This document shows, one piece after another, positions 1-24,000 of a stretch of DNA of 24,000 nt; position 1 is the first letter of the stretch; every line of letters begins with the position of its first letter. The translations under genes and the position numbers were made by a program. This stretch comes from Candidatus Micrarchaeota archaeon (GTDB lineage: Archaea > Micrarchaeota > Micrarchaeia > Burarchaeales > JBFMAP01): NCBI GenBank assembly GCA_040755655.1, contig JBFMAP010000002.1:1398-25397 (forward strand), in the 5' to 3' direction. Under the pieces are notes generated by a model, which searched no databases, was not told the DNA's origin, and worked only from the letters and a program-made list of their open reading frames with translations.

Positions 1-420
1 ATCGCGCGCATGGCGACCACGATTGGCGGGGGGAAGCCGGTTCTCCAGAGAATGGTCGACCTGAGGGCAGGCAGGCGCTCCACCTGGGAGCGCATAAAGA
101 AAAGTTACGTCGAGCCCACATTCAAAGATGTTACCCCTGGCGACATAAGCATGACGCTTCCGGCGCGCATGGTCACGGATATTATTGAGGGATTGGACGC
201 GCTCAACAAAGTGGTTCCAGGAGTCGCAGAGGATTCCACGCTCATTTATTCCCCTGAAATAAAGTTCCACGCGCTCCGCGTGAGGGTCAGCAGGCACATG
301 GAGACGGATATAAAAAACCTTTTTGCGATAGGTGACGGAGCAGGCGTCTCGCGCGGAATCGTGGGGTCCGCGTTCACGGGAATTCTCGCTGCGCGCGAGA
401 TAGCGAGGCGCGCGAAATAA
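1..420 (+). CDS. FAD-dependent dehydrogenase (COG2509-like), C-terminal fragment; the 5' end lies outside the window
   Basis: The frame is open from nt 1; the ORF track starts at an internal Met at nt 10. The C-terminal ...NLFAIGDGAGVSRGIVGSAFTGILAAREIA is the terminal GD-x-AG FAD-contact motif of this flavoprotein family. Confidence 0.6.
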   Translation: MARMATTIGGGKPVLQRMVDLRAGRRSTWERIKKSYVEPTFKDVTPGDISMTLPARMVTDIIEGLDALNKVVPGVAEDSTLIYSPEIKFHALRVRVSRHMETDIKNLFAIGDGAGVSRGIVGSAFTGILAAREIARRAK

Positions 421-449
421 AAAACAAACAATCGATTAGGAGGATTGGT

Positions 450-950
450 ATGGACGAGATATCTTTTGCCGCGAAATACAAGGAATGGATTTCAATAAAG
501 AAGATGAGCATCGACGAGAGCACGAGCGAGCCTGAAATAGTTCACATGCTCGCGGGATTGTGCGACACCCTGAACAGAAAAGCATTTGAATTCACGCGCA
601 TCGACCTCGCGAAAATAGATGAGTATGCCGCGCGCCTTACCTCTGGAAAGAGGAAGGGGTTCGGCTCTCTAGCGGAGGTTTTCGGAAGCATCAAATCCGC
701 GGAAGCGAAGGAAATACTCGCAGGCTCGCTCTCGGGTGTGAAAATGCCACAGGAGGAGGAAGCAGGGGAAGGCGCGAAAATGACAGGGCCAAAGGCGTTG
801 ATGCCAGTTGCAGAAGCATACCTCATCCAGCGAATACTCGTGAATTTGTGGTATGATGCGGGCGTGGGCGCGGAATCGCTCGCGAAGGCGTACCCGAAAC
901 TGAAGTTCGCGAAGCCAAGGGGAAGGTTCGGCCCTGCGAAAAAGAAATAG
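450..950 (+). CDS. hypothetical protein (166 aa)
   Basis: ATG at 450 is preceded by aggagg at 438-443, complementary to the 16S 3' end in this window. It has a Lys-rich tail and no motif I recognise. Confidence 0.6.
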   Translation: MDEISFAAKYKEWISIKKMSIDESTSEPEIVHMLAGLCDTLNRKAFEFTRIDLAKIDEYAARLTSGKRKGFGSLAEVFGSIKSAEAKEILAGSLSGVKMPQEEEAGEGAKMTGPKALMPVAEAYLIQRILVNLWYDAGVGAESLAKAYPKLKFAKPRGRFGPAKKK

Positions 951-952
951 GA

Positions 953-2380
953 TTAGGTTAATGCTTTCGTTGGGACAAAAATCTTTTTTCCTTCTAATTC
1001 CTTCCCTTTCTTCAACCTCCTGAGGAATATTTTTGTCATCTCCTTCATAGTCTCATCCCTGCACGTTTTTATTGACTCCTTATTCGCTTTGTCCGACCAC
1101 ATCGAGGGATATTCGGAAAACTCGTACTCTGTCCTGTATCCTCCCTTGCTGAATTCGGTGAGAAAGTAGGGATCAACAAAATCTGTTAGTCCTTTTTTCA
1201 TAAAAGAGCGAATTTTGGTTTTTGTACGTTGCATTTCCTCCTCAGTTTCTCCGGGCAGACCAAATTGAACATTGCAAAGCGTATAAAGCCCTGCGTTTTT
1301 CGCGTTTTCTAATGCTTTGGGAAGCTCGTCCACTTTGAATTTCCCTCCCCAAAATTCATCCACAAGCCGCTGGTGAAAGCTTTCGACTCCAAATTGCACT
1401 TCAACAATTCCTGCATCCTTAAAAAGTCTCGTTGCGTCTCGGAATTTTTCAATAAACTCAAGAAAAGATGAAACCCTGCATTGGAATGAAAACGTAATGG
1501 AACTGTTTGATGGCTTGCTTCTCCAACTCGATATTTTCAGTAATAATTCGCGCGCGGCATTTGGATTCGCGAGGAAATCATCGTCTGCTATGAAGAAGTA
1601 ATTCGTCCCAAAGCGTTCTTTCATTTCTTCAAGTGCTTTCAGAATTCTCTCTGGGTCGTTTGCTGTCTTAAGATTCTTGCCCGAGGTTACCAGACACGCC
1701 TTACAGGAAGTTTTGTGAGAGCCATATAGACAACCTCTCTGAAAATATATCCTTCCAATCGGCATCGGTGTAGGTGGCACAAAGGAAACATCAGGATAAA
1801 GAAACTCTTCGTAACGTTTTTTGAATTCGGAGGAAAGTGATTCGGGAACCGAAATGTTCGTAATCACTGAGGAGGATGGTTTCCATCCTTTTGCAACCGC
1901 AAAGAGCGGGATGAAGCCATCTCCGTGCACAATCAGGTCAATGTTTTTCATTGAGTTTACGAGATTTATGTACTGGCCACCGACAATTGTGAGAACATCT
2001 GGCCAGCGCTTTTTTGCTGTGGTAGCGAGTTTTTCCGTAATTGGCAAGGACGAGGCGTGAGGGGAGGAGAAAGCCACGAAAAAAGGTTTTTCTGGAAAAG
2101 AGCTAAGCTCTTGACGTATCTTTTTCTCACTGCCGGCGAGATAGGTTACGTTTATCCCCTCATTTTTAAGTATCGGCGCGAAAGATAGCAGCGCGAAATT
2201 CAGAAGATGTGTGTTCTCCGCATTTTTTAGCGATTCGGGCGCTAGGTTTCTGTAAACCGTTTGTAATCTGTATAGAAAATATGCTTCTAAAAATTCCTCT
2301 TTAAGTTTCTTGTATGTGGTGCTTTCTTTTTCTGTCGTGGAACCGCAGGGCACGTGAATCAAGAGGGCATTTTTTCCCAT
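953..2380 (-). CDS. B12-binding-domain-like radical SAM protein with an atypical Cys motif
   Basis: The N-terminal Rossmann-like part (FFVAFSSPHASS...LTIVGGQY...DLIVHGDG) resembles the cobalamin-binding domain of class B radical SAM enzymes. The core has IADDDF and VQFGVESF. The cluster motif reads RGC-LYGSHKTS-C-KA-C (Cx8Cx2C), not CxxxCxxC. ATG at 2380 lies 14 nt after the stop of the upstream gene, so the two form an operon. Confidence 0.65.
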   Translation of the reverse strand: MGKNALLIHVPCGSTTEKESTTYKKLKEEFLEAYFLYRLQTVYRNLAPESLKNAENTHLLNFALLSFAPILKNEGINVTYLAGSEKKIRQELSSFPEKPFFVAFSSPHASSLPITEKLATTAKKRWPDVLTIVGGQYINLVNSMKNIDLIVHGDGFIPLFAVAKGWKPSSSVITNISVPESLSSEFKKRYEEFLYPDVSFVPPTPMPIGRIYFQRGCLYGSHKTSCKACLVTSGKNLKTANDPERILKALEEMKERFGTNYFFIADDDFLANPNAARELLLKISSWRSKPSNSSITFSFQCRVSSFLEFIEKFRDATRLFKDAGIVEVQFGVESFHQRLVDEFWGGKFKVDELPKALENAKNAGLYTLCNVQFGLPGETEEEMQRTKTKIRSFMKKGLTDFVDPYFLTEFSKGGYRTEYEFSEYPSMWSDKANKESIKTCRDETMKEMTKIFLRRLKKGKELEGKKIFVPTKALT

Positions 2381-2394
2381 TTTATCATCTCGGA

Positions 2395-3597
2395 CTAGGA
2401 AGCGCCGAATTTTTCCCTAAGGCGTTTTATGACTTCCTCAAACATACGCTCTGGCAGTGTCTTGTATTTTGGTGGGCAGTGGCAGTTGAACTTGTTATCA
2501 CAACGTCCATGCGTCATGTCCTCCAAGAATTTGGCTACCCTTTTCAAGATAAGTTCAAGCGGTTCCAGCCTGATGTTGCCAAGAGGAGTGCTATAGCCAG
2601 GACATGCGGTCACGTTGCCGTTTAGAGTAAGATAGATTCCGCGCGGCGCTTTTTCGTCATATGCTATCTGGTTACAAGGATGTATTCCGGGAAGTGCGGA
2701 TATGCCTTCTTTTTCGACCTGTGAAAGCGTTTGTAAACCATGTTCTATGTTGTATGAGTATATATCGAACCACAGTTTGATTTTCTCCTCGGTCGAGATG
2801 TCGACGAACTTGAGAAACTTATCTGTGAACTGCATGCCGCTAGTCATTAATGCTGCAGTAACAGGGTAGATGTTGCGCTCTCTTGCAAACACGTAGATAT
2901 CGTAGATTTCCTCTGCATTTTCTTTTACAATCGGATTCGAGCAGAGCGCAAGACGTGTTGGCGTTGCGCTGTTAAAGCCGGCCTCGACGAGATTTGAAAG
3001 CGCCATGTTGCGGATTTCGGTGTATCCTGTCGTGCCGCCAACCAGTTTATCCTGTCTCTCTGGATAAAAGGACTGAAATGAGAGCATAACGCTAGTTTTT
3101 AACTCATACAGCGCTTTGCAAAAATCCAAGGCATTCTTAAACCCGAGATATTCAAAATGTTTTCTTGTTTCCTCATCGTTTCCAATCACATGCCCTTTCG
3201 TGAATATCCCGACTCCTATGTTATTCTTGTTCATCTCGCGTAGAAATTCAAAGAATCCCTTGTTTTCAAATGGCTCGCCAGCACCGCATATCTTGACTGT
3301 TTCCAAGCCAAACTTTTTTGCATTGATTATGAATTTGGTCAATTCCTCGGGCGTGAGGTCTCTCATCGGACCCTCATCGAGAACGCTTTCTCTTCGGAAG
3401 CAGGTAGGGCAGTGCAAAGAGCAATTGTTCCCAAAGTCGATATCCATCATAAGAAGTTTCCCTTTGCTTTTCCGGAGTTTTTCCTCGCTGAAAAAGCCCC
3501 AGTTAGGAAACTCATTCGCCATAGAGGTATTTCTGAACATTGCGTCGTTTTTTGGAATCTGCGGGACAATTTTTTGCATAACCACACCACCACGCAT
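2395..3597 (-). CDS. radical SAM protein with a C-terminal SPASM/twitch-like Cys-rich domain
   Basis: Canonical NCSLHCPTCF (CxxxCxxC), a GAGEPF SAM-binding motif, and C-terminal Cys residues (HPCNQ...TACPG...GRCDNKFNCHCPP). The start may instead be the ATG at 3579, which is preceded by GGTGGTG. Confidence 0.75.
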   Translation of the reverse strand: MRGGVVMQKIVPQIPKNDAMFRNTSMANEFPNWGFFSEEKLRKSKGKLLMMDIDFGNNCSLHCPTCFRRESVLDEGPMRDLTPEELTKFIINAKKFGLETVKICGAGEPFENKGFFEFLREMNKNNIGVGIFTKGHVIGNDEETRKHFEYLGFKNALDFCKALYELKTSVMLSFQSFYPERQDKLVGGTTGYTEIRNMALSNLVEAGFNSATPTRLALCSNPIVKENAEEIYDIYVFARERNIYPVTAALMTSGMQFTDKFLKFVDISTEEKIKLWFDIYSYNIEHGLQTLSQVEKEGISALPGIHPCNQIAYDEKAPRGIYLTLNGNVTACPGYSTPLGNIRLEPLELILKRVAKFLEDMTHGRCDNKFNCHCPPKYKTLPERMFEEVIKRLREKFGAS

Positions 3598-3711
3598 AGA
3601 CGCCTAGCAGCACAGCTAGCGTGCGAATTGGGGATATCATTCTGTGGTTATTATGCACTTCAGCGGATATTAAACCTTGCAACGAAAAATGCCAAACATT
3701 TAAAAATATTG

Positions 3712-3729
3712 AGTATATAATTATATACT
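3712..3729. promoter_or_regulatory. perfect 18-nt palindrome AGTATATAA/TTATATACT abutting the Lrp start codon; candidate operator
   Basis: agtatataattatatact is its own reverse complement. It sits between a TATA-like tttaaaaata (3698-3707) and the ATG at 3730. Confidence 0.4.
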
Positions 3730-4719
3730 ATGGCAAATAGTCTTGTGGATAGGACAGACATGAAAATCCTCTACCATCTCGACGTCGACGCCCGCCAGCC
3801 TTATTCCATAATCGCAAAGAAGCTTAGGATATCGGATGACGCAGTACAGTACCGCGTGACGAGGATGCAGAAGGAGGGCATCATAAAGGGCTTTTATGCC
3901 GTGATAGACCCGTCGGCGCTCGGATACCTGAGCTGCAGGTTCTTCATCAAATTCCACCTCACGACCCCGAAGATGGAGAAGGAGATTGTCGATTATCTCG
4001 TGAACGACCCGCAGTATTGGTGGGTGGACAGCATAGACGGATTCAGGGACTTGGGCGTTGCCTGCTGGCTGCCCAACACAGTTGAATTTGGGAAAAAGAA
4101 AGAGGAACTGCAGGAAAAATTCCGCGAGAATGCGGATATAGTGCAGGAATCCATCTATTCAACGTTTTACCTCTATTCGAGGGCATATCTCGTTGGCAAG
4201 GATGTTGACGATGCAGAGCCAGTAGTATTATGCAGGGAGAAGAAAACGGACGTGGATGCGCTTGACTGGAGGATACTCGAACTTATTGGAAAAAACGCGC
4301 GCGTCTCAAGCCTGGAAATCGCGAAAAAACTGGGCATAACGCCGCCGACCGCGCTCAGCAGGCTGAAACTCCTCAAACAAAAAAACATAATCAGGAGATA
4401 CAGGCCGATGATTGATTTGGGAAAGCTCGGATATTATTGGTACAAGATAGAGTTCAAACTTAGGGACTACGCCGTAAAGAAAAAAATGCTTGATTTTTTC
4501 GCAAGACATCCGAACATCGTGTATGCGTACGAGGCAATCGGCGGCGCGGATTTGGAGGTCGAACTTGAGGTCGAGTCGTACGAGCATTTCAGGGAGATAC
4601 TGGACAGCATCAAGGAAAAATTCGGGGAGGAAATCGAGGATTACCAGCACCTGCTGTGGTACAAGGAGCATAAAATAACGTACATACCGTATCGACCGAG
4701 AGCCGAACCGCAATCCTAA
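3730..4719 (+). CDS. tandem (duplicated) Lrp/AsnC-family transcriptional regulator
   Basis: There are two HTH_AsnC-like modules: DMKILYHLDVDARQPYSIIAKKLRISDDAVQYRVTRMQKEGIIKGF and LDWRILELIGKNARVSSLEIAKKLGITPPTALSRLKLLKQKNIIRRY. Each is followed by an about 80-aa RAM-like region. Confidence 0.8.
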   Translation: MANSLVDRTDMKILYHLDVDARQPYSIIAKKLRISDDAVQYRVTRMQKEGIIKGFYAVIDPSALGYLSCRFFIKFHLTTPKMEKEIVDYLVNDPQYWWVDSIDGFRDLGVACWLPNTVEFGKKKEELQEKFRENADIVQESIYSTFYLYSRAYLVGKDVDDAEPVVLCREKKTDVDALDWRILELIGKNARVSSLEIAKKLGITPPTALSRLKLLKQKNIIRRYRPMIDLGKLGYYWYKIEFKLRDYAVKKKMLDFFARHPNIVYAYEAIGGADLEVELEVESYEHFREILDSIKEKFGEEIEDYQHLLWYKEHKITYIPYRPRAEPQS

Positions 4720-4767
4720 GCAGGGGATAGTTTTATTTTCCTCTCCTTCTTTAACTATTACCCGCGC

Positions 4768-4841
4768 GGGGGAATGGGCTAGCCTGGTTATGCTTCTGGG
4801 TTTGGGACCCAGCGACCTGAGTTCAAATCTCAGTTCCCCCA
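4768..4841 (+). tRNA. tRNA-Pro (anticodon UGG)
   Basis: Acceptor GGGGGAA/TTCCCCC. Anticodon stem CTGGG/CCCAG with loop TT-TGG-GA. T-arm CTGAG-TTCAAAT-CTCAG. Discriminator A. No encoded CCA. Confidence 0.85.
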
Positions 4842-4885
4842 TGTTTTTAAAATAGTTTATCCACATAATAGCCCGAGGATGAGAC

Positions 4886-6355
4886 ATGAAAATAAAAATA
4901 TCGCGGTGCATGAGCACCCAGCACCCTGACAACGTGGCGAACCCGTTCTTCTCAGACCACGCGCTCATTCAGGGCGAGACCGAGGTAAAGGAAGCGTACT
5001 ACGTGTTCTCGCACTTGGAGTGCAGGGAGCAGATGTGGGACTGCGAGGGAAAGGAAGTGGATAATTTCGTCATTGAGAAACTCCTCTCGCGGTACGAGCA
5101 CTTCTTCAAAGAAAATGTGATAGGAAAAGATATTTTCATGACCCTGCGCGTGCCGAACCCAGCAATCGAGAAGAACGAGGGGAAAATCCTTCTCGAGACT
5201 CTTGAATCCATTCCACGGAACTACGATATCGCGCGCGCCCTTTACTCGGACGTCGCGCCCATTTTCGAGGTGATTCTGCCGATGACGTCCTCGTCCGCGG
5301 AGTTGGGGAGGATTTGGCAGTACTACAAGAAAATCGTCGTCGGGAAGGCGGGCGCGCGCCTCGCGAAAAACGACATCAGCATTTCAGAGTGGATTGGCGA
5401 TTTCAGGCCAGGGGAAATAAACGTGATTCCGCTCGTCGAGAATTTCGACAGCCTCCTTAATTCCGCGCGCATAACAGGCGAGTATATCAAAGGGAAGAGG
5501 CTCGAGTACCAGCGCGTTTTCCTCGCGCGAAGCGACCCTGCGCTGAATTACGGCTCCGTGAGTGCCGTTCTCCTCAACAAAATCGCGCTCCAGAGGCTGC
5601 ACGCTCTCGAGGAAAAAACATCTGTCGAGATTCTTCCGATTATCGGGGTGGGAAGCGCGCCTTTCAGGGGCAACATGAAGCCCACGAACACAGGCAACTG
5701 CGCGACGGAGTACCCGAGCGTCCAGACTTTCACGCTCCAATCAGCATTCAAGTACGACTACCCTGAAAAAAGCGTGTGCGACGCGATTGAGAAATTGAAC
5801 GGAACGAAAAGAAACAAGCCGCTTTTCATCGACGAGGGCGCGGCGATGAGGCTCATAAAGAAAGTGATGAAGGAGTATCAATCGCAAATCACTCTTCTCT
5901 GCCCGCTGATAAACAGCATCGCGCGCCACGTGCCTGCGAGGAGAAGCAGAAAGTTGCACATCGGGCTGTTCGGATACTCGCGCAGTTTGAAGGGGATAAA
6001 ACTCCCGCGCGTCATCAGTTTCTGCGCCTCTCTTTACTCAATTGGGATTCCCCCCGAGATGCTGGGGCTGAGCGCGCTCACAGAAAAGGAAATGGAGGAG
6101 TTGAAGAACATTTACGTCGGCTTTGAGGAGGATTTGAGGGACGCGCTCGCGTACGCGAACGAGGAGAATTTCAAATACCTTCCGGCCGCGCTCGGAAAGA
6201 AACTGAAAAAGTCTAAAAAACTCGTCGAGAGCGAGACAAATGCCGACCACGCCGAAATCACGAGTAGGGTGATGAGGAGCGCGGGCAGAGGGGAGACAGG
6301 GGAGCTCCGCGAGGACATCGAGAAGGCTGCGTGGATAAGGAAATTCCTGGGGTAA
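4886..6355 (+). CDS. ppcA: archaeal-type phosphoenolpyruvate carboxylase
   Basis: The N-terminal RCMSTQHPDNV signature and the about 490-aa length match the archaeal-type PEPC family. TATA-like tttttaaaata lies about 35 nt upstream. Confidence 0.85.
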   Translation: MKIKISRCMSTQHPDNVANPFFSDHALIQGETEVKEAYYVFSHLECREQMWDCEGKEVDNFVIEKLLSRYEHFFKENVIGKDIFMTLRVPNPAIEKNEGKILLETLESIPRNYDIARALYSDVAPIFEVILPMTSSSAELGRIWQYYKKIVVGKAGARLAKNDISISEWIGDFRPGEINVIPLVENFDSLLNSARITGEYIKGKRLEYQRVFLARSDPALNYGSVSAVLLNKIALQRLHALEEKTSVEILPIIGVGSAPFRGNMKPTNTGNCATEYPSVQTFTLQSAFKYDYPEKSVCDAIEKLNGTKRNKPLFIDEGAAMRLIKKVMKEYQSQITLLCPLINSIARHVPARRSRKLHIGLFGYSRSLKGIKLPRVISFCASLYSIGIPPEMLGLSALTEKEMEELKNIYVGFEEDLRDALAYANEENFKYLPAALGKKLKKSKKLVESETNADHAEITSRVMRSAGRGETGELREDIEKAAWIRKFLG

Positions 6356-6359
6356 TTCG

Positions 6360-6791
6360 CTACCATTCCTTATTTCTCAGAAAACTTTCCGCCTTCCTTA
6401 AAACTTTTCTCGCGCTCTCGTATGTCAGCTGATTGAGCGCGTCCTCGTAATTCGACCACGCGAATCCGGTGTGCTCGCGCGAAAGCCTTATTTCGCGCGC
6501 ATCAACCCGCGCGAGGAAGAAAACCACCTCCTTGAAAAAAGTCTGCCCCTCGCGCGTATAAAAATATTTTATTTTCTCATTGAAACCAAGTTCGAACTCA
6601 AGCTCGCCAGCGCGGATTCCGGTCTCCTCAAGTATCTCGCGCCGAGCCGCCTGCTCCTCGCTCTCATTTTCCTCCACATGGCCCTTCGGGAAATCCCAGT
6701 GCCCTGCCTCGTAGTGAAGCAGAAGATATTCGCGCGCGCCGTCCTTATTTTCCGAATAGATTATTGCGCCTGCGGAGTTTTCTTTCGGCAT
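6360..6791 (-). CDS. Nudix hydrolase (Ap4A-hydrolase-like)
   Basis: Nudix box GHWDFPKGHVEENESEEQAARREILEETGI. The ORF-track start at 6809 is TTG. The first ATG is at 6791 (MPKENSAGAIIY). Confidence 0.85.
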   Translation of the reverse strand: MPKENSAGAIIYSENKDGAREYLLLHYEAGHWDFPKGHVEENESEEQAARREILEETGIRAGELEFELGFNEKIKYFYTREGQTFFKEVVFFLARVDAREIRLSREHTGFAWSNYEDALNQLTYESARKVLRKAESFLRNKEW

Positions 6792-6812
6792 AATACCACT
6801 CGTTTTCAATTT

Positions 6813-7280
6813 TCAGGTTTCAATCTCCTTGCACATCACATATATTGCCTCGCGCACTCCGGGCGTTATTTTTTTCAGCGCGAACCCGAAATTTCTGTAA
6901 AGATTTATCGCGGGTAAATTTGAGGACTTAACCTTTATCCATATTTTCCTCGCCCCGTTCCTCCGCGCGAACGAAAGCGCGCGATTGAGGAGCGCGCTCC
7001 CTATTCCCTTTCCCTCGTGCCTCCCGTCAACCGCAATCCCATAAATAACTGCACGCGCGCCTGATATTTTCAAATCGACGAAACCAACCACGCGCTCGTT
7101 AATTTCTGCGACGAAGTAGCGCGCGCCCCTCGCAATTCTCTCCTGAACTTTCGCGAGGTTCATCTCCGTGTAGGGAAAGAACGTGTTCGTGAGCGCGACC
7201 ACGCTCTCGTAATCCTTACGCTTTATTTTGCGTATGCGCGCGCCAGTGAACATGTCAGGCATTCGGGGCATCGCGGGCAT
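6813..7280 (-). CDS. GNAT-family N-acetyltransferase (RimI-like)
   Basis: Acetyl-CoA motif A: IAVDGRHEGKGIGSALLNRALSFARRNG. There are several in-frame Met codons at the N-terminus, so the true start is uncertain. Confidence 0.8.
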   Translation of the reverse strand: MPAMPRMPDMFTGARIRKIKRKDYESVVALTNTFFPYTEMNLAKVQERIARGARYFVAEINERVVGFVDLKISGARAVIYGIAVDGRHEGKGIGSALLNRALSFARRNGARKIWIKVKSSNLPAINLYRNFGFALKKITPGVREAIYVMCKEIET

Positions 7281-7349
7281 GGTAATGTTTCGCGCGCGAG
7301 ATAATAAATTTTTATCGCATAGTATCCGCTGCGCGCGTCGCCTCTCCTT

Positions 7350-7383
7350 TTTAAAGGCTTACGATATAGCGTAAACCTTTAAA
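7350..7383. promoter_or_regulatory. imperfect inverted repeat in the divergent GNAT/ATPase intergenic region, with TATA-like ends
   Basis: tttaaaggcttacg-atatag-cgtaaacctttaaa; 13 of 14 positions are complementary. tttaaa at both ends could serve the two divergent genes. Confidence 0.35.
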
Positions 7384-7406
7384 TACCCCTGAGAGTATAT
7401 AGTCTC

Positions 7407-8594
7407 ATGAACGAACACGCATGGAAAATAATTGAAAGTAGGAATTTCTGGCGCAGGGGACCGGAGACAGGGGTGCCTCGGGACGTAACAGAGGAGATAC
7501 TAAAGTACATGAATAGACCGGAGGTTTTATACCTTTACGGTCCAAGGCGGGCAGGCAAAACAACGGTGTGCATGCAGCTCATAAAACATCTTTCAAAAAA
7601 ATACGGGAGGACTTCCTCCGTATACATAAACTTCGAGGAGCCCGCGTTCTCGAGCATGCTGAGCAACGAATTCCTGGAGTGGATAGCGGAAAAATACGCG
7701 TCTGTTTTCTCAAGAAAGCCGAGGTTTGTATTCTTTGATGAAATTCAGAACGTCCCGGCCTGGGAGAAATTTGTCAGAGGCGTCGTGGATAGAAGGGAAT
7801 TTAAAATAATAGTTACCGGCTCCTCTGCAAAATTGCTCAGCTCGGAGTTTTCCACCTCGCTTGGAGGCAGGGGGTTCGGCTTTCGCGTTCTCCCGTTCTC
7901 CTTCATGGAGTTCAAAAAAGCCCTGAAAAAAGCAACTCTTTCGAACTATCTGAAAACCGGGGGTTATCCGGCAGTGGTTCTGGAGAAAGACAGGGAAAAA
8001 CAGGATAGGCAGCTTGAGGAGTATTTCGAGACGGCGATAACAAGGGACATAGCCATAAGGCACGAGGTGAGGGACGTTCCGACGCTGAGGACCCTGGCGG
8101 TATACGTTCTGACAAACTCCGGGAAAATGTTCAGCTACAACAAGCTGCGGGCCCTCACAGGCCTGTCCTTCGATGCGATAAAAACCTATCTCTCATATCT
8201 TGAGGAGGCTTTCGTGGTCTTCCAGGTCCCGTTTTTCTCCTACTCGTTAAAGAAAGCGCTTGAAAAACCAAGGAAATACTACGCTTATGACACGGGCCTG
8301 CAGGGAGTGCTCTCAAAATCTTTCAGCCCTGACCTTGGCAGACGCCTGGAGAACGCTGTCGCGGTTGAACTTGTGAGGAGAAACAAGGAGATCCAGTACT
8401 ACTCAAACAAAACCGAAGTGGATTTTGTCATAAAGGAGGGACTGAACCTGAGCGCGCTGAACGTATGCGCTTCCGAAAAAATTCCAAAAAGAGAAAAAAG
8501 CGGGCTGGAGGCTTTCGCAAGGGAGTTTAAAGTTGAAAACGTTCTCCTGCTTAATGGCGAAAAACGCGTCTCGAAATGGCTGCTGGGGGAATAA
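7407..8594 (+). CDS. AAA+ ATPase of the COG1373 / DUF4143 type
   Basis: Walker A YGPRRAGKTT, Walker B FVFFDEIQ, and an about 395-aa architecture typical of this family. Confidence 0.75.
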   Translation: MNEHAWKIIESRNFWRRGPETGVPRDVTEEILKYMNRPEVLYLYGPRRAGKTTVCMQLIKHLSKKYGRTSSVYINFEEPAFSSMLSNEFLEWIAEKYASVFSRKPRFVFFDEIQNVPAWEKFVRGVVDRREFKIIVTGSSAKLLSSEFSTSLGGRGFGFRVLPFSFMEFKKALKKATLSNYLKTGGYPAVVLEKDREKQDRQLEEYFETAITRDIAIRHEVRDVPTLRTLAVYVLTNSGKMFSYNKLRALTGLSFDAIKTYLSYLEEAFVVFQVPFFSYSLKKALEKPRKYYAYDTGLQGVLSKSFSPDLGRRLENAVAVELVRRNKEIQYYSNKTEVDFVIKEGLNLSALNVCASEKIPKREKSGLEAFAREFKVENVLLLNGEKRVSKWLLGE

Positions 8595-8843
8595 GCATGT
8601 ACACTAGTGGATGAGGAATGAAAAAAAGATTAAACCGGAAGAAAGTGTTTTTTGGGACATCTGCACGAAATTAACCGGACGCGGAAATTGGCTTTAGTAA
8701 CGGCGGGCTCGCAGATCGCGTGAGCTTTCTGCTTACACCCCCGTCCTATCAAAAGGGTCTGCTACCCTCGCCTCATATCGCCTCGTTTTGAGAGTGGCTT
8801 CGTCCTTAGATGCTTTCAGGTCTTATCCATCAGTGCTTTGCCC

Positions 8844-8872
8844 GGCGCGCGCTAAAAAACACGCGACGCGCC
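8844..8872 (-). repeat. GC-hairpin/oligo-U element, copy 1 (29 nt), near the 23S 3' end (about E. coli 2735)
   Basis: RNA sense is GGCGCGTCGCGTGTTTTTTAGCGCGCGCC. It has the same core as the copies at 9769 and 12039. Confidence 0.55.
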
Positions 8873-8998
8873 GTGTGGCTGCCCGGCAGTGCATTTCACA
8901 ACCGGTAGACTAGAGGCACCGAACCCCAGTTCCTCTCGTACTCAGGGGTTCTTACTCTCAGGCGATCAACACTTCTAGGAGATACTACCGAACTGTCT

Positions 8999-9036
8999 TT
9001 GTCGCCCTTCTGACGAAATAAAATTGTCATTAGGGT
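8999..9036 (-). other. 23S insertion, 38 nt, ORF-less (putative mini-intron), about E. coli 2595
   Basis: The conserved accgaactgtct|cgcgacgttctgaaccc (reverse complement of GGGTTCAGAACGTCGCGA|AGACAGTTCGGT) is split. The insert can pair CCCT/AGGG and TGAC/GTCA. Confidence 0.7.
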
Positions 9037-9160
9037 CGCGACGTTCTGAACCCAGCTCGTGTAGGTCTTTAATGGATGAACAACCCAACCATTGGCGGCT
9101 CCTGCACCGCCAGGATGACCTAAGCCGACAGCGATGTACCAAACCGCGGGGTCGATACGT

Positions 9161-9211
9161 ACAACTAACGCTAGTGACGAAACGAAAACCAGTCAACTAG
9201 CGAGAGTTTGG
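9161..9211 (-). other. 23S insertion, about 51 nt, ORF-less, about E. coli 2480
   Basis: There is extra sequence between gtcgatacgt and gtactctcgcccgcgacga, where archaeal 23S normally has only a few nt. It contains ctagtgac/gtcaactag-type pairing. Boundaries are uncertain. Confidence 0.5.
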
Positions 9212-9236
9212 GTACTCTCGCCCGCGACGAGCCTGT

Positions 9237-9292
9237 CTTGGGTCTCGTTAGAAACGCACTGGAAATTCCAGCGCTACGCGTAGCTAACGAGA
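9237..9292 (-). other. 23S insertion, 56 nt, ORF-less, inside GGGGATAA^CAGGCT (about E. coli 2450, PTC core)
   Basis: RNA sense reads CCCCGGGGGTAA|TCTCGTTAG...CTAACGAGACCCAAG|ACAGGCTCG. There is a 9-bp terminal stem TCTCGTTAG/CTAACGAGA. Confidence 0.7.
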
Positions 9293-9435
9293 TTACCCCC
9301 GGGGTAGCTTGTCTGACAGCTTGGACCCTCATTAAAAAGGTGCCAAGGTTCGTTAAGCCCGGCTTTCGCCTCTGGATCCCACGCGTTTAAGGATCCAGTC
9401 AGCCCTGCATTTGTCTTTAACCCTTAACGGCGGAT

Positions 9436-9481
9436 GTCCATACGCCGCTGACCACCCTACTAAAAACTGGTCATCGGCGTC
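9436..9481 (-). other. 23S insertion, 46 nt, ORF-less, about E. coli 2300
   Basis: The hairpin GGCGGGTCAGAA...ATCCGCCG carries 46 extra nt in its loop. These are self-pairing (ACGCCG/CGGCGT, TGACCA/TGGTCA). Confidence 0.5.
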
Positions 9482-9515
9482 TTCTGACCCGCCTAAGCAG
9501 AACATTGGGCGCCCT

Positions 9516-9560
9516 TGTTTCAAGCAGCGGGCGACATTTGAAAATTTGTTTGTCGCACGC
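9516..9560 (-). other. 23S insertion, 45 nt, ORF-less, about E. coli 2270
   Basis: CCCTCGATAAGGAATCG|...|AGGGCGCCC is normally a short closed hairpin. The insert has GCGACA/TGTCGC pairing. Confidence 0.55.
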
Positions 9561-9768
9561 CGATTCCTTATCGAGGGCGTACCGCCCCAGCCAAACTATC
9601 CATCTGCTGCTGTTCCGTAAAGGTGAGGGATATATCAATCGTCGAGCGGTGTTACACTTTCGCCTATCTGCAGCCCGAAAGCTGCAACTTAACGGCTCCC
9701 GCTTACGCTCCGCAACGGCCAACATATCTCAACAACAGACTATAGTAAAGCTCCACGGGGTCTTCACG

Positions 9769-9799
9769 CAGCGCGCGCTGAAAAATACGCGACGCGCTG
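9769..9799 (-). repeat. GC-hairpin/oligo-U element, copy 2 (31 nt), a few nt 5' of the GAAGACCCC block (about E. coli 2055)
   Basis: RNA sense is CAGCGCGTCGCGTATTTTTCAGCGCGCGCTG. It differs from the copy at 12039 by one base. Confidence 0.7.
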
Positions 9800-9946
9800 C
9801 TTCGTTTCCCCCTAGAAGTCCTCCGCATATTCACGGAGTAGTGAGTTCACCAGGTCCCAGATGGGGACAGTGGGAGGCTCGTTATGCCCTTCATGCAAGC
9901 CACCAATTAAGCGGCGAGGTATTACGCTACCTTAAGAGGGTCAGAG

Positions 9947-9983
9947 TATGGGGTTGCGTCTCCAGAAAAAATAGAGACTGCAA
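9947..9983 (-). other. 23S insertion, 37 nt, ORF-less, about E. coli 1905
   Basis: GGGGGTAA|...|CTCTGACCCTCTTAAGGTAGCG. Removing 37 nt restores the usual GGGGGTAACTNTGACCC spacing. The insert has a GTCTC/GAGAC hairpin. Confidence 0.6.
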
Positions 9984-10015
9984 TTACCCCCGCTCTTTGC
10001 CGGCGCTTTGCTCCG

Positions 10016-10130
10016 TTGGAACAGAGTCTCGTCTCGCCCTTTTTCTTTCTTGAAAGGAAAGAAGAATGCAGAGTTTCATTTTCTCTTTTTTGGCACCCTG
10101 CATTTTTTCTCTTTTCCAAAGAGAAAAAAG
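10016..10130 (-). other. 23S insertion or expansion, about 115 nt, low-complexity hairpins, about E. coli 1860
   Basis: This lies between CCGGTACGTCAAACCGCC and GGAGCAAAGCGCCGG, where archaeal 23S has an about 18-nt hairpin. It contains TTTTTTCTCTTT-GGA-AAAGAGAAAAAA and TGCAG...CTGCA stems. Confidence 0.55.
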
Positions 10131-11201
10131 GCGGTTTGACGTACCGGTAGTGAGCAGGCATCGCCCCCTATACTAGGCCTTAAGACTTTGCAGGGAGCTA
10201 AGTTTTTGATAAACAGTCGACCTCCCCTTGTCACTGCGACCTGCAGTTCTTGTAAACCGCAGGCATGGTTTGTCCCGAAGTTAAACCACTAACTTGCCGA
10301 GTTCCCTCACCTGAGTTCTCCTGCCACGCCTTGGCTTTTTAAGCCAGCAGCACCTGTATTAGTTCTAGGTACAATCTCGCGGGATCGAACCGGTTCCCTT
10401 TTCACTGGCTCAAGGAATTAGCTGAACCGCCTTGCGGCGGCCTTCCCGTCTTTAGGCTGTTTCTCCTCATAACGAGTCTCCGCAGCCTTGCGGCGGTTAA
10501 ACGGGATCTCTCCCGCTCGGCCTATCCCCAAGCGTCAGGAATCGGCTTTGTGTCGCCACGTCTACCCGCGGGGCACTGGAATATTAACCAGTTTCCCTTT
10601 TGCATCCGAGTAATTGGCTGGATGCTTAGGATTGGCTTACTCTTGGCTGACGAACGTTGCCAAGAAACCCGTGTGCTATGCGGCGTCCAGGATTCTCGCC
10701 TGGATTTGCTGTTACTAACACCAGGATATGCATTTCTGGTGGGTCCATCGGATCTCAAAACCCGACTTCTACCCCAGCAGAACGCCCTCCTACCAGATGA
10801 GCAGCGCAGCTGCTCCTCCAAGGTCTCGGCACCTGACTTAGCCCCGTACATCTTCGGAGCCCGTACTCTCGACTGGTCCGCTATTACGCGTTGTTTAAAG
10901 GATGGCTGCTTCTAAGCCTACCTTCCAGCTGTTTTGGAATAGAGACTCCTTCTGGCTTCGCACTTAGTCAGATTTTAGGGGCCTTAACCCTGGTCTCGGT
11001 CGTTCCCGTCCCGGCCTGTCAGCTTACCCGACAGAACCCTACTCTCGCCTTCTACGGTGATAATGAATTCGGAGTTTGACAAAACGGCGGACCCTCTCGG
11101 ATCCATTCCGCCAAATCAGTGCTCTACCTCATTATCCACCTCCAGCGAGGTCATCCTGAGGGATGCTTCGGAGGGGACCCGCTATCGCCAAGTTCGATTG
11201 G

Positions 11202-11235
11202 ATTTGACTGGGGAGCGCCTCGAGGCGCTCCCCAT
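11202..11235 (-). other. 23S insertion, 34 nt, ORF-less, about E. coli 812
   Basis: GGGGTGAAAG|...|CCAATCGAAC is split. The insert is the perfect hairpin GGGGAGCGCC-TCGA-GGCGCTCCCC plus short flanks. Confidence 0.6.
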
Positions 11236-12032
11236 CTTTCACCCCTAGGCGTAGGTCACCCGAGCGGATATACCAGCACCGGTTGCGGGCCTCCACCAAT
11301 CGGAAGATCGGCTTCGCCCTGCCCACGTCTAGATCACATTGGCTTCGGGTCTCAGAGAAGTGATTAATCGCACTCGACCGGCGCGCGGCGAATGATAAAA
11401 ACCGCCGAGCGCCGTCTTTCATACGACGCGCCTCACAATCGTTGCGCGCGTTCGCTTTCGCTACGCCTTTCGGCTCACCACTTCAATGAACTCCCTGGCT
11501 CTTGATTCAAGAAGATGGATGGAACCCTGATCCTCGCCCCTCGCTCGGAGGATTGCTCCCCCTCGCTTCGGGGCGCCTCAAATCTTTCAGGCTCCATCAA
11601 CCTGTAACCATTCAGTTTCAGGCTCTTTTCACACCCCTTTCGGGGTCCTTTTCAGCTTTCGCTCGCGCTACTTATGCGCTATCGGTCTCAAGTCTATATT
11701 TAGAGTTGGAGGTTAATCCCCCCGCGTTCGCGCCAGATACCCGACTGACGCTACTCACCGCGCCTAGTTCCTCCCGCGTTTGCCTACGAGGCTATAACTC
11801 TTTGTCGCGAGGCATTTCAGCCCACTTCGGCTCTGCGAAAGGATATATGACGCATCACATCTCCGCGCGAGTTGCCCCGCGGGATTCGAATCGCTCTAAG
11901 CGGCTTTCAGTCGCCCTTACTCACCGCATCCCAATTGGTTTCTTTTCCTGCGGGTACTAAGATGTTTCAATTCCCCGCGTGTTTATCCACTGCTGGACAT
12001 TCGGCAATCTTGGGTTCAAAGGCTGCCTGCGC

Positions 12033-12070
12033 CTGAGCCAGCGCGCGCTGAAAAAGACGCGACGCGCTGT
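12033..12070 (-). repeat. GC-hairpin/oligo-U element, copy 3 (31-nt core 12039-12069 within a 38-nt insertion), about E. coli 75
   Basis: GATAAGCTTGGGGTAG|ACAGCGCGTCGCGTCTTTTTCAGCGCGCGCTGGCTCAG|GCGCAGGCAGCCTTTGA. Removing it restores the usual GGGGnAGGCGCAnGCAGCC. Confidence 0.65.
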
Positions 12071-12323
12071 CTACCCCAAGCTTATCGCAGCTTGCCACGG
12101 CCTTCAATTACCTGAGCCCAGCCATCCCCTGAATGGATTGAACCACGTCCGTGTATTATGCGTGCAGATGTCTCTTCAAACACATTTCTTCCGTCATTGC
12201 GCGCGCCATATAGCGAGCACTGGGACTTCGTTCGAGAAAAACTCTCGAACTGCATTTCAAATCTCATTTACGTGAATAAATGAGCGCGAATTTCGTATGA
12301 ATTTATGGATGGACTCGGCGAGA

Positions 12324-12473
12324 TTCCGAACCGCGGAGGGGGTTCGAACCCCCTCCCCAGTTTCAGGATCCTCCTGACCCTCCCCCACGAGGGCAGAAAA
12401 TTTTCCCGTCCCCAAAAATATTTTCTTTTGGGGCATCGAAAGACCTTTTCTTTTCAAAAGAAAAGGGATTTCG
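12324..12473 (-). other. tRNA-Ala T-loop (about 59/60) intervening sequence, 150 nt
   Basis: It separates GCGAG-TTCAAA from T-CTCGC-CGAGTCC-A. It consists of four consecutive hairpins, including CCTTTTCTTTT/AAAAGAAAAGG and GGAGGGGG-TTCGAA-CCCCCTCC. Confidence 0.7.
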
Positions 12474-12495
12474 TTTGAACTCGCGGCCTCCTCCT

Positions 12496-12519
12496 CTTCT
12501 GCCGGAATTTTATTCCGGA
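12496..12519 (-). other. tRNA-Ala canonical (37/38) intron, 24 nt
   Basis: TCCGGAATAAAATTCCGGCAGAAG lies between G37 and A38 and contains a TCCGGAAT/ATTCCGGC hairpin. Confidence 0.7.
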
Positions 12520-12693
12520 CGCAAAGGAGGCGCTCTACCGCTGAGCTACGAGCCCATAAAATATTTCGGCTTCAAGAACGATTAAACGAACGAACGCTGC
12601 TTGCACTTATGTCGTTTAAATTTCCGATCAGGTTTCATCTCGAAAATTTAAGGAGGTGATCTATCCGCAGGTTCCCCTACGGATACCTTGTTA

Positions 12694-12744
12694 ATCGCCT
12701 TAAAAGCTGCAGCGAGTATATTTCACTGGCAACTTTTAAAGATA
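12694..12744 (-). other. 16S insertion A, 51 nt, ORF-less, about E. coli 1499 (inside the 1492R target)
   Basis: AAGTCGT|...|TAACAAGGTATCCGTAGGGG is split. The insert pairs ttaaaag/cttttaa and tgc/gca. Confidence 0.75.
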
Positions 12745-13027
12745 CGACTTAACCCCCCTCGCAAAGCTCTAGTTCGAAGACGCCAAAAAGCGTCGCCTCA
12801 CTAAAACCTTACTTGGGTGATTTGACGGGCGGTGTGTGCAAGGAGCGGGGACGTATTCACCGCGGGATGTTGACCCGCGATTACTAGGGATTCCAGCTTC
12901 ATGAGGGCGAGTTTCAGCCCTCAATCCGAACTTGGGCTGGGTTTGAGGGATTAGCTCCTCCTTTCGGAGTGGCAACCCGTTGTCCCAACCATTGTAGGCC
13001 ACGTGTGGCCCTGGAGATTTAGGGCAT

Positions 13028-13071
13028 GAGCGGATGTATCGCGCGTACGAATGTCGCGGGATAGGTCCTAT
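13028..13071 (-). other. 16S insertion B, 44 nt, ORF-less, about E. coli 1200-1205
   Basis: GACGGTAGGTCAGTA|...|ATGCCCTAAATC is split. Confidence 0.7.
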
Positions 13072-13180
13072 ACTGACCTACCGTCGCCCCCTCCTTCCTC
13101 CTACTTAACGTAGGCGGTCCCCACAGGGTGCTCTTCTTCCGGAGAAGAAGGTCGCAACTGTGGACGAGGGTCTCGCTCGT

Positions 13181-13753
13181 AACCGGACGATCAGAGCGCA
13201 AAAGCATTAAAGATGTTGCAGCATTTCTTTCGATTCCGCGCGCCTCACGAATTTCGCAATGAAATTCGCAAATTCGCGCGTGTTCATCACCAAAAGTTTT
13301 CCCTTGTTGAAAATGTTGTGAAAACCTAGCCGCTCGAGAAGAAGCGCGTCTTCCTTCGTGCCTCGCGCAATGAAAATTCCCCTTCCCATAATCCCACCGC
13401 GCGCATCGAAAATTCCAGCAAGAAACCGCGCGGAGTATTCATTCTTCCATCTGAAGAAATGAAGCTCCTCGCGCGCGATGTTCTGGAAAAATTTCCTGTA
13501 CGCGGAGTGATGGAAGTAAACCTCCTTCTCCTTCACCTGAATCTCGTTCGGTTTCGCGAGCCCGAGTCGCAGGGATTCCTTTATGAAAATCTCCTGCAGC
13601 GTGCTGCCCGCGGCCACGCCAATCCCCTTCGAGGATGGGCGCGCCTTCCAAATTCCGATGAGATACGCAAGTTCCGGAGTCAGTTTTATTTTCATCTTTT
13701 CACTCTCGAGTTTTTCATCTGGTTTTCATAAGTAAGACTGCGCTCTGAACGTT
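13181..13753 (-). mobile_element. 16S intron C, 573 nt, LAGLIDADG-encoding, about E. coli 1093
   Basis: AAGTCCGGCAA|...|ACGAGCGAGACCC is split. There is a 10-bp perfect pairing of the intron ends (13191-13200 tcagagcgca with 13739-13748 tgcgctctga). Confidence 0.9.
13207..13695 (-). CDS. LAGLIDADG homing endonuclease, compact double-motif (162 aa)
   Basis: Motifs LAYLIGIWKA and ARFLAGIFDARGG. ATG start. The ORF lies entirely inside intron C and in the same sense as the rRNA. Confidence 0.85.
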   Translation of the reverse strand: MKIKLTPELAYLIGIWKARPSSKGIGVAAGSTLQEIFIKESLRLGLAKPNEIQVKEKEVYFHHSAYRKFFQNIAREELHFFRWKNEYSARFLAGIFDARGGIMGRGIFIARGTKEDALLLERLGFHNIFNKGKLLVMNTREFANFIAKFVRRAESKEMLQHL

Positions 13754-13800
13754 TGCCGGACTTAACCGGACAGTTCGCACCACGAGCTGACGATGGCCAT

Positions 13801-13835
13801 TAGTGTTCCAGCAGAGCATACGCTCCGGTGGAATT
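13801..13835 (-). other. 16S insertion D, 35 nt, ORF-less, about E. coli 1052
   Basis: GAGGTGGTGC|...|ATGGCCATCGTCAGCTCGTG is split. Confidence 0.7.
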
Positions 13836-13951
13836 GCACCACCTCTCGGCTCGTCTGGCAAGATCTTTGGTCTGGCCTTCATTCTGCCGTCGCTCCAGGT
13901 AATGTTCCCGGCGTTGAATCCAATTGAACCGCAGCCTCCACCCCTTGTGGT

Positions 13952-14002
13952 ATGGGCGGGGAAAAATCAAAAAGTAATTTCAAAAAATTTGACTTCCCCC
14001 CA
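13952..14002 (-). other. 16S insertion F, 51 nt, ORF-less, about E. coli 932
   Basis: TTGGCGGGGGAGC|...|ACCACAAGGGGTGGAG is split. The insert has G-rich and C-rich ends around an A/T-rich centre. Confidence 0.7.
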
Positions 14003-14015
14003 GCTCCCCCGCCAA

Positions 14016-14047
14016 GTAAGGGGACTGGGTTTTGCAAACCCGTATCC
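14016..14047 (-). other. 16S insertion E, 32 nt, ORF-less, about E. coli 919
   Basis: AACTTAAAGGAAT|...|TTGGCGGGGGAGC is split. The insert has a GGGTTT-TGCA-AACCC hairpin. Confidence 0.7.
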
Positions 14048-14053
14048 ATTCCT

Positions 14054-14653
14054 TTAAGTTTGTTGGAGGAGAGAGTCAACGATTCGAACTTTTTTATGGT
14101 GTTCGAATGGAACAAGTGCAACAAATTTCTTGAAATTTGCTCGCGATGTTATGCAAAAACGCAACGTTCCCGATTTTTTGTCGGCAACGAAGATACGCAG
14201 CGTTTTCACGCCATATTTGTCGAGCCATCTCCGGATAAAATTAAGAGATTCTCGATTCTTCTGGCTGAAACCAATCACGTAGTTTCTTTTACTGGCGTCG
14301 CCCTCGGCATCGAAAAAGCCAGCGATATAATTCGCAATGACTTTATTCCTAGCTCTTCTAATTCTAGTCGGTGTTCTCCATTTTTCTTGTGGAGAAACGA
14401 ACTCGAAATCATTCCTGAAAACGTTGAACGCTTCCATAGAATAAAATCGAGCCCTGAACTGACCAGGTTTATATTCTAATATTGTGACGGTCTTTCCGAA
14501 AGTTTTCTTAACGCGCTTAGCAATCGAATGTACGAGCCATCTGTGGTTTTTTTCGTACCACACGATGGTGTAATTCCTGCTAGCGCGATTGTAGAAAACG
14601 CTTCCGTCACGAAGCGCGCCAACGAGATAAGCTAGGTCTTTGTCGAGGTGCAC
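14054..14653 (-). CDS. LAGLIDADG homing endonuclease, double-motif (about 199 aa from GTG 14653; the frame is open to 14719)
   Basis: Motifs LAYLVGALRDGS and IANYIAGFFDAEGD. There is no usable ATG (the only in-frame Met lies between the two motifs). The first plausible start inside the intron is the GTG at 14651-14653. The stop TAA (14054-14056) lies in the downstream exon sequence CTTAAAGG. Confidence 0.8.
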   Translation of the reverse strand: MHLDKDLAYLVGALRDGSVFYNRASRNYTIVWYEKNHRWLVHSIAKRVKKTFGKTVTILEYKPGQFRARFYSMEAFNVFRNDFEFVSPQEKWRTPTRIRRARNKVIANYIAGFFDAEGDASKRNYVIGFSQKNRESLNFIRRWLDKYGVKTLRIFVADKKSGTLRFCITSRANFKKFVALVPFEHHKKVRIVDSLLQQT

Positions 14654-14678
14654 ATAACTATTAAGACTCTCCCCTTTT
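14061..14678 (-). mobile_element. 16S intron G, about 618 nt, LAGLIDADG-encoding, about E. coli 908
   Basis: GGCCGCAAGGTTGA|...|AACTTAAAGGAAT is split. The intron ends pair 9/10 (14068-14077 with 14665-14674). Confidence 0.9.
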
Positions 14679-14718
14679 TCAACCTTGCGGCCGTACTCCC
14701 CAGGCGGCAGACTTAACA

Positions 14719-14757
14719 CTTGAGCCTGCGCGAGACGAAATTCGCGCGTCTCGTGCA
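14719..14757 (-). other. 16S insertion H, about 39 nt, ORF-less, about E. coli 865 (tentative)
   Basis: There is extra sequence between GTGCCGTAGCGTAGAC and TGTTAAGTCTGCCGCCTGGGG, containing a CGAGACG-CGCGAATTT-CGTCTCG hairpin. This region is naturally variable, so the call is weaker. Confidence 0.45.
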
Positions 14758-14837
14758 GTCTACGCTACGGCACTACAACAGCTCGAAGCTATTGTAACAC
14801 CACAGTCTGCATAATTTACTGCTAGGGCTACTCGGGT

Positions 14838-15551
14838 TTTCAGTATCACTTGAGAAATTTCGCCAATCTTCTTTTTTTCGATTGATGTTTAAGGGAGACG
14901 TGTTTTGCAAACTTCTGCAAATCATCTCTCCCATAGATATAAATCTCGTATTCGGGATTTTTATATCTCGTCCGGGTATAGTTGCTATATCCCACTCCGA
15001 TGCTACTCAAAAATTCGCCAAGAAATTCAAAGACGCTTTTTGAGGTGGTTGAGATGTTGAGTTCGGCTTGTCTTTTTTTGACGCATCCTTCTGCATCAAA
15101 AAGGCCTCCAACATATTCGGCCTGCAAAGACTTACTAAGTTTTTTCATATAAGAAGGTACATGCAAGTTCTGTCGAACTGCGCCTTTCGGCACTTCCATG
15201 ACTTCAACCAGAAACTGATACACCAATACACTCTTTGTATGGCTGTAATACGTGTTTCTGTTTATATCGTGGAACGTGTTTAAATTCACGCCAAAGACAG
15301 ACTTGAAAGCTCTTCTTATTGATTTATGGAACTCTCTGCTCTGCTCGGTGAAGAGTATTCTTCCGCCAGACATATTTCCGTCGCCGTGCAAAATGCCGAG
15401 TAGTCTGCACAGCTCAGGCGTAACGCTGGTTGGAAGATGAACCTTCAAAAGAGGCTTTTTTCGCCCTTTTTTCATAAGGTTTCTTACCCGGTGCTCTAAT
15501 CTCATGAAGAGATTTAGTCGAAAGTATTTATTAGCGTTTCTCAAGTGCGAT
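14838..15551 (-). mobile_element. 16S intron I, 714 nt, LAGLIDADG-encoding, about E. coli 794 (inside the 806R target)
   Basis: GGATTAGAT|...|ACCCGAGTAGCCCTAGC is split. There is an 11-bp perfect terminal stem (14847-14857 cacttgagaaa with 15537-15547 tttctcaagtg). Confidence 0.9.
14846..15505 (-). CDS. LAGLIDADG homing endonuclease, double-motif (219 aa from ATG 15505; 232 aa if the TTG at 15544 is used)
   Basis: Motifs LCRLLGILHGDGN and QAEYVGGLFDAEGC. Same sense as the rRNA. Confidence 0.85.
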   Translation of the reverse strand: MRLEHRVRNLMKKGRKKPLLKVHLPTSVTPELCRLLGILHGDGNMSGGRILFTEQSREFHKSIRRAFKSVFGVNLNTFHDINRNTYYSHTKSVLVYQFLVEVMEVPKGAVRQNLHVPSYMKKLSKSLQAEYVGGLFDAEGCVKKRQAELNISTTSKSVFEFLGEFLSSIGVGYSNYTRTRYKNPEYEIYIYGRDDLQKFAKHVSLKHQSKKRRLAKFLK

Positions 15552-15562
15552 ATCTAATCCGA

Positions 15563-15606
15563 TTTGAACTCGTTGGAGAAGACATTCAATTCTTCAACTC
15601 CGCCGA
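15563..15606 (-). other. 16S insertion K, about 44 nt, ORF-less, about E. coli 781
   Basis: GCTAGGAGAACGAA|...|TCGGATTAGAT is split. The boundary is ambiguous by 4 nt because of a TCGG repeat. The insert has an internal GTTGAAGA/TCTTCTCCAAC hairpin. Confidence 0.65.
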
Positions 15607-15660
15607 TTCGTTCTCCTAGCCTTCGTCCCTCACTGTCAGACGTGTTTTGGTCAAGCGCCT

Positions 15661-15690
15661 TGACGCTGCGCGCGCCCGAGCGCGCGCAGA
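15661..15690 (-). other. 16S insertion J, 30 nt, ORF-less, about E. coli 727
   Basis: CCAGTGGCGAA|...|GGCGCTTGACC is split. The insert is a CTGCGCGCGC-TCGG-GCGCGCGCAG hairpin. Confidence 0.7.
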
Positions 15691-15877
15691 TTCGCCACTG
15701 GAAGTCCTTATAGGATTACAGGATTTTACCCCTACCCCATAAGTACTCTTGACCTCCCCCACTCTCAAGCCCGCCAGTATTTCCTGCACGCCTTCAGGTT
15801 GAGCCTGAAGATTTCACAGGAAACTTAACGGGCCAGCTACGGACTCTTTAGGCCCAATATTCGTGGACACCACTTGG

Positions 15878-15920
<43 letters not shown>

Positions 15921-16112
15921 CCTTATTCTACAAGCGTCTTAAGCTTGTAAAAAGATGCTCGCGTGGAGCATCACTCAGAGTCCCCCTGTCACGCTTTCGC
16001 GCATTGCAGAGGTTTCGCGCCTGCTGCATCCCGTAGGACTAGAACCCTTGTCTCAGTGTTCTTCTCGGGGCTCCAACTCCCATTGCCCCCACTGATTATC
16101 GGCTTGGTGGGC

Positions 16113-16328
16113 TTGCACTGCGAGACCAAAAAACAAAAATCAAAACAAACACCGCAAACTCGAAACTCGAACCCAACAAACAAAAACAAAAAATCACGCG
16201 CTCGCCAACTCGGGTTGGCTCGCGTCATTCGGCGCGCGCGCCTCGAGGCGCGTCTTTTGTTTTGTTGTTGGTGTTGTTGTCGTTGTTTGTGGTGTCGTTG
16301 AGGTTGGTGATTCATTTTGGTCGCGCAT
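16113..16328 (-). other. 16S insertion L, 216 nt, ORF-less long imperfect hairpin, about E. coli 265
   Basis: GGTAGTTGGTGGGGCAACG|...|GCCCACCAAGCCGATAATCAG is split. One arm is CA-rich and the other GT-rich, and the ends pair (accaaaa/ttttggt, gcgagacc/ggtcgcgc). Confidence 0.75.
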
Positions 16329-16958
16329 CGTTGCCCCACCAACTACCTAATCAGGCGCAGTCTTATCCCATGGCAGACCCGGCTGCATTTCACCGGGCTG
16401 TTTAAATCAGGAAGCGTTCCAGCATCCCTGGTCTATCGGGTGTTAGCCTCAGTTTCCCGAGGGTATCCCCGTCCGCGGGGTAAATTGACTACGTGCTACT
16501 GAGCCGTGTGCCGCCCTTCGAAGCTCGAAGAGCAGACTTGCATGGCTTAATCGGACTCTGATAGCAGTGCCCTCCAGCAGGATCAACTGGAGTTTGCACA
16601 CTATGTGCATTCCGCAAGCTGTAAGGCGGATTCGCACTCACATACGTCGTTCCTTGTTTGGTTCTTGAAGCCTGAAGTCTAATCCAAAAGAGCTTGGATT
16701 ACCATTTTTCCTAGAACGCGTTCTTTGAGGAGCGCGTTCGATTATGTACGCTGCAGTGGAAGTGAAAATTTCATCGCACGAAAACTCAGAATTCGCGCTC
16801 TTTACCGCCGGAAACTGCAGCGAGTTTTCGGTAGCATATCTTTTATAGAGCAAGGTTTAAATACGTTTTCCTCTCCCTCGGTGGCGCTCAAAAAACACGA
16901 AGAGTACAATTATATCGCGCAAACTGTATTTTGGTAAAATTATTGCAAAATCTAATTA

Positions 16959-17546
16959 TTACTTTTTTACATCCTTAAATTGGCTGAATTCGCTCGCTCT
17001 TTTCTCAAAATCCTTCTTTCTTACTTCTTTTTTCTTCTTTATCTCAACAACCTTTCGAGGTGCTTTCTTTTTCTCAACGCGCAGCACGCGAAGCAGCCTT
17101 TGCACTATTCCTCCTCCAATCCCCCCTTCTTTCCTCTTTTCCTCCCCTGCGCGCGTTTCCGAGACCTCCCTCCTTCCCTCCTCGCCCCTTCCAAAGCACT
17201 CCTCGCACACGGACTCGCCGCCAGGCAGGATGAAAACAGGCGGGCGAATGCCCCTTCCGCAGCGCGCGCACACCTCCACGAACCTCTCCTTCTCCAATGC
17301 CTTCCTCTTCCTCTCCTCAGCCTCCCTTCTCTCGAGCGTGATGTCGTTGAAGCAGTAAGAGCAAAGCCACCACGTGTCAAGCATGCGCAGCTCTATCCGA
17401 GGAATGATTACCCCGCAGCGCCTGCACATCCCCATCTCGTCCTCGAAATCCATGTCCGCGCTGCACGCCACGCACACCGCGGTCCCGCGCGTATAGTGAA
17501 CCTCGTCATGGCCGACCGCGCGCCCGCACCGTGAGCAGTATGCCAT
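16959..17546 (-). CDS. triple zinc-ribbon protein with a Lys/Glu-rich tail
   Basis: Three CxxC...CxxC units: CSRCG...CVAC, CRRCG...CSYC, CARCG...CEEC. The ORF-track start at 17552 is TTG; an ATG lies at 17546. Confidence 0.6.
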   Translation of the reverse strand: MAYCSRCGRAVGHDEVHYTRGTAVCVACSADMDFEDEMGMCRRCGVIIPRIELRMLDTWWLCSYCFNDITLERREAEERKRKALEKERFVEVCARCGRGIRPPVFILPGGESVCEECFGRGEEGRREVSETRAGEEKRKEGGIGGGIVQRLLRVLRVEKKKAPRKVVEIKKKKEVRKKDFEKRASEFSQFKDVKK

Positions 17547-17779
17547 CAGCAAACACCACGTTCTACATTCACGATACGGATATGTTTTGCGCGGTGGTAT
17601 TTAAACTTGCGAGTCGTGTTTTCGGGTTTCGAGTCGCGCGCATTGGGCGCGCTCGAGCGCGCGTCGCTCACGTCGAGTCACGTCGGGAATAGAAACGAAT
17701 ATAAATGGGAAAAGGCATAACGTAATACTAACTCTGTGAATTTCTGTGAATTCTGCGATTGTGCTGGTGATGTGGTTTT

Positions 17780-18700
17780 ATGAACGAGTTCAGGTTTCCG
17801 AGTTCGAATCCGTATTATAAGAAACCTACAAATTTTGGTAGGCGATTCCATCACGAGGAAAACGAAGAAAAGAAAACGAGTGGTGGGGGGTTTTCAAAAG
17901 AAGAGCCGAAAATAGATGAATTAACAACAGAGGAAAAAGAGTTGAGCGCGACATATAACAGATTTAAGCAGGTGTACGAAGACCTAGACAACGCTCGAAA
18001 GGAGATACACTATTGGCTTCACGCGAGATCGAGAACCTTGGACTCGCTACATAAAGTTGCTTCCTGCTGTAGCCGAATTAATCGAAATATCAGAATATCA
18101 ATAACTGACCTTGATGTAGCGGATAATCCATACTTAAAAAAATTGGACTCTGCCTTAGAAATTTTGTGTCGAACGACAATGGGCGAGGATGTAGGATGGA
18201 AGGCCAAGGATGTGAAAAATCAACTTGATGCAATGAATCAGGTTGAATTAGCAATGCCGGAAATTGAGAAGGTTGTTAAGGCAAAAATCATACCGTTTGA
18301 GATACCGAAAGAGCTAAGAAAAAATCTGGATCTTAACGATGCGGTTGTATGTTACAGATACGGTTGTTATCCTTCTGCGCAGGTTGCATGTAGGCGAGCT
18401 TACGAAGGCGCGCTTGCCAAAGCATATGAAATCATTACAAAGGAACCGCCTCTTGAAAAAAATGGATACTTCAAGGGAGTTAGAGCGCTGCATGACTGGG
18501 CGTATAAAAGACATCTTGTCGATATTAGGACAGATTCGCTCGGGAGTCTGGTTGCCGACCTTGGAGCGAATGGCGCGCATCCGCCGCTTGAAGCATTTCC
18601 AAGAGATAAACAAACAGCAAAGCTTGCTATTGAAACGACAATTACATTACTAAAGGAACTTGATAGGAACGTAAGACAAATCGAAGTTAAGAAAGCATAG
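17780..18700 (+). CDS. hypothetical protein with a DUF4145/HEPN-like C-terminal domain (306 aa)
   Basis: The C-terminal pattern A-x11-A-x4-RRAYEGAL...LHDWAYKRHLV...LVADLGANGAHP...AIETTITLLKEL matches my recollection of DUF4145 (..RxaLE..l..L....i...l..iRxxGNxaaH). ATG start. Confidence 0.55.
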   Translation: MNEFRFPSSNPYYKKPTNFGRRFHHEENEEKKTSGGGFSKEEPKIDELTTEEKELSATYNRFKQVYEDLDNARKEIHYWLHARSRTLDSLHKVASCCSRINRNIRISITDLDVADNPYLKKLDSALEILCRTTMGEDVGWKAKDVKNQLDAMNQVELAMPEIEKVVKAKIIPFEIPKELRKNLDLNDAVVCYRYGCYPSAQVACRRAYEGALAKAYEIITKEPPLEKNGYFKGVRALHDWAYKRHLVDIRTDSLGSLVADLGANGAHPPLEAFPRDKQTAKLAIETTITLLKELDRNVRQIEVKKA

Positions 18701-18791
18701 AATAATCAGCCGCCTTCTTCATAACCTCAGAAAACATTCATCTTCCTGTTTTTAACTCAGCGCACGAGCGCGAGAAATGTTTAATAATTAG

Positions 18792-19793
18792 TTGCGCGAT
18801 AAAATAATACTTATTCTTGTGATGTTTGGGGGTGGGTTTGTGGCAGGGGTACAGGTCAATTTTCCTCAGCCAAGAGAGATGCGTAATGAAAAGAATGTTG
18901 GGGTTCTGGAGGGCGTTGCTAAGATTTTTGGAAAATCTCCCCACTACTATCTGGACTTGTCGGTGAGACAAAAAACGCGTGATGAACAAAAAACGTATTC
19001 CATCGAAGATGTGTATAAAGACCTGAGAACCGCTCGGGAGCTGATTCAACACTTGCAATGGGACAGCCGGCATGATTCGGAGAATGGGCATACGCAAATG
19101 TACATGAACGAAACTATAGCTGTTTTTGGTAGGATACACCGAAATCTTACTGAGAGGAGAGAGTTGAAGGAGGCAGACGATAAGGACTCGGAAAAACTGC
19201 GCTCCGAGGTTCTCGCGCATTTGGATAATATGGTCTATAAAGAGGATTACTCGGCAAAACTGCGCGCGATGGGTGAGTTGTTCGCGCTCATTCCAGAAGT
19301 GGAAAAAGTCATCGAGAAAATGAAATTCGAGATACCGCGCGTGGTGCCTGCAAATAGCTCGGCCCGCGAGAAGCTTAAAAAGGCGATCGGATACTGGAGA
19401 ACCGGCGATCAAAAATACGAGCCCAGAAGGAATTATGAACTTTGTCTTATGCTGTGCAGGGGTGCTGGAACGAGCGCGCTCGAGGACGCGTACTGGCAGG
19501 TAAGTCCCAAAAAAACCATACCCGATGAAGCCGGACTTTATAAATGGGCTGTTGAGAATAAACTCGTCTCTACTGAAATGAGTGAGAAATTTGTAAAAGG
19601 AGCGTACGGGGTGTCCCTCGGGAATATGAAGTGTGTTCAAAACGATATGGACTGGGATGTCGAGATTCCGGAGACGCATGGGGTCATGGTAAATGAAAAA
19701 AGAGCAAGGCTCGGCGTTCAGGTGACAGTTGAATTTCTCAAAGAGCTTTACGCGAATATGGAATCCCGCAAACGCGTCGGTGAAATGCCGTAA
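18792..19793 (+). CDS. divergent paralog of the preceding gene, possibly N-terminally membrane-anchored (333 aa)
   Basis: Shared blocks are VYKDLRTAREL vs VYEDLDNARKE, IPEVEKVIEKMKFEIP vs MPEIEKVVKAKIIPFEIP, and VEFLKELYAN vs ITLLKELDRN. The start is either TTG at 18792 (giving IILILVMFGGGFVAGV) or ATG at 18822. Confidence 0.55.
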   Translation: MRDKIILILVMFGGGFVAGVQVNFPQPREMRNEKNVGVLEGVAKIFGKSPHYYLDLSVRQKTRDEQKTYSIEDVYKDLRTARELIQHLQWDSRHDSENGHTQMYMNETIAVFGRIHRNLTERRELKEADDKDSEKLRSEVLAHLDNMVYKEDYSAKLRAMGELFALIPEVEKVIEKMKFEIPRVVPANSSAREKLKKAIGYWRTGDQKYEPRRNYELCLMLCRGAGTSALEDAYWQVSPKKTIPDEAGLYKWAVENKLVSTEMSEKFVKGAYGVSLGNMKCVQNDMDWDVEIPETHGVMVNEKRARLGVQVTVEFLKELYANMESRKRVGEMP

Positions 19794-19801
19794 AGGCGAG
19801 C

Positions 19802-20113
19802 CTACTTCTTCCTCAATCCCGCGATTGAGGACTCTATCCTCTCGAGCGTGATTGGTTTCGAGGTGTCAATCTTCTTCCCCGCTAGTTTGCTGAACGCGCG
19901 CGCGGAAACGGAGAAGAGTTTGCGCGCGTAGGGGTTGTGCATCTCGAAGTTCGCGAGCATCCACGCGAGCTCTGCCGCGTCGTAAAGAGTCTTGGAGTCG
20001 CACTGCTCGAGTTTTAGCGAAACCTCGTCAAGAACATTCAGACCATCTGCTATTGTTGATTCTATCGCGGCGTATGCCTTCACGCGCTCATCAACGACCT
20101 GCCCTCCTCCCAT
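19802..20113 (-). CDS. hypothetical protein (103 aa)
   Basis: ATG start and plausible helical composition. No recognisable motif. Confidence 0.45.
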   Translation of the reverse strand: MGGGQVVDERVKAYAAIESTIADGLNVLDEVSLKLEQCDSKTLYDAAELAWMLANFEMHNPYARKLFSVSARAFSKLAGKKIDTSKPITLERIESSIAGLRKK

Positions 20114-20172
20114 AAAACCACCATATGAATTACCGCCCGATTATATAAATCTTTTTCCCGCATCGTTTATCC

Positions 20173-21267
20173 ATGGTTTCTTTCAGGAGGGTGCTCGAGT
20201 TCCTGCTTCCATACACGAGGAGCGGCGTGTACGAGAGCGTGGACATCCGCGCGCTGAAAGGCATCGTGAAACTTTCCGAGAACGAGGCGCCCTGGGACCC
20301 GCCCGAAGAACTCATTGAGGTTTTCCGAGAAAGTTTCGAGGGGGTCAGGAGATATCCTCATTCTGGTTATGATAAGTTGAGCGCGAGGATTGCGGAATAC
20401 GCTGGATGCGAAAAGGAGCAGGTGGCTGTTGGAAGCGGCGCGATCGCGCTCCTCGATAATGCGCAGCGCGCGCTCCTTGAGCCCGGGGACGCGGTTGTTT
20501 TTCCAATTCCCACGTACCACGAGGCGATGAGGAGAACGATGCTGAATTATGGCTCCGTGAGAATGGTGAAGAGAAATGAAAAATTTGAAATCGACGCGGA
20601 AACGGTGATAAGCGAGGCAAAGAGCACGGGCGCGAAGATGGTTTACGTGTGCTCGCCCAACAATCCAACTGGAACGACAACAACTTTCGAGACGACGAAA
20701 AAAATCGCGGAAAATATTGAAGGCGTGGTTGTTGTTGATGAGGCGTATTTCGAGTTTTGCGGCGAGACGGCGAAGGATTTGGTGCGCGAGTTTGATAACG
20801 TGATTGTACTTCGTACTTTTTCAAAGGCGTTCGGGATGGCTGGCCTTCGCGTTGGCTACGCGCTCACAAGCGAGAAAATCGCGGAGGCGATAAACAAGGT
20901 GAGGCTTCCCTATGACGTGAACGCGCTCGCGGAGAGCGCGGTGATGTGGATGCTTGATAATGAGGATTATTTGGAAAAGGTGGTGGAGCACGTGAAAAGC
21001 GAGCGGGCGAGGATGTTCGGGGAGTTGCGCGCGATTGAGGGGTTGGAGCCGCTTCCCTCTGGAGCGAACTTCATCCTCTCGCTCGCGCGCGGCATCGACA
21101 CTGCGGCGGTGCAGAAGGAACTCAAATCAAATGGGATACTCATTAACTCCTTCAAAACATACGTTGGTCTCCCTGAAAGCATAAGAGTTGGAATCGGCAC
21201 GCGCGAGCAGAACGAGATGATGATGAAAATGCTGAAGGAAGCGGTTGGAAAATTTAGTATTTTCTGA
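20173..21267 (+). CDS. hisC: histidinol-phosphate aminotransferase-like class I/II aminotransferase
   Basis: LSENEAPWDPP, VCSPNNPTG, and the PLP-lysine motif RTFSKAFGMAGLRVGY. TATA-like ttatataaat lies about 25 nt upstream of the ATG. Confidence 0.75.
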   Translation: MVSFRRVLEFLLPYTRSGVYESVDIRALKGIVKLSENEAPWDPPEELIEVFRESFEGVRRYPHSGYDKLSARIAEYAGCEKEQVAVGSGAIALLDNAQRALLEPGDAVVFPIPTYHEAMRRTMLNYGSVRMVKRNEKFEIDAETVISEAKSTGAKMVYVCSPNNPTGTTTTFETTKKIAENIEGVVVVDEAYFEFCGETAKDLVREFDNVIVLRTFSKAFGMAGLRVGYALTSEKIAEAINKVRLPYDVNALAESAVMWMLDNEDYLEKVVEHVKSERARMFGELRAIEGLEPLPSGANFILSLARGIDTAAVQKELKSNGILINSFKTYVGLPESIRVGIGTREQNEMMMKMLKEAVGKFSIF

Positions 21268-21393
21268 ATTCCTTCTCGTTCTGGACCTTGACTCTTCCGG
21301 AGCTTATCTCACGCCTCGCCTTATCAATCATTTTTGCGTACTCCTCTTCCTCTGCCCGTTCCAATACGTTGTATTTGCGTATCCTAACGCCCA

Positions 21394-22056
21394 TTATACC
21401 ACCACTCTTAAAGAAATCTCAATTCTCTCCTTTCCGGCGCCCGGCTTCTTTCCGCGCGCAACCGCCACGCCGCCTATCTCACTGGAGTTTTTCACGTGCG
21501 TGCCAGCGCACATCATCCTCGGGAAAGGAGACATCTCCCAGTACCGCTTTCCATCCTCGTCCCACGTGCGTATCTCTCGCGCCTCCTTCACAGTTTCATT
21601 TGCTTTAGCCTCAACGAGCGCGAGCCTCTCTTTATCTAGGGGCGTGCTGAACAGATAATCCGAGCGGTCCTTCTTCTCATCAACGATTCCGGGCGACGCG
21701 ATGGTGCACTCCTCGCCGAAAACTTCCTTCATCAGATAATAAACGATGTGCGCGGACGAGTGAAGTTTCATCGTTGCGTAGCGCTTGTCCCAGTCAATTT
21801 TTCCGCGAACAACGGAATCAACAGCAAACTCTGGCGCGCGCTCGAGTGAATGAAGTATGTTTTCATTTTCATCCTTTGTGGTGTTGATGACTTTTATCCC
21901 GTTTATCTCACCTATGTCGCCGACCTGCCCGCCCCCGCGCGGGTAGAAACAGGTTTTATCTAAAATAACGCTGTTGAAAGCAGAATCGATTGAAACCACG
22001 CGCGCATCGAACTCGCGCATGTAGGGGTCTTTCCAGAAAAGTTTTTCAGTCGTCAC
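21394..22056 (-). CDS. alaX: AlaX-type alanyl-tRNA editing protein (about 220 aa)
   Basis: TTEKLFWKDPYMREFDARV at the N-terminus, with Zn motifs HSSAH (HxxxH) and CAGTH (CxxxH). The proposed GTG start at 22054-22056 overlaps the PadR stop (GTGA). The 387-aa ORF-track extension upstream overlaps PadR out of frame and is rejected. Confidence 0.75.
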   Translation of the reverse strand: MTTEKLFWKDPYMREFDARVVSIDSAFNSVILDKTCFYPRGGGQVGDIGEINGIKVINTTKDENENILHSLERAPEFAVDSVVRGKIDWDKRYATMKLHSSAHIVYYLMKEVFGEECTIASPGIVDEKKDRSDYLFSTPLDKERLALVEAKANETVKEAREIRTWDEDGKRYWEMSPFPRMMCAGTHVKNSSEIGGVAVARGKKPGAGKERIEISLRVVV

Positions 22057-22370
22057 TTGAACGCCTCTACCAAATCGTGGAAAATTCGGTGGCACATTTT
22101 GCCCGCAGAGCGCAGCTCGGCGCGTCCTGCGCGCGTGAGGGAGTATCTTTTCACCCTTCCCTCTGTCTTGTAGGCTATCATTTTTTCCTTCGCGAGCCTC
22201 TTGAGCGCTGGGTATATCGTTCCCGGGTTGAGCCTGGCGCCCTTGCGCGCGCCTATCTCGCGCGCCAGCTCCTCCCCGCTCAGACTTTTTTTTCGCAGGG
22301 ACCAGAGTATTAATAGTGACAGGAAGCCGCGCATGTCGCAGCACGACGGCGCCGGGCAGCAGCGTTTCAT
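22053..22370 (-). CDS. PadR-family transcriptional regulator with an N-terminal CC-x5-CC extension
   Basis: CCDMRGFLSLLILWSL...LSGEELAREI...NPGTIYPALKRLAKEKMI is the PadR winged helix. The N-terminus is MKRCCPAPSCC. Confidence 0.8.
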   Translation of the reverse strand: MKRCCPAPSCCDMRGFLSLLILWSLRKKSLSGEELAREIGARKGARLNPGTIYPALKRLAKEKMIAYKTEGRVKRYSLTRAGRAELRSAGKMCHRIFHDLVEAFK

Positions 22371-22407
22371 GTTGGGGTATTGGACAGGCGATATATTTAA
22401 ATATTAG

Positions 22408-22437
22408 TATTGGGCATACAATATTGCATATCCAATA
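22408..22437. promoter_or_regulatory. inverted repeat TATTGG-N18-CCAATA with a central CAATATTG palindrome; candidate PadR operator
   Basis: It lies in the 90-nt divergent intergenic region, next to the TATA-like atatatttaaatatta (22391-22406). Confidence 0.4.
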
Positions 22438-22460
22438 TAAAGGATTGCGGAGTTGGAAAG

Positions 22461-22619
22461 ATGGAAAAAGACGAGAAACTGTGCTGCGAGACGAAAGTGT
22501 ACGAGACCGAGGAGGGCGTGCGCATCGAGGCAAAGGGCAAGGGAGTGAAGGAGGCACTGAAGAACTTCAAGGAGGGAAAGATGGGATGTTGCTGCTGCGC
22601 GCCCTTCGGGAAGGGCTGA
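22461..22619 (+). CDS. small Cys-rich protein (52 aa)
   Basis: MEKDEKLCCETKVYETEEGVRIEAKGKGVKEALKNFKEGKMGCCCCAPFGKG. ATG at 22461 is preceded by ggag. It is divergent from the CC-rich PadR gene. Confidence 0.5.
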   Translation: MEKDEKLCCETKVYETEEGVRIEAKGKGVKEALKNFKEGKMGCCCCAPFGKG

Positions 22620-22679
22620 GCCCTCCCTCTTTTTTTGTTTTTATTGCTGTTTTGTGAAGAAAGTTATGCAAGGATATCA

Positions 22680-23714
22680 TCAAAGCAAGAACGTGGCCTT
22701 AAAAAGAAGCGGATCCGACAGATAGTATTTGTCATCCCTCTTTTCTATAAACGAATAAGTCATCAATTTCGTCAAAGCGAATGTAAACAGGTTCGGATTC
22801 AGTCTGGCCCCAAGTTCGCGCCCGGTTGTGTTTCTAAGCTCGTTCCAACTCGTGCCCTTCGCGTTCCGTAGTATGGCCAGATAAAGCTTCCTGTTTCTTG
22901 TTTTTTTGAGGAAGTGCAGGAGCTCAGAGGCGGCTATTCTTGCTGCGGTTTCCGCGGTTTTTTCAAGTGCATTTTTGTTTTTCATAATACCTCTCTCATA
23001 ACCGTATAGGGTAAGCCAGCCGGCCAGGCCGTCAAGCTCCGTTATGGCTCCCTCAATTTCTTCATCTCTTATCTTAACATCTATCTGCTCAAATCCCTTC
23101 CTGAGAAACTCCATCGACCTGTTTTTGTCCAGCCTTTCCATGTTTATCTTTACTATGTTCCTCCCATAAAGCGAGTGTTCGCTATCGTCTTCTCCAAGTA
23201 TGTCCTCAACAAGCCCTATCTCGCTTCCTGAAATGACAAAAGAAATCTGGGGGAAACGGTCATAACAATAAGACAGAACGTCGGCCAGCGCCTTCCTTTC
23301 CATCCGCTGCGCTTCATCGATAAAAACGCAGATTGGCCCGGCATGCGCAATCTTCTTTTCAATCTCATTTTGGCTCTCAGCACCGAGCTTTACGCCCAAG
23401 CCAACCCCGAAAGCAGATACATTGAGGCTCTCTATCTTCCCAAATATCTTCGGCTTTCCGGATTTCACTGTCTCGTATATCGCCGCGAAAATCTCTTTTT
23501 TCGGATCGGAAACTATTCTTCCGTCAAGCCATATCTTGAGATTTTTAGTTTCATTGTATATTATGTTCAGAAGGCTCGTTTTCCCAACCCGCCTTACCCC
23601 TATAATTGCGATTATTTTGTCCCTTCTCAGAATCGCCTTTTTTACCTGCTCATACTCAAAGGCATAGTTGAAGAAATCCTCCTTTTTGCTTTTTGGCTCA
23701 GTCTCAAAGTACAT
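22680..23714 (-). CDS. archaeal ATPase (Arch_ATPase/AAA+ with a C-terminal wHTH, DUF234-like)
   Basis: Walker A GVRRVGKTSLL and Walker B CVFIDEAQ. The ORF-track start at 23753 is TTG; an ATG lies at 23714 with the TATA-like TTTATAAATA about 15-25 nt upstream. Confidence 0.75.
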   Translation of the reverse strand: MYFETEPKSKKEDFFNYAFEYEQVKKAILRRDKIIAIIGVRRVGKTSLLNIIYNETKNLKIWLDGRIVSDPKKEIFAAIYETVKSGKPKIFGKIESLNVSAFGVGLGVKLGAESQNEIEKKIAHAGPICVFIDEAQRMERKALADVLSYCYDRFPQISFVISGSEIGLVEDILGEDDSEHSLYGRNIVKINMERLDKNRSMEFLRKGFEQIDVKIRDEEIEGAITELDGLAGWLTLYGYERGIMKNKNALEKTAETAARIAASELLHFLKKTRNRKLYLAILRNAKGTSWNELRNTTGRELGARLNPNLFTFALTKLMTYSFIEKRDDKYYLSDPLLFKATFLL

Positions 23715-23764
23715 GGTTCTACTTTCAGCGCTAATATTTATAAAGTTAAGCAAAATTGAGTTTT

Positions 23765-23782
23765 ACTTAACTTAAGTTAAGT
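23765..23782. repeat. perfect 18-nt palindrome ACTTAACTT/AAGTTAAGT
   Basis: It is self-complementary. The AAGTTAAG motif also occurs at 23744-23751. Confidence 0.5.
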
Positions 23783-23891
23783 TCTATCTTTTTTCATCCT
23801 GAACACATCGCCGGGTGGCCTTTCGTTACAAGGGTTTATAAACCTGAACGCGCATAAATTAGTCGCGGTTAAAAACCGGGGGTGAAACGAA

Positions 23892-24000
23892 ATGGAAAAT
23901 GGAAGGAATGAATTGAATGGGTTGAATGAATGTAAATGTGAGAGACGTACAGACCGAAATACTGGAAGGTGTTTGGTTTACAGGCAGAATGAAGGATGCG
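23892..24000 (+). CDS. possible 5' end of a gene running off the window
   Basis: ATG at 23892 is preceded by gggggtga, and the frame is open to the window end (MENGRNELNGLNECKCERRTDRNTGRCLVYRQNEGC). Too short to judge. Confidence 0.25.
   Translation, partial: MENGRNELNGLNECKCERRTDRNTGRCLVYRQNEGC

Follow-up and report, generated by a model that had tools for sequence, protein, structure and literature searches.

Twelve inserts of 33-108 nt each (574 nt in total), several of them in the catalytic core, interrupt the 23S rRNA gene of an archaeon of the Micrarchaeota (DPANN); they are very probably archaeal bulge-helix-bulge (BHB) mini-introns of mixed origins that depend on the splicing endonuclease and RtcB for their splicing. 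The gene lies in the window, the 24,000-nt stretch of DNA analysed here, where the Rfam model LSU_rRNA_archaea (RF02540) matches end to end (model positions 1-2987, window 12151..8676 on the minus strand, 2133 bits). As for the host, the genomes closest to the window are those of Micrarchaeota, the flanking 16S gene and the processing stems are of archaeal type, and the rRNA gene has a moderate GC content of 54%. The nearest relative found, L001, a MAG from a co-assembly, is syntenic (PEP carboxylase identity 93%), and the 23S exons of the two are 95-100% identical per 200-nt block.

When the gene is aligned to covariance models, large inserts are seen to interrupt otherwise contiguous conserved strands, at the positions where a sequence-only reading of the same DNA had proposed at least 11 insertions; the splitting of the conserved domain V strands, which that reading had also described, is part of this picture. 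The insertions are thus real, and the exact count is 12 once their boundaries are refined from the empty-site alleles of relatives and from BHB geometry (Table 1). Among the ranges first proposed, 12033-12070, 9947-9983, 9436-9481 and 8999-9036 were exact or sliding-equivalent, and the rest deviated by 1-12 nt; for instance, 9516-9560 has to be moved by 3 (9519-9563), 9769-9799 and 8844-8872 take in just the hairpin core of introns that are 38 nt long, and the insert given as 10016-10130 actually spans 10028-10135. Extra sequence does exist at 11370-11440, not as about 65 nt but as a discrete insert of 43 nt, and the junction written as GGGGGTAA/ACAGGCT contained one A in excess, the intron-less lineage sequence being GGGGGUAACAGGCU. 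Removal of the inserts leaves 2902 nt, in agreement with the 2.9-3.0 kb anticipated by subtraction, and alignment of the spliced 23S with that of an intron-poor relative used as reference (L005) reveals no further indel of at least 6 nt besides the intron and 15-nt expansion of L005 itself. Since the longest insert measures 108 nt, none can hold a gene, which bears out the earlier statement that no protein is encoded by the 23S inserts.

Table 1. Coordinates of the 23S rRNA gene, its processing stem and the 12 introns in the window. Sites follow E. coli numbering; in the motifs, square brackets enclose the bulges and a slash marks the predicted cleavage; BHB rank is that among 625 alternative offset combinations.
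Feature	Coordinates	Strand	Length (nt)	Site or description	Motif	BHB rank	Relatives
23S rRNA gene	8676..12151	-	3476	13 exons + 12 introns; spliced, 2902 nt			
Processing stem, 5' arm	12161..12186	-		inverted repeat I3; cleavage predicted after 12175	UUUG[AA/G], half of canonical BHB		
Processing stem, 3' arm	8642..8667	-		inverted repeat I3; cleavage predicted after 8649	CAAA[AA/A], other BHB half		
Intron 1	12033..12070	-	38	near 85, domain I hairpin	GGGU[AG/A]...GCUC[AG/G], strict hBHBh'	1	absent from L001 and 4 other relatives; empty site GGGGUAGGCGCAGG = predicted product
Intron 2	11373..11415	-	43	near 645, within GAAA-capped hairpin	UGAA[AG/A]...GUCG[AG/U], relaxed	9	absent from L001 and outgroups
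Intron 3	11203..11235	-	33	784/785, GGGGUGAAAG/UCCAAUC	UGAA[AG/A]...GUCA[AA/U], inner helix 11 bp	1	present in L001; absent from L003, L005, L006, L014
Intron 4	10028..10135	-	108, A/U-rich	near 1854, helix 68 region	CGUC[AA/A]...GACG[AG/A], central helix 4/4	1	absent from L001 and outgroups; empty site GUACGUCAAACUCUG = predicted product
Intron 5	9948..9984	-	37	1912/1913, helix 69 loop	GGGG[UA/A]...CCCC[AU/A]	1	absent from L001, L003, L005, L006
Intron 6	9763..9800	-	38	2060/2061, GAA/GACCCC; boundary slides within 2057-2061	AACG[AA/G]...CGUG[AA/G]	2	absent from L001 and outgroups
Intron 7	9519..9563	-	45	near 2272, helix 81 loop	AAGG[AA/U]...CUUG[AA/A], scores weakly	3	present in L001; absent from L003, L014
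Intron 8	9436..9481	-	46	2310/2311	UCAG[AA/G]...AUGG[AC/A], outer and inner helices 6 bp each	1	absent from L001 and outgroups
Intron 9	9237..9293	-	57	2450/2451, GGGGGUA/ACAGGCU, peptidyl-transferase core	GGGG[UA/A]...CCCA[AG/A]	2	outgroups intron-less, reading GGGGGUAACAGGCU
Intron 10	9157..9209	-	53	2477/2478, helix 89 apex	GUAC[CC/A]...GUAC[GU/A]	1	L001 copy 100% identical; absent from L005 and L006, which read GAGAGUACACAUCGAC
Intron 11	8999..9036	-	38	2597/2598, helix 93	GUCG[CG/A]...CGAC[AA/A]	1	outgroups empty
Intron 12	8837..8874	-	38	near 2727, domain VI	AGCC[AC/A]...GGCA[AA/G]	2	absent from L001 and outgroups; empty site GCAGCCACGCACUG = predicted product

Evidence for the assignment to BHB introns comes from the junction motif and from the empty sites of relatives. 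Each junction, defined independently by the empty sites, was ranked against 625 alternative offset combinations, and a BHB frame (3-4-3, the central helix made up of 3-4 pairs and the inner one of 4-11 bp) is present at 12 of 12, being the best-scoring one for seven introns, second or third for four and ninth for intron 2, the weakest. Scores range from 11 to 18 (the latter for intron 1), and a random junction in the 23S gene reaches at least 13 with a probability of 0.002. The strict form is restricted to intron 1, and the other 11 motifs are relaxed: the central helix has 3/4 pairs in six introns, mismatches often intervene between it and the outer helix, and strictly adjacent outer pairs number 0-2 in most introns. 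Unconstrained minimum-free-energy folds display the expected architecture, in which an outer helix is followed by an internal loop or 3-nt bulges and then by the hairpin inside, with fold z-scores of -2.4 to -5.5 in 9/12 introns and of -0.5 to -1.8 in introns 1, 7 and 12, while for intron 2 another pairing is preferred over the BHB. In comparison with L001, L003, L005, L006 and L014, the predicted ligation product equals the empty-site allele at 11/12 sites; at site 10 the product, GAGAGUACCCAUCGAC, differs by one base, with C where the outgroups have A. Site 7 offers a further indication, since L005 and L006 carry there a different insert of 45-46 nt, so that two unrelated intron sequences share one BHB geometry. 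Finally, the processing stem contains a canonical BHB (best score 19, with 4/4 pairs in the central helix, 3 bp in the outer one and 11 bp in the inner one), the bulges of which are A-rich, as in the introns.

Taken together with established archaeal biology, these motifs suggest how the inserts would be excised and the exons ligated in vivo. Each insert is expected to form a hairpin (inner helix h') in the primary transcript, and the central helix H would arise from 4 nt near the intron 3' end and 4 exon nucleotides two positions upstream of the 5' splice site, leaving two 3-nt bulges, mostly A-rich, on opposite strands; the outer helix would usually be provided by the neighbouring rRNA helix. 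The tRNA/rRNA splicing endonuclease would then cut after nucleotide 2 of each bulge, as it presumably does in the BHB of the processing stem, and an RtcB-type ligase would join the exons into an ordinary 2902-nt 23S rRNA with intact helix 69 loop and 2060, 2450 and 2597 regions. Archaeal BHB introns are often released as circles. The endonuclease types that accept relaxed motifs are (alpha-beta)2 and epsilon2, and by analogy the enzyme acting on the mini-introns may be one of these; ARMAN-2, another Micrarchaeote, has an epsilon2 endonuclease, and this enzyme cuts relaxed BHB motifs (PMC3239211). Neither EndA nor RtcB genes are found within the window.

Other fates of the inserts have to be weighed against splicing. 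Bacterial intervening sequences are removed by RNase III, which leaves a fragmented rRNA, and the inserts could likewise be excised with the exons left unligated, giving a mature 23S of as many as 13 fragments that base pairing and proteins keep together. Such an outcome, which we consider improbable, would be in keeping with the hairpin form of all the inserts, each at an exposed loop or at the end of a helix, and with the fragmented rRNAs known from bacteria and organelles (for CPR, see PMC11270868), and sequence as such offers no proof of ligation. However, the junctions fit the motif of the archaeal splicing endonuclease and not a long duplex of the RNase III kind, cleavage by this enzyme in archaea leaves ends that are ligated by RtcB (PMC4496867), and nicks at 2450/2451 and 2060/2061 would fall in the catalytic centre.

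That the mature rRNA keeps the inserts, which would then be expansion segments specific to the lineage, is more doubtful still. Although the sites near E. coli 85, 645, 1854 and 2727 are in variable regions, those at 1912/1913, 2060/2061, 2450/2451, 2477/2478 and 2597/2598 lie in universally conserved functional strands and not at known expansion-segment sites, seven inserts are missing from L001 in spite of its exon identities of 95-100%, and the junctions of all inserts are BHB-compatible. The earlier proposal that the inserts in GAUAAC/AGG and GAA/GACCCC need to be removed gains support from the BHB prediction it had called for, with BHB-like junctions throughout and products corresponding to empty sites. 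Equally hard to credit is the view of the locus as an rRNA pseudogene in decay, or as an artefact of assembly, with accumulated small repeats: the gene carries an extreme load of inserts, the 16S gene is heavily interrupted too and the close comparators are metagenome assemblies only, but the exons retain their 2133-bit match, their near identity to L001 and intact core nucleotides, the processing stems with their canonical BHB are intact, five inserts are common to the window and the independently assembled L001, and decay would not put every insert in BHB frame.

With splicing as the preferred reading, the origins of the mini-introns can be traced in part. Introns 5, 9 and 11 are ORF-deleted relics of 604-723-nt LAGLIDADG introns, which occupy the same sites in relatives and share their termini: a 604-nt intron with a 197-aa LAGLIDADG_3 ORF at site 5 in L014, and, in L001, a 671-nt intron (10288..9618; 210-aa LAGLIDADG_3 ORF) at site 9 and a 723-nt intron (9417..8695; 235-aa LAGLIDADG_3 ORF) at site 11. 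The window versions keep only about 20 nt of each end, and, with the whole ORF gone, they cannot home on their own. The inner helix at site 5 shows one covarying pair between the window and L014 (C:G to U:A).

Other introns belong to sequence families. Introns 1, 6 and 12, all of 38 nt, constitute three copies, at as many sites, of a single small hairpin element, sharing a 27-nt core (3 matches versus 0 expected in shuffles), and intron 2 is a more distant member (similarity z 4.2-5.8 to the three). The flanks of the three copies have no common motif, and each copy has its own 6-nt 3' tail, complementary to the local upstream exon. A DNA element of the MITE/PATE type was rejected, given junction repeats of 0-4 nt that differ between copies and the site-specific pairing of the 3' tail with the exon before it, a feature that belongs to the RNA level. 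Intron 8 represents a second family, found at another rRNA site in other Micrarchaeota, as it is homologous to the L005/L006 intron at site 7 (z 6.2, ACCAGTTTTTAG common to both).

L001 precisely lacks introns 1, 2, 4, 5, 6, 8 and 12 (7/12), and the remaining introns are missing from the more distant relatives L003, L005, L006 and L014, with the exception of site 7 and its different insert in L005/L006. Because L001 is nearly identical otherwise, these seven introns were probably gained recently, the alternative being loss in L001; as L001 derives from a co-assembly, its intron-less state could also be a strain mosaic. Such a density of mini-introns is out of the ordinary, and the observations suggest that they spread recently and without the help of a homing endonuclease. 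The 31-nt hairpin core C-R-GCGCGUCGCGU-N-UUUUU-Y-AGCGCGCGC-Y-G seems to have spread to three or four 23S sites since its lineage parted from the relative with 23S exons of 95-100% identity, and we suggest, as a tentative idea against which the odds still lie, that it could be a non-autonomous, homing-endonuclease-independent mobile BHB intron. The second family may likewise have moved between sites among Micrarchaeota. If true, the mobility of the 31-nt core would be direct evidence of RNA-guided archaeal intron insertion into rRNA, possibly through reverse splicing followed by copying into DNA, and the polymorphic strains would constitute a natural system for probing it.

BHB mini-introns as such are of a known kind, so far described mainly from the rRNA genes of Thermoproteales, whose 16S genes contain short (<50 nt) hairpin BHB introns of the 'HP' class (Jay & Inskeep 2015, PMC4496867); introns also occur in the rRNA genes of Micrarchaeota (PMC6125680, PMC5498576). 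Like the HP introns, those in the window are ORF-less, 30-60 nt long and consist of a single hairpin with a BHB at the exon-intron junction, and they reside in conserved rRNA regions, where introns that encode LAGLIDADG proteins, and remnants, occur at the same loci. In contrast to that hyperthermophilic crenarchaeal setting, the host is a DPANN Micrarchaeote with an rRNA gene of 54% GC, a single 23S gene contains 12 introns, several of which are paralogues inserted at different sites, and the motifs are mostly relaxed. Classical LAGLIDADG homing introns are found in the rRNA of Desulfurococcus, Pyrobaculum and Aeropyrum, and the 1912, 2450 and 2597 regions are typical homing targets; introns 5, 9 and 11 share sites and termini with introns of this type but, unlike them, have lost the entire ORF. 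Another parallel is provided by the paralogous tRNA introns of Thermoproteales, which Fujishima et al. (2010) reportedly attributed to 'intron transposition'. Here, too, near-identical BHB cores occupy different positions in structured RNA genes of one genome, no mobility protein is encoded and relaxed motifs would be tolerated by the host enzymes, whereas the targets are three or four sites in one 23S gene instead of tRNA genes, and the exon-pairing 3' tail differs per copy. That tRNA-intron study is cited in PMC3239211 and PMC4090602. Finally, group I introns are known from DPANN LSU rRNA genes at sites LSU/1923, 1931 and 2593 (Nawrocki et al. 2018, PMC6125680), that is, in the same phylum and gene as the window inserts and at nearby sites. 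Self-splicing of the group I or group II type was nevertheless rejected for inserts of 33-108 nt, which could by no means accommodate a conserved ribozyme core of more than about 200 nt, and no Intron_gpI or group II match exists in the window at the Rfam gathering threshold. In L014 the same search does recover a group I intron, which lies 12 nt downstream of the BHB intron at site 5.

The archaeal large-subunit rRNA model of Rfam matches the window over its full length at 12151..8676 on the minus strand (2133 bits), with 3476 nt set against 2987 model positions, and the same type of search finds a stretched 16S gene upstream. When sub-ranges of the 23S gene are aligned to the model, tens of extra nucleotides appear at 12 spots inside well-aligned, often universally conserved sequence; these inserts measure 33-108 nt and sum to 574 nt, which corresponds to an intron load of 12 and to 16.5% of the gene. 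The sequence-only reading had already claimed many short insertions in the 23S gene, and the twelve interruptions match its list. Its coordinates are exact in four cases; for the others, model alignments and empty-site alleles place the boundaries 1-12 nt away. Long inverted repeats, as is typical of archaeal processing stems, flank both rRNA genes.

Coordinates of the rRNA features in the window and 23S lengths in relatives. E. coli positions come from a multiple alignment with E. coli rrlH and are approximate at variable sites (~).
Feature	Window coordinates	E. coli 23S position	Remark
Intron 1	12070-12033	~85	
Intron 2	11415-11373	~645	
Intron 3	11235-11203	784/785	
Intron 4	10135-10028	~1854	
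Intron 5	9984-9948	1912/1913	
Intron 6	9800-9763	2060/2061	
Intron 7	9563-9519	~2272	
Intron 8	9481-9436	2310/2311	
Intron 9	9293-9237	2450/2451	
Intron 10	9209-9157	2477/2478	
Intron 11	9036-8999	2597/2598	
Intron 12	8874-8837	~2727	
23S processing stem (inverted repeat)	8642-8667/12161-12186		brackets 23S gene
16S processing stem (inverted repeat)	12568-12593/16647-16672		brackets 16S gene
16S gene	12651-16593 (-)		3943 nt vs 1478-position model
LAGLIDADG_3 ORFs in 16S gene	14054-14719, 14846-15544		two ORFs
162-aa ORF in 16S gene	13207-13695		within 574-nt insert
GC-rich hairpin in 16S gene	about 15666-15690		
16S-23S spacer tRNA	~12311-12555 (-)		29.5 bits
AAA_14/DUF4143 ATPase gene	7407-8594 (+)		
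L005 and L006 23S			2933-2934 nt
L003 23S			3206 nt
L014 23S			4057 nt, with Rfam group I intron

An archaeal-type PEP carboxylase is encoded 2.3 kb downstream of the 23S gene and, since the two genes adjoin in several relatives' loci, these loci were the source of 23S comparators. The closest relative of this PEP carboxylase (93% identity) lies in L001, a syntenic locus from a MAG labelled Candidatus Micrarchaeota, and the next matches (~60% identity) belong to Micrarchaeota, Anstonellaceae and Burarchaeum, which assigns the window to a DPANN archaeon of the Micrarchaeota; an exact look-up of the protein gave no record. All 23S comparators are metagenome assemblies, and L001, itself a co-assembly product, is 95-100% identical to the window in 200-nt blocks of the gene's first 2.8 kb. 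L003, L005, L006 and L014 are more distant relatives and act as outgroups; L005 and L006 were rejected as intron-free references, because both carry an intron of their own at site 7. The contig of a third close strain (P0001/L083, PEP carboxylase 89% identical) ends 19 nt short of site 12 (L083 5348-5533), and no 23S gene was found near the PEP carboxylase locus of L086 (66% identical).

Introns 1, 2, 4, 5, 6 and 8 are precisely missing from L001, with identical 30-nt flanks at five of these sites and one flank mismatch each at introns 2 and 4; the 3'-most insert, intron 12, is likewise missing. Introns 3, 7 and 10 are common to both loci, and L001 has far longer inserts at sites 9 and 11. All four distant relatives lack the window's inserts, except that a different 45-46-nt insert occupies site 7 in L005 and L006, this site being empty in L003 and L014. 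Thus, the empty-site alleles of L001 and the outgroups fix all twelve boundaries, with 0-4 nt of sliding. Several competing junctions were discarded on these grounds. [quoted passage not shown] At insert 9, the register [AA|U]...[AA|G] leaves two surplus nucleotides in GGGGGUAACAGG and is excluded by the outgroups, and at insert 10 the BHB product comes closer to the outgroups than the junction GUAC|GUAUCGAC does.

Scanned over its full length for strict BHB motifs, the gene returned 419 matches, mostly due to chance; given this noise, the test was anchored on the empty-site junctions instead, each being ranked against all 625 ways of offsetting it by +/-12 nt. The layout scored consists of an exon helix h, a 4-nt central strand, two bulge nucleotides, the cut and the third bulge nucleotide, followed by an intron helix h', a second 4-nt central strand, two bulge nucleotides, the cut, the third, and then h again. 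In this BHB prediction, which the sequence-only reading had proposed as a check, the empty-site junction is the best motif for seven of the twelve introns (1, 3, 4, 5, 8, 10 and 11) and among the top three for eleven, with 6, 9 and 12 in second place, 7 in third and 2 in ninth. Scores at the 12 junctions are 11-18, and random junctions of the same length reach at least 13 with a probability of 0.002. Intron 1 forms a strict hBHBh' (GGGU[AG|A], an 8-bp inner helix, GCUC[AG|G]); in introns 2-12, 3-4 central pairs are combined with a strong inner helix, and a mismatch or small internal loop often displaces the outer helix. A canonical BHB in the processing stem of the 23S, UUUG[AA|G]...CAAA[AA|A], has A-rich bulges like those of the introns and provides an internal positive control. 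Unconstrained folds of each intron with 12-nt flanks give an outer helix, a loop or bulges and an inner hairpin, and most beat shuffled controls, with the weakest results for introns 1, 7 and 12 and a competing structure in intron 2. Comparison between relatives also supports the BHB structure: at site 7, unrelated sequences adopt one and the same geometry (window, CGGCG/CGCUG; L005, AUGCGC/GCGCAU), and at site 5 one inner-helix pair is C:G in the window and U:A in L014.

Judged from the sequences, all twelve introns are very probably removed by the splicing endonuclease and their exons joined by RtcB, which would restore a normal 2.9-kb 23S rRNA. Cleavage without ligation of the exons is unlikely. 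Retention of the inserts as expansion segments is highly improbable: in the E. coli alignment the inserts split conserved strands, as had been proposed, and do not map to expansion-segment sites. Among the sites are the loop of helix 69, the strand A2058-A2062, the GAUAAC strand in the peptidyl-transferase centre, the helix 89 apex and helix 93, none of which is an expansion-segment site. A pseudogene or artefact is equally improbable. The spliced 23S, at 2902 nt, shows no gap of at least 6 nt against L005 besides the latter's own intron and a 15-nt expansion. All Micrarchaeota 23S sequences seen (window 9294-9300, L001, L003, L005, L006 and L014) read GGGGGUAAC, with G at E. coli A2448, where the Rfam archaeal consensus has A; this replacement is the reason why the sequence-only reading gave 'GGGGGUAA'. 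As for the enzyme behind splicing, relaxed BHB motifs are expected to call for broad specificity. ARMAN-2, also a Micrarchaeote, possesses an epsilon2 endonuclease with broad specificity for such motifs (PMC3239211) and the endonuclease acting on the window's introns probably has broad specificity as well.

The introns differ in origin. The long inserts at site 9 (671 nt) and site 11 (723 nt) of L001 and at site 5 of L014 (604 nt) share their termini with mini-introns 9, 11 and 5 of the window, and in each of them the rRNA strand codes for a LAGLIDADG_3 protein, which makes introns 5, 9 and 11 ORF-deleted relics of homing-endonuclease introns. Introns 1, 6 and 12, on the other hand, are all 38 nt long and have a common 27-nt core (3 matches vs 0 expected; pairwise z 7.3-9.1). 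Copy 12 contains one covarying stem pair (CAG...CUG to CGG...CCG), and the last six nucleotides are unlike between the three copies (GCUCAG, CGUGAA and GGCAAA, respectively), each complementing its local exon. Intron 2 is related to them more remotely (z 4.2-5.8). Since introns 1, 2, 6 and 12 are all absent from L001 and every outgroup, parsimony favours their recent gain in the window's lineage; their precise loss in L001 would be less parsimonious. Neither a target-site duplication nor a shared target motif was found for the 38-nt family, and its core was not found in the genome contig collection, the one match in the metagenome contig collection being a chance hit on an unrelated GC-rich contig without rRNA. 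A second family comprises intron 8 and, homologous to it, an L005/L006 intron at another site (z 6.2; 12-nt exact block ACCAGTTTTTAG). Runs of 4-6 U occupy the hairpin loop of 9/12 mini-introns (1, 2, 5, 6, 7, 8, 10, 11 and 12; e.g., window 12049-12053, 9778-9782 and 8854-8859) and of the L005/L006 site-7 intron, whereas the U6 run of intron 4 lies in the stem. Such loops may mark common ancestry or bind a protein. Sense-strand oligo-T tracts are archaeal termination signals, and here they recur within an rRNA operon.

The usual view is that introns gain access to archaeal rRNA genes solely by means of an encoded homing endonuclease (authors' reply, PMC4496867), and in Thermoproteales 16S genes LAGLIDADG introns share loci with remnants and with short hairpin BHB introns (PMC4496867). 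Introns in rRNA, group I included, have been described for Micrarchaeota as well as for other DPANN (PMC6125680, PMC5498576), and the pattern of ORF-containing and ORF-less introns in the window and its relatives resembles that in CPR bacteria (PMC11270868). In the part of the literature covered, neither a comparable mini-intron load in one archaeal 23S gene nor paralogous BHB mini-introns inside an rRNA gene were found. Here, one gene joins an extreme load, relics recording ORF loss and a multi-copy mini-intron missing from a near-identical relative, thus making the spread of ORF-less BHB introns testable with two natural alleles. For every 23S molecule, ribosome biogenesis in this reduced-genome DPANN archaeon would require at least 12 accurate rounds of cutting and ligation, and genes interrupted in this way disrupt primer sites, rRNA-based classification and binning.

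Further insertions occur in relatives and elsewhere in the window. In L014 (4342-5236), the 604-nt LAGLIDADG BHB intron at 1912/1913 is followed by the group I intron after a 12-nt exon (ACUCUGACCCUC), and L003 and L014 both have an insert of 252-318 nt near E. coli 2472-2473, which follows GCGAGAG, precedes the window's intron 10 site by 5 nt and gives no Rfam match at the gathering threshold. The window's 16S gene contains, besides its LAGLIDADG_3 ORFs and a 162-aa ORF without a match in a Pfam search, several inserts without an ORF, about 32-217 nt in length, among them the GC-rich hairpin, which is similar in style to the 23S mini-introns. The low-scoring spacer tRNA, missed by ARAGORN, is probably tRNA-Ala with anticodon UGC; inspection by eye shows a canonically placed intron of ~24 nt and a ~160-nt T-loop insert, beyond which the 3' half of T-arm and acceptor (CUCGCCGAGUCCA) lies near 12311-12325, and a 91-nt part of this insert (12418-12328) is missing from L001. 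Finally, the AAA_14/DUF4143 ATPase gene lies between a GNAT gene and the 23S 3' end; L001 has no counterpart, the GNAT gene there directly abutting the 23S gene, and the ATPase gene looks like a strain-specific insertion beside the rRNA operon.

Follow-up and report, generated by a model that had tools for sequence, protein, structure and literature searches.

Three copies of a hairpin repeat in the 23S rRNA gene of a Micrarchaeota-like archaeon as probable 38-nt bulge-helix-bulge introns

A Micrarchaeota-like (DPANN) archaeon has in its 23S rRNA gene, at three sites, copies of a short hairpin repeat that are most probably 38-nt archaeal bulge-helix-bulge (BHB) introns, enzymatically spliced and multiplied within the operon. 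They lie in a 24-kb stretch of DNA, hereafter the window, which was placed in Micrarchaeota by the PEP carboxylase near its rRNA operon. The host gene and the three copies are:

8676..12151, minus strand: host gene, archaeal 23S (LSU) rRNA (Rfam RF02540, 2133 bits)
12033..12070, minus strand: copy 1, 38-nt BHB intron in the loop of an LSU domain I hairpin, model positions 88-94
9763..9800, minus strand: copy 2, 38-nt BHB intron in the GAAGAC core of domain V
8837..8874, minus strand: copy 3, 38-nt BHB intron in LSU domain VI, just upstream of GAUAAG...CUGAAAGCAUCUAAG

All three hairpins of the original prediction were recovered on the minus strand at 12039-12069, 9769-9799 and 8844-8872, and the sites are as unrelated as it had stated, being a domain I loop, the domain V core and domain VI within the LSU match. 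The 27-nt hairpin core GCGCGTCGCGTNTTTTTNAGCGCGCGC has 3 matches in the window where 100 dinucleotide-preserving shuffles predict 0.00, and pairwise local alignments among the copies score 44-57, with a shuffled maximum of 21. The size of the insertion against relatives, however, shows the full unit to be 38 nt at each site rather than the 29-31 nt first proposed. It consists of 1 nt, a 31-nt hairpin and a 6-nt site-specific tail, as in the copy 1 RNA, A CAGCGCG U CGC GUCUUUUUCA GCG CGCGCUG GCUCAG. The arms of the hairpin stem could pass as inverted repeats. Copy 3 differs from either of the other hairpins at 4/31 positions, two of these four changes being a compensatory replacement, in the outer stem, of an A-U by a G-C pair that preserves h'. 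The 7 intron nucleotides flanking the hairpin (1 on the 5' side and 6 on the 3' side) vary among the copies; the tails, GCUCAG in copy 1, CGUGAA in copy 2 and GGCAAA in copy 3, are unlike at 4-5 of 6 positions, whereas the hairpins of copies 1 and 2 differ, as originally noted, by a single base in 31. Copy 2 parts AACGAA from GACCCCGUGG (AACGAA-GACCCC), that is, GAA from GAC, between E. coli A2060 and G2061, the E. coli sequence GGAAAGACCCC being numbered 2056-2066. The strand thus interrupted lines the peptidyl-transferase centre and the tunnel entrance.

Each of the three copies lies in BHB register, with two 3-nt bulges on opposite strands and between them a 4-bp central helix (H), in which a 4-nt strand of exon 1 pairs with the intron tail. 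The central helix is GGGU/GCUC in copy 1 (4/4 paired, two of them G.U; bulges AGA/AGG), AACG/CGUG in copy 2 (3/4; bulges AAG/AAG) and AGCC/GGCA in copy 3 (3/4; bulges ACA/AAG), the motif being relaxed in the latter two. The 1+6-nt asymmetry of the insertions is what canonical hBHBh' geometry predicts. The intron-internal helix h' is strong throughout (7-8 bp plus a 3-bp extension; 8 bp in the register of each copy) and the exon-exon helix h is weak, with 2 bp in copy 1, 0 bp in copy 3, and in copy 2 0 bp followed by 4 bp of GGGG/CCCC beyond one A.A mismatch. These are hence HBh'-like relaxed motifs that would require an endonuclease of broad specificity. Structured rRNA abounds in relaxed BHB-like geometry: a generic scan gave 618 hits against ~349 in shuffles. 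Across 20 predicted introns, 70/80 central-helix positions are paired, as against 19-32 in slid registers and 34.3 +/- 4.1 (maximum 48) when the two strands of the helix (H1/H2) are taken from mismatched partners. Where insertion boundaries were defined by homology, H of at least 3/4 together with h' of at least 8 bp was found in 8/22 insertions (null 0.009 per site), and h' of at least 4 in 17/22 (null 0.15).

The predicted cuts were examined by matching exon-exon 24-mers against the LSU sequences of relatives, namely L018, L019 and L020, the last a Ca. Micrarchaeota MAG whose exons are ~97.6-99% identical to those of the window. The copy 1 junction, AGCTTGGGGTAG joined to GCGCAGGCAGCC, is present verbatim in L018 and L020; that of copy 2, GGGGGAAACGAA joined to GACCCCGTGGAG, in L020; and that of copy 3, CCGGGCAGCCAC joined to GCACTGATGGAT, in L018, L019 and L020. 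An alternative removal at copy 1, which would yield GGGGUAGACGCAGG, is disfavoured, as the verbatim junction of the relatives fits the BHB cut. All three junctions agree in length with the Rfam archaeal consensus, and against the compact reference L005 copy 2 stands out as 38 inserted nucleotides. Hence, the flank comparison that had been proposed does reveal a BHB context at 3/3 sites, with cuts that regenerate the conserved mature sequence, and the sister lineage L020 has empty sites, precisely so at 3/3 positions. The Rfam archaeal consensus, L005 and L018-L020 have no equivalent helices at the three sites, the presence of such helices having been named as a finding that would speak against an inserted element. 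L018, an RNA-like contig from a third, related organism, is collinear with the in-silico spliced pre-23S of the window at 95.6-99.3% identity. It lacks an insertion at every one of the 12 LSU intron sites and is contiguous across 10 of them with exact exon-exon joins. Coming from another organism, it lends splicing in the window indirect support.

Two further insertions of the same operon are probable, diverged members of the family:

11373..11415, minus strand: probable diverged LSU member, 43-nt BHB intron in a hairpin loop, model ~766
15660..15690, minus strand: probable diverged SSU member, 31-nt BHB intron

A covariance model, which scores copies 1, 2 and 3 at 57.3, 58.0 and 58.8 bits, aligns end to end with the LSU member at 18.4 bits (E about 0.03) and with the SSU member at 20.9 bits (E about 0.007). 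In the LSU member, outer and inner stems are both GC, the internal mismatch is U/C and the loop is rich in U; this member shares ACGGCGC...GCGCGCCGG with copy 3, has H UGAA/GUCG (3/4) and an h' of 6 bp, and its junction recurs unchanged in both L018 and L020. The SSU member reads U CUGCGCGCGC UCGG GCGCGCGCAG CGUCAA, with H GGCG/CGUC (4/4) and an h' of 10 bp, and its site is empty in L005, L006, L013, L015 and L016. All five family members are located in LSU or SSU rRNA in exact BHB register.

The family is real, as had been claimed, but it is no isolated oddity of the gene, since BHB introns are numerous in the operon, the LSU having 12 and the SSU no fewer than 8, besides two insertions that bear LAGLIDADG reading frames. 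The LSU gene measures 3476 nt against a 2987-position model, and its in-silico spliced pre-23S 2909 nt. The remaining features of the operon are:

12153..12180, minus strand: 5' strand of the 23S processing stem, BHB cut after window position 12153
11203..11235, minus strand: 33-nt LSU BHB mini-intron, common to L020 with 3 differences
10028..10135, minus strand: 108-nt, AT-rich LSU BHB intron at a domain IV hairpin tip (assigned to H68), just upstream of H69
9948..9984, minus strand: 37-nt LSU BHB mini-intron in the H69 loop, H GGGG/CCCC 4/4, absent in L020
9519..9563, minus strand: 45-nt LSU BHB mini-intron, common to L020 with 1 difference
9436..9481, minus strand: 46-nt LSU BHB mini-intron, absent in L020
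9237..9293, minus strand: 57-nt LSU intron between GGGGGUA and ACAGG, about E. coli 2449
9157..9209, minus strand: 53-nt LSU BHB mini-intron in H89, identical in L020
8999..9036, minus strand: 38-nt LSU intron in the H93 loop, a deletion relic
8640..8670, minus strand: 3' strand of the 23S processing stem, BHB cut after window position 8670
12651..16593, minus strand: SSU rRNA of 3943 nt, with 10 insertions; the model has 1478 positions
16113-16328, 15660-15690, 14016-14048, 13952-14002, 13800-13834, 13181-13753, 13026-13069 and 12692-12742, minus strand: the 8/10 SSU insertions in BHB register
14846..15544, minus strand: LAGLIDADG homing-endonuclease ORF of 232 aa in an SSU insertion (Pfam PF14528, E = 3e-17)
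14054-14719, minus strand: second LAGLIDADG ORF, 221 aa, in an SSU insertion (Pfam PF14528, E = 1e-10)

The processing stem has H UAAU/GUUA (4/4), an h' of 9 bp, bulges ACA/AUU and a 12-bp outer helix, and the circular junction predicted from its BHB geometry is exactly the contig junction of L018. The 108-nt intron (H CGUC/GACG, 4/4; bulges AAA/AGA) is absent from L018 and L020, its junction being verbatim in L018. The 57-nt intron is a deletion relic, both of its termini being identical to those of a 671-nt ORF-bearing intron retained in L020, and the 38-nt intron of the H93 loop likewise derives from a 723-nt ORF-bearing intron that L020 retains. In all, L020 lacks 7/12 LSU introns, and all four LSU family members are among the absentees. 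No gene for a splicing endonuclease or RtcB ligase was found in the 24-kb window, and no intron in its tRNA-Pro.

The sameness of the hairpins has been attributed here to multiplication of one intron, and it could, with some strain, have arisen otherwise. It is rather unlikely that older, unrelated BHB introns stood at the three sites, that their hairpins were homogenised by short-tract gene conversion or template switching, and that L020 lost them precisely. Such a history accommodates near-identical hairpins with a site-specific first nucleotide and 6-nt tail; losses or gains are evidently frequent in the clade, given the introns missing from L020, and precise loss is plausible through recombination with intron-less alleles. 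However, L020 would have had to lose introns precisely three or four times, each time just at a family site, conversion tracts of ~31 nt would have to end exactly at the base of the stem, and none of the relatives compared has another intron where the three copies sit. Decidedly less probable is a palindromic mobile element of the DNA level, MITE-like or a GC cluster, that inserts genome-wide and fits the BHB by accident. The hairpin is indeed nearly palindromic, rich in GC and as large as mobile palindromes already known, and the 24 kb surveyed of the source genome are rich in rRNA. Yet no further copy was found anywhere in the 24-kb window, including its 15.9 kb of non-rRNA sequence, nor any exact copy in the three public collections scanned (genome, metagenome and viral), a result at odds with the generic repeat that had been raised as a way in which the original prediction might fail. 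Moreover, there is no target-site duplication, and 5/5 family members sit in BHB register, for which we estimate a chance of ~6% per site under random insertion (3/8 for the register times ~0.15 for H of at least 3/4). Of the two identities first offered, a mini-intron is thus favoured by register and empty sites, and a MITE-like insertion is disfavoured by the missing duplication.

The other two readings concern what becomes of the hairpins in the ribosome. That they are retained as lineage-specific helices, or expansion segments, of the mature particle is scarcely credible. Some DPANN and Asgard archaeal rRNAs do have expansions, and copies 1 and 3 occupy peripheral, expansion-tolerant places (a domain I hairpin tip and domain VI). 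Copy 2, in contrast, breaks the GAAGAC core at E. coli 2060/2061 and cannot be a retained helix, as it splits GAA from GAC in the peptidyl-transferase and tunnel core. The 1+6-nt asymmetry, with a tail complementary to exon 1, is not that of a simple helix extension; the closest relative has no such hairpins in near-identical exons; and the RNA-like L018 is insertion-free at all 12 sites. Only slightly less implausible is that the segments are cut out and the exons left unligated, giving a fragmented 23S as with bacterial intervening sequences. BHB cleavage by itself would free the hairpins, and fragmented and permuted rRNAs do occur in nature; in a 2026 preprint, 50S particles of Thermococcus are reported to contain 23S rRNA in permuted form (bioRxiv 10.64898/2026.03.23.713588). 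But 12 LSU sites would leave 13 pieces, with breaks within the peptidyl-transferase core, L018 is continuous with exact joins over 10/12 sites, and it is established that the products of BHB cleavage go on to RtcB-type ligation (PMC4496867).

Several known classes of insertion were also considered and rejected: 1) a MITE or other DNA transposon, as no direct repeats bound the hairpin: its two 7-nt flanks match at 3-4/7 positions, over no constant length. 2) A homing-endonuclease intron, as the copies are 38 nt with no ORF, and the largest LSU insertion in the window is 108 nt. 3) A group I intron, defined by the conserved catalytic core P3-P9, as no Intron_gpI (Rfam RF00028) match reached the gathering threshold in the window and 38 nt is too short. 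4) A bacterial-type intervening sequence removed by RNase III, as copy 2 lies in a conserved single strand rather than at a helix tip and L018 is continuous.

Short hairpin introns in rRNA and the transposition of tRNA introns are both already known. BHB introns of <50 nt that form hairpins occur in the 16S of Thermoproteales and Desulfurococcales (Jay and Inskeep 2015, PMC4496867). These share with the window introns the want of an ORF, a single hairpin with a BHB core, residence in an rRNA gene, and coexistence with LAGLIDADG introns and their remnants (in the window, relics at H89a and H93); they are removed by tRNA-splicing endonuclease and RtcB, and the same is predicted here. In contrast to the crenarchaeal case, the window host is a mesophile-like DPANN archaeon (Micrarchaeota), 23S as well as 16S is affected, the density is far higher (12 plus at least 8 per operon), and, above all, one intron sequence is found at three to five sites that are not homologous. 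For the crenarchaeal hairpin introns, co-conversion with a homing-endonuclease intron next to them is the sole form of mobility described (PMC4496867); it fails for the window copies because their sites are 0.9-2.3 kb apart, and it was also rejected because the LAGLIDADG ORFs belong to the SSU, >2 kb off. Archaeal LAGLIDADG rRNA introns (BHB or group I), including those of Micrarchaeota, in whose rRNA genes BHB introns are known (PMC6125680), are found in these genes too, in part at identical sites such as the H93 loop near LSU position 2593, and are the source, by internal deletion, of two window mini-introns. The three copies, unlike these, are ORF-less, 38 nt long and at three different sites, for which homing does not account, being site-specific.

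Similar in pattern are the transposed tRNA BHB introns of Fujishima 2010, which, as relayed in PMC4090602, are highly similar introns at different positions in non-orthologous sites. In both cases a gain after speciation is implied, as is an endonuclease tolerant of relaxed BHBs. The window introns resemble that family in recurring at non-homologous positions, but their hosts are not tRNA genes, and in that account the introns lie in tRNA genes scattered over the genome, the window copies in one rRNA operon. Set against the case so far as it is relayed there, the window adds an empty-site sister, conservation confined to the hairpin, and site-specific tails. The epsilon2 endonuclease of Ca. 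Micrarchaeum ARMAN-2, of the same phylum, cuts strict and relaxed BHB motifs in vitro, and its introns likewise combine both motifs at many non-canonical positions; that work concerns tRNA, and rRNA mini-intron families such as that of the window are not described there (PMC3239211).

Splicing of the 38-nt introns in vivo would proceed as follows. In the pre-rRNA, the last 4 nt of exon 1 before a 3-nt bulge would pair with the 4-nt tail after the GC hairpin, with a second 3-nt bulge on the other strand. The tRNA-splicing endonuclease, in Micrarchaeota of the broad-specificity epsilon2 type, would cut after the second nucleotide of each bulge, and RtcB ligase would join the exons, so that the conserved rRNA sequence is regained. 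The hairpin, U-rich loop included, forms h' and probably has no part to play in the ribosome.

The pattern further suggests that the hairpin element is mobile. A single intron appears ancestral to copies 1-3 and probably also to the two older, diverged members, and probably multiplied in the operon around, or after, the split from the empty-site sister lineage. The original prediction of a recent spread of a tiny, protein-free element is thus supported, its mobility being read from the pattern only. The spread looks recent because the 1/31 difference between copies 1 and 2 is about that between window and L020 (exons ~2.4%, shared introns 0-9%) and because 4/4 LSU family members are absent from L020. 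We favour gain in the window lineage over loss in L020, although with one DNA-derived close relative compared, the two are indistinguishable by this comparison. As the hairpin is conserved and the 7 flanking nucleotides vary, either the hairpin alone may have been transferred, or whole introns may have landed where the tail could pair, the tail adapting later. The disparity between tails and hairpins argues against simple whole-intron transposition and fits gene conversion of the hairpin only. The empty-site sister and the occupied window may together offer a rare before-and-after picture of BHB intron gain.

[quoted passage not shown] The original prediction, that one GC-rich hairpin element recurs at three unrelated sites, is correct as to the sequences, each of which exists exactly at its reported coordinates; a 27-nt core, GCGCGTCGCGTNTTTTTNAGCGCGCGC, gives 3 matches, with none expected in dinucleotide-preserving shuffles. 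Its estimate of a 29–31 nt inserted unit does not stand, because the insertion inventory against a compact reference operon (L005) and Rfam gives 38 nt at each focal site, comprised of 1 nt, the hairpin and 6 nt. The hairpin is conserved among the copies, and the first nucleotide and 6-nt tail vary (GCUCAG, CGUGAA and GGCAAA in copies 1, 2 and 3). Copies 1 and 2 differ at 1 of 31 hairpin positions, and copy 3 shows 4 hairpin differences from the others, 2 of them forming a compensatory A-U to G-C change in the stem. In Rfam LSU alignments copy 1 lies in a domain I hairpin loop (model positions 88–94; 45 nt versus 7 in the consensus), copy 2 in the GAAGAC core of domain V, and copy 3 in domain VI, upstream of GAUAAG...CUGAAAGCAUCUAAG. 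A degenerate form of the 27-mer had no exact match in the genome_contigs, metagenome_contigs and viral_contigs collections, from which the source genome is absent.

Principal features of the rRNA operon and the three copies (H, 4-bp central helix; h', intron-internal helix)
8676–12151, minus strand: LSU rRNA (Rfam), 3476 nt versus a 2987-position model
12651–16593, minus strand: SSU rRNA (Rfam), 3943 nt versus a 1478-position model
13181–13753, minus strand: SSU insertion of 573 nt in BHB register, CCGG/CCGG paired 4/4
14062–14679 and 14718–15510: LAGLIDADG-bearing SSU insertions of 618 and 793 nt
12033–12070, minus strand: copy 1; H GGGU/GCUC, 4/4; bulges AGA and AGG; h' of 8 contiguous pairs
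9763–9800, minus strand: copy 2; H AACG/CGUG, 3/4; bulges AAG and AAG; h' of 8 contiguous pairs
8837–8874, minus strand: copy 3; H AGCC/GGCA, 3/4; bulges ACA and AAG; h' of 8 contiguous pairs

The best named relatives of the archaeal-type PEP carboxylase adjoining the operon belong to the Micrarchaeota (Ca. Burarchaeum, Anstonellaceae, Micrarchaeia; 58–63% identity), and one metagenomic protein, encoded on contig L001, is 89% identical to it. Two LAGLIDADG homing-endonuclease ORFs lie inside the SSU gene; the operon is therefore certainly intron-bearing. Insertions of at least 10 nt were inventoried by global alignment with L005, a compact, insertion-free archaeal operon to which a spurious ORF, antisense and spanning copy 2, had led; a protein search with this ORF recovered only L005, a distant, intron-less locus that serves as a reference and not as a sister. 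The alignment yielded 10 LSU insertions (33, 108, 37, 38 [copy 2], 45, 46, 57, 53, 38 and 38 [copy 3] nt) and 10 in the SSU (216, 31, 793, 618, 33, 51, 35, 573, 44 and 51 nt), and two more known from the Rfam alignments, copy 1 of 38 nt and another of 43 nt, bring the LSU total to 12 (33–108 nt). Splicing in silico shortens the pre-23S rRNA from 3483 to 2909 nt, and the intron load of the whole operon (8676–16593) is extraordinary. Within the 573-nt SSU insertion, a 162-aa ORF (13207–13695, minus strand) has no Pfam match and may encode an intron protein that is either degenerate or novel. At the boundaries set by the aligner, neither of the LAGLIDADG-bearing insertions (618 and 793 nt) shows a simple BHB, and Rfam gave no group I match reaching the gathering threshold; every SSU gene examined among the relatives has homologous insertions, of 513–756 nt.

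The canonical hBHBh' register is modelled on the tRNA 37/38 intron. On the exon-1 side, one strand of H spans a-5 to a-2 and the bulge comprises a-1, a and a+1, with the cut after a; on the intron side, h' begins at a+2, pairing with b-6, and the tail strand of H spans b-5 to b-2; the second bulge comprises b-1, b and b+1, with the cut after b. We asked whether this register holds at boundaries set independently by homology. An automated pass found it satisfied at 18 of 22 homology-defined sites, and by inspection the 43-nt and 108-nt LSU insertions likewise conform, so that it embraces 12/12 LSU and 8/10 SSU insertions (SSU sizes 31–793 nt). The stringent combination of H at least 3/4 with h' of at least 8 bp occurs at 8/22 sites (null 0.009 per site), and h' of at least 4 bp at 17/22 (null 0.15 per site). 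Across the 20 predicted introns 70 of 80 central-helix positions are paired, versus 19–32 upon sliding the tail and 34.3 +/- 4.1 (maximum 48) when each exon strand is matched to the tail of a different intron; the value of 70 is somewhat inflated, as the register was picked among a few alignment-equivalent slides, an effect that leaves verbatim junction matches untouched. A shared BHB context, for which the original prediction proposed comparing the insertion flanks, is indeed found at all three, with H paired 4/4, 3/4 and 3/4. Their outer exon-exon helix is weak (2 bp in copy 1, 0+4 in copy 2 and 0 in copy 3), and the motifs are therefore classed as relaxed. Folding of 71-nt contexts by minimum free energy gave weak z-scores (-1.1 for copy 1, -0.6 for copy 3), such that the BHB is invisible to a thermodynamic fold alone. 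We discarded as evidence a generic relaxed-BHB scan (10,349 and then 618 matches versus ~349 in shuffles), which is non-discriminating in structured rRNA, and a lenient site test (h' of at least 3, slide +/-8; null 0.33 per site), the evidence retained being limited to the stringent versions together with junction matches.

The terminal 143 nt of the L001 contig match the 3' end of the window's LSU gene at 100% identity, and an anchor taken from this stretch retrieved three loci. Among them was L020, a DNA-derived Ca. Micrarchaeota MAG; its LSU is complete, with exons ~97.6–99.3% identical to those of the window. This is a sister with empty sites of the kind that the original prediction suggested seeking: it is empty at copies 1, 2 and 3, and also at the 43-nt site and those of the 108-, 37- and 46-nt LSU introns, and it keeps the 33-nt intron (3 differences), the 45-nt intron (1 difference) and the 53-nt intron (0 differences). 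The predicted exon joins are GGGGUAG–GCGCAGG (copy 1), AACGAA–GACCCC (copy 2) and GCAGCCAC–GCACUG (copy 3). The corresponding spliced 24-mers recur verbatim: AGCTTGGGGTAG–GCGCAGGCAGCC for copy 1 in L018 and L020, GGGGGAAACGAA–GACCCCGTGGAG for copy 2 in L020, and CCGGGCAGCCAC–GCACTGATGGAT for copy 3 in L018, L019 and L020. Homologs of the SSU LAGLIDADG protein led to 12 further loci with an SSU gene, none with a full-length LSU, because the two genes are unlinked there; the only LSU portion among them is a ~750-nt 5' fragment upstream of the SSU in L015. Three loci sharing the SSU LAGLIDADG intron (L006, L009 and L013) have protein-coding genes after the SSU and no LSU; SSU and LSU are linked in the window and L020 and unlinked in these three.

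L018 (JGI Ga0187791_1491359) and L019 (Ga0187790_1022596) are contigs with a circularly permuted LSU, its 3' end joined directly to its 5' end. As modelled, the 23S processing stem of the window (cuts at 12153 and 8670) is a textbook BHB, with H paired 4/4, an h' of 9 bp, bulges ACA and AUU and a 12-bp outer helix, and its predicted ligation product, ...CGUCCGGUUAAU–ACGGACGUGG..., is identical to the L018 junction (L018 ~400–430). L018 is collinear with the spliced 2909-nt pre-23S (95.6% identity over 2428 nt, 99.3% over 422 nt) and has none of the 12 LSU insertions. On the simplest reading of these sequences, L018 represents a pre-23S rRNA that is circular and has been fully spliced, and both contigs look like assembled molecules of this type. 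As L018 belongs to a related organism, its support for splicing in the window is indirect. Circular pre-23S rRNA is a known archaeal intermediate (for context, bioRxiv 10.64898/2026.03.23.713588).

Several other explanations of the repeats were considered. Were they helices retained in the mature rRNA, copy 2 would be the critical case, as it interrupts AACGAA–GACCCC. We take E. coli GGAAAGACCCC to be positions 2056–2066, which by alignment places the copy 2 junction between 2060 and 2061, on a strand that lines the peptidyl-transferase centre and tunnel entrance. A stable 31-nt hairpin between 2060 and 2061 is not credible in a working ribosome, and this core position therefore disfavors retention; two other introns, one of 37 nt in the loop of H69 and one of 38 nt in that of H93, extend the same argument to the whole operon. 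Equivalent helices in homologous rRNAs, which the original prediction recognized as the mark of ordinary lineage-specific helices, do not occur at these LSU sites in L020. An assembly artefact was rejected, as assembly k-mers exceed the 31-nt repeats in length and every copy is set in the correct conserved exon, and so was target-site duplication, the flanks matching at only 3–4 of 7 nt.

Decay of larger introns is a further source of small ones in this lineage. L020 carries ORF-bearing introns of 671 nt (2997–3667, 210-aa ORF) and 723 nt (3868–4590, 235-aa ORF) at the sites of the window's 57-nt (9237–9293, H89a) and 38-nt (8999–9036, H93) introns, and both termini of each small intron are common to its large counterpart. 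By this comparison the two small introns are internal-deletion relics of homing-endonuclease introns; such an origin cannot apply to one hairpin at three unrelated sites. Loop runs of 4–6 U are shared by many unrelated mini-introns (e.g. 11373–11415, 9948–9984, 9436–9481 and 13952–14002), and might, among other possibilities, mark deletion relics, bind a protein or reflect composition. As these U-rich loops occur in many mini-introns of the operon and are not family-specific, the idea that they act as a terminator signal in archaea or bind Lsm was set aside.

Comparison of 17 mini-introns revealed only the three copies as clearly related (local scores 44–57 versus a shuffled maximum of 21). 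A covariance model based on the three gives them 57–59 bits, and its next best matches, both end to end, are the SSU intron 15660–15690 (31 nt; 20.9 bits, E ~0.007) and the LSU intron 11373–11415 (43 nt; 18.4 bits, E ~0.03), each coinciding with an independently predicted BHB intron; across 16 sources totalling 146 kb, nothing comparable was found beyond these five. The tails of copy 2 (CGUGAA) and the SSU member (CGUCAA) are similar, and both follow ...CGAA. The SSU site is empty in five relatives, and L009–L012 (~420–500), of another clade, bear an unrelated AT-rich insertion of ~40 nt, AAATTCGGACTCGAATTTTTTACGAATCCGATTTGGTAAA, 6–7 nt upstream of its position; this proximity suggests that small insertions have a hot spot here.

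Two further features beside the LSU gene were observed. The spacer tRNA-Ala(UGC) (~12300–12555, minus strand, 16S–23S spacer) is a disrupted gene, with an insertion of ~24 nt after position 37 and its 3' half (CUCGC CGAGUCC A) ~175 nt past the T-loop, the intervening sequence holding a second T-arm-like GGGGGUUCGAACCCCC; ARAGORN missed it, and its Rfam score is only 29.5 bits. An AAA_14/DUF4143 ATPase gene (7407–8594) separates the acetyltransferase/NUDIX genes from the LSU 3' end; the syntenic L001 lacks it, its LSU end lying ~110 nt after the acetyltransferase gene, and by this comparison the ATPase gene looks like a lineage-specific insertion.

The introns would be cut out by the tRNA-splicing endonuclease and the exons joined by RtcB; no gene for either enzyme was seen in the 24-kb window. 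The Micrarchaeota endonuclease is of the epsilon2 type, and strict as well as relaxed BHB motifs are cleaved in vitro (PMC3239211). Judged against one DNA-derived sister, the copies were probably gained in the window's lineage, because the difference between copies 1 and 2 (1/31) is close to the divergence between the window and L020, and because all four LSU family members are lineage-specific. The conserved hairpin with a variable first nucleotide and tail argues against the idea that the whole 38-mer transposed and then drifted; a better fit would be copying of only the hairpin into new sites, or insertion where the exon end can pair with the tail. We regard as rather improbable the bolder proposal under which the GC hairpin would be a protein-free intron module that propagates itself and spreads without a homing endonuclease. 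It might do so through RNA-level reversal of the endonuclease/ligase reaction and subsequent fixation in DNA, or through hairpin-only template switching; a broad-specificity splicing endonuclease would render even the peptidyl-transferase core colonisable, insertion being harmless provided that the 4-nt tail pairs with the upstream exon. If this were true, the window and L020 would be a natural before-and-after pair for BHB-intron gain.

Short hairpin-only BHB introns are documented in Thermoproteales 16S rRNA, where the one mobility described is co-conversion with an adjacent homing-endonuclease intron (PMC4496867), and the rRNA genes of Micrarchaeota contain both BHB and group I introns (PMC6125680). 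Thermoproteales tRNA genes harbour BHB introns that are almost the same in sequence and occupy different positions (Fujishima 2010, via PMC4090602); their 'transposition' is inferred without a known mechanism, and how BHB introns are gained is a question open since 2010. The searchable literature, to which access was incomplete, yielded neither a case of one ORF-less intron recurring almost unchanged at several non-homologous sites within a single rRNA operon nor an operon with ~20 BHB introns. The locus bears on the unresolved gain of archaeal BHB introns without homing endonucleases: three near-identical and two older copies, together with an empty, near-identical sister, provide material to reconstruct the insertion events, which would separate the nucleotides brought by the intron from those of the target. 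In practical terms, insertions of this kind interfere with primers and gene callers for rRNA and with assemblies. One rRNA gene here carries about a dozen introns, one of them between 2060 and 2061, which implies that ribosome biogenesis in this reduced-genome DPANN archaeon is heavily dependent on the tRNA-splicing machinery.

Follow-up and report, generated by a model that had tools for sequence, protein, structure and literature searches.

A spacer tRNA-Ala(UGC) gene with a 150-nt intervening sequence in the T-loop, encoded in a Micrarchaeota rRNA operon

In the window, that is, the whole stretch of 24,000 nucleotides of DNA analyzed here, the 16S-23S rRNA spacer of a member of the Micrarchaeota (DPANN) encodes a tRNA-Ala(UGC) on the minus strand (12555..12310), the gene being composed of three exons and two introns. 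Judging from its sequence and from a comparison with orthologous loci, this is probably a functional spacer tRNA gene of the rRNA operon, from whose transcript two BHB introns would be removed by splicing. The first of these is found at the canonical position in the anticodon loop, and the second resides in the T-loop and has in the window an unusual length of 150 nt.

Gene structure and operon context

Exon 1 (12520..12555, on the minus strand as all elements of the gene; 36 nt, tRNA positions 1-37) comprises the 5' strand of the acceptor stem, the D arm and the 5' strand of the anticodon stem, and ends with UUUGCG. It is followed by intron 1 (12496..12519, 24 nt) at the canonical position 37/38 and by exon 2 (12474..12495; 22 nt, positions 38-59), which provides the 3' strand of the anticodon stem, the variable loop AGGCC, the 5' strand of the T stem (GCGAG, 12480-12484) and the loop bases UUCAAA. 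Intron 2 (12324..12473, 150 nt) interrupts the T-loop at position 59/60, and exon 3 (12310..12323, 14 nt) supplies U60, the 3' strand of the T stem (CUCGC, 12318-12322), the 3' strand of the acceptor stem (CGAGUCC) and the discriminator base, with CCA not being encoded. Read along the minus strand, the spacer contains GGGCUCGUAGCUCAGCGGUAGAGCGCCUCCUUUGCG, 24 nt, AGGAGGAGGCCGCGAGUUCAAA, 150 nt and UCUCGCCGAGUCCA in this order.

When joined, the three exons result in a sequence of 72 nt called as tRNA-Ala(tgc) by ARAGORN, with all stems perfect, an acceptor stem of 7 bp including G3:U70, the T arm GCGAG-UUCAAAU-CUCGC and A73 as discriminator. According to the original prediction, which had been made from the sequence alone, removal of 24 and 150 nt would reconstruct a textbook tRNA-Ala with G3:U70, the anticodon UGC and exactly this T arm, and the joined cloverleaf confirms this; likewise, all coordinates and sequence claims given there for the gene hold. 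Comparison with the orthologues described below, conducted as a test for a pseudogene, revealed neither exon decay nor any broken cloverleaf pair in the tRNA-Ala.

At the unspliced locus, ARAGORN does not call any tRNA, and the Rfam tRNA model gives a marginal match (12476-12555) scoring 29.5 bits at a gathering threshold of 29, with the T arm deleted. A 'tRNA-Phe with 158-nt intron' called by ARAGORN on the precursor was rejected as a forced and mispaired assignment. Missed by the one program and barely seen with the other model, the gene would let tRNA-Ala(UGC) look absent from this whole clade of Micrarchaeota, and apparent gaps of this kind contribute to the view that tRNAs are missing from DPANN genomes.

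The operon has the order 16S - tRNA-Ala - 23S, all encoded on the minus strand, with the 16S rRNA gene (12651..16593) lying upstream and the 23S rRNA gene (8676..12151) downstream of the tRNA, as delimited by Rfam models (the archaeal one in case of 23S). The 16S gene extends over 3.9 kb due to about five insertions, i.e., extra blocks in comparison with its relatives, two of which encode LAGLIDADG proteins, and a group I signature was not found in these 16S blocks. Extra blocks are present in the 23S gene as well, and inverted repeats flanking 16S and 23S form the usual processing stems. With an operon saturated with insertions to this extent, maturation of the transcript would need many cuts by the splicing endonuclease, two introns being located inside the spacer tRNA; hence, even the spacer tRNA of an intron-crowded rRNA operon would rely on this enzyme. 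In other Micrarchaeota encoding 23S near a PEP carboxylase (PEPC), the 23S gene stands alone with neither 16S nor tRNA upstream, indicating that linkage of 16S and 23S around a spacer tRNA is characteristic of the sub-lineage of the window.

Splice-site motifs and conservation of the T-loop site

The region was scanned for BHB motifs using a geometry in which the exon end contributes 4 helix and 2 bulge nucleotides, the intron end another 4 helix and 2 bulge nucleotides, and outer helices are present on both sides. The best match in the region is intron 1, representing a strict 3-4-3 hBHBh' motif with all four pairs of the central helix H formed (UUUG/CAGA) and with the bulges CG|U and AG|A. 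Outside, this motif is closed by the anticodon stem with 5 bp and inside by a 7-bp hairpin (CCGGAAU-AAA-AUUCCGG). Intron 1 is a textbook 3-4-3 BHB intron, and the canonical intron postulated at 37/38 is thereby corroborated. Among the 14 sequences compared (the window and the 13 relatives introduced below), only three have an intron at this position, namely the window, its close relative L001, in which intron 1 is the same except for a 1-nt indel in the loop, and the metagenome locus L088, where the 37/38 intron has 48 nt and a strict BHB.

For intron 2, neither the scan nor manual reading revealed a strict BHB yielding the tRNA product at the product-compatible sites 56/57 to 59/60. In the 59/60 register, strand H_A of the central helix would consist of U54, U55, C56 and A57 (12476..12479, minus strand), followed by the 5' splice-site bulge formed by A58, A59 (12474-12475) and the first intron base. 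The opposite strand H_B would be UCGG (12326..12329, minus strand), followed by the 3-nt bulge of the 3' splice site, A-A|U60 (12325, 12324 and 12323). Three of the four pairs of H can form in this way (U54.G, U55.G and A57-U), with C56 being opposed to another C. The outer helix is the 5-bp T stem, and the 3' site is located in the intact 3-nt bulge AA|U60. The 5' site AA|C abuts the foot of the first intron hairpin and is thus part of a multi-helix junction. Energetically, the 59/60 register of the window is 8.6 kcal/mol above the MFE structure, compared with 1.6-2.3 kcal/mol for the relatives with strict motifs and 4.6 kcal/mol for L001. This register is costly because the GAA at the very end of the intron is the preferred partner of U54-C56, a pairing in which U60 is the only bulged base. 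Nevertheless, at this cost of 8.6 kcal/mol, a relaxed motif (hBH or BHL) can be drawn in which the T stem is combined with the AA|U bulge and the imperfect H. By its sequence and predicted fold, the window's own intron 2 BHB appears degraded and not canonical, having lost most of the cutting signal, and the motif of the corresponding L001 intron is degraded as well. The BHB structures predicted for the two introns are of different quality, as the strict motif is found for intron 1 but not for intron 2, where only 3/4 of the H pairs are left.

Other ways of splicing were considered and rejected. The 7-nt loop UUCNAAU is only kept with splice sites from 56/57 to 59/60, and none of these beats the BHB at 59/60. 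A pseudo-T-arm, GCGG-UUCGGAAU-CUCGC, would be the real T arm if the intron was located before position 49, but its loop is non-canonical, and in L001 this reading is impossible, as the tail would there give CGAG-AAU-CUCG. Strict-looking 3-4-3 motifs suggestive of an intron nested within intron 2, for example, one of 19 nt within hairpin 4 and several in hairpins 1-2, result from G/U- and A-rich slippage, and their removal does not restore an outer BHB.

Relatives of the locus were recovered with two different probes. About 6 kb from the tRNA-Ala gene, an archaeal-type PEPC is encoded whose nearest relatives belong to Micrarchaeota MAGs, with L001 (CAZWEI010000036.1) as the best one. This locus was found by a genome scan via PEPC and is the only syntenic close relative from that scan. 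Compared to the window, it shows 93% amino-acid identity in PEPC and 86% DNA identity over 7.3 kb of flank, with synteny running through the 23S gene into the spacer. Among the PEPC homologues in the protein collection were only contigs ending before the operon or non-syntenic ones. Scanning JGI metagenome contigs with the exon-1 sequence yielded 12 loci (L085-L096), all of them 16S-tRNA-Ala-23S spacers with an intron at the same T-loop site, whereas a first pattern applied to the metagenomes (anticodon loop, 10-40 nt and exon 2) did not give a match. Likewise, no match to the tRNA-Ala pattern was obtained from the viral collection, and an intron-free copy with the same exon 1 was not present in the JGI metagenome collection.

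Accordingly, site 59/60 is occupied by an intron in all 13 relatives recovered, its length being 20-25 nt in the 12 metagenome loci and 58 nt in L001, compared to 150 nt in the window. All 12 short introns show the strict 3-4-3 BHB in which H has four of four pairs, the T stem provides the outer helix and the bulges are AA|A and CA|U, as in GCGAG UUCA AA|A GCAG-GUUGA-CUGC UGAA CA|U CUCGC, and their cleavage would give the same UUCAAAU loop. H_B is UGAA in these introns, except for UGGA in L094 resulting in U55.G. When the 12 short introns are aligned, 97.9% of the cells pair, with H being 100% paired, while slid controls only reach 27-45%. In the inner helix h', three pairs change on both sides (GC to AU and CG to UA), and there is one UA to UG change in H. 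The 72 exon bases, on the other hand, are identical in all 14 sequences except for one base in the D-loop (exon 1), although the 23S 5' regions of the same sequences differ by about 23%. In this 23S region, window and L001 share 97% identity, while their identity to the other sequences is about 77%, L088 taking an intermediate position.

As 59/60 is occupied in all 13 relatives, intron 2 is more than a chance feature or a random insertion, and since 12 of them show a strict BHB with compensatory changes, the 59/60 intron is, on the basis of these alignments, an old and genuine BHB intron of the spacer tRNA-Ala. The second, non-canonical intron that had been proposed between UUCAAA and U is hence well in line with the orthologous loci.

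Fold, expansion and interpretation of intron 2

The MFE structure of intron 2 consists of four consecutive hairpins with -74.7 kcal/mol (z = -5.3 versus dinucleotide shuffles). Hairpin 1 (12437..12473, minus strand as the following; CGAAA..CCUUUUCUUU-UGA-AAAGAAAAGG..UUUCG) begins with the first base of the intron, is present in L001 as well and sits where the inner helix h' of a BHB would be. It is followed by hairpin 2 (12410..12433, CCCCAAAA-GAAAAUAU-UUUUGGGG), the composite hairpin 3 (12364..12408) with the tip CCCUC-GUGGGG-GAGGG, and the T-arm-like hairpin 4 (12329..12362), GGAGGGGGU-UCGA-ACCCCCUCC with a 5-bp extension. The MFE fold agrees with the four hairpins and the T-arm-like one that had been noticed in the sequence, including the palindrome GGAGGGGG-UUCGAA-CCCCCUCC. 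All these hairpins are made of low-complexity A/U and G/C runs.

The intron ends with a 13-nt tail, CCGCGGUUCGGAA (12324..12336, minus strand), a degenerate copy of the end of exon 2, CCGCGAGUUCAAA. This resemblance, also part of the original prediction, is non-random, as the alignment score is reached by only 1 of 20000 shuffles and there is no other such place in the intron. Motifs of known RNAs were searched for as well. In agreement with the earlier reading that C/D-box motifs are absent, intron 2 does not contain a C box with up to one mismatch and has a single CUGA only, and no ACA, H/ACA or K-turn was found. With Rfam, no family is near the threshold for intron 2, snoRNA families included, and a second tRNA or tRNA half inside the intron was dismissed with no second tRNA match at E <= 10. 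The catalytic-core covariance models for group I and group II did not match anywhere in 12150-12660, and 150 nt would also be too short for a self-splicing intron of either group. Terminal inverted repeats bounding the intron were not found, nor did the window or 1.19 Mb of related loci contain a second copy of the intron or of its 111-nt middle segment; short matches in L003 and L010 were assessed as A/U-rich chance matches. Intron 2 is neither a box C/D host nor a group I or group II intron, and, the degenerate 13-nt direct repeat aside, these searches gave no hallmarks of a mobile element.

Comparison with the relatives points to how the long version may have evolved. In the short introns, h' runs directly into H_B, whereas between the 3' strand of hairpin 1 and H_B there are 17 nt in L001 and 107 nt, i.e., hairpins 2-4, in the window. 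In its first 36 nt (hairpin 1) and its final GAA, the 58-nt intron of L001 corresponds to that of the window, and it has about 20 nt in place of a 111-nt segment (12327..12437, minus strand) of the latter, which contains hairpins 2-4 and does not have a counterpart in L001. The window copy therefore appears to be an expanded derivative of the short intron, the direction from short to long being the parsimonious reading of sequences that are not rooted. Only the window and L001 carry the expanded form, and its hairpins are without covariation support. Both tails resemble the 5' strand of the T stem plus AA (GCGGUUCGGAA in the window and ACGAGAA in L001), and the tail may have originated by duplication; in the window, the 13-nt copy is lineage-specific. 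If the tail reproduced the exon end exactly, only two of four pairs with U54-A57 would form. The three H pairs found in both lineages are reached by different sequences, UCGG in the window and CGAG in L001, which would fit selection still acting to keep the motif cleavable.

Comparing window and L001, all 72 exon bases are identical, while 11 mismatches and 15 gap columns are counted in the rest of the spacer and the identity of the flanking genes is 86%. Since the exons are kept at 72/72 while the flanks diverge by 14%, the expanded and relaxed state seems to have persisted without exon decay, albeit with the argument being modest, as such exon identity has a chance of about 4% at the mismatch rate of the spacer.

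As the most probable course of events, an ancestral-type intron at 59/60 would have had the T stem as h, U54-A57/UGAA as H and a short h' hairpin, and in the lineage of window and L001 it would have grown to 58 and then to 150 nt between the 3' strand of h' and H_B, with the motif becoming relaxed. The pre-rRNA transcript would fold and the archaeal splicing endonuclease would cut both bulges of each intron, the enzyme in Micrarchaeota presumably being the broad-specificity epsilon2 type characterized from ARMAN-2. A gene for the splicing endonuclease was not found among 20 ORFs of the window scanned against Pfam. Thereafter, an RtcB-type ligase would join the exons and probably circularize the introns, and RNase P and RNase Z would free the tRNA from the spacer. 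The spliced junctions expected from this pathway are ...GCGAGUUCAAA to UCUCGCC... and ...UUUGCG to AGGAGG..., and a circular 150-nt intron would carry the back-spliced junction GGUUCGGAA-CGAAAUCC. Continued cleavage of the 150-nt version, the identity of the enzyme and the neutrality of the extra part are all inferred from the sequences; most likely, the additional hairpins represent tolerated, self-folding filler and not a functional RNA.

The degraded H helix and the cost of 8.6 kcal/mol for the canonical register would also fit a disrupted pseudogene, in which the short 59/60 intron has been damaged by insertions or duplications, the BHB is dead and another gene supplies tRNA-Ala(UGC). Its exons might look intact since the event was recent or since the spacer is constrained for rRNA processing; the standard detectors fail or barely pass on the gene, and the exon identity of window and L001 is weak evidence considering that their whole spacer is well conserved. 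Nevertheless, a pseudogene is unlikely, as the exons match those of 13 relatives, one D-loop base aside, and form a perfect cloverleaf with its identity elements, and intron 1 keeps a perfect BHB. Moreover, L001 is likewise relaxed and expanded at this intron despite 14% divergence of flanking genes, and in both lineages the T stem and the AA|U bulge have been kept, as have 3/4 of the H pairs by different sequences. Finally, the Micrarchaeum enzyme does cut relaxed 59/60 introns (PMC3239211), and an intron-free copy with the same exon 1 is lacking in the JGI metagenomes.

The extra sequence might also have been selected as a functional RNA, such as a guide sRNA, a stable circular RNA or a protein-binding module timing tRNA and rRNA processing. 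The intron indeed folds far better than its shuffles (z = -5.3), and excised archaeal BHB introns are commonly circularized. A precedent is the tRNA-Trp intron hosting a C/D guide (PMC4090602). However, the box motifs are missing apart from the single CUGA, no Rfam family comes near threshold, the hairpins are of low complexity, and the 111-nt middle segment, which L001 as the closest relative lacks, was not found a second time in the 1.19 Mb of related DNA, making a selected function clearly improbable. Of small probability, too, is a reading in which the series from 20-25 via 58 to 150 nt records the growth of a BHB intron and the 150-nt RNA has a role of its own or acts as a checkpoint. Here, the T-arm 5' strand would have been copied into the tail, for instance through slippage or through recombination involving a cDNA of the spliced tRNA, and each lineage would have re-tuned its tail, restoring pairing with U54-A57. 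Every pre-rRNA transcript would then release a stable, possibly circular multi-hairpin RNA of 150 nt, either with its own role or coupling maturation of tRNA-Ala to rRNA processing. Very unlikely is the footprint of a mobile or integrative element in the T-arm region, with the 13-nt tail copy as target-site duplication or att remnant. Degenerate direct 13-nt repeats of the T-arm 5' strand do bracket the insert, and 3' halves of tRNA genes are common archaeal integration sites (PMC4090602), but the boundary coincides exactly with the older intron site present in all relatives, and terminal inverted repeats, coding capacity or other copies in the window and in 1.19 Mb of relatives were not found. 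Besides, L001 also has hairpin 1, the 5' third of the insert, and its tail scores -3 against the exon end, i.e., has no alignable repeat.

Comparison with known archaeal introns

Intron 1 of the window and the 59/60 introns of the 12 metagenome relatives fit exactly the 3-4-3 geometry of the strict hBHBh' archaeal tRNA introns of the Marck and Grosjean type (PMC4090602, PMC6379350). Intron 2 of the window, in contrast, does not conform to this type, since only 3/4 of the H pairs form and further sequence separates h' from H_B (PMC4090602, PMC6379350). Long and structured archaeal tRNA introns are exemplified by that of tRNA-Trp(CCA), in which a box C/D sRNA is nested (PMC4090602), but intron 2 is located at 59/60 instead of 37/38 and lacks C/D boxes. 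The BHB introns with LAGLIDADG homing endonucleases known from rRNA genes of Thermoproteales (PMC4496867) have counterparts in the 16S gene of the same operon and presumably rely on the same splicing endonuclease as the tRNA-Ala introns. Compared to these, the tRNA intron is too short for encoding a protein, and a homing function is not evident (PMC4496867).

Closest to the situation in the window are the tRNA introns of ARMAN-2 (Ca. Micrarchaeum), in which 56% of the tRNA genes are disrupted, tRNA-Pro(GGG) has introns at 53/54 and 59/60, and the 59/60 intron of pre-tRNA-Cys, 13 nt long and with a relaxed hBH/BHL motif, is a substrate of the epsilon2 endonuclease in vitro (PMC3239211; PMC6379350; PMC12397907). 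In the literature, the enzyme type is known only for ARMAN-1/2 (PMC3239211). Endonucleases able to cut relaxed motifs are of the epsilon2 or (alpha-beta)2 type, whereas alpha4 and alpha'2 enzymes are strict in specificity. The tRNA-Cys intron and intron 2 stem from the same phylum, share the T-loop position and use the T stem as outer helix (PMC3239211). As drawn in the 59/60 register, the motif of intron 2 would be relaxed, too, its 3' site lying in a proper 3-nt bulge but its 5' site not being enclosed in one, and intron 2 is likewise combined with a second intron in the same tRNA (PMC3239211). They differ in length, with 150 nt in the window versus 13 nt, and in the host, here a tRNA-Ala of the rRNA spacer for which cleavage is predicted. 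Additionally, the loop side is a junction with four hairpins in the window, and H has a C-C mismatch and two G.U pairs.

Archaeal tRNA introns of 11-129 nt with medians of 12-25 nt were compiled in a 2014 review (PMC4090602), a range exceeded by the 150 nt of intron 2. The original prediction had contrasted its length with the tens of nt usual for non-canonical introns, and this oversize is substantiated; its position is not novel, as 59/60 introns, including ones with a relaxed motif, are documented in Micrarchaeota (PMC3239211). Introns at 59/60, a T stem serving as outer helix, relaxed motifs and tRNAs with more than one intron have all been described for Micrarchaeota (PMC3239211), and the known picture of archaeal tRNA splicing is unchanged by this gene. 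In the literature searched, a report of an intron-bearing spacer tRNA-Ala was not found, which is absence of evidence only. New are the spacer tRNA-Ala as host, the site conserved throughout the clade, the length of 150 nt and the three extra hairpins making the junction. With strict introns of 20-25 nt and putatively relaxed ones of 58 nt and 150 nt, one orthologous site offers a series of substrates that could be used for probing how much BHB decay is still accepted by a broad-specificity epsilon2 endonuclease such as that of ARMAN-2 and in which way introns become longer once such decay is accepted.

Insertions in the rRNA genes

At 3.9 kb, the window 16S rRNA gene (12651-16593, minus strand) carries about five insertions when compared with the genes of the metagenome relatives L088 and L092. 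All on the minus strand, these blocks span approximately 16113-16328 (216 nt), 14838-15602 (765 nt), 13952-14676 (725 nt), 13189-13645 (457 nt) and 12694-12742 (49 nt). LAGLIDADG ORFs are found in two of the 16S insertions (14846-15544 and 14054-14719, both minus strand), and a 162-aa ORF in another (13207-13695) gave no Pfam match. Because a group I intron signature is absent from the window 16S insertions, they probably represent rRNA introns of the BHB type.

The window 23S rRNA gene (8676-12151, minus strand) exceeds the length of the Rfam model by about 490 nt and contains blocks at approximately 10028-10133 and 9163-9292 which cannot be aligned to the 23S genes of relatives. The relatives have rRNA insertions of their own, unlike those of the window. 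The 16S gene of the metagenome relative L089 spans about 5 kb (L089 2850-7824), and the 3' half of the 23S gene of L001, the closest relative, differs again. Within the 23S gene of L014, a locus of a more distant member of the phylum, Rfam detects a group I intron (L014 4342-4632, 57 bits), in line with a published report on Micrarchaeota (PMC6125680). In L014 and the other distant Micrarchaeota loci L003, L005, L006 and L010, what precedes the solitary 23S gene is a protein-coding gene, and neither a 16S gene nor a tRNA-Ala lies upstream of it; the linked 16S-tRNA-Ala-23S operon is restricted to the clade of the window.

A sequence similarity and an alternative fold in intron 2

The tRNA leader together with the first bases of the tRNA (12553-12566, AAAUAUUUUAUGGG) matches positions 12410-12423 (AAAUAUUUUUGGGG) in intron hairpin 2, where they make up its 3' half, at 12 of 14 nt. 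This likeness could be due to chance in A/U-rich sequence or could be another trace of local duplication. Hairpin 4 (12329-12362) also permits a strict 3-4-3 BHB around 19 nt, GGGG[AG|G]...CCUC[CG|C]. In its MFE structure, however, the stem has 9 bp and includes a G/G mismatch, and the strict motif is probably a slippage artefact arising from the runs of G and C.

Annotation of tRNA-Ala and other tRNA-related genes

ARAGORN with intron search did not call the window spacer tRNA-Ala (12310-12555), and it missed or wrongly delimited the spacer tRNA-Ala in all 12 metagenome relatives (L085-L096). The Rfam score barely attained its threshold in the window and L001. Therefore, tRNA-Ala(UGC) would be annotated as missing from these genomes. 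Besides the tRNA-Ala gene, the window holds an ORF (21394-22557, minus strand) with the C-terminal part of the class II core of alanyl-tRNA synthetase and the second additional domain, a composition that identifies it as an AlaX-like editing protein.

A further example from the same phylum of a big length shift at a single intron site is given by orthologous class II tRNAs, the 37/38 intron of which measures about 90 nt in L014 (21191-21362) and about 36 nt in L010 (14097-14215). Finally, the window tRNA-Pro(UGG) (4768-4841, plus strand) has a weak D stem consisting of G.U, two Watson-Crick pairs and U:U, recalling the reduced D arm that has been described in ARMAN-2 tRNA-Pro (PMC3239211).
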